From positions 1 to 5,999 of the forward strand of contig CAYXSZ010000061.1 in NCBI GenBank assembly GCA_964468425.1: 5,999 nucleotides of DNA, given 5' to 3'. The DNA is from Candidatus Woesearchaeota archaeon. GTDB lineage: Archaea > Nanobdellota > Nanobdellia > Nanobdellales > Nanobdellaceae. Below, in pieces: positions 1 to 5,999 of the stretch. A program made the position numbers and the translations under genes. Under the pieces are notes generated by a model. The model saw nothing but the letters and a program-made list of their open reading frames with translations. It was not told the DNA's origin and searched no databases. Positions within the stretch are counted from its first letter, which is position 1. The number at the start of each line of letters is the position of its first letter.

Positions 1-188
<188 letters not shown>

Positions 189-214
189 CCGACGAGCCTC
201 GTCGGTGGGGCCCC
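189..214 (+). other. GC-rich 16S 3' trailer with a hairpin-capable inverted repeat; possibly part of the pre-rRNA processing stem
   Basis: CCGACG(189-194)-AGCCT-CGTCGG(200-205) can form a 6-bp stem with a 5-nt loop. It is followed by the palindrome GGGGCCCC (207-214). GC-richness stops abruptly at 214. The 5' flank that would pair with it in an archaeal bulge-helix-bulge processing stem lies outside the window, so the function is inferred. Confidence 0.35.
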
Positions 215-234
215 TAATTCTTCTTAAAATTTTG
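215..234 (+). promoter_or_regulatory. A/T-rich TATA-like stretch upstream of tgtA (candidate archaeal promoter; also a T-rich candidate 16S termination zone)
   Basis: TAATTCTTCTTAAAATTTTG lies 15-34 nt upstream of the ATG at 249. No Shine-Dalgarno-like motif lies between it and the ATG. The exact TATA register is ambiguous: TTAAAATT at 224-231 is only about 22 nt from the ATG. Confidence 0.3.
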
Positions 235-248
235 TTCCAAACTTCTCT

Positions 249-1484
249 ATGTTCGAAATAAAAGAAAGAGACGCTGCTGGGAGACTTTCTATACTTAAGA
301 TAAACAATAAGAAGATTAAGTTACCCACAATTCTCCCAGTAGTTAATCCAAACAAACCAATTATCACTCCAAAAGAACTTCAAGAGAAATTCAAAATCGA
401 AGCTTTAATTACTAACGCTTATATTATCTACAACTCTTCTCTGAAAGAAAAAGCACTGGATAAAGGAATCCATAGATTACTTGGGTTTGATGGAGTAATT
501 GAAACAGATTCTGGGTCTTATCAAATGCTTCATTATAAAAAAAGTTTAGAGGTTTCCAATAAAGAAATAGTAGACTTTCAAATAAAAATAGGCGCAGATA
601 TTATTAATGTTCTTGATATTCCAACAGACATAGAAGCCACCTTCGAAGAAACAGAAAAGGATCTTCAAATCACTTTAAAAAGAATACAGGAAGGTATTTC
701 CCTGAAACCTTCAAATGTTTTAATGAATGGAGCTATCCAAGGAGGTGTTTATCCAGAATTAAGAAAGAAGGCTGGGAAATTGGTTAGCGCGCTCCCTGTA
801 GACATCTTTGCAATTGGTACTATAGTGCCTTACTTAATAAATTATCAATTCAAAAAGCTATTTGAGCTGATTCTCGAAGCCCGAGTAGTACTCCCTATGA
901 ACAAGCCAGTTCATTTATTCGGACTTGGACACCCCTTAGTTTTCCCTCTTTCAGTGGCAATAGGAACTGATATCTTTGATTCTGCTTCCTATGTGCTCTA
1001 TGCCTATGATAATAGAGTTATAACTCCTTATGGAACCCTTCGCCTTGAAAAAGCACAAGAACTTTTAATTAAGACTTCCAAAAGGATTTACGAAGCTAAA
1101 GAGCTTCTAGAAATGGAAAAGGAAGAAAGAGTCAGAGTTCTAGCAGAGCACAATCTTTTAACTTTGATAGATGAAATTTTTAGGGTACGGGACGCTATAA
1201 AAAATCATTATTTGTGGGATCTGGTGATCATAAAAGCCCATTCGCATTATAAAGTTTACGAGGCTACTAGATTCGTGCTTAAAAAGTATTATTCATGGTT
1301 GAAAGCATTTGATCCTGTAAGAAAATCTAAGGGAATTACGAGTTACAGCGACCTTCTTGAGCTACGATCAGATATCCGAAGAGCCTTAGAAAGACTCAAG
1401 GAACGTGTTAAAAAGGAAGATATTGAAGCCATCTACGAGTACGTGTATCCGTTTAACAGTTTAAAAGATGTTAAACCAATATAA
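249..1484 (+). CDS. tgtA: Archaeosine tRNA-guanine transglycosylase (arcTGT), catalytic TIM-barrel domain only; no C-terminal C2/PUA domains
   Basis: ATG start and TAA stop. From my recollection of the Pyrococcus horikoshii enzyme, there is strong family-level similarity to archaeal TGT along the whole length. Matching segments include MFEIKERDAAGR, LPVVNP, ITNAYIIY, IETDSGSYQ (Asp87), PVHLFGLGHP, DIFDSASY (Asp244), EERVRVLAEHNL and YPF near the C-terminus. At 411 aa it is well short of roughly 580 aa or more for the canonical archaeal enzyme. Confidence 0.9.
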   Translation: MFEIKERDAAGRLSILKINNKKIKLPTILPVVNPNKPIITPKELQEKFKIEALITNAYIIYNSSLKEKALDKGIHRLLGFDGVIETDSGSYQMLHYKKSLEVSNKEIVDFQIKIGADIINVLDIPTDIEATFEETEKDLQITLKRIQEGISLKPSNVLMNGAIQGGVYPELRKKAGKLVSALPVDIFAIGTIVPYLINYQFKKLFELILEARVVLPMNKPVHLFGLGHPLVFPLSVAIGTDIFDSASYVLYAYDNRVITPYGTLRLEKAQELLIKTSKRIYEAKELLEMEKEERVRVLAEHNLLTLIDEIFRVRDAIKNHYLWDLVIIKAHSHYKVYEATRFVLKKYYSWLKAFDPVRKSKGITSYSDLLELRSDIRRALERLKERVKKEDIEAIYEYVYPFNSLKDVKPI

Positions 1485-1980
1485 AAAACTAATTAAGCGA
1501 AAGTTCAGAGAAAGTAGAATGGTTTACAGGTTTAATGAAGTAAATTTGATCGGAGTAAGATCTAGTACATTCTCATATGTTAAAAAAATTCTAAACGAAG
1601 TAAACATTCAGAACAACATCCAACTAAAAATAAACGTTTGTGAGTTCGACTCTGTTGAAAAGATACTCCTCCCTAAAGGGAACAATCTTTTAGTTTTACC
1701 GGCTGAAGCTATAGCTACAATTTTTCTGCTAAATGTAACCCGAATAGACACGGAGCTGTCAAAGTATCTCCACGAATCTTGTGAAGAGTTTTTCAATGTA
1801 ACTTATTTTGTGTCTGAAACTAAAGTTTCGCAAGCGCTTGGAAAACCCAAAAAGAATTTATTTTCTAAATATAAAGAAGTAGAAAATTTTGTTTCAGAAC
1901 TATTTGAGTTAAACGATAAGTTTCATAAGAGTTCAACGAATCTCATATTAACTCTTGTTAGGGAAGGTCTTTTTCTTTAA
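1468..1980 (+). CDS. Hypothetical protein (170 aa from ATG 1468, or 153 aa from ATG 1519); no recognisable motif
   Basis: This is a long ORF in the same orientation as tgtA. Its ATG at 1468 overlaps the last 17 nt of tgtA. There is an alternative in-frame ATG at 1519 (MVYRF...). Composition is Lys/Asn/Glu-rich like the neighbouring genes. I recognise no family signature. The only opposite-strand ORF (1608-1796) is shorter and low-complexity. Confidence 0.5.
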   Translation: MLNQYKKLIKRKFRESRMVYRFNEVNLIGVRSSTFSYVKKILNEVNIQNNIQLKINVCEFDSVEKILLPKGNNLLVLPAEAIATIFLLNVTRIDTELSKYLHESCEEFFNVTYFVSETKVSQALGKPKKNLFSKYKEVENFVSELFELNDKFHKSSTNLILTLVREGLFL

Positions 1981-2490
1981 AAAGAAGACAAAATCCTTAA
2001 CCTCTTCGCCCTCCCAGATTATGTCGAAATATTTTTCAAATAAACTTTTCCAGTACTCTTTTTTTGAGCCTCGTTTCAGGACGGAGACTATCAAGAGTCC
2101 ATTAGGGTGAAGAGTTTGATAAATATTTTTCAAATCCTTTTCGGGCTCCTCAGAATCTTGTAAAACAGTTATGCAAGTAACAAGATCGAAGGATTCATTC
2201 AAATTATATTCTGAAAGAAATGTGACGTCTGGATGTTTTTTCTTTGCGAGTTCTAGCATTTTTTCAGAGATATCATAGGCGTATACTCTTTTACATAACT
2301 TCTTAACAAGTTCTATAGAAATCCCAGTTCCGCATCCATAGTCCATTCCTTTTTCAAATTGGAGTTCTCCAAAAATTCGTTTGAAGTTGGAATAGATATA
2401 GTTTATCTTATCTTTCTGCTCCTCTCCATAGAGTTCGTCGTAAGACGAAAAAATCGAGTTGTACCAAACCTTAACTCTCGATTGTGACAC
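1948..2490 (-). CDS. Class I (Rossmann-fold) SAM-dependent methyltransferase, 180 aa, substrate unknown
   Basis: Motif I MDYGCGTG is encoded at about 2323-2346. It is followed by an acidic beta-2 end (VYAYDIS), then FDLVTCITVLQ and HPNGLLIVSV, and is preceded by an N-terminal YDELYG segment typical of small methyltransferases. The only start upstream of the conserved N-terminus is the GTG at 2488-2490, which lies 20 nt inside the 3' end of the uL5 gene. Confidence 0.8.
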   Translation of the reverse strand: MSQSRVKVWYNSIFSSYDELYGEEQKDKINYIYSNFKRIFGELQFEKGMDYGCGTGISIELVKKLCKRVYAYDISEKMLELAKKKHPDVTFLSEYNLNESFDLVTCITVLQDSEEPEKDLKNIYQTLHPNGLLIVSVLKRGSKKEYWKSLFEKYFDIIWEGEEVKDFVFFLKKKTFPNKS

Positions 2491-3001
2491 CGAATTTTTC
2501 TTTTAACCACTCAATAACTTCCTCCTTTGTAGTTCTATGTCTCTTAGGAATCTTTCCCCGTTTCAGACGTCTTTTTGCAACTCTATAACCTGGTCTAGAA
2601 ACGGTTACAACTACATCCATCCCATACATTCCAATTTCGGGATCGTATTTCATTCCAGGAATCCAAACATACTCTTTTATTCCAAATCCAAAGTTTCCAA
2701 ATTCATCGAATTGAGACTTGCTGAGTGTGTTGTTTACGGCTTGTAAGAGCCATTTGAGCGCTTCTTCCGCCTCTTTCTTTCTAAGTGTAAGTTTGACTCC
2801 TATAGGAAGACCAGGACGAATTCCCCAGGAAGGGACTCTCTTCTTCGCCCGAGTCACCACAAGTTTCTTGTTGGGAAACATTTTTTGCAAGAGTTTTTGG
2901 GCTCGCTCAAGAGGCTCTCCTGCTTGACCTACCCCTATGTTGATTGTTACTTTTTCTATGATAATCCTTCGCATTGGGTTATTCTTATTAGCATTCCCCA
3001 T
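2471..3001 (-). CDS. rpl5: 50S ribosomal protein uL5 (L5)
   Basis: ATG at 2999-3001 and TAA at 2471-2473. uL5 hallmarks are present: KVTINIGVG, GIRPGLPIGVKLTLR, GNFGFGIKE, YDPEIGMYGMDV and VSRPGYRV. The ATG lies one base after the eS4 stop (TAA-G-ATG). Confidence 0.95.
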   Translation of the reverse strand: MGNANKNNPMRRIIIEKVTINIGVGQAGEPLERAQKLLQKMFPNKKLVVTRAKKRVPSWGIRPGLPIGVKLTLRKKEAEEALKWLLQAVNNTLSKSQFDEFGNFGFGIKEYVWIPGMKYDPEIGMYGMDVVVTVSRPGYRVAKRRLKRGKIPKRHRTTKEEVIEWLKEKFGVTIES

Positions 3002-3002
3002 C

Positions 3003-3764
3003 TTACTCTTGGTTTAACTGAACAGCTTTTTGGCCGAAGGGAAGCGAGATCTCTAGCTCTTGTTCTCCTACTGGGATTGCGTAGTTGAAAACTGTCTCCT
3101 TAATTTCTCCTGTTACTAAATCTTCGTAAACCACGAATCGAGTGTGCCCGAAGGGTTTCCTGAGAACTTTGATTTCCTTGACTCTTCCGAGAGACCCAGC
3201 CTTAGCTCCGTAGAAGAAGTAGACGATCGTTCCTTCCTTTATCGGAATTATCTTTTCGATGTTTTGATCTGGGAGAGAGATTAATAAACCATCGCCAACC
3301 TTGATTTCAGAATCAATTATGAAGTTTCTTCCGTCGTGTCCGGTAACCTGGATTCTTCCACCTTTGACCATTTGCTTTCTGATAACTCTAACGATCTTGC
3401 ATTTAGATTCTTCTTCAGGGATTTCGTGAAGGAACAACTTTAGTTTATGATTGATTAGAACCCTAAAGTGCTTATCGAGATCCGGGATAGAAAGAGTGTC
3501 CATCAGACCGACCTGAAAGCTCGGATCCCTTACAGGTCTTCCATCTACGAGAATTTTCTCATTATTCAAAATAAATCTAACTTCCCTCATGTTTTTAGCT
3601 ATTCCTAAGTAGTCTCTGAGCCAGACTGCTATGGGCATTCCCATTTCCATCGAGTGAGGACCGGGGCTTGGTTTAATTATCCACTTCGCTCCCTTTCTCG
3701 GAATTGGCCAAGTTTTTGGAGCTGCGAGACGTTTCAAATGCTTTCTCCCAGTAGTATGACCCAT
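3003..3764 (-). CDS. rps4e: 30S ribosomal protein eS4 (S4e)
   Basis: ATG at 3762-3764. The N-terminus GRKHLKRLAAPKTWPIPRKGAKWIIKPSPGPH is the eS4 signature. It continues with REVRFILNNEKILVDGRPVRD and a KOW-like segment, GTIVYFFYGAKAGSLGRV. Confidence 0.95.
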   Translation of the reverse strand: MGHTTGRKHLKRLAAPKTWPIPRKGAKWIIKPSPGPHSMEMGMPIAVWLRDYLGIAKNMREVRFILNNEKILVDGRPVRDPSFQVGLMDTLSIPDLDKHFRVLINHKLKLFLHEIPEEESKCKIVRVIRKQMVKGGRIQVTGHDGRNFIIDSEIKVGDGLLISLPDQNIEKIIPIKEGTIVYFFYGAKAGSLGRVKEIKVLRKPFGHTRFVVYEDLVTGEIKETVFNYAIPVGEQELEISLPFGQKAVQLNQE

Positions 3765-3785
3765 CTTTTGATTTTGAGTGGAATG

Positions 3786-3793
3786 TTTAAAAA
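3786..3793 (-). promoter_or_regulatory. Candidate TATA box (TTTTTAAA on the - strand) for eS4
   Basis: It sits in the 30-nt uL24-eS4 spacer. Its centre is about 25-26 nt upstream of the eS4 ATG, which is the spacing expected for an archaeal TATA box driving a leaderless mRNA. No SD-like motif is present. Confidence 0.3.
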
Positions 3794-3794
3794 G

Positions 3795-4301
3795 CTACTT
3801 GAAGGATTTGTTTAGCTCGTAGACCTTCGAAAGATCGTCCTTGCTAGTTATTGAAATTTTTAAGAGGTTGTCAATATCTTTATCAGACAATTCAGGATTC
3901 CTTCTGCGAATTATATCTATCCTCTTTTTATCAGTGAGATTTAACTTAGTAATCATCAATTTTGACGCGTGAAGCGGATAGTAACTTTTTTCGCCGTTTT
4001 TCTTTTCGACAAAAGCAGTGTCCACGTAAACTCTATATTTCTTTGTATCTACGTAAATTACGGAACCTTCCTTATCTCTAAACTTCCCTCTGAGGATTCT
4101 GACTTTGTCTCCCACAACTACTGGAAGATTCTTAATTTTTATAATATCTCTTATTTCCTTTGATAAAGGAGAAACTATTAGTTTTCTTCTCACGTGCTTC
4201 GGCGCGTTAATAAGATATTTTCTCTGTTTTCTAGGTTGCTTTGAACTCTTCCAGCTCGAGGACCAGTCCGATGGATTTACATTCTTGAACGTTAAAGCCA
4301 T
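3795..4301 (-). CDS. rpl24: 50S ribosomal protein uL24 (L24), with N- and C-terminal extensions
   Basis: It carries the core uL24 signature SKQPRKQRKYLINAPKHVRRKLIVSPLSKE. It also has a KOW motif (VVVGDKVRILRGKFRDKEGSV) and YYPLHASKLMITKL. The ORF track starts at 4310, but that codon is TTG. The ATG at 4299-4301 (MALTFK...) is the more likely start. The stop is TAG at 3795-3797. Confidence 0.9.
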   Translation of the reverse strand: MALTFKNVNPSDWSSSWKSSKQPRKQRKYLINAPKHVRRKLIVSPLSKEIRDIIKIKNLPVVVGDKVRILRGKFRDKEGSVIYVDTKKYRVYVDTAFVEKKNGEKSYYPLHASKLMITKLNLTDKKRIDIIRRRNPELSDKDIDNLLKISITSKDDLSKVYELNKSFK

Positions 4302-4322
4302 TTTAAGCAAATACAGGAAAAA

Positions 4323-4330
4323 ATTTAAAA
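4323..4330 (-). promoter_or_regulatory. Candidate TATA box (TTTTAAAT on the - strand) for uL24, overlapping the lysS stop codon
   Basis: Its centre is about 25-26 nt upstream of the uL24 ATG at 4301, the same spacing as the eS4 candidate. It overlaps the TAA (4325-4327) that ends the LysRS C-terminal ORF. Confidence 0.35.
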
Positions 4331-5218
4331 GTTAGTAGATCTCCGCTTTAGCAAATTTATCAACTCATTTCTCGAGATTTTTCCTAGATAATAATCTACA
4401 AGTTCTGGAAATTCTTCTGCAGCATTTGTTATTCCTTCATTGTTAATTTTGACAAATGGAAATGCTATCACTTCTTTAATGGATTCTATTCCGAGAACAG
4501 CCATCGCCAATCTTTGTATTCCAACGCCAACGCCTCCCGTGGGCGGCAAACCGTACTCTAAAGCTCTTACATAATCTTTATCCATTGGCATGTATTCTAA
4601 TCCTTCTTTTTTGACTTGTTTTCTAAGTTCTTCTTCCTCTTTGAAGGCTAAATATTGCAGGAATGGATTATTTTGTTCTGAATACCCATTTCCAACTTCT
4701 AAACTATTTATATGGATCTCAAATCTTTCTACATACTCTGGATTTTCCCTATGTGGCTTTGCTAGCGGAGAAACATCTCTCCTAAACAATGTAATAAATG
4801 TAGGATCCGTTATTTTAGGTTGCACATATTTCTCAAACAATTCTTCAATGATCTTGCCTTTCCTTGAAAGTTTCTCTTCATCTTCGATTCCTAAATCTTT
4901 TTTTGCTATTTCTTTTAGCTCTTCGAAACTTAGTTTAGATACATCGATCCCAGTTTCTCTTTTTATCGCTTCTTCCATTGGAAGTCTCTCCCAAGGAGGT
5001 TTAAAGTCCAGTATTTTGTCCCCAATTTCTACTTTATAATCTCCAAATATGTGTTTAATTGTATAAGCTATCATTTCTTCTGTTAATTTCATAATTCTCT
5101 TCCAATCCGCAAATGCCCAATATACTTCGATTTGTTCAAACTCTGGATTATGTGTTGCATCGATATCTTCGTTTCTAAAACAAAGAGCAATTTCATAGAC
5201 TTTATAGAACTGCCCCAC
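4325..5218 (-). CDS. lysS: Lysyl-tRNA synthetase, class II, C-terminal part (motif 2, insertion domain, motif 3), in a separate frame from the N-terminal part
   Basis: FRNEDIDATHNPEFEQIEVYWAFADW is motif 2. ERFEIHINSLEVGNGYSE is present, and YGLPPTGGVGVGIQRLAM is motif 3. The part is colinear with my recollection of E. coli LysS. It opens with GTG at 5216-5218, sharing base 5218 with the TAG of the upstream ORF. It should be read together with 5218-5922 as one interrupted gene. Confidence 0.85.
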   Translation of the reverse strand: MGQFYKVYEIALCFRNEDIDATHNPEFEQIEVYWAFADWKRIMKLTEEMIAYTIKHIFGDYKVEIGDKILDFKPPWERLPMEEAIKRETGIDVSKLSFEELKEIAKKDLGIEDEEKLSRKGKIIEELFEKYVQPKITDPTFITLFRRDVSPLAKPHRENPEYVERFEIHINSLEVGNGYSEQNNPFLQYLAFKEEEELRKQVKKEGLEYMPMDKDYVRALEYGLPPTGGVGVGIQRLAMAVLGIESIKEVIAFPFVKINNEGITNAAEEFPELVDYYLGKISRNELINLLKRRSTNF

Positions 5219-5922
5219 TATAATCTTTTTAGATAAGTTTCGGGGGAAATTGATAAGTAAACTTTATCTTTTGTTGCCCATAGTTCTGTAACAAAGGGCC
5301 TAGCAAGAGCCCCTCCATAAATTTGCTGTAATTTTGGAGTGTAGATTTCTAGGAAATCTCTACTATTCAAGAATTCTCTAAAGTATTGTTTTATTTTAGA
5401 AACAACTTTAATAATCCTCCGAGCTTCGTCATTTAGTGCAAAATCTAGATATCTTTGTTCGTATCTTTTTGCAACGTCTTTAATTCCATACCATTGATGT
5501 GGAATCCCTCTTAAGGTTATAGATAACACTTCGAAATCTTTAACGTTTATGGATAATTCACCTCTTCTTGTTTTCATTACATTTCCATAAACTCCAATAA
5601 TATCTCCCAATACTAGGAGATTTTGTACTATATAGAATTTTTTCTTAGGAAGCACATCTTTTCTAAATAACAATTGAATTTTCCCAGTATCATCTTTTAA
5701 ATCTGTAAAGATTATTCCACCATGAGACCTTATTGCACTTATTCTACCTGCCATGTGATAGTAATCTTTCGTATGCGATCCTGGATCCAGATCTTTATAT
5801 CTTTTCAGGAGATCACTTACTGAAACATTTACAGGATATTCATATTTTCTAAATGGATCTTCCCCAAGTTCTATTAATTCTATTAATCTTTTTACGTTAT
5901 CTCTAAACATTCTAGAGTTCAT
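5218..5922 (-). CDS. lysS: Lysyl-tRNA synthetase, class II, N-terminal part (OB-fold anticodon-binding domain through motif 1)
   Basis: ATG at 5920-5922. The OB-fold region reads HMAGRISAIRSHGGIIFTDLKDDTGKIQL...GDIIGVYGNVMKTRRGELSI. It is followed by RYEQRYLDFALN, FLEIYTPKLQ, GGALARPF and ISPETYLKRL, then TAG (5218-5220). The ORF stops exactly where the colinear LysS alignment continues in the next ORF. Confidence 0.85.
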   Translation of the reverse strand: MNSRMFRDNVKRLIELIELGEDPFRKYEYPVNVSVSDLLKRYKDLDPGSHTKDYYHMAGRISAIRSHGGIIFTDLKDDTGKIQLLFRKDVLPKKKFYIVQNLLVLGDIIGVYGNVMKTRRGELSINVKDFEVLSITLRGIPHQWYGIKDVAKRYEQRYLDFALNDEARRIIKVVSKIKQYFREFLNSRDFLEIYTPKLQQIYGGALARPFVTELWATKDKVYLSISPETYLKRL

Positions 5923-5980
5923 CTTTTATAAAATGCGTAAACACGTATTGTGCCTCGGCGTCTTCCGTTTTCTTTTATAC
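5923..5980 (-). promoter_or_regulatory. lysS upstream region with two TATA-like elements (register and strand unresolved)
   Basis: The perfect palindrome TTTTATAAAA (5924-5933) lies only about 6 nt from the ATG, too close for a leaderless arrangement. GTATAAAA (- strand, 5973-5980) would place a transcription start near 5950, giving a leader of about 28 nt. Either element could instead serve a divergent + strand gene beyond the window. Confidence 0.2.
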
Positions 5981-5999
5981 ATGCAAAGTGTATATTGTA

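Follow-up and report, generated by a model that had tools for sequence, protein, structure and literature searches.

A nanoarchaeal split archaeosine tRNA-guanine transglycosylase without cysteine and, most likely, without its structural zinc site

The structural zinc site has long been treated as a fixed property of the tRNA-guanine transglycosylases (TGTs). Chen et al. called its four ligands absolutely conserved, in an analysis from which sequences lacking zinc ligands were dropped, and the same paper describes how the archaeal enzyme (ArcTGT, or TgtA) of P. horikoshii dimerises via the zinc-binding domain (PMC3074131). A clear exception is found in the report by Kawamura et al. (2016, NAR 44:1894; PMC4770233), according to which the ArcTGT of T. 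acidophilum (Ta1493) does not carry the CXCX2CX22H motif, restores archaeosine in an arcTGT deletion strain of T. kodakarensis at 60 °C and not at 85 °C, and is weakly active, and is insoluble in E. coli. The paper further places the zinc site opposite the catalytic pocket and describes it as missing in some ArcTGTs, of which the one of Ferroplasma acidarmanus is another motif-less case. Activity in vivo has been demonstrated for Ta1493 only, and the paper does not appear to mention the Nanoarchaeota. Given that Ta1493 is active, the zinc motif must be considered typical of TgtA and not defining for it, and the kind of enzyme described below, a descriptive grouping and not a clade, has in fact been known since 2016. 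Within the Nanoarchaeota, a split ArcTGT was described for N. equitans (NEQ124/NEQ305; Podar et al. 2013, PMC3655853), and among the open-access papers that were found there was none noting a missing zinc site in this group, N. equitans included.

The stretch of DNA that was analyzed (the window, 5,999 nucleotides) constitutes one contig (C61) of a metagenome-assembled genome of 475 kb, which is fragmented into 96 contigs and 70% complete. Its features are listed in Table 1, together with two ORFs encoded elsewhere in the same genome. The 411-aa ORF that follows the 16S rRNA gene matched PF01702 with 211 bits and the TgtA equivalog model TIGR00432 with 423.1 bits, above the cut-off of 350, and in a phmmer search of the PDB its residues 2-385 aligned to P. 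horikoshii ArcTGT (1iq8; E 5e-102). The ORF is an ArcTGT/TgtA, and the identification as arcTGT in the earlier note on this DNA is borne out by the TIGR00432 score. Its closest named relatives are the TgtA proteins of Nanopusillaceae and Nanopusillus, and one of the assemblies that contain the same contig was obtained from a hydrothermal-vent metagenome. The LysRS that is read in two abutting frames in the window is encoded by an intact 532-aa ORF in one (L042) of three assemblies with an identical TgtA.

Table 1. Features of the window and of two further contigs of the source genome
Feature	Contig	Position	Strand	Remarks
Archaeal 16S rRNA gene, 3' end	window (C61)	1-189		precedes the tgtA ORF
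tgtA, catalytic half of split archaeosine tRNA-guanine(15) transglycosylase	window (C61)	249..1484	+	411 aa, 0 Cys; covers the TIM barrel, the former zinc subdomain and some of C1
Asp87, catalytic	window (C61)	507..509	+	P. horikoshii Asp95; invariant in 263/263 TgtA
Asp244, catalytic	window (C61)	978..980	+	P. horikoshii Asp249; invariant in 263/263 TgtA; numbering via 1iq8 alignment
Former zinc-knuckle segment, residues 266-289, LEKAQELLIKTSKRIYEAKELLEM	window (C61)	1044..1115	+	translation, 1iq8 alignment
Ile274, Thr276 and Lys278 codons	window (C61)	1068..1082	+	columns of P. horikoshii Cys279, Cys281 and Cys284
His301, kept fourth zinc ligand	window (C61)	1149..1151	+	in AEHNL, opposite P. 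horikoshii His307 (ALHNL)
ORF170, 170 aa	window (C61)	1468..1980	+	overlaps tgtA stop by 17 nt; conserved downstream neighbour
Methyltransferase; ribosomal proteins uL5, eS4, uL24	window (C61)		-	strand opposite to tgtA
Class II LysRS in two abutting frames	window (C61)	4325-5922	-	1-base overlap at 5218
RaSEA-ArcS fusion ORF, 469 aa	C57	628-2037	+	radical-SAM and DUF5591
TGT_C2+PUA ORF	C18	3-404	+	cut by contig start; sole such piece in the genome

The source organism appears to be hyperthermophilic on the basis of several sequence characteristics. Matches to reverse gyrase, the presence of which is a hallmark of hyperthermophily whether or not the gene is split, were recovered on two contigs (C64, 3926-5038, and C60, 2927-3700). 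The two pieces cover model positions 556-918 and 917-1170 and thus abut, and the gene might be split near this point, as it is in N. equitans. Furthermore, the 16S segment has a GC content of 66.7%, compared with 37.7% genome-wide, and an IVYWREL fraction of 0.46 was calculated.

The translation of the tgtA ORF contains no cysteine at all, exactly as had been noted before, and the residues 266-289 that were quoted at the time are identical to the translation of positions 1044-1115. Considering the Cys fraction of the proteome (~0.96%), around four Cys would be expected in a protein of this size and the probability of finding none is ~0.02, so that zero Cys, taken alone, is merely mildly unusual; the loss of the specific ligands is the stronger result. 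In the phmmer alignment to 1iq8 the sequence LLIKTS-KRIY faces the P. horikoshii sequence FPCSCPVCSKY, and the CXCX2CX22H motif is thereby broken, with His301 as the one ligand out of four that remains. The assertion that the complete CxCxxC...H site was absent therefore stands for the Cys triad, which has been replaced between flanks that align, and fails for the histidine. The active site presents a different picture. Both Asp87 and Asp244 had been said to be retained, which the comparison of 263 TgtA sequences corroborates, and the alignment to 1iq8 also identified Asp123, Gln164 and Gly190 as the counterparts of P. horikoshii Asp130, Gln169 and Gly196. D87, D123, G190 and D244 are invariant in the 52 Cys-less as well as in the 211 Cys-bearing sequences, and at the Q164 position 251 of the 263 have Gln and the other 12 have His. 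All four zinc ligands are kept in every one of the 211 CxCxxC-bearing proteins. As judged from these alignments, the structural zinc site has most likely truly been lost from the TgtA of the window, with no sign of another metal site in its place.

Comparison with the described enzymes makes clear what is shared and what is not. Like P. horikoshii ArcTGT (1iq8, 1j2b), to which it is 46% identical, the window TgtA possesses the catalytic Asp pair and the pocket residues, and in both proteins (in the model, for the window TgtA) a hairpin-helix subdomain takes part in the dimer interface; the P. horikoshii enzyme differs in that it binds zinc via Cys279/Cys281/Cys284/His307 and is a single chain of 582 aa with C1, C2 and PUA domains. 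With Ta1493 the window TgtA has in common that the CCCH motif is missing and the catalytic residues are kept, although Ta1493 belongs to another phylum and represents an independent loss. It is also a single chain of 600+ aa with insertions in C1/C2 from an acidophile living at 56 °C, whereas the window TgtA is a 411-aa half from an apparent hyperthermophile. The split architecture is shared with NEQ124/NEQ305, and the N-terminal half of the N. equitans enzyme (P0036) is 47% identical to the window TgtA and likewise devoid of Cys; the N. equitans group is distinguished by a deletion of ~5 residues in the former knuckle, which has its full length in the group of the window. The bacterial and eukaryotic queuine TGTs (e.g. 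Z. mobilis Tgt, human QTRT1) share the TIM-barrel (TM 0.73) and the catalytic Asp pair with the window TgtA and differ from it in sequence (18-24% identity), in substrate, in the tRNA position that is modified and in their four zinc ligands, for which absolute conservation has been stated (PMC3074131). The statement in the earlier note that every structurally characterised TGT holds a zinc ion agrees with the structures considered here and, considering Ta1493, does not amount to a rule for the family. The uniqueness that was implied for an ArcTGT without zinc site does not hold in view of that same precedent (PMC4770233) and of the 52 motif-less proteins recovered here.

The CxCxxC motif is missing in around one fifth (52 of 263) of the full-length TgtA proteins surveyed. 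Of 147 TgtA representatives of 50%-identity clusters, surveyed in addition to the first 120 homologues, 18 full-length ones lack it, all 18 of which keep the catalytic residues; a nineteenth motif-less representative is a fragment. Going by their source names, the Cys-less proteins stem from Nanoarchaeota, Thermoplasmatales, Thermoplasmata, Thermoplasmataceae, Cuniculiplasma, Aciduliprofundum, Poseidoniales and Altiarchaeota, and the motif is kept in the sampled TgtA of Methanomassiliicoccales, methanogens and Thermococcus. Within the first 120 homologues it is present in all 82 non-nanoarchaeal sequences and lost in 34 of the 38 nanoarchaeal ones, including N. equitans, the remaining four having kept it. 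The sampled genomes of the same order comprise 17 related at the level of the family and two at the level of the order, among them single-contig genomes that are 94-98% complete and one that is probably N. equitans itself. Each of the 19 encodes one full-length tgtA, and in none of them does it contain CxCxxC. The loss of the Cys triad is thus fixed across the order, in all 19 genomes sampled.

Parsimony on a FastTree phylogeny of the 263 proteins, from which the trait columns had been left out, yielded 12 changes of state, which should be read as a rough count. Within the Nanoarchaeota the trees call for two changes, whether or not the trait columns are included. Given that an AU test did not reject a single Cys-less nanoarchaeal clade (p = 0.08), two separate losses within the Nanoarchaeota are favoured by the tree and not proven.

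Some further observations were made in the course of the survey. A genome of the same class and another order (G027) encodes a TgtA of 678 aa that also lacks CxCxxC. In the 50%-identity library the Cys-less Nanopusillaceae cluster is represented by P0032, which is one of the few relatives that do carry the motif, and surveys based on representatives alone would consequently miss the loss in this clade. Finally, a 4-kb contig labelled Bacteroides ovatus (CAVDQR010000134.1; L074) contains an archaeal tgtA of the Methanomassiliicoccales type and has probably been mis-binned.

Taken together, the sequence comparisons and the models make it very likely that the ORF encodes the catalytic subunit of a split ArcTGT, and that this subunit is active and does not depend on zinc. 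The protein would most likely exchange G15 of the tRNA for preQ0, with Asp87 and Asp244 acting in a TIM-barrel pocket that has remained unchanged. A separately encoded C2+PUA piece would assist it, and a RaSEA-ArcS fusion protein would subsequently convert the preQ0-tRNA to archaeosine, all within what is presumably a hyperthermophilic, host-dependent nanoarchaeon of the Nanopusillaceae type. The C2 and PUA domains are not part of the 411-aa ORF. A piece on contig C18 with such domains matches the C-terminus of ArcS equally well, which makes its assignment to TgtA less than certain; it may belong to either enzyme, and it might be that this one RNA-binding piece is shared by the split TgtA and the truncated ArcS fusion. 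The latter, encoded on contig C57, combines a radical-SAM half resembling RaSEA (TIGR01210, 120 bits, positions 16-186) with the core domain of ArcS (DUF5591; NF040592, positions 287-404) and has none of the TGT-like, C2 and PUA domains that ArcS possesses. Its sequence includes PCSFRKPYKRSKTH, which we liken to PCX3KPYX2SX2H, presumably the signature motif of ArcS. A single-chain RaSEA-ArcS of this type may not have been described before.

The preferred reading, that of an active ArcTGT subunit, has to be weighed against the improbable alternative that the protein is a pseudoenzyme, or acts on another substrate, and has a role other than the formation of preQ0-tRNA. Such a change of role would fit the loss of TGT from many related DPANN genomes: no TGT-family match was obtained in 12 out of 20 genomes from other orders of this class, most of them >90% complete, and much of the class can accordingly, it seems, do without the archaeosine pathway. 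It would also fit the outcome of the search for preQ0 synthesis genes, as the sole candidate for QueC in the source genome (18.5 bits) proved to be ThiI and no match to QueD was obtained in this 70% complete genome, a degree of completeness at which such absences are no proof. The apparent lack of these genes suggests equally that preQ0 is probably salvaged from the host. Against a changed role speak the score above the TgtA equivalog cut-off, the invariance of all catalytic and substrate-pocket residues, and the conservation of tgtA as a single-copy gene across the order. Among 33 Cys-less nanoarchaeal homologues the mean column identity is 68% and the catalytic residues are all invariant, so that the nanoarchaeal Cys-less TgtA looks functional and under purifying selection. 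In addition, the RaSEA-ArcS gene is retained, and considering that it has no use without preQ0-tRNA its retention counts for the function of TgtA. The fact that the zinc-less Thermoplasma enzyme was proven active (PMC4770233) points in the same direction.

A canonical Cys-bearing tgtA elsewhere in the genome, which had been named earlier as a possible sign of a decaying paralogue, was found neither in the source genome nor in the single-contig relatives that are 94-98% complete. In the source genome tgtA was the only TGT-family match; being 70% complete this genome does not prove the absence of a second gene, and it is the near-complete relatives that mitigate the doubt.

A second alternative, which we consider very unlikely, holds that the metal is still bound, either by His301 together with hairpin residues, be they carboxylates or others, or by ligands provided in trans by ORF170 or the C2+PUA piece. 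The first version can point to His301, which is kept in the window TgtA, and to a hairpin rich in glutamates (E267, E271, E282 and E285). These carboxylates are unconserved, though, with the exception of E285, which the zinc-containing enzymes conserve as well. The column of the first Cys is occupied by I, L, F or V in 40 and that of the second by T or S in 41 of the 52 Cys-less proteins, i.e. by hydrophobic residues and Thr/Ser, none of which serve as metal ligands, and the third column is variable. The fourth-ligand column contains His in 211/211 of the Cys-bearing proteins and in 36/52 of the Cys-less ones, and elsewhere in the Cys-less clade, within the Nanopusillaceae, V, A or N stand in its place. 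The His thus ceases to be conserved where the Cys triad is missing, which speaks for a dead metal site that was replaced by packing, and not for one that was rebuilt.

The second version of the alternative, with ligands in trans, derives its appeal from the existence of a conserved and translationally coupled neighbour. Homologues of ORF170 (24-34% identity in tblastn) adjoin the 3' side of tgtA in 17/17 of the family-level relatives with tgtA, and tblastn produced no match near tgtA in two other families of the same order. The family has the motifs SNTxDF, PxEG and NxxYxVSExxSK in common. Searches of Pfam and NCBIfam with ORF170 gave no match, and the protein-atlas leads were PP-loop/QueC-like only, with a score of 0.80 that is below the reliable range. 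Most members contain neither Cys nor His (0 of each), and a family that is essentially devoid of both rules out ORF170 as the donor of the zinc ligands. A protein of 622 aa (P0004) was considered as a possible TgtA-ORF170 fusion and rejected, given that it shows no similarity to ORF170 and has its extra length at the N-terminus.

In the structural models the former knuckle keeps its shape. The AF2 model of TgtA, based on 119 homologues, has a pLDDT of 93.3 and superposes on 1iq8_A with an rmsd of 1.4 Å over 388 columns (TM 0.90). It predicts a (beta/alpha)8 barrel and a C-terminal helical subdomain that can be superposed on the solved ArcTGT. The former knuckle is predicted to form a beta-hairpin (273-275, 280-282) and, after it, a short helix (283-287). 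Its pLDDT is 93-95 with the full alignment, and the same elements return with a pLDDT of 89-93 when only Cys-less sequences are supplied, yet AF2 and ESMFold have learned the TGT fold and the dimer from zinc-containing structures, so that confident models are no proof of the stability of a metal-free hairpin. What the models do indicate is that the TgtA sequence is compatible with the TGT fold. The homodimer model scored an ipSAE of 0.86 versus 0.00 for the best control, a pass that may reflect memory of the like dimer that has already been solved (1iq8). In the calibration of the tool, 20 of 30 proteins solved as pairs attained this ipSAE mark, as did 1 of 23 that were solved as single chains. 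The separate runs share at least 94% of the contacts, the partner has a pLDDT of at least 87, and the modelled interface takes in residues 268-283. In the structure thus predicted, the hairpin that once bore the three Cys would keep its shape and remain part of the homodimer interface. Judging from the sequence, the hydrophobic Ile274 would, together with Thr276, pack where the zinc sat.

That the Cys-less TgtA might be an artefact of sequencing, assembly or binning, as the fragmented 70% complete source genome could suggest, can practically be dismissed: the identical 411-aa protein was recovered in three independent metagenome assemblies, which leaves no room for an assembly error, and the Cys-less state recurs in 34 nanoarchaeal homologues and in the 19 related genomes.

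The Cys-less nanoarchaeal TgtA reveals no new enzyme, pathway or mechanism. It does correct the textbook view that the four zinc ligands of TGTs are universally conserved, and it extends the published exception of Thermoplasma and Ferroplasma to a whole order of apparently hyperthermophilic nanoarchaea and several other lineages. What is added here is the order-wide fixation of the loss, its recurrence, the regular pattern of replacement and the decay of the orphaned His. Scarce zinc in sulfidic vents, or the saving of cysteine by a host-dependent cell, might lie behind the loss. More tentatively, and with somewhat less than even confidence, we propose that the zinc site of the TGTs has been discarded repeatedly and that in the Nanoarchaeales a hydrophobic Ile/Thr staple stabilises the dimer hairpin and preserves the activity of the enzyme at 80-95 °C. 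Considering that the T. acidophilum enzyme loses its function at 85 °C, a zinc-less enzyme that works in that range is not guaranteed. If the staple were real, it would contrast with the situation in the heat-labile zinc-less Thermoplasma enzyme, and the nanoarchaeal TgtA would provide a natural template for the metal-free stabilisation of zinc knuckles. The family as a whole offers a natural experiment, in which the same hairpin occurs with and without zinc, and within it the nanoarchaeal TgtA is a candidate for studying how packing may take the place of a zinc knuckle at very high temperature.

Follow-up and report, generated by a model that had tools for sequence, protein, structure and literature searches.

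The stretch of DNA analysed here (5,999 nucleotides, hereafter the window) carries on its minus strand a class II lysyl-tRNA synthetase (LysRS) gene, lysS, in the form of two adjoining open reading frames. The N-terminal ORF (5218..5922, minus strand) encodes 234 amino acids from the ATG at 5922, or 230 from the ATG at 5910, the shorter form being the JGI gene call, and it ends in ...SPETYLKRL followed by TAG. The C-terminal ORF (4325..5218, minus strand) encodes 297 amino acids from a GTG start, opens with (M/V)GQFYKVYEIALCFRNE and is 100% identical to P0001; its frame is -1 relative to that of the upstream ORF. At the junction (TTA-TAG-TG, 5216..5223, minus strand), which on the coding strand reads CTA AAA AGA TTA TAG TGG GGC AG, the stop codon TAG (5220-5218) and the restart codon GTG (5218-5216) have base 5218 in common. 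The resulting TAGTG (5220-5216) is a -1 overlap of the TGATG/TAATG class, and two co-directional lysS ORFs with a one-nucleotide overlap and a GTG restart have the layout of a coupled gene pair. A first-pass annotation of this DNA had given the same ORF coordinates, with base 5218 in both, the same -1 frame relation and the same stop/start overlap, and all of these were confirmed.

Between them, the two ORFs account for a complete class II LysRS. The first matched positions 7-232 of the NCBIfam lysine--tRNA ligase profile NF001756 (TIGR00499; 203.9 bits) and the second positions 235-486 of its 488 (284.9 bits), leaving about two profile positions, and nothing more, missing between them. Each ORF lies below the whole-protein cut-off of 468, and the intact allele P0129, at 517.2 bits, lies above it. 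The first ORF contains the OB anticodon-binding domain PF01336 (residues 57-133, 67 bits), and PF00152 (tRNA-synt_2) is divided, its profile positions 3-86 falling to the first ORF and 89-306 to the second. The class IIb core is thus represented by motifs 1, 2 and 3, with collinear profile coverage across both ORFs. FRNE and the other invariant core columns are present in P0129, from which the window ORFs differ only at polymorphic sites. The nearest solved structures are PDB 9slz and 3a74/3e9h, the intact allele matching 9slz at an E value of 1e-110. The first ORF codes for the N-terminal helix and the OB-fold domain, as well as for the motif 1 helix, the opening strands of the core and helix 228-236. 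Motifs 2 and 3 belong to the second, together with a C-terminal extension that is helical and about 40 amino acids long. In the AlphaFold model (mean pLDDT 88.6), the cut at residues 234-236 falls at the end of helix 228-236, before a loop and strand 241-249. According to this model, the catalytic core is broken where one of its helices ends, just ahead of the strand running into motif 2. The earlier assignment of both ORFs to class II LysRS, end to end, and its placement of the break between motifs 1 and 2 within the catalytic core were therefore correct.

Four independent assemblies share an identical TAGTG junction: the window (NCBI), L010 (JGI 3300041922), L011 (ENA ERZ23491583) and L012 (ENA ERZ940667, from PRJEB19456). 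A fifth assembly, L009 (JGI 3300007771), carries an intact allele of 532 amino acids that reads TTA GTA GTG GGG (L V V G) at this point, within KRLVVGQF. At alignment column 703/5730, L009 has a G and the other four have a gap, which places the extra base of L009 at 5220..5221 (minus strand). By this comparison, the lesion is a one-base deletion, a G having been lost between window bases 5221 and 5220. It costs a single valine, Val235, relative to the intact allele, and the restart GTG is the original codon Val236. The first-pass annotation had deduced from spacing that one residue should stand between KRL and VGQF, and the natural intact allele indeed reads KRL-V-VGQF. Its alternative was a change in the A5 run CTAAAAAG (5226..5230, minus strand), the one place here where a single tRNA might slip by -1 (A AAA A), and adding one A to this run does also yield a 532-amino-acid ORF (YLKKIIVGQF). 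We reject the run as the historical lesion, because it is unchanged in L009, which has an extra G instead of an extra A.

The intact L009 allele is also marked by three linked synonymous sites, 14-23 nucleotides from the indel (5207, 5204 and 5198, minus strand), which read TTC..TAT..GTC in all four split alleles and TTT..TAC..GTT in the intact one. The indel state is therefore perfectly linked to three nearby SNPs, and the split alleles differ from each other at 13 further lysS sites. Since four assemblies agree on different SNP backgrounds, and the intact allele differs at linked sites, we take the indel to be a real haplotype. Polarising the three SNPs by the sister species gave no answer, as its TTC, TAC and GTG match each allele once and neither allele once. 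Mosaic recombination patches were seen (L010:4889-4950; window 2440-2493), and the tight three-SNP cluster beside the indel in L009 looks like a short conversion tract. One substitution is private to the window, a CCT to CTT change at 5184 (minus strand) that replaces Pro with Leu in EIAPCFRNE, at a position where homologues have V, T or P. On these sequence comparisons, the window holds what is a genuine, naturally segregating class II lysS allele. The first-pass suggestion of a recent frameshift gains support from an intact allele that is still segregating.

How might such an allele be expressed? A TATA-like box, TTTTATAAAAG (5923..5933, minus strand), lies about 24 nucleotides before the second ATG (5910), a distance like that in most L010 genes. 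It is likely to be the lysS promoter, with a predicted leaderless mRNA that contains both ORFs. No TATA-like box was found about 27 nucleotides upstream of the GTG restart, unlike at most genes on the contig, so that the second ORF is unlikely to be transcribed from a promoter of its own. No Shine-Dalgarno (SD) sequence is recognisable at the GTG either, and the genes of this contig family have no SD motifs. The contig family does have a native one-nucleotide overlap, between the genes for eRF1 and the CCA enzyme (CTGATG at L010:1277). In archaea, overlaps of -1 and -4 couple termination tightly to reinitiation (PMC6728339; PMC10666635), and they are enriched among subunits of complexes (PMC10666635). 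Read-through of the UAG was considered and rejected, as the zero frame beyond it (WGSSIKSMKLLFVLE...) is unrelated to LysRS.

Loss of the G from TTA-GTA-GTG creates a TAG at the lesion, and the next codon, GTG, overlaps it by one base. We suggest that a single leaderless lysS mRNA would be translated as far as the TAG, where the terminating ribosome would reinitiate at the overlapping GTG, as it would at the native one-nucleotide overlaps of this genome. Synthesis next to each other, in a ratio of about 1:1, could then let the products of 27 and 34 kDa reassemble into an active LysRS. This mechanism, which we infer from sequence features, is plausible. The reading that we favour, although we put it at slightly less than an even chance, is a two-piece LysRS of recent birth, with termination-reinitiation at the one-nucleotide overlap. 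The GTG has neither an SD sequence nor a promoter of its own, and the dependence of everything on reinitiation counts against a two-piece enzyme.

The host looks, from its sequences, like an uncultivated Nanoarchaeota-like archaeon of hydrothermal-vent fluids. The best named match of its ribosomal protein S4e is to Nanoarchaeota (49%), and the assignment is also based on a fragmented ribosomal-protein cluster and an unlinked 16S. Scans of a genome collection and of the JGI metagenome collection returned only relatives at no more than 51% identity, and the host species was in neither. LysRS enzymes of either class occur in Nanoarchaeota, and the class II gene of Nst1 has been judged a crenarchaeal import (PMC3655853). 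The lysS of the window has its best matches in Ignisphaera, at about 55% identity, and it, too, appears to have been imported from Crenarchaeota. The class I lineage in Nanoarchaeota (N. equitans) and the apparent import of lysS make a backup enzyme conceivable, a combination that speaks against the two-piece reading.

A sister species is in frame at the junction of the window, but its lysS has a second, independent frameshift elsewhere in the gene, seen in two assemblies and situated near a domain boundary. A cluster look-up found no intact sister allele. The other genes on these contigs, about 17 kb in all, showed no frameshifts; taken with the sister's own lysS frameshift, this could mean that selection on lysS in particular is relaxed, which would also count against the two-piece reading. 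On the sister contig L030 the catalytic part may already be detached from the N-terminal part, or this may be an assembly-end artefact. When the sister's 189-amino-acid N-terminal fragment was used as a query for a stand-alone N-half family, the best match was 47% and the matches were scattered partial ORFs. As the N-terminal fragment had no close match, nothing marks either split as old or conserved. All of the 40 aligned homologues, like the L009 allele, are single ORFs, and no natural split LysRS was found in the literature. As in a split gene of the Nanoarchaeota type, two ORFs reconstitute the full homologue, with only Val235 lost, but the same split is not conserved across related species: it is polymorphic within its own species, and the sister is broken elsewhere. 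The comparison of the junction among relatives that the first-pass annotation had proposed thus has a divided outcome, the TAGTG being common to four assemblies but absent from L009, which is intact, and from the sister, which is in frame here. That the split is not fixed, and is conserved in no other species, is a further point against a two-piece enzyme.

Polymorphism in lysS amounts to seven nonsynonymous and 11 synonymous changes over 1265 and 331 sites, respectively (pN/pS about 0.17), most of it variation shared with the intact allele, so that it says little about selection after the deletion. None of the four split haplotypes has a further stop or frameshift. The extra lesions or relaxed pattern of a pseudogene are therefore not seen, in a comparison of low power, as the intact allele has most of the SNPs too. 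The deletion is also unusually clean. If a clean outcome is defined as a stop within one codon, a start no more than four nucleotides away and no more than two residues lost, only about 2% of the possible single-base deletions in lysS, and 0.7% of all single-base indels, would be comparable. Such a rare outcome is expected if function-preserving frameshifts alone can spread. Finally, the catalytic half is 72% identical between window and sister species, against 72% for TgtA and 76% for S4e, which argues that lysS has long been under constraint and has not long been redundant.

The locus may thus show a split gene at its very start, or a gene in the first stage of decay. According to the latter explanation, class II lysS is dispensable because another LysRS, most plausibly of class I, is present, and the broken allele is drifting neutrally to high frequency with a coincidental overlap. 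LysRS displacement has occurred in the phylum, as N. equitans has a class I and Nst1 a class II enzyme (PMC3655853), and an Ignisphaera-type lysS beside a nanoarchaeal S4e is consistent with horizontal acquisition. The coexistence of intact and broken alleles would fit, as would the independent frameshift in the sister and the apparent lack of frameshifts in the genes around lysS. However, the catalytic half is about as conserved between the two species as TgtA and ribosomal proteins are, which indicates that lysS was needed until very recently. Decay is also hard to reconcile with four split haplotypes that lack a second lesion, with the low pN/pS and with a lesion of a cleanness that only about one random deletion in fifty would have. 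No class I LysRS gene was seen in about 11 kb of host genome, and the two LysRS classes are not known to occur together often in archaea. On balance, we consider early decay unlikely, but to be taken seriously. A related possibility is that the split allele is null or impaired in a gene that is needed, and is kept by polyploidy, in cells that have intact copies as well, by hitch-hiking or by the weak selection common in small populations of symbionts, with recombination now and then restoring the intact form. Both alleles do occur in one vent system, and the recombination patches and the conversion-like SNP cluster at the indel would be in keeping with such restoration. Yet the split form is the assembled, and hence majority, form in four of five assemblies and on several recombinant backgrounds, which is hard to square with loss of function in an essential gene that has no substitute; we regard this explanation as improbable.

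Two further explanations would leave a single-piece enzyme in place. In programmed -1 recoding, some ribosomes would slip back before the TAG, most likely with tRNA-Lys on A AAA A (5230-5226), to make a 532-amino-acid ...YLKKIIVGQF... protein. The -1 frame is open for 17 codons ahead of the TAG, and the slip product would be of the same length as the intact protein, with three conservative changes (K/I/I for R/L/V). A predicted hairpin (5186..5214, minus strand), just past the restart codon, begins eight nucleotides past the A-run, and the sister lesion likewise calls for a -1 shift, with U UUA as a slip candidate. Against this, the zero frame CUA AAA AGA UUA UAG contains no X XXY YYZ heptamer, and AGA after a Lys codon recurs in lysS, unlike what would be expected of a rare, slowly decoded codon. 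The hairpin is no better than shuffled sequences (z of -1.1 and +0.1), is stronger in the intact L009 allele (a 12-bp stem, z of -0.5) and is absent in the sister. No relative, among the 40 homologues and L009, has the frameshift site, and programmed sites are not usually polymorphic. To our knowledge, the only well-studied programmed -1 shift in archaea is that of Sulfolobus solfataricus fucA1 (alpha-L-fucosidase), which resembles the present case in having an A-rich site just before the stop. The fucA1 slip site, however, is a true A AAA AAT heptamer, whereas the window lysS has none and coexists with an uninterrupted allele. Recoding, one of the four explanations left by the first-pass annotation, is therefore weakly supported, with the heptamer absent and a nonsignificant hairpin that the intact allele shares, and we give it only a slight chance. 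Another of those explanations, a recurrent sequencing or assembly error that drops one base, is very unlikely indeed. Indel errors do occur in metagenome contigs, and L011 is itself scaffolded across an N gap at another position, but the context TTAGTAGTG is not a homopolymer, and the four assemblies come from different pipelines and samples and agree on an indel that is tied to three flanking SNPs. The one dataset that was traced, L012, comes from Axial Seamount in 2015 and was sequenced by Illumina (PMC7159903).

A newborn two-piece LysRS would differ from known systems in several respects. One-piece class II LysRSs (E. coli LysS, 1bbu, and LysU, 1lyl) have the same OB domain and class IIb core with motifs 1-3, whereas the window lysS is in two pieces and has the helical C-terminal extension. 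EpmA/PoxA/GenX and the bacterial PylSn/PylSc show that a core of the LysRS type need not be covalently joined to an N-terminal domain. Those proteins are cut at domain boundaries, as is approximately the case for the break in the sister, but the window lysS is cut between motifs 1 and 2. A cut through the core rather than at a domain boundary is unfavourable to the two-piece reading; in engineered PylRS, one core split required artificial dimerisers (PMC9974479). Like the coupled pairs with one- or four-nucleotide overlaps described by Huber et al. (2019, 2023), the lysS ORFs are co-directional, have a -1 overlap and have no SD sequence, but their overlap was born by a frameshift within one gene and not between two. 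Another parallel is the two-piece AlaRS of N. equitans (AlaRS-alpha/beta), both parts of which are needed for activity (PMC11392972; PMC3655853). It too is a class II synthetase whose full length is divided between two ORFs, and the host of the window is likewise nanoarchaeal-looking. The AlaRS halves are half a chromosome apart, though, and the lysS halves are adjacent and overlap by one base. In contrast to the split genes of Nanoarchaeota generally, the lysS split is polymorphic within a species, is not conserved between species and lies inside the catalytic core.

Split protein genes are a hallmark of Nanoarchaeota. Those known to us are all old and fixed, and we know of none whose onset has been observed. 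Whether they are ancestral relics or derived by-products of genome erosion is disputed (PMC3655853). We tentatively propose that what is seen here is the birth of a working two-piece enzyme from an unduplicated LysRS, with alleles that co-circulate and recombine in one vent population and with an independent split in the sister species; this fuller account is possible, but we would sooner expect it to fail in some part than to hold as a whole. If a class I LysRS proves to be present in the genome, the locus would instead represent an ongoing displacement between class I and class II LysRS, a smaller but concrete result. Intact and split lysS are one base apart and coexist in nature, and if the two-piece reading is true, the first step of gene splitting would become directly testable: whether an overlap made by a frameshift yields coupled, self-assembling fragments, and whether the two-piece state is close enough to neutral for it to spread. 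No class II LysRS with a natural cut in its catalytic core would have been known before, and this one would be a useful lead for the engineering of split synthetases.

The window allele of lysS is a real, polymorphic one-base-deletion allele of a vent nanoarchaeon. Its coding-strand junction reads CTA AAA AGA TTA TAG TGG GGC, and the stop codon TAG (5220-5218) overlaps a GTG (5218-5216) by the single base 5218. The upstream ORF (5218..5922, - strand) matches positions 7-232 of the 488-position NCBIfam LysRS profile NF001756, and the downstream ORF (4325..5218, - strand) matches 235-486. The first-pass annotation had described a LysRS broken into two ORFs between motif 1 and motif 2 at a stop/start overlap, and that observation was right in every detail. 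A cluster look-up showed that other contigs also carry the 297-aa and 234-aa products, and that one 532-aa member, P0129, joins both in one chain. When contigs were aligned, TTATAGTG of the window was found exactly repeated in three others of the species, L010 (JGI 3300041922), L011 (ENA ERZ23491583) and L012 (ENA ERZ940667), the last from study PRJEB19456 of Axial Seamount diffuse vent fluids (2015, Illumina; PMC7159903). The overlap is not universal: the sister species is in-frame at this point, and L009 (JGI 3300007771), of the window species, reads TTA GTA GTG GGG (KRLVVGQF) within a single 532-aa ORF whose product scores 517 bits against a family cut-off of 468. The L009 reading shows that the split alleles have lost a single G, which would stand between window bases 5221 and 5220; the A5 run is the same in every allele. 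Leu234 is the last residue of the N-fragment, the old Val236 codon opens the C-fragment, and the valine between them (Val235) is missing.

We hold with high confidence that the deletion is real. Its indel state is in perfect linkage with three synonymous SNPs (5207, 5204 and 5198) lying 14-23 nt downstream, and a sequencing error would not track a haplotype. The four split alleles are mutually distinct, with 13 variable sites within lysS (window 5908, 5184, 4714, 4705, block 4619-4580, 4510/4508 and 4451/4429/4421), and many of these variants also occur in the intact allele in differing combinations, the pattern of recombining haplotypes. The sequencing or assembly error that the annotation had entertained is very unlikely, given this linkage, the agreement of four assemblies from different pipelines and a lesion site that is not a homopolymer.

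The sister species, found in the same samples, is 76% identical to the window species in S4e and 72% in the catalytic part of LysRS. Its lysS reads CTA AAG AGG TTA GTG GTG GGG at the window junction and carries a one-base frameshift where the motif 1 helix ends, ~150 nt upstream (GAA GGC ATT TTA GAG ATT ACC TGA ttcaa TTG GGG; L031:1400-1450, L029:50-105), leaving one ORF of 189 aa for the OB domain and another of 324 aa for the catalytic part. This break is common to two independent assemblies, L031 and L029; most simply, it would be a T5-to-T4 contraction, and it is independent of the window break. The cluster look-up returned no intact sister lysS allele in the collection, and a search with the sister N-fragment returned no conserved family of stand-alone N-halves. 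In a contig from two JGI samples (L030:1-95), ~90 nt of unrelated C/T-rich sequence is joined to the sister catalytic part exactly at the frameshift point, and an ATG-started ORF crosses the join; this may be either a real detachment or rearrangement of the halves or a contig-end assembly artefact.

Other features of the sister locus were also seen. In L031:2235-3070 and L030:~1000-1193, unlike in L029 of the same species, lysS is G+C-rich over its final ~190 nt, as is the next gene, and the LysRS C-terminus is ...FPAMRREEVELVIEMFPELLDAFH in L031 versus ...FPFVKVDLSKIKNYAEYFPEF... in L029; the differing ends would reflect either an allele of recombinant origin or a chimera of the assembly. The anticodon-binding halves (window 5350-5922; L031:873-1442) are 41.5% identical between the two species, against 72% for the catalytic halves, and both N-halves are at least as near to Ignisphaera (51% and 45%) as to each other, suggesting either fast evolution or replacement of the N-domain.

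We suggest, tentatively and at a little less than an even chance, that the two pieces function together as a LysRS, which is our best single explanation. The prevalence of the split form, the majority in 4 of 5 assemblies and present on several backgrounds, argues for continued function, since it would not be expected of a null allele in a gene that the cell needs. A sheltered or hitch-hiking null allele, though possible, fits that prevalence poorly. When every possible single-base indel was enumerated on the intact allele, the cleanest class (stop at most one codon on, start in the original frame at ≤4 nt and ≤2 residues lost) made up 2.1% of deletions and 0.7% of all indels; the observed lesion belongs to it, as expected if selection filtered spreading frameshifts. 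The split alleles hold no second lesion and have a pN/pS of ~0.17, a weak argument for function, since the SNPs are mostly older than the deletion or were brought in by recombination.

The strongest rival, and the likeliest to overturn a working two-piece enzyme, is an early pseudogene, a redundant lysS decaying beside a backup LysRS, which we consider less likely. The two sister species carry independent frameshifts in lysS but show none across ~17 kb of neighbouring sequence, which points to something special about lysS; this would be explained if the class II copy were a xenologue alongside a native class I enzyme. The sequence available for the window species amounts to ~11 kb. However, the catalytic half is conserved between the two species at the level of TgtA and near that of S4e, so lysS has not long been redundant. 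Programmed -1 frameshifting, another option of the annotation, is weakly supported: a single-tRNA A AAA A offers the sole place to slip, the hairpin that follows after 8 nt does not outperform shuffled sequence, is stronger in the intact allele and has no counterpart in the sister species, and the frameshift is conserved in no relative among the aligned homologues. Low-level spontaneous slippage could supply a trickle of full-length YLKKIIVGQF enzyme under either main scenario.

The lysS promoter box lies 5' of the first ORF, and the GTG has no such box before it; therefore the second ORF would be translated from the same mRNA. For a two-piece LysRS, this one mRNA would serve both ORFs, with restart at the GTG by termination-reinitiation at the 1-nt overlap. 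In archaea, 1-nt stop/start overlaps give tight termination-reinitiation coupling and are over-represented among genes for subunits of one complex (PMC6728339, PMC10666635). The same genome has a native 1-nt overlap, CTGATG, where eRF1 meets the gene of the CCA-adding enzyme. An AlphaFold model built on the intact allele (pLDDT 88.6) places the cut where helix 228-236 ends, just before a loop and the strand 241-249 into motif 2; the cut is thus predicted to lie inside the core, yet on the border between two structural elements. In engineered class II PylRS, 5 of 7 loop sites accepted a cut when the fragments bore interacting peptides; of the two best splits, one depended on such peptides at each fragment, whereas the other gave signs of assembling by itself (PMC9974479). 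By analogy, reassembly of the LysRS fragments is plausible but not guaranteed. A helical C-terminal extension ~40 aa past the usual LysRS end (window 4325-4450, - strand; residues ~490-532) is predicted with moderate confidence, and its first part is present in the Ignisphaera-type archaeal homologue consensus.

The window is a whole metagenomic contig of 5999 bp with a G+C of 33-42%. Like L010, it ends inside a 16S rRNA gene, the last 189 nt of which occupy 1-189 (+ strand; Rfam RF01959, 165.6 bits); the tail is GGATCGCCTCC, not GGATCACCTCC, and the 1390-1407 region is CCTTGTACTCACCGCCCATCA, with normally universal positions altered. The next gene is tgtA (249-1484, + strand), not 23S. Its product has only 411 aa, matches positions 1-390 of 441 of TIGR00432 (423 bits) and has in Pfam the TGT domain alone (residues 11-333), without a PUA domain, which is reminiscent of archaeosine TGT in N. 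equitans, itself split or truncated. A 170-aa ORF without assigned function or Pfam or NCBIfam match (1468-1980, + strand) overlaps tgtA by 17 nt and is kept by the sister species at 49% identity. The methyltransferase and ribosomal proteins L5, S4e and L24 lie on the - strand. Native tight junctions run from eRF1 to the CCA enzyme and from S4e to L5 (TAAGATG). The ribosomal-protein cluster is fragmented: tRNA-Ala(TGC), a DUF357 gene, a 143-aa ORF and lysS stand between rpl14 and rpl24 (L010:2600-7200), RNase HII precedes rpl24 in the sister species, and S17-L14-L24-S4e-L5 are contiguous in more distant relatives (L025:1900-4500, L022:7800-9100), so the cluster has undergone repeated rearrangement. 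The 143-aa ORF (L010:4600-5031) is conserved, has no Pfam or NCBIfam match and overlaps lysS by 4 nt. Strains are ~99.5% identical outside two hyper-divergent patches, one at the rpl5/methyltransferase boundary (window 2440-2493), where L009 has ~35 differences in 57 nt that alter called lengths (L5 172 aa, methyltransferase 132 aa), and one in the 143-aa ORF (L010:4889-4950; 14 SNPs in 62 nt). Both look like mosaic tracts recombined from a diverged lineage.

The window species is absent from the scanned genome and metagenome collections. The best named relative of its S4e is a Nanoarchaeota archaeon at 49%, with remaining phyla at ≤43%; the fragmented ribosomal-protein cluster and the 16S gene without an adjoining 23S are further grounds for this affiliation. 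Almost all genes have a TTTAAA-like box ~27 nt 5' of the ATG and no Shine-Dalgarno motif, which would fit leaderless mRNAs; TTTAAA/TTTTAAA-like boxes ~25-30 nt before most starts (window 4311-4345, 3765-3795 and 215-248; also L010) suggest gene-by-gene promoters. lysS is nearest to crenarchaeal (Ignisphaera-type) enzymes, at ~55%. The LysRS of N. equitans is class I, and that of the terrestrial nanoarchaeon Nst1 is class II, probably of crenarchaeote origin (PMC3655853).

The window lysS is best grouped with the split genes of Nanoarchaeota, a kind that already includes a split aaRS. Unusually for this kind, its halves are adjacent, its split is polymorphic and its cut lies inside the catalytic core. 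Nanoarchaeota are known for functional split genes, yet within the phylum one LysRS class has also replaced the other.
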